Assembly: GCA_039621445.1 (NCBI GenBank)
Contig: CP154954.1
Location: forward strand, 48,587,847 to 48,651,846
Length of the DNA: 64,000 nt
Direction of reading: 5' to 3'
Origin: Euglena gracilis
Taxonomy: Eukaryota
Both the position numbers and the translations under genes were made by a program. How positions within the stretch are numbered: the stretch's first letter is position 1; each line of letters starts with the position of its first letter. The notes beneath the pieces were generated by a model. The model was not told the origin of the DNA. It ran no database searches and worked only from the letters and a program-made list of their open reading frames with translations. Below are positions 1 to 64,000 of this stretch, in pieces.

Positions 1-65
1 CGGGTGGGGGGGGGTTTGCTTCGGACACTGCACCCCTCGAGAGGCTGTCCCTTGCTAGCTTTTGG

Positions 66-2657
66 CTTAGGCGGCGCGAATTGCCCAAATTTTTTGCGAT
101 TTTTTGCACGCTTGGGGTGCGCGGGTTTCCGTTTACGAAACTCACTGTTATGTGCTCGAAATTTTGAGAGGATGGCACCAGCACGAAAATTTGGGTCGTT
201 AAGGGTCCATTTTAGGCATTTTGACAAAGTGGCGATATTGAGAATTTATGGTCGTTTTAGGGGGGGTTTTGGAAAACACCCCCCTGGAACGCCCTGAAAT
301 TTTGAAAAACAGAAAACAGTGGGAGAACACCTGGCCTCCGGAGTCCCGGTTGTTTGGTGAGGCTGCCGGACCCCCCCTCTGGAGGGGGGGTGACACGGTG
401 TTGCAGGTGAAGAAGAGGCAACCGCTTAAGCAACCCGCGCATTTTTGAACATCTCGTGAGTCCCGATGTCCAGTGACGGGGGAGGTGAACAGACAGCACT
501 GCCCAACAGATGCTACAATTTCTTGGAAGGGATGGTTTAGGCGGTAAACCGCACAAAATGAGTTTTTGTGATGAAGAGATGCTGGCCTAACGGAGGGGAC
601 TGGACTGGGAATAACGTTAAAAACGAGGTTAGGCGGTTTACCGCGTACAGAAGTGATGATTCCTCAGGCGGAAACCCGCGCAGAAGGGTTTGAGAATGAG
701 AACAGTTCGTGTTTGTGGATGACATATGGGAGCAGCAAGTGGGAACGCGCTGAAACCTCCAGAAGTCGGTCATCACGTGAAGTTGTTCATGAACAGGTTT
801 GGGGGAGAGGGAGGGGACTTTGAGACGTTATTGAACGATAGCAGTGCGCGGTTATCCGCCTACTTCGTTTTTAGTTTGCGCGGGTTTCCGCACAGATGAG
901 GTTTGGTTGTGATGTTTTGGTGTCCCGAAGTGTCGGTGTCAGTGGTGACGTGTGGCGACATCGTTTTTGACAGTTGGTCGGGACAGGTTGAAAGGGAGCT
1001 GTGGCTGCTGCGCCGTGACAGCAAGCAACCGAGCAGGCGGAAACCCGCCTGGCATTTGAGCAGGAGGTGGACACCCTCATCTGCAACGAGGAGGCGGTAA
1101 TGTTCCCCCTGGCCAGTGGTGAAGGGGTGGCCGCAGGGACAGCAGTGGAACGCACGTGTCAGTTGCCAGGCCGGGTGAGCTGCGGTAGAGAAGATATTTT
1201 GTTACCGTCCCGAAAAACGGCCAAAAAACTGAGGTTGATTTCTCAGGAGGAACAAAAGCACCTCCCAGAGCCCTCCTCCTGGAACCCAACGGTCTTGGTG
1301 GCCCGAAATCAGGGTTTGGGGAAGGCTGACGAAGAAGTGATTCAAGATATGGACGGAGAAACGCCTGTTTCAGCAGTTGGTGGCAGCAGTCGAACAATTT
1401 TGTAGGGTTTTGGGAAGGAGTCCTCCAGGTTCTGAGAAAATCAAGGCCTTTTCAATTGTTTTTTGAAACAGTGTTACAGCATTTCTCCTTTGAAAAGCTG
1501 CAGTTTTTGCTGAATTTCAGGCAAAATGCCCAAAGCACCTCTTTTTTCACTGGCTCTTCTTCTTTCGGGGTCGGCAACATGCCTCCGGAGGAGGCAACGG
1601 TGGTCTCCACCGTCAGAAGCCGTGTGGGAGGGGGGGTAAACCAGAAGGCGGTCGTTCTCAAACAACGCCGGGTCGATGTTTGACCCGGTGCATCTGGCTT
1701 CCATCCATCTAACCACTCTCGACACAAGTGTCTCCGGTCCTTTTGGAAACCACCCCTGCTCTGAGTGCCCAAGTTTAAGGGCTGGCCGTCTCTCCTCGGT
1801 TGGTCAACCCCTGCTGGTTCAATCTCCTCTCCCTGGTTTCCATAAACCTCCACCCCTCAAACTCACCACAACACGCCAGACGCCATTCAGTTGCAAACTG
1901 CCTGGCGACCTGGCAACAAAGTCTGTCGTTCGTGTCCTCCGCAAAGATTCACGCCTGTGACTGGTGTCACAAGTAGGGTTGCAAAACTTTGCCAACAAAC
2001 CAGCAGACTTCATTTCTAGGGTGGTTTCCATCTCCCCCCCCCCATCCCATCGTCCACAAATGCTGTGCTTTTTCTGCCCACCCTTAACCCGGCCACACGG
2101 ATTCCCGCTTACACCCAGTCGCCTTACACTCAACACGTATACACACATACCAGGCGGATTCCCTCCCACTAGTCATCAACTGTTTGTGTCATAGTACGCG
2201 GTAATCCGCGTACCATTCTTTGTTTGCACTTGTACGCGGTTATCCGCGTACAAGTGCATTCTGCGCGGATTACCGCCCAAACGTTTAACTCCGTCGTCTG
2301 ACACCTCTTGTTTCGTTTTACGCGGTTATCCGCGTACGCTTGTATTGTTCACTCGTCTCTCAAATACTGCTATTGACGTAAACCATGGACACACAGCCCC
2401 CATGTCACACCCATTCAAAGTCGGTGTTTTTCCAGCCATTTCAAACAGTTCTAGTACACTCCCAAATCACACAACTCACACGCAATCGGAAATCGGCTAA
2501 GCGGAATACCGCGCAAAACCACTTCTGTTAAATTTTGGCCCAAAGCCGCCACACACCCCTCTCAGCCCAAATCTTTTTGCCCTTTTAGGGGGGTTTTAAA
2601 ACAGCCAAAAAACGCCAAAAAACGCAAAAATCGGTTGGGCAATTCGCGCCGCCTAAG
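66..2657. mobile_element. 2.6-kb TIR DNA transposon-like element, apparently non-autonomous or degenerate
   Basis: Perfect 23-bp TIR CTTAGGCGGCGCGAATTGCCCAA (66-88) / TTGGGCAATTCGCGCCGCCTAAG (2635-2657). TTTGG lies on both sides (61-65, 2658-2662). No recognisable transposase ORF inside. Confidence 0.8.
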
Positions 2658-3757
2658 TTTGGTTTTGCAGGCGTCGTCTGGGGGGGGAGTCCACTGTCAG
2701 GCAGAAACAAGTCTGTGGTTTCGCTGACACCCTTTAAACTGAATGCAGGGGGGATCAGGGATTGACATCCACAATTTTTCCGCAAATTTCCGCGGTTTTT
2801 CTGCAATGTCCGCAATTTTCCTGCATTTTTTCCCTTCATTTTTCTGCACAAACTTGAAAACTGAAGGTGCAATGAGTTCTGGCCATTCCACAAATGATTC
2901 GCAAGGCTGGGGGTGGAACGCAAGTGCTTTTTTTTGCATTTCCTCCCAATTTTGACAAAATTTTGGCAAGTTGGCCAATTTTGATAATGCTTGTATTTTT
3001 TCCCTTTGAGTTCTGCTGGTAAATGATTTTGACTGAGAAAAATTTCGCATTTGAGCCAGATTTTTCCCTGAGACCAAACTTTTTGTCATATTTATTCGTC
3101 ATTTTTTTGGCCAACAAATCCCATAATTTTTTTCAAAAAATTGCGATAATTACAAAAATTATGTTTTTGGATTGTTTGTTGGGGAAAAATGTGAATGATT
3201 TGCTGAAAACATCCACCCATTGCAATTACAAATTGAAAAGGAAGTGAATTTTCTCCCTTTTTGTCCCTCTCCAGCAAAAGTGTGTACGTTCCCGATATTC
3301 CTGTTCCCCCCTGCTGGATGTTTTAGTGTTCTTTTCAAAGTGCATTTTCATACTCAAAAACTACCCAAATCCAACACTTTAAAATGAAATGTATTTTTTT
3401 TGTTTATTGATTGATTGCATTTGTTTTTAATGTGGTTTTTTTGCATCCCATTTCCGACAGTCCGTGCTTTTCCCTGGTGCCTGTTGCAATTGCTCTCCGA
3501 TATTTTTCTGCATGAGGAGTCCCACTGTTCTGATTTTTCACCGGGATGTGGAGAAGAAAACCCGGGACCGTCTCAGGGTCTCTAACTTGACCGAGGCGGC
3601 ACCCCCGCGACTGCACGCCCCTGCCCCCCAGCCCCGCCCCCTGCAAGGTCTGGTCCACCGGGGCTGTAATTTGTTTTGGGCCCGCCTTCCGCGAGGTGTC
3701 GCGACACCCTCCTTCTGCAGTTGAGGCAATGTGCCCCGTGGGAGGGTCCCTGCCCCC

Positions 3758-54681
<50,924 letters not shown>

Positions 54682-56350
54682 CCCCCTCCCGCGGTCCACC
54701 GGCGCGGATTGGCCTGCTTTCCAGCTGCAACCTGTGCTCCCGCCGGGTCTCCTCCCTTCTCTGGCAAAAGAATAGTTCCATTCTTGCCGCGACGACTGAC
54801 CCCATCTCACACGCCTTCTTTGTCTCCCTAATCCCGGGCGCCTGACGACGAGAACTGCTGTTTTGCCCTGCCTCCCGTCGATCACAGTGCCAGTGGTTGT
54901 TGTTTAAACCCCTCAGCGCTTCGTTTCGGTTCGCCATGTATCTGCTTTGCCAGACCTGCTCTGCCTCTCTCACTCGTCGCACCCTCACTGAGCAGTTATT
55001 CTGCGCTGGGAGACAGTTTTTGGAAGAATTCCTGTTTCAATGAACCCTTAATTTTCACCCTGGAAACATTTTATGATTTCTATTCTACGAAAATGCCGTG
55101 CAGTGAAACCCCTCCCCTGAACCATTCACCGAATTCTTTGTGGGAGAAGCTTTTTGTATGCGCATTTCTGTGTCTGTGTGTGGATCATTCTCAAAATCAC
55201 TCCCGAACCCACACTGCCAGTCAAAGTCAGACCAGGGTCAAGGGAGGGGGAACGCCCAAATGTGCTGTGTGCTACAGTGATGTGGCAGCCACCGCTCCTG
55301 TGTGGAATTGGTGCGACGGAGGGGGAGGTGAGATTTGCACCTAGTGGGCACAAAGGTCGCCAACCGCTGGTGCGTGAATGGTCTTTTCGCCGGTAGGTGG
55401 CCGAGGCTTTTCCCGGGCATTGCCATCTCTTCCCATTTGTCATTTGGTTAGTCAGGTGGTCATTTGCTGAGTGGAACCCTTCCCGGCTGGTACCAACCAA
55501 CTCAACCCTAACCCAAGCTCCTGACTGCCTGGCGAGTGCGCACAGTTCCATCGTACGAGTGGAGGAGAGCGCAGGGGCATGCCTTCACCACGACACATTA
55601 ATTGCACCCCATGTTTTTGGCAGGAGTTCAGCGGGGGGAAAGAAACAAATTGCATAATTTGCATTTTTGAATCGAAAATCAAATATTTTGAACATTTGCA
55701 TAATTTACATTTTTTGTATGATGATTTTGAAAAAAGCACATTCTTGCTTTTCTTTTGCATATTTTGACTTTCCGATTTTTTTGGGGCATTTGTACAGGCA
55801 AATTTCTCCACTTTCAGACAACTGGAAGTTGCATGCCTCACGTTTTTGGACCAATTTCATTATACCAGTAGTTGCATTATAAAATATAAGTGGAATCCAC
55901 TTGGTGAACCAACCATGTCACTTTGCAAGTTTGCACCACATTTTCTTTTAGTGTTGTATTTTGGTGCAGGTGAAATTTTTCTAAGTCCTCTCCAGCAGAA
56001 AAGTGTACGGCTCAGTGTGGAGCTGTACACTAAAAAAAAAAATGCAAGTTGCATGCAAATTCCTTTACTTAGTTAGTTTAGGAGCTCAGCTTTGGAGAGC
56101 TCCTAAAGGAATTTACCTGCTGCATTTTTTTTGCATTTTTGCACTTTTTTGCACTTTTTTGCACTTTTTTGCATTTTGAGGAGCCTTGTTGGATCCCCCC
56201 CCCTGAACGTTGTAATTTTGGGCAACTCCCCGGGGATGACAGATACAACGGACCTAAACGGTTCCCCAACTGAATCCCTCTCCCGTGCCACGGCGAATGT
56301 GTCGCACGGCTTGTGCCCCTGTCGGCCCCAGCGCTCCGGCCCATCCATCG

Positions 56351-58886
56351 ATGTCCGAGGGGGTTCCGAGCGACGAGGCCCCGGGCAGGCTGAATTTCAA
56401 GGCAAGGTCGACCCCACCCCGGGGGGGGGGGGGGGGGTGCCTGCCTGTGCATGCAGTCCACGGCAGCCAGATCTGACCTCCCAGGGGGTCGGGCACATGG
56501 CCAAGAGTGCGGGTGTCGGAGTGCGGGTGCCCTGGAGTACCTGGGCGGGCAGGCATCCCAGCCCCCGGGGGATTGCGTGTCCGCCTGGTCGTGGGATTAA
56601 AAGCAAAAAATAGGCCCGTTCTGGACTTCTGGCGCCTTCGGGGCCAGAGTGCCTTGGTCGAGTGCCCAGCCTCCCCCCCCCCCCCGGGGGGGTGGGCGAA
56701 GGCAGCCTGACCCCGGGGGGCACGGCGGACCACTGTGCCAGCCCGCCGCCAGACGCCCCCCCGCTGGAGGCCCCCGAGGCGGAGGGGCACTCCGAGGACA
56801 GCAGCGTCGGGGCCCCGGCGACGGCCGCTGCGGAGCAACCCCCGCCCCGCGCCACCGTCTTACAGGAAGGCGGCGCACGGCGTTTGGTGAGGGGTTGGGG
56901 GCATTTGGTCAGGGGACCACACGACGGCATGCATGTTCGCAAGGTCTGTTGGTCTGTTGGTTGCTGGTGGCATGTTGCAAGGTCTGTTGGTCCGTTGCTG
57001 TGTTGGCTGTGTTTGCTGTGTTGGCTGCGTTGCTGTGCGCGTTGCCTGTCGTGTTGTTGGCCCGCTGCTTGCCCCCCCCCCCTGCGCTGGGCGGGCGTGG
57101 CTGAGCGCCATCCGCAGCGGCCTCGCGCCGTCCCCCGAGGCCAAGGCCGTCGGCCGGCCCTCCGCCGGCTCCGAGCGCGACCTCGCCGCCCGGTGAGCTG
57201 CCGGCCGCGGGGCCCGGTCTCGGCACAGCCCAGTGGGCATCGGGGGATCGGGGAAGGGGCAAGTGCTGTGTGGGGGGGGGCGGCTCACCGGCCCCGGCGC
57301 GCCACGCCCGGCCAAGGGCAAGGGGCGGCGGAAGCGGGCCACGCCCGCCGCCCCGATCAACACCGCGCGGTACAAGACCCGCATGTGCATCAACTGGGAC
57401 CGGGACGCCCAGCCCCGCCACCCTGGGCCTCCGAACCGGCGTTGGCGGCCCCGCCATATTCGCCAAACCATATTCGCCCCCGCGTCGGGCGAATACGGTT
57501 TGCTGGAGCCGACGTGTGCGGCCACTGCGCAGCGCAGGCACAGCAGCCGATGGGGGTAAAGTGCGATGGGTGGGGCTCTGGCCTGTGCCCCACCCCTCAC
57601 GGGGCGGGGGCTGGCCCCGGCAAATGCCCGTACGGCCCCCGCTGCCAGTTCGCCCACGGCATGCGGGAGCTGACCCGGCACCTGAACGCCCAGCAGTACG
57701 GGGGAGAGCCCCACGACGCCGGCCACTGCCCAGGCCCCAGCCTGCCTCGCAGCCCCAGTTGGACAGAGATGTGAGAGTTCCGTAATTTGCATTTTTGTGG
57801 GGAAAAAATGCTAAATACGCTTTTTGCGTTTTTTTTGCATACTTTGCCCTTCCAATTTTCAAAAAATTCGTCGGGGGATTGCACAGAGCAATTGCTCCTG
57901 TACCAGGCCAGAACAGAAAGTTGCATGCAACCAGGCTTGTGCTTGGTCGGGTGCCTACCCCACGGGGGGGGGGGGGGGGGGGGGGCAGGCACCCCATAGC
58001 ACCCATCCGACCCCTCCCGGGGAGGGGGGGGGTGCCTGCCCATAGCAGGCACCCCCCTCCGACCTCGGCGCCAAAGGCGCCGGGGGCCCAGAAAAGGCCA
58101 TTTTCAATGAAAATTTTCTGGGTCCCCCCTGGACCCCGGGGGGTGTGCCTGCTAGGGGCAGGCACCCTACAGCACCCACCCACCCCCCTCCCCCCGGTCG
58201 GTAAGCACAAGCATGCATGCAAAACATTTCTTTAAGCCATGACCCCCCCCAATTTCCTGCCGCCCCCCCCCCAATGGTGCGGCCGCCTCCGGGACAAGGA
58301 GCAGGCGCTGTTGGGGACGTCCGAGCATTTCTGCCTTGAGGGCCAGGGGGCCGAGGTCTGCTGCCTCTGCCCCGCGCCCACTCTGCCGGAGATGCCTCCA
58401 GCGGCGTTCGCCCCACCACTGCCGCCGCCGCCGCCCCCACAAATGCTGTGTGTGCCGGCCAGCCCGGCCGTGCTTGCCATGCTTTTCCCATCCGACCCCA
58501 CCGTGGCCAAATCATCTCGGGTCCAATCCATTGATTTATTTGACACCTGTGTTTCCCCTCCTTCTGGGGGTTCGAGGATAGGTGGGTGGGTTGTGCTGCT
58601 GCCCCCAGTATCGTATGGTCTATTCTACGCCCCACCTCCTCCCCACTCATTTGATTCCCTGCCCAGGAGTTGGTCAAACTCAGCCCGGTGGAGGGGGGGT
58701 TGTCTCCCCCTGTATCAGAAGTCTGGACCCGTGTGCTTTTCTATACCATGCCATTCCCTTCACACCACACCTGCCAGAATGGGAAATTGCCAGGGACATC
58801 AATGCGCTGATTTTTGGGTGACAATTTCTCAGTGCAAAGGGGGGCTGGGTTAAGATGGGCGTACCTGTGCATATGCGTAATCATAA

Positions 58887-58982
<96 letters not shown>

Positions 58983-59008
58983 GTACATGCACATGTGTAC
59001 GTCGCGCG

Positions 59009-59047
<39 letters not shown>

Positions 59048-59667
59048 TCAAACATCAAACACCCAACCGGCAACCAAACCGGCGGCCGGGGTGCCCTCCG
59101 CTTTCCTCCCTGTACTCCGCGGGGGTGCCCCTGTCGCTGGTCAACACGACGCCCTACCCGTGCCCGCTCCCCGCGATCGGCTTTGCCCCGAGCCAGGGCG
59201 TCGCTTCATTCGAAGTGACCCCATCCCCAAGTCCAGCCAACAGACGCTTTTTTCCAGCCTGTGGCCTCCTCCCCTCATTGACAAGTTTTTATTTTTTCCA
59301 GCCGCCTGAAGGGTGGATGAGCGGTAATGGGTTTTTTGCTTTTTGGAGGCACAAAAAAATGGGTAAAAATGGGTCAGAGTGGGCTGCCAGGGCAAATTTT
59401 GGGTTAAAAAAAAAACGAAATTTTGCATAGTTGGCAGTTTTTTGCACTTTTTGCAGTTTCGATTTTTGGAACCTGTTCGACCCCAGGTCAGGCCCAATCA
59501 CAACCGCCCTGGAACCCCAATGGAGAGGGGGGGGGGGGGCAGTCAGCAGCCTTCTCCAGCCAGCCCAGGTTTTCCAGCCTCTCAGCTTGACCTCCCCCTG
59601 GTGGTGGGTCGTTAAGCGACGCCCTGCCCTGGGCTGCCTGCAGCCCCTGCCGGTGTGCGGCATTTAG
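56351..59667 (+). CDS. CCCH (C-x8-C-x5-C-x3-H, TIS11/TTP-type) zinc-finger RNA-binding protein, multi-exon
   Basis: Spliced finger [27 protein letters not shown] (intron 57407-57618). ATG 56351; exons 56351-56382, 56715-~56860, ~57250-57406, 57619-~57720, ~58275-58490, ~59120-59190, 59632-59667 (TAG). Middle boundaries uncertain. Confidence 0.85.
57932..58215. mobile_element. MITE family A copy (hAT-like), intronic
   Basis: CAGGCTTGTGCTT...TAAGCACAAGCATG; flanks CATGCAAC / CATGCAAA (7/8). Confidence 0.85.
58893..58981. repeat. (AT)n microsatellite
   Basis: Direct reading. Confidence 0.95.
59191..59631 (+). mobile_element. Intron that is itself a TIR element (family C, introner-like)
   Basis: Perfect 13-bp TIR CAGGGCGTCGCTT (59194-59206) / AAGCGACGCCCTG (59614-59626); flanking 8-mers CCCCGAGC / CCCTGGGC. 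Confidence 0.8.
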
Positions 59668-62600
59668 GCGGGCAGGGGTGGCCGGCGCGAGGTCAGTCCG
59701 TTGACCTCGGCGTCGGGGCGGCTCCCCCTCGCCTCGGCTGAAGTTGCCAGCCGGCGCCTGTACTGTAACCTCTTTCGAGGCTGGCTTATTTCCGTTGCGA
59801 AGCGAAGTTAAAATTTTTGGATCTCAAAATTGACCACCAATAGTGTGTTCCCCGAAGCCCCCTCCCCCCCTCGTATGTCCCCCGAGGAGATGGGTGGGTT
59901 GGTAACCCCTCCCCAGATGCTAAAAATACCTCTGGCCAGGAAACCCGTTCCAGGAGGTTGACCAGTGCTCGACTGCTGACCAGCAAAGTTGAAGCAAATT
60001 CAGGTCCCGGCCCGGGTTTCCGAAATCGTTCCTTGTTCTTTCTTCTTGTCGTGGAAGTGTTAAGCCATTGCCCAACTCAATTTTTGCAGAAAATTTGAAG
60101 AGGCTAGTTTGAAGGAGTAAGTCCAGGGCCAGGGGGGGACCAAAAATGTGTTTTTGCCGGGGGGTTTGGCATGTTGGCGTGAATTTTGGGAGTTTTCTTG
60201 TTCTTTTGCCTGTTCTTCTAACCAAGAAATGCACCGAAGAAATGTCGGAATGATGCGAAAATGCAAATTTTACACCAAGGAATAACTTGGGGTTTTGCTC
60301 TAAACCAGTAATTGCCCTGGGACACCTCGGCAGACGCCCCCCACAGTGCCCCAATAATTTGGACTCCTCCTTGGGGGACGCTTTCGCACCGCGTGCACCA
60401 CGTGCGAAGAATCATTCCCAAATGTGCAATTTTCACAAATTTCCGCCAGAACTCCATTTGTAGTCGATTTCAATTAATTTTGGCTGGTTTCCTGCAAATC
60501 AGCCACTTTTGGCCTCTTTTGGCTTTTTTTGCCAAACCAATTTTTTTGGAACACTTTTGGCTGTTTGTATGCATTTTTGCTCATTTACATCAATTTTTGG
60601 CTGCTTCTGGCCTGTTTTCCACATTCGTTTGGCCATTTTGGGCACCTTTCACTGCTTTTAGCCACTTTTTTATGCCCATTTTAGGCCATTTTTGGCCGTT
60701 TTGTGGCCACTACACAGATGCAGTGGCCATTGGCACAGACTCGATGAGATGTGGTGGCCAGATGATTTGGGCCAAAAAAAAAAACAGAAAACGATCAAAC
60801 TCACCCAAAAATGCTATTTTTTGGTGCAGTTTTGTAATCGATGGGCGCTTTGCGGGTGCTTTCTCTCATTCAGTCATTTTAGGTTGTAACTGATTCTTGT
60901 CACACGGTGCCACATGGTGCACGTGGCGGAAGCTTCCCCTTGGCTTTCCTCATTCTCTAATTTTCTAAAAATAAAAATGATCATGTGAAGCAAAAAAACC
61001 GGGATGTTTTGCTCTTGACCAAATACCGCCTTTTTTGTTATTTTTTTCTCAATGACATAAGATTAATCTATAAATTATTTAATAGTAGTATTATTATTTT
61101 ATTTCTGATGGGAAGTGATTTCGACTCAAAATAATTACTCCATTTGGGCACCTTTTTTTTCCTGGGACCAAACTTTTCCTCCTGAATTTGCATTTTTAAT
61201 AATTTTTGGCCAACAATTTGCTTCCTTTGAGAATCAACATGTTCAAAACCACAAAAGAACATAATTTTTGACCGTATTGTTACACCTAGACTTGCATTTA
61301 AGCTCGTGCGCCTTTCTTTGCGCAACTGGGCAAACGGAGTGACTTGTTTACATTTCGATTCTCGGCAAAAAAAAAAGTTATATTTACCCCTTTTTTGATG
61401 GTTTGGGGACAGGGAGGTGGTCTGGGTTTGGGTGGGGTCCCCACCCACCCACCCACCACACACCCGAAGGAGCAGAGGTTGGCACTGAAGTTGGCCTCAG
61501 CGCTCGCACATTTGCCCAACCTCCGTGCCGGCCCTCCGCCGTCGCTCCCGCCCGCCCCGCTGCCCGCCGGGGGTGCCTCTCCCGTCAGGCACCGCCCGGT
61601 GATCACTGGGTCACACGTGACGTGCCTGCCTCCTTTCTGGCAGGGCGTTGCTGCCATCGGAAGGCTCGGCCCACCATTTTGTGCTTTCGGGATGGACCAG
61701 GTGAAAATAGAACAGTTCAAATGGCTCAACTCCCGTGGTATGGTTTTGAACAATTGTGTGGATTTCTTTCAAAGTTGATCCGATTCATACGAGCGACGTC
61801 GGATCCGGGGGGGGGGGGGCAGGTTTGGAGCCGAAGTCAGGTGCAATTGGATAGCAACCCGTCTGTCGGTAATGCGTAGGAACAAAGTGGTCGCCGGGTT
61901 TGTAAATGCTGTCCCTTAAGGTTGACCCCCTTCCATCACATCCTGGCGTGAACCAATCGCTGGGGGGGTTACCCTTGACATGAAACCACCCCTGGGCCAA
62001 ACGGCAAAGCTGCATCTATATTACGCCTTATAGAGAGCAAATAATAACAGCCGGACAAAATGTGCTGCCAGGTATTTAAGAAAGACATAACCAAGCATTT
62101 TTCCCCCTGCTGCTCATCCCATAGTTCTATTTCCTGGTTCTGGGTGACTGGGTATGTCGGCTTCAGGACATAAATTGTTTTACGGTACAGTAACTAACCC
62201 AAGAAATGGTCAGTCGTTTCAGGAGGCTCCCTCCTGAAATGACCTCCAGGTCGGAATTTTTTCATTTCCCCACCGAGTGCAAAGCAATGACCCCCGGTGT
62301 GCCCTCGGTTTATGCCCTCGCTGTACAGCCAACCAGCTGGATCTCATCAATTCCCACGTTTCCGGAGTGGAGGGAGTGGGGCAGCAACCAGCCCAAGCCT
62401 CGGCAACCCCTGAACCCTGCCTGACCTTTTGTTGCCCGGCGGTTGGTCGGACCGCGTCCGGCCGGCTGCTGACTGGCAGTTGTAGGGTGCGGGGGGCGCG
62501 CGCCCCTCGGAAACCGATGCGCACGCTGACCTTTGGATAACCGCTCCGCGGCGTTCTTTCCCGTGTCCAGGTGTGTGTGTGGCGTTGCCTGACCTGGTGA

Positions 62601-62736
62601 CTAACTCAGCAGAGACACACCAGGGGTGGATTCCGCCCCCTTCGTCACACGCCTTTTGCCCGCCAGATGCCAAAGCTGTCTTTGCCACCCTCAAACACAC
62701 ATGCCTACACTGCCACACACTCACGCTCACCACACC

Positions 62737-63125
<389 letters not shown>

Positions 63126-64000
63126 AGAGCGATCTGTCAGGGACAGGATTTCGGTTTTTTTTCCCTGCCCCTCAAGGACCGCCATTTTTTGACTGCTATT
63201 TGGCCAAAAGGCGGGCTGAGACCGCTATGAGGCTGGAATCGGTCCCGAAATTCAGAAGGAAAAATTTCCACTTTAGCCACTCAGGCCGAATGGCTGGACA
63301 TCAAAACTGGCCAATTCTTCAAAATTTTTCTGTCAGAGCATCTGAAAATTTGCCCATCTGACAGGAAATCCACAATATTTCGGTGAAGCACAAGAGAGAA
63401 AAACCAGTAAATAAATCCAATGTTTTTGGACCATCCCCCATCCTCCCAAAACATGAAAGGGAAAACCCCCTGGTAGGCGTCTGAAAAGTGATTGAGTTTC
63501 TTTGAAAGTTGAAAATGACCTCCCCTGGAGGTCGGCAAGCAAATGGTCCAGTGTTCTTCCTGGCCAAGAAAGCATTGCTGCTGGTGGCACCTAAACACCC
63601 TTGCAGAACAGCCGTGCAGACCCACTGTGATTGTGGCTGGAGTCTGCCTTTCGACTTGCATTATGTTTTGTGCAAGCCAGCAGGCTATAACAAGCACAAA
63701 CACATCAGACAACATGCATGATTCAACACAGAACTATTTTGCATACATTATTTGATACCTTCGTAACCTGTTGGCTGCACATATCCCATATTATACAAAC
63801 CAGTACAGAATCCAGATCTCTTGGATAAAGCCACACATGCAACCATTCAAGGAGCTTTGAGGCGACCACCTTCCTTCGGCTGTGGAGGCACGGTTGGGGG
63901 GGGGTACAGTTGGAAACATCCGTGTGCAATAGGAATGGTGCATGCACTCTTTCCCAGAACCTTTTCTCTAAGTACTGTGAAATATACAATAATGATGAAG

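Follow-up and report, generated by a model that had tools for sequence, protein, structure and literature searches.

A 332-nt interval just downstream of the start codon of a CCCH zinc-finger gene in Euglena gracilis is a euglenid nonconventional intron, as it is removed from RNA and carries the terminal helix and the spacers of this intron class. We consider it probable that the intron arose when a small non-autonomous DNA transposon of the cut-and-paste type (a MITE) inserted here, and that the element plus one copy of an 8-bp target-site duplication (TSD) is what is excised from the RNA. All counts given here come from a single 64-kb window, by which we mean the whole stretch of DNA analysed (64,000 nucleotides of contig CP154954.1). 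The features of the locus, and one related sequence elsewhere in the window, are as follows.

56351..56382, + strand: start codon and end of the first coding exon of the CCCH zinc-finger gene, up to the canonical donor (open frame across the spliced exons; RNA joints).
56378..56385, + strand: upstream copy of the 8-bp TSD-like repeat, GCCCCGGG, with the first 5 nt exonic and the last 3 intronic (7/8 against the downstream copy).
56383..56714, + strand: 332-nt nonconventional intron, which in its canonical register consists of 3 nt, the element and 5 nt (RNA joint; register analysis).
56386..56709, + strand: 324-bp MITE-like element; its terminal inverted repeats (TIRs) are CAGGCTG / CAGCCTG (7 bp), and G18 and C13G7 runs lie inside it.
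56710..56717, + strand: downstream copy of the 8-bp repeat, ACCCCGGG, with the first 5 nt intronic and the last 3 exonic (sequence comparison).
38208..38384, + strand: second, shorter copy of the family of the target element (CAAGCTGAATTT...GCAGCCTG), aligned from element base 1.

Contigs of X1, X2 and X4, presumed RNA runs, and raw RNA-seq reads of X21 were aligned over positions 54020-62700. A skip of 332 nt was found with the joint 56378->56711, supported by one contig in each of the three contig runs and by six raw RNA reads, which bears out the intron placed at 56383-56714 by the original prediction. Seven letters fit on either side of this joint (span 56379-56717), and the 7-nt slide corresponds to the repeat CCCCGGG. 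In the printed register the intron has CC..GA ends and not GT-AG. Only in register 56383-56714 do CAG at +4 and CTG at -8 go together with a helix of 7 bp. It reads GGG/CAG...CTG/ACCCC followed by g, fitting the CD'G/CH'G motif, the 3- and 5-nt spacers and the purine-first second exon of the published euglenid splicing code, in which the spacers are 3 bp and 5-6 bp long (PMC12501133). The terminal helix of 56386-56709 is kept in the minimum-free-energy RNA fold (z = -4.45). In these respects the interval resembles the nonconventional introns described from euglenids, which lack GT-AG ends, have CAG or CGG at +4 pairing with CTG or CCG at -8, are set off by 3- and 5-nt spacers from a purine-first downstream exon, and have junctions that can slide through direct repeats (PMC12501133, PMC3935182, PMC4770533). 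The excised nonconventional intron is described as a full-length circle (PMC11282704); no back-splice joint for 56383-56714 was present among the joints listed.

The 332 nt skipped in the RNA are exactly 8 more than the 324 bp of the element (56386-56709). In the model that we favour, a MITE with CAG...CTG ends would insert, and the 8-bp staggered cut of its transposase would leave an 8-bp TSD. The inverted ends would pair in the pre-mRNA, and the nonconventional splicing machinery would cut 3 nt upstream and 5 nt downstream of the resulting helix. Removal would comprise the element and 3 + 5 = 8 nt, the length of one TSD copy. Because the RNA loses the element plus 8 nt, this arithmetic would regenerate one TSD copy, and the mRNA would return to its pre-insertion sequence. 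That the spacers must be 3 and 5 nt long, and that CAG and CTG are needed, is taken from print. Both the transposase superfamily and the causal direction, with splicing geometry fitting the TSD, are parts of the model that we infer.

A wider proposal is that nonconventional splicing is itself an RNA-level 'precise excision' calibrated to one transposon population, with cuts set 3 and 5 nt outside the helix of the CAG...CTG transposon ends, so that the element goes together with exactly one copy of its 8-bp target duplication; to this we assign a little less than an even chance. As the ends are symmetric, excision would work for insertions in either orientation. If this is true, exon insertions of a hAT-like MITE family would be silent, the nonconventional majority among introns would be explained, and each such intron would be a dated transposition event. 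Nonconventional introns are reported to make up ~70% of E. agilis introns (PMC12501133).

A second intron in the RNA-covered region shows the same architecture, and its joint likewise confirmed the predicted interval.

59191..59631, + strand: RNA-confirmed nonconventional intron (joint 59189->59631, 441-nt skip, three contigs and nine reads).
26759..27171, + strand: full-length homolog of its element (CAGGGGGTC...GCGACGCCCTG), with flanks GCCGCGGG/ACCTTGGG agreeing at 5/8.

The element of this intron, 59194-59626, has a 13-bp terminal helix (CAGGGCGTCGCTT...) and flanks CCCCGAGC/CCCTGGGC that agree at 6/8. Its homolog aligns with it end to end over both sequences, with a score of 184 against 27 +/- 4 for shuffles. 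The short copy of the target family at 38208-38384 has 76% identity to the target element over 111 columns (score 106 against 27 +/- 4.5 for shuffles) and is followed after ~20 nt by an ATG-initiated ORF. The 8-mers on either side of this copy, TACACGTG/TGCAGAGC, agree at only 3/8, which counts against the model.

The predicted geometry of 3 nt, stem and 5 nt held for most, though not all, of the introns. Register was examined in 11 introns with RNA support, and in nine of them exactly one register with 3 nt, a helix at +4/-6 and 5 nt was found; the exceptions were one intron with 3/6 spacers and an odd one with its helix starting from +9. A twelfth intron, at 62668-63581, has spacers that sum to 7, and a thirteenth joint, 60778->60860, occurs in one run only and has no helix. 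One interval, 54226-54554, had been mis-mapped. The real joint near it is 54242->54581, a 338-nt skip, and the canonical register there, 54245-54582, has CGG...CCG ends and an 8-mer identity of 4/8 in place of the predicted 6/8. When unaligned read ends were searched in the window, two of four yielded extra introns, 53386-54072 and the twelfth one, placed there at 62670-63583, and the other two had no match within the window. A protein homology search with exon 54074-54241 for further introns found nothing. Prediction of introns by the helix rule alone was rejected, as only 3 to 6 of its 33 to 1822 candidates within the RNA-covered region were true.

The original prediction rested on the likeness of the 8-mers preceding and following the stem. 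All six of its coordinate pairs and 8-mers were reproduced exactly (7/8, 6/8, 6/8, 6/8, 5/8 and 3/8), but against a null the likeness is weak. Three of the six, the putative introns 7175-7281, 21810-22904 and 51855-52917, lie beyond the RNA-covered region 54020-62700. Mean 8-mer identity is 4.11/8 in the nine canonical RNA-validated introns and 3.46/8 when donors and acceptors are cross-paired; the cross-pairs are already this alike because donor and acceptor 8-mers share a consensus of about nnnCC/GnC. The permutation P value is 0.06 for all nine introns and 0.60 without the two examples that the prediction had put forward. Permutation also gives P(max>=7) = 0.33 for the nine, and two of 72 cross-pairs reach 7/8, so the 7/8 of the target is by itself unexceptional. 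Letters match at a frequency of 0.514 within the 8-mer, compared with 0.317 over 20 register positions in the flanks. Since flank likeness does not clearly exceed the junction-composition null, most introns here are without a recognisable TSD. The composition of the junctions accounts for most of the resemblance between 8-mers at mapped introns.

This raises the alternative that the likeness at introns is no TSD but comes from what the splicing machinery, or the coding sequence, favours around the two cuts (pyrimidine/purine, C/G-rich spacers), with 3 + 5 = 8 a coincidence. The cross-pair values are what this explanation would lead one to expect, and GCCCCGGC-like 8-mers do reappear at unrelated introns. 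However, we judge it unlikely on four grounds. The target and 59191-59631 are members of dispersed repeat families ending in CAG/CTG; exact 8-bp repeats of diverse sequence occur at look-alike elements in non-coding contexts, where the cross-pair mean of the TSDs is 2.8/8; a recently gained gapC intron of E. agilis carries an 8-nt repeat (PMC4770533); and the spacers are random in sequence according to the published code (PMC12501133). The first of these grounds comes from the introns themselves. The highest flank identities among the nine canonical validated introns belong to the target (7/8) and 59191-59631 (6/8), and homologs of the termini were found elsewhere in the window for both of these introns (2/2) and for none of the seven others (0/7). 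The homologs are one each and diverged, at 59-76% identity. Sequence comparison thus places the two RNA-confirmed introns in dispersed repeat families of the MITE type.

The second ground comes from a search in which the flanks were not used. An inverted-repeat scan was anchored on CA..TG ends in masked sequence, with a 12-nt TIR and at least 10 matches, and returned 466 candidates. It replaced an unrestricted scan for any termini, which had been swamped by microsatellites, poly-G/C runs and a palindromic array at 10185-11745. Five of the 466 candidates have a flank identity of at least 7/8, against 0.35 expected from 500 permutations and 0.08 in 12 mis-registered controls, and three have perfect 8/8 flanks against 0.036 expected. 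When flank lengths from 3 to 13 were compared in 842 candidates, L=8 was the only length with an excess of perfect repeats (3 observed, 0.047 expected). It is in these independently found TIR elements alone that the 8-bp duplication reaches high significance. Nine elements in the window have TSDs that agree at 7/8 or better.

37504..37765, + strand: MITE family 1 copy a (CAGGCTTGTGCTTA...TAAGCACAAGCATG), perfect 8-bp TSD CTCCCATC.
45504..45789, + strand: MITE family 1 copy b, TSD CTTCCTCA/CTTCCTCG (7/8).
57932..58215, + strand: MITE family 1 copy c, nested in intron 57728-58365, TSD CATGCAAC/CATGCAAA (7/8).
22288..22755, + strand: MITE family 2 copy a (CATACATCTCT...AGAGATGTATG), within putative intron 21810-22904, perfect 8-bp TSD GTTGGGCA.
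16823..17228, + strand: MITE family 2 copy b, TSD TTCCTGAC/TTCCCGAC (7/8); 69% identity, score 382 against 30 +/- 4.5 for shuffles.
36810..36928, + strand: 119-bp element (CAGGGTTCGA...TCAAACCCTG), perfect 8-bp TSD CACACAAC.
33107..33201, + strand: 95-bp element (CAGGCTTCTC...AAGAAGCGTG), TSD CCCACGAG/CCCACGAA (7/8).
35521..37815, + strand: 2.3-kb candidate element (CAGCCTCCGC...CCGCAGGCTG), host of the 36810 and 37504 insertions, TSD GACCCCAC/GACCCCCC (7/8).
52250..52785, + strand: 536-bp element (CAGGGGTTTG...AAAAACCCTG), within putative intron 51855-52917, TSD GTCGGCGT/GTCAGCGT (7/8).

Matches per TSD position in the nine elements are 9, 9, 9, 8, 8, 9, 8 and 6 of 9, with a frequency of 0.26 outside and no extension at -1 or +9; as the nine were picked for an identity of at least 7/8, only the sharp edges are informative. 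Family 1 has three copies in the window, and family 2, the 59194-59626 family and the target family have two each. In the three copies of family 1 and the two of family 2, the homology between copies ends at the CAG / xTG termini; family 1 terminates in ATG, not CTG, and family 2 begins CATAC. The elements are non-coding and 95-536 bp in size, with TIRs of 7-14 bp, and the TIRs of elements other than the target have 12-13/14 matches. Larger introns enclose three of the nine; two of these introns are putative and one, 57728-58365, is RNA-confirmed. Two further elements lie inside 35521-37815. Together these comparisons show that the window contains CAG...(C/A)TG-ended elements with TSDs of exactly 8 bp, some of them in multi-copy families.

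Direct repeats can also be read as footprints of double-strand-break repair with captured filler DNA and no transposition. The authors who described the eight-nucleotide direct repeats of the recently gained E. agilis gapC intron proposed break repair as their source (PMC4770533). Such repair would be expected to leave repeats of variable length around unrelated fillers, whereas the repeats in this window keep to a length of 8 and the sequences between them have TIRs and form families; we therefore consider this origin very improbable. A MITE insertion remains our preferred reading.

Which transposase would have moved these elements is less certain. The original prediction named a hAT element plus one 8-bp TSD; the removal of element plus 8 nt and the look-alikes with 8-bp TSDs agree with it, but the hAT assignment is unproven and no transposase domain was found by Pfam in the 20 window ORFs scanned, the sole match being a sub-threshold MIR. 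With the CAG end and the length of the TSD as guides, we put the odds of a hAT-like transposase at about even. hAT elements are typified by 8-bp TSDs and YARNG ends (PMC3014272), and the 8-bp TSDs and short TIRs seen here, with CAG (YAR) at nearly all element ends, fit hAT. The TIR starts include CAGGCTTGTGC... and CAGGG..., yet the full YARNG end (CAGGG) occurs in only ~4/15 elements, and the fifth base, G in that consensus, is mostly C (CAGGC, CAGCC). The TSDs lean towards nTnnnnAn, the target preference of Hermes (PMC10368747), with T at position 2 in 5/9 and A at position 7 in 5/9; this enrichment (10/18 against 0.215 expected, binomial P = 0.0016) is post hoc and comes from a tiny sample. 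The TSD of the target, GCCCCGGG, does not match nTnnnnAn.

It is quite possible, though less likely than not, that the 8-bp-TSD MITEs were moved by a non-hAT transposase of the Merlin, P-like or another family. E. gracilis itself is reported to have two Merlin families that make 8-bp TSDs (PMC8101967), no report of hAT elements in Euglena was found in the literature searched, and two strong-TIR elements are flanked by 7-nt and not 8-nt repeats, which are also exceptions to the sum of 8. The scarcity of full YARNG ends points the same way. Merlin shares the genus and the TSD length with the present elements, but its TSDs of 8-9 bp adjoin 5'-GG ends and its TIRs are at least 24 bp (PMC8101967), whereas here the duplication directly abuts CAG, not GG, and the TIRs are 7-14 bp. 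Against a non-hAT source stand these ends, the fit of CAG, 8-bp TSDs and short TIRs to hAT and, from its tiny sample, the T2/A7 enrichment.

The 2.3-kb candidate at 35521-37815 contains no Pfam domain in the six internal ORFs scanned. Metagenome scans for MITE family 1 gave no matches with a first pattern, and a second pattern found only an unrelated AT-rich contig (L001).

A MITE origin and 'TSD-like' repeats had been proposed before (PMC3935182; PMC11282704), and the 3/5 spacers are likewise known. In the main texts of these papers, as far as the portions available go, the link 3 + 5 = 8 was not found; supplements may hold repeat-length distributions. Within the same portions, the published euglenid accounts (PMC12501133, PMC3935182, PMC4770533) differ from ours in that they do not equate the spacer sum with a TSD, describe no same-ended MITE families with 8-bp TSDs and name no superfamily. 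The closest parallel is provided by introners (Micromonas, Aureococcus, dinoflagellates, Fritillaria), in which a non-autonomous TIR element inserted in genes is spliced out together with TSD-derived sequence (PMC11282704). The spliceosome removes introners (PMC11282704), whereas removal here depends on an RNA helix between the two ends of the intron, at fixed offsets of 3 and 5 nt. Splicing in the introner manner takes out the element and TSD-derived sequence, so an insertion would be nearly neutral. Huff et al. 2016 reportedly described introner splice sites built from element and TSD, and Giroux 1994 is said to have described Ds acting as an intron in maize.

The origin of nonconventional introns has been open since the 1990s, and so far inverted ends and 'TSD-like' repeats have been the only grounds for suggesting a MITE origin. 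That suggestion would come closer to a concrete, testable model through three points: genuine MITE families in the genome that share the CAG...CTG ends of the introns, the 8-bp duplications that these families make, and the fact that the two spacers defined by experiment add up to exactly 8. Such a model predicts that the empty site equals the mRNA, that insertions are spliced in both orientations and that a transposase partner can be identified. If true, it would add, beside introners, a second and mechanistically different case of genome-scale intron creation by transposons.

The proposal that TSD identity could serve as an intron age clock is loosely consistent with the nested elements (7-8/8) and their hosts (3-7/8), but this comparison is circular, because the nested elements were found through their high TSD identity, and it was set aside. 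Another repeat pair, 28932-29322 / 19337-19752, was assigned to a different kind of element; its ends resemble TAAACCCCC...GGGGGGTTA, and it shows no clear 8-bp duplication. A long TG repeat lies within 44001-64000.

Transcript evidence came from three contig runs (X1, X2 and X4, presumed RNA) and one raw RNA-seq run (X21), covering 54020–62700. A joint from 56378 to 56711, which skips 332 nt and has 7 letters compatible with either side, is supported by six raw reads and by a single contig from every contig run. The exons joined across it form an open frame on the + strand, with an ATG at 56351, encoding a CCCH zinc-finger protein. CAG at +4 to +6, CTG at −8 to −6 and a 7-bp helix occur together in one of eight possible registers (choices of intron ends within the slidable joint), 56383–56714 only. 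When the whole intron is folded, its minimum-free-energy structure (z-score −4.45 against 100 shuffles) keeps this terminal helix. Together, the RNA joint, open frame, single CAG/CTG register and helix therefore establish this interval as a real nonconventional intron. The window sequence reads ...GAC GAG GCCCC/GGG CAGGCTG ... CAGCCTG ACCCC/GGG GGG..., and the intron equals a 324-bp inverted-repeat element (56386–56709) plus 8 nt, with flanks GCCCCGGG and ACCCCGGG. In the raw run, the intron's G run (56421–56438) and C/G runs (56672–56693) give rise to poly-G loose ends and to chimeric reads labelled "opposite strand"; CnGn palindromes like these C/G runs are present again inside the MITE families described below.

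One register with 3 nt, a helix and 5 nt is found in 9 of the 11 introns checked, with end pairs CAG/CTG (six), CGG/CCG (two) and GAG/CTC (one). None of the 13 RNA joints listed has GT..AG ends in its printed register.

Other intron layouts
58457–59099: intron with 3/6 spacers, CAG...GTG (1 of the 11 checked)
56815–57127: intron with a shifted helix, 12 bp from +9 (1 of the 11 checked)
62668–63581: intron with spacers summing to 7, CAA/TTG (one contig only)

RNA bears out two intron positions of the original prediction, 56383–56714 and 59191–59631, but refutes 54226–54554: splicing there joins 54242 to 54581, and the RNA joint and register check place the canonical register at 54245–54582, CGG...CCG. 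Putative introns 7175–7281, 21810–22904 and 51855–52917 lie beyond the RNA-covered 54020–62700. RNA loose ends add two introns, 53386–54072 and 62670–63583 (also placed at 62668–63581); a weak joint, 60778→60860, is present in one run only and is without a helix. Spacers and paired end motifs agree with the nonconventional splicing code in the available text of PMC12501133 (3-bp and 5–6-bp spacers, CD'G–CH'G, a purine starting the exon), where 3/5 spacers and the CAG/CTG requirement are already in print. Three RNA-confirmed introns (54245–54582, 57188–57295 and 59774–61503) have non-CAG ends, CGG...CCG twice and GAG...CTC once. Such compensatory changes preserve the +4/−6 helix and argue that pairing, not letter identity, counts at intron ends. 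The CCCH gene has two nonconventional introns in its 3′ UTR, 59774–61503/61505 and 61638–62417 (alternative 61639–62401), and its stop codon, in exon 59631–59773, precedes both; each intron has alternative acceptors that differ between runs. A single window base, 54745, downstream of the upstream gene's stop codon, is absent from every covering RNA contig and read at full depth in four runs; either the assembly is wrong here or the strains differ.

The original prediction was that such introns consist of a hAT element plus one copy of an 8-bp target-site duplication (TSD), visible as likeness between the 8-mers before and after the element. Its 8-mer pairs were reproduced from the window sequence in all six cases. 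Across the nine canonical RNA-validated introns, matches are 4, 4, 7, 5, 4, 3, 6, 1 and 3 of 8 (mean 4.11). Donor and acceptor 8-mers cross-paired between different introns average 3.46/8, well above the base-composition expectation of roughly 2.2, because both share a consensus of roughly nnnCC/GnC. A permutation test of identity gave P=0.06 for all nine introns and P=0.60 without the two originally proposed examples; 7/8 identity is reached in 2 of 72 cross-pairs, with P(max≥7) = 0.33. Within the 8-nt box the match frequency is 0.514; for 20 register positions on the flanks it is 0.317, a comparison confounded by the consensus. Given these P values and the cross-pairs at 7/8, ordinary introns of the window scarcely exceed a composition-matched null, and the 8-mer statistic is weak. 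A recognisable duplication is missing at most introns of the window.

Duplications were also sought at inverted repeats ending CA..TG, which were collected by a scan of the masked window that left flanks out of the selection. With 12-nt ends required to match at 10 or more positions, the scan gave 466 candidates, 5 of which have flank identity of at least 7/8; permutation predicts 0.35 and the mis-registered controls 0.08. Three repeats were perfect, against 0.036 expected. Over lengths 3–13, perfect repeats exceed expectation at length 8 only (3 against 0.047, 842 candidates). In nine elements, per-position matches within the box are 9, 9, 9, 8, 8, 9, 8 and 6 of 9, and 0.26 outside; since these were chosen at ≥7/8, the information lies only in the sharp box edges. 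The 8-mers vary widely among the nine (cross-pair mean 2.8), so a consensus does not explain their duplications. Two strong-TIR (terminal inverted repeat) elements, 2746–3313 and 15307–15835, have 7-nt rather than 8-nt flanking repeats (6/7 each), through either variable duplication length or a base lost after insertion; their inverted ends match at 13/14 (CAGGGG...). All counts come from one 64-kb window.

Comparing the window with itself revealed dispersed repeats.

Dispersed and nested elements, with 8-nt direct repeats
37504–37765, +: family 1 copy, CTCCCATC/CTCCCATC
45504–45789, +: family 1 copy, CTTCCTCA/CTTCCTCG
57932–58215, +: family 1 copy inside RNA-confirmed intron 57728–58365, perfect or near-perfect repeat, CATGCAAC/CATGCAAA
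22288–22755, +: family 2 copy inside putative intron 21810–22904 of the original prediction, perfect or near-perfect repeat, GTTGGGCA/GTTGGGCA
16823–17228, +: family 2 copy, TTCCTGAC/TTCCCGAC
52250–52785: element inside putative intron 51855–52917 of the original prediction, perfect or near-perfect repeat

Family 1 homology starts at CAGGCTTGTGC and ends at GCACAAGCATG, with unrelated flanks in the three copies. Its terminus is ATG, not CTG; single CTG changes abolish splicing in a published assay (available text of PMC12501133). Family 2 has ends CATACATCTCT...AGAGATGTATG, and its two copies align with a score of 382 (shuffles 30 ± 4.5). RNA contig depth is 136–837 over the nested family 1 copy (57790–58369) against ~55 on adjoining exons; probably many family 1 copies are transcribed, or persist as excised RNA.

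Two introns are themselves related to such elements. The element of 56383–56714 aligns from base 1 with 38208–38384 (CAAGCTGAATTT...GCAGCCTG) at 76% identity over 111 columns (score 106, shuffles 27 ± 4.5), and the flanks of this second copy match at 3/8 only. The element of 59191–59631 aligns end to end with 26759–27171 (score 184, shuffles 27 ± 4). These introns have the top flank identity of the nine, and terminus homologs elsewhere in the window exist for 2 of 2 such introns against 0 of the remaining 7, so the proposed relation between TSD identity and repetitiveness is seen, in a very small sample. The scan, the MITE families and the homologs of two introns make the reading of an intron as an element plus one 8-bp TSD well supported, on evidence beyond that first offered; splicing of a perfect-TSD element by itself is a prediction. 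The original observation is partly confirmed overall, and the first proposal that TSD identity tracks intron age may hold. Homologous CA..TG elements share the + orientation, the strand of both RNA-mapped genes, in 5/5 within-window comparisons (37504, 45504, 57932; 22288, 16823; 56386, 38208; 59194, 26759), a possible orientation bias. An open frame beginning with ATG follows the copy at 38208–38384 by ~20 nt (in 38385–38560), and a start codon precedes element 56386–56709 by 32 nt, placing both copies at gene 5′ ends.

Within this transposon reading, hAT membership is about evenly balanced. The superfamily is typified by 8-bp TSDs and YARNG ends (available text of PMC3014272); CAG (YAR) is nearly universal at element ends here, and only about 4 of 15 elements have G as their fifth base. 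Target sites favoured by Hermes follow nTnnnnAn (PMC10368747, in part); among the nine TSDs, five carry T at position 2 and five carry A at position 7 (10/18, where a fraction of 0.215 is expected; post hoc binomial P=0.0016). A Pfam scan of 20 window ORFs found no transposase domain. E. gracilis is documented to have Merlin elements with 8-bp TSDs, but their ends are 5′-GG (available text of PMC8101967); the ends here are CAG.

A MITE origin of nonconventional introns (PMC3935182) and "TSD-like" repeats at them (review PMC11282704, in part) are already in print. An eight-nucleotide repeat at a recent gapC intron gain in E. agilis was read as break repair in the available text of PMC4770533. 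The full texts searched did not state that 3+5 equals the TSD length, nor did they mention hAT in Euglena or MITE families with 8-bp TSDs and intron-like ends; the figure on sliding distances in PMC12501133 and Table S3 in PMC4770533 may be relevant here.

Other repeats include a tandem array of 43–45-bp palindromic units (TGGTGGGGCCGCGGCCGGCCGCGGCCCCACCA plus an A/T run) at 10185–11745, with many inverted self-matches. An inverted 0.4-kb pair, 28932–29322 and 19337–19752 (82% identity), contains AAAAATAAGACCCCCCCC tandem units and has TAAACCCCC...GGGGGGTTA-like ends without a clear 8-bp duplication; it is probably a different element type.
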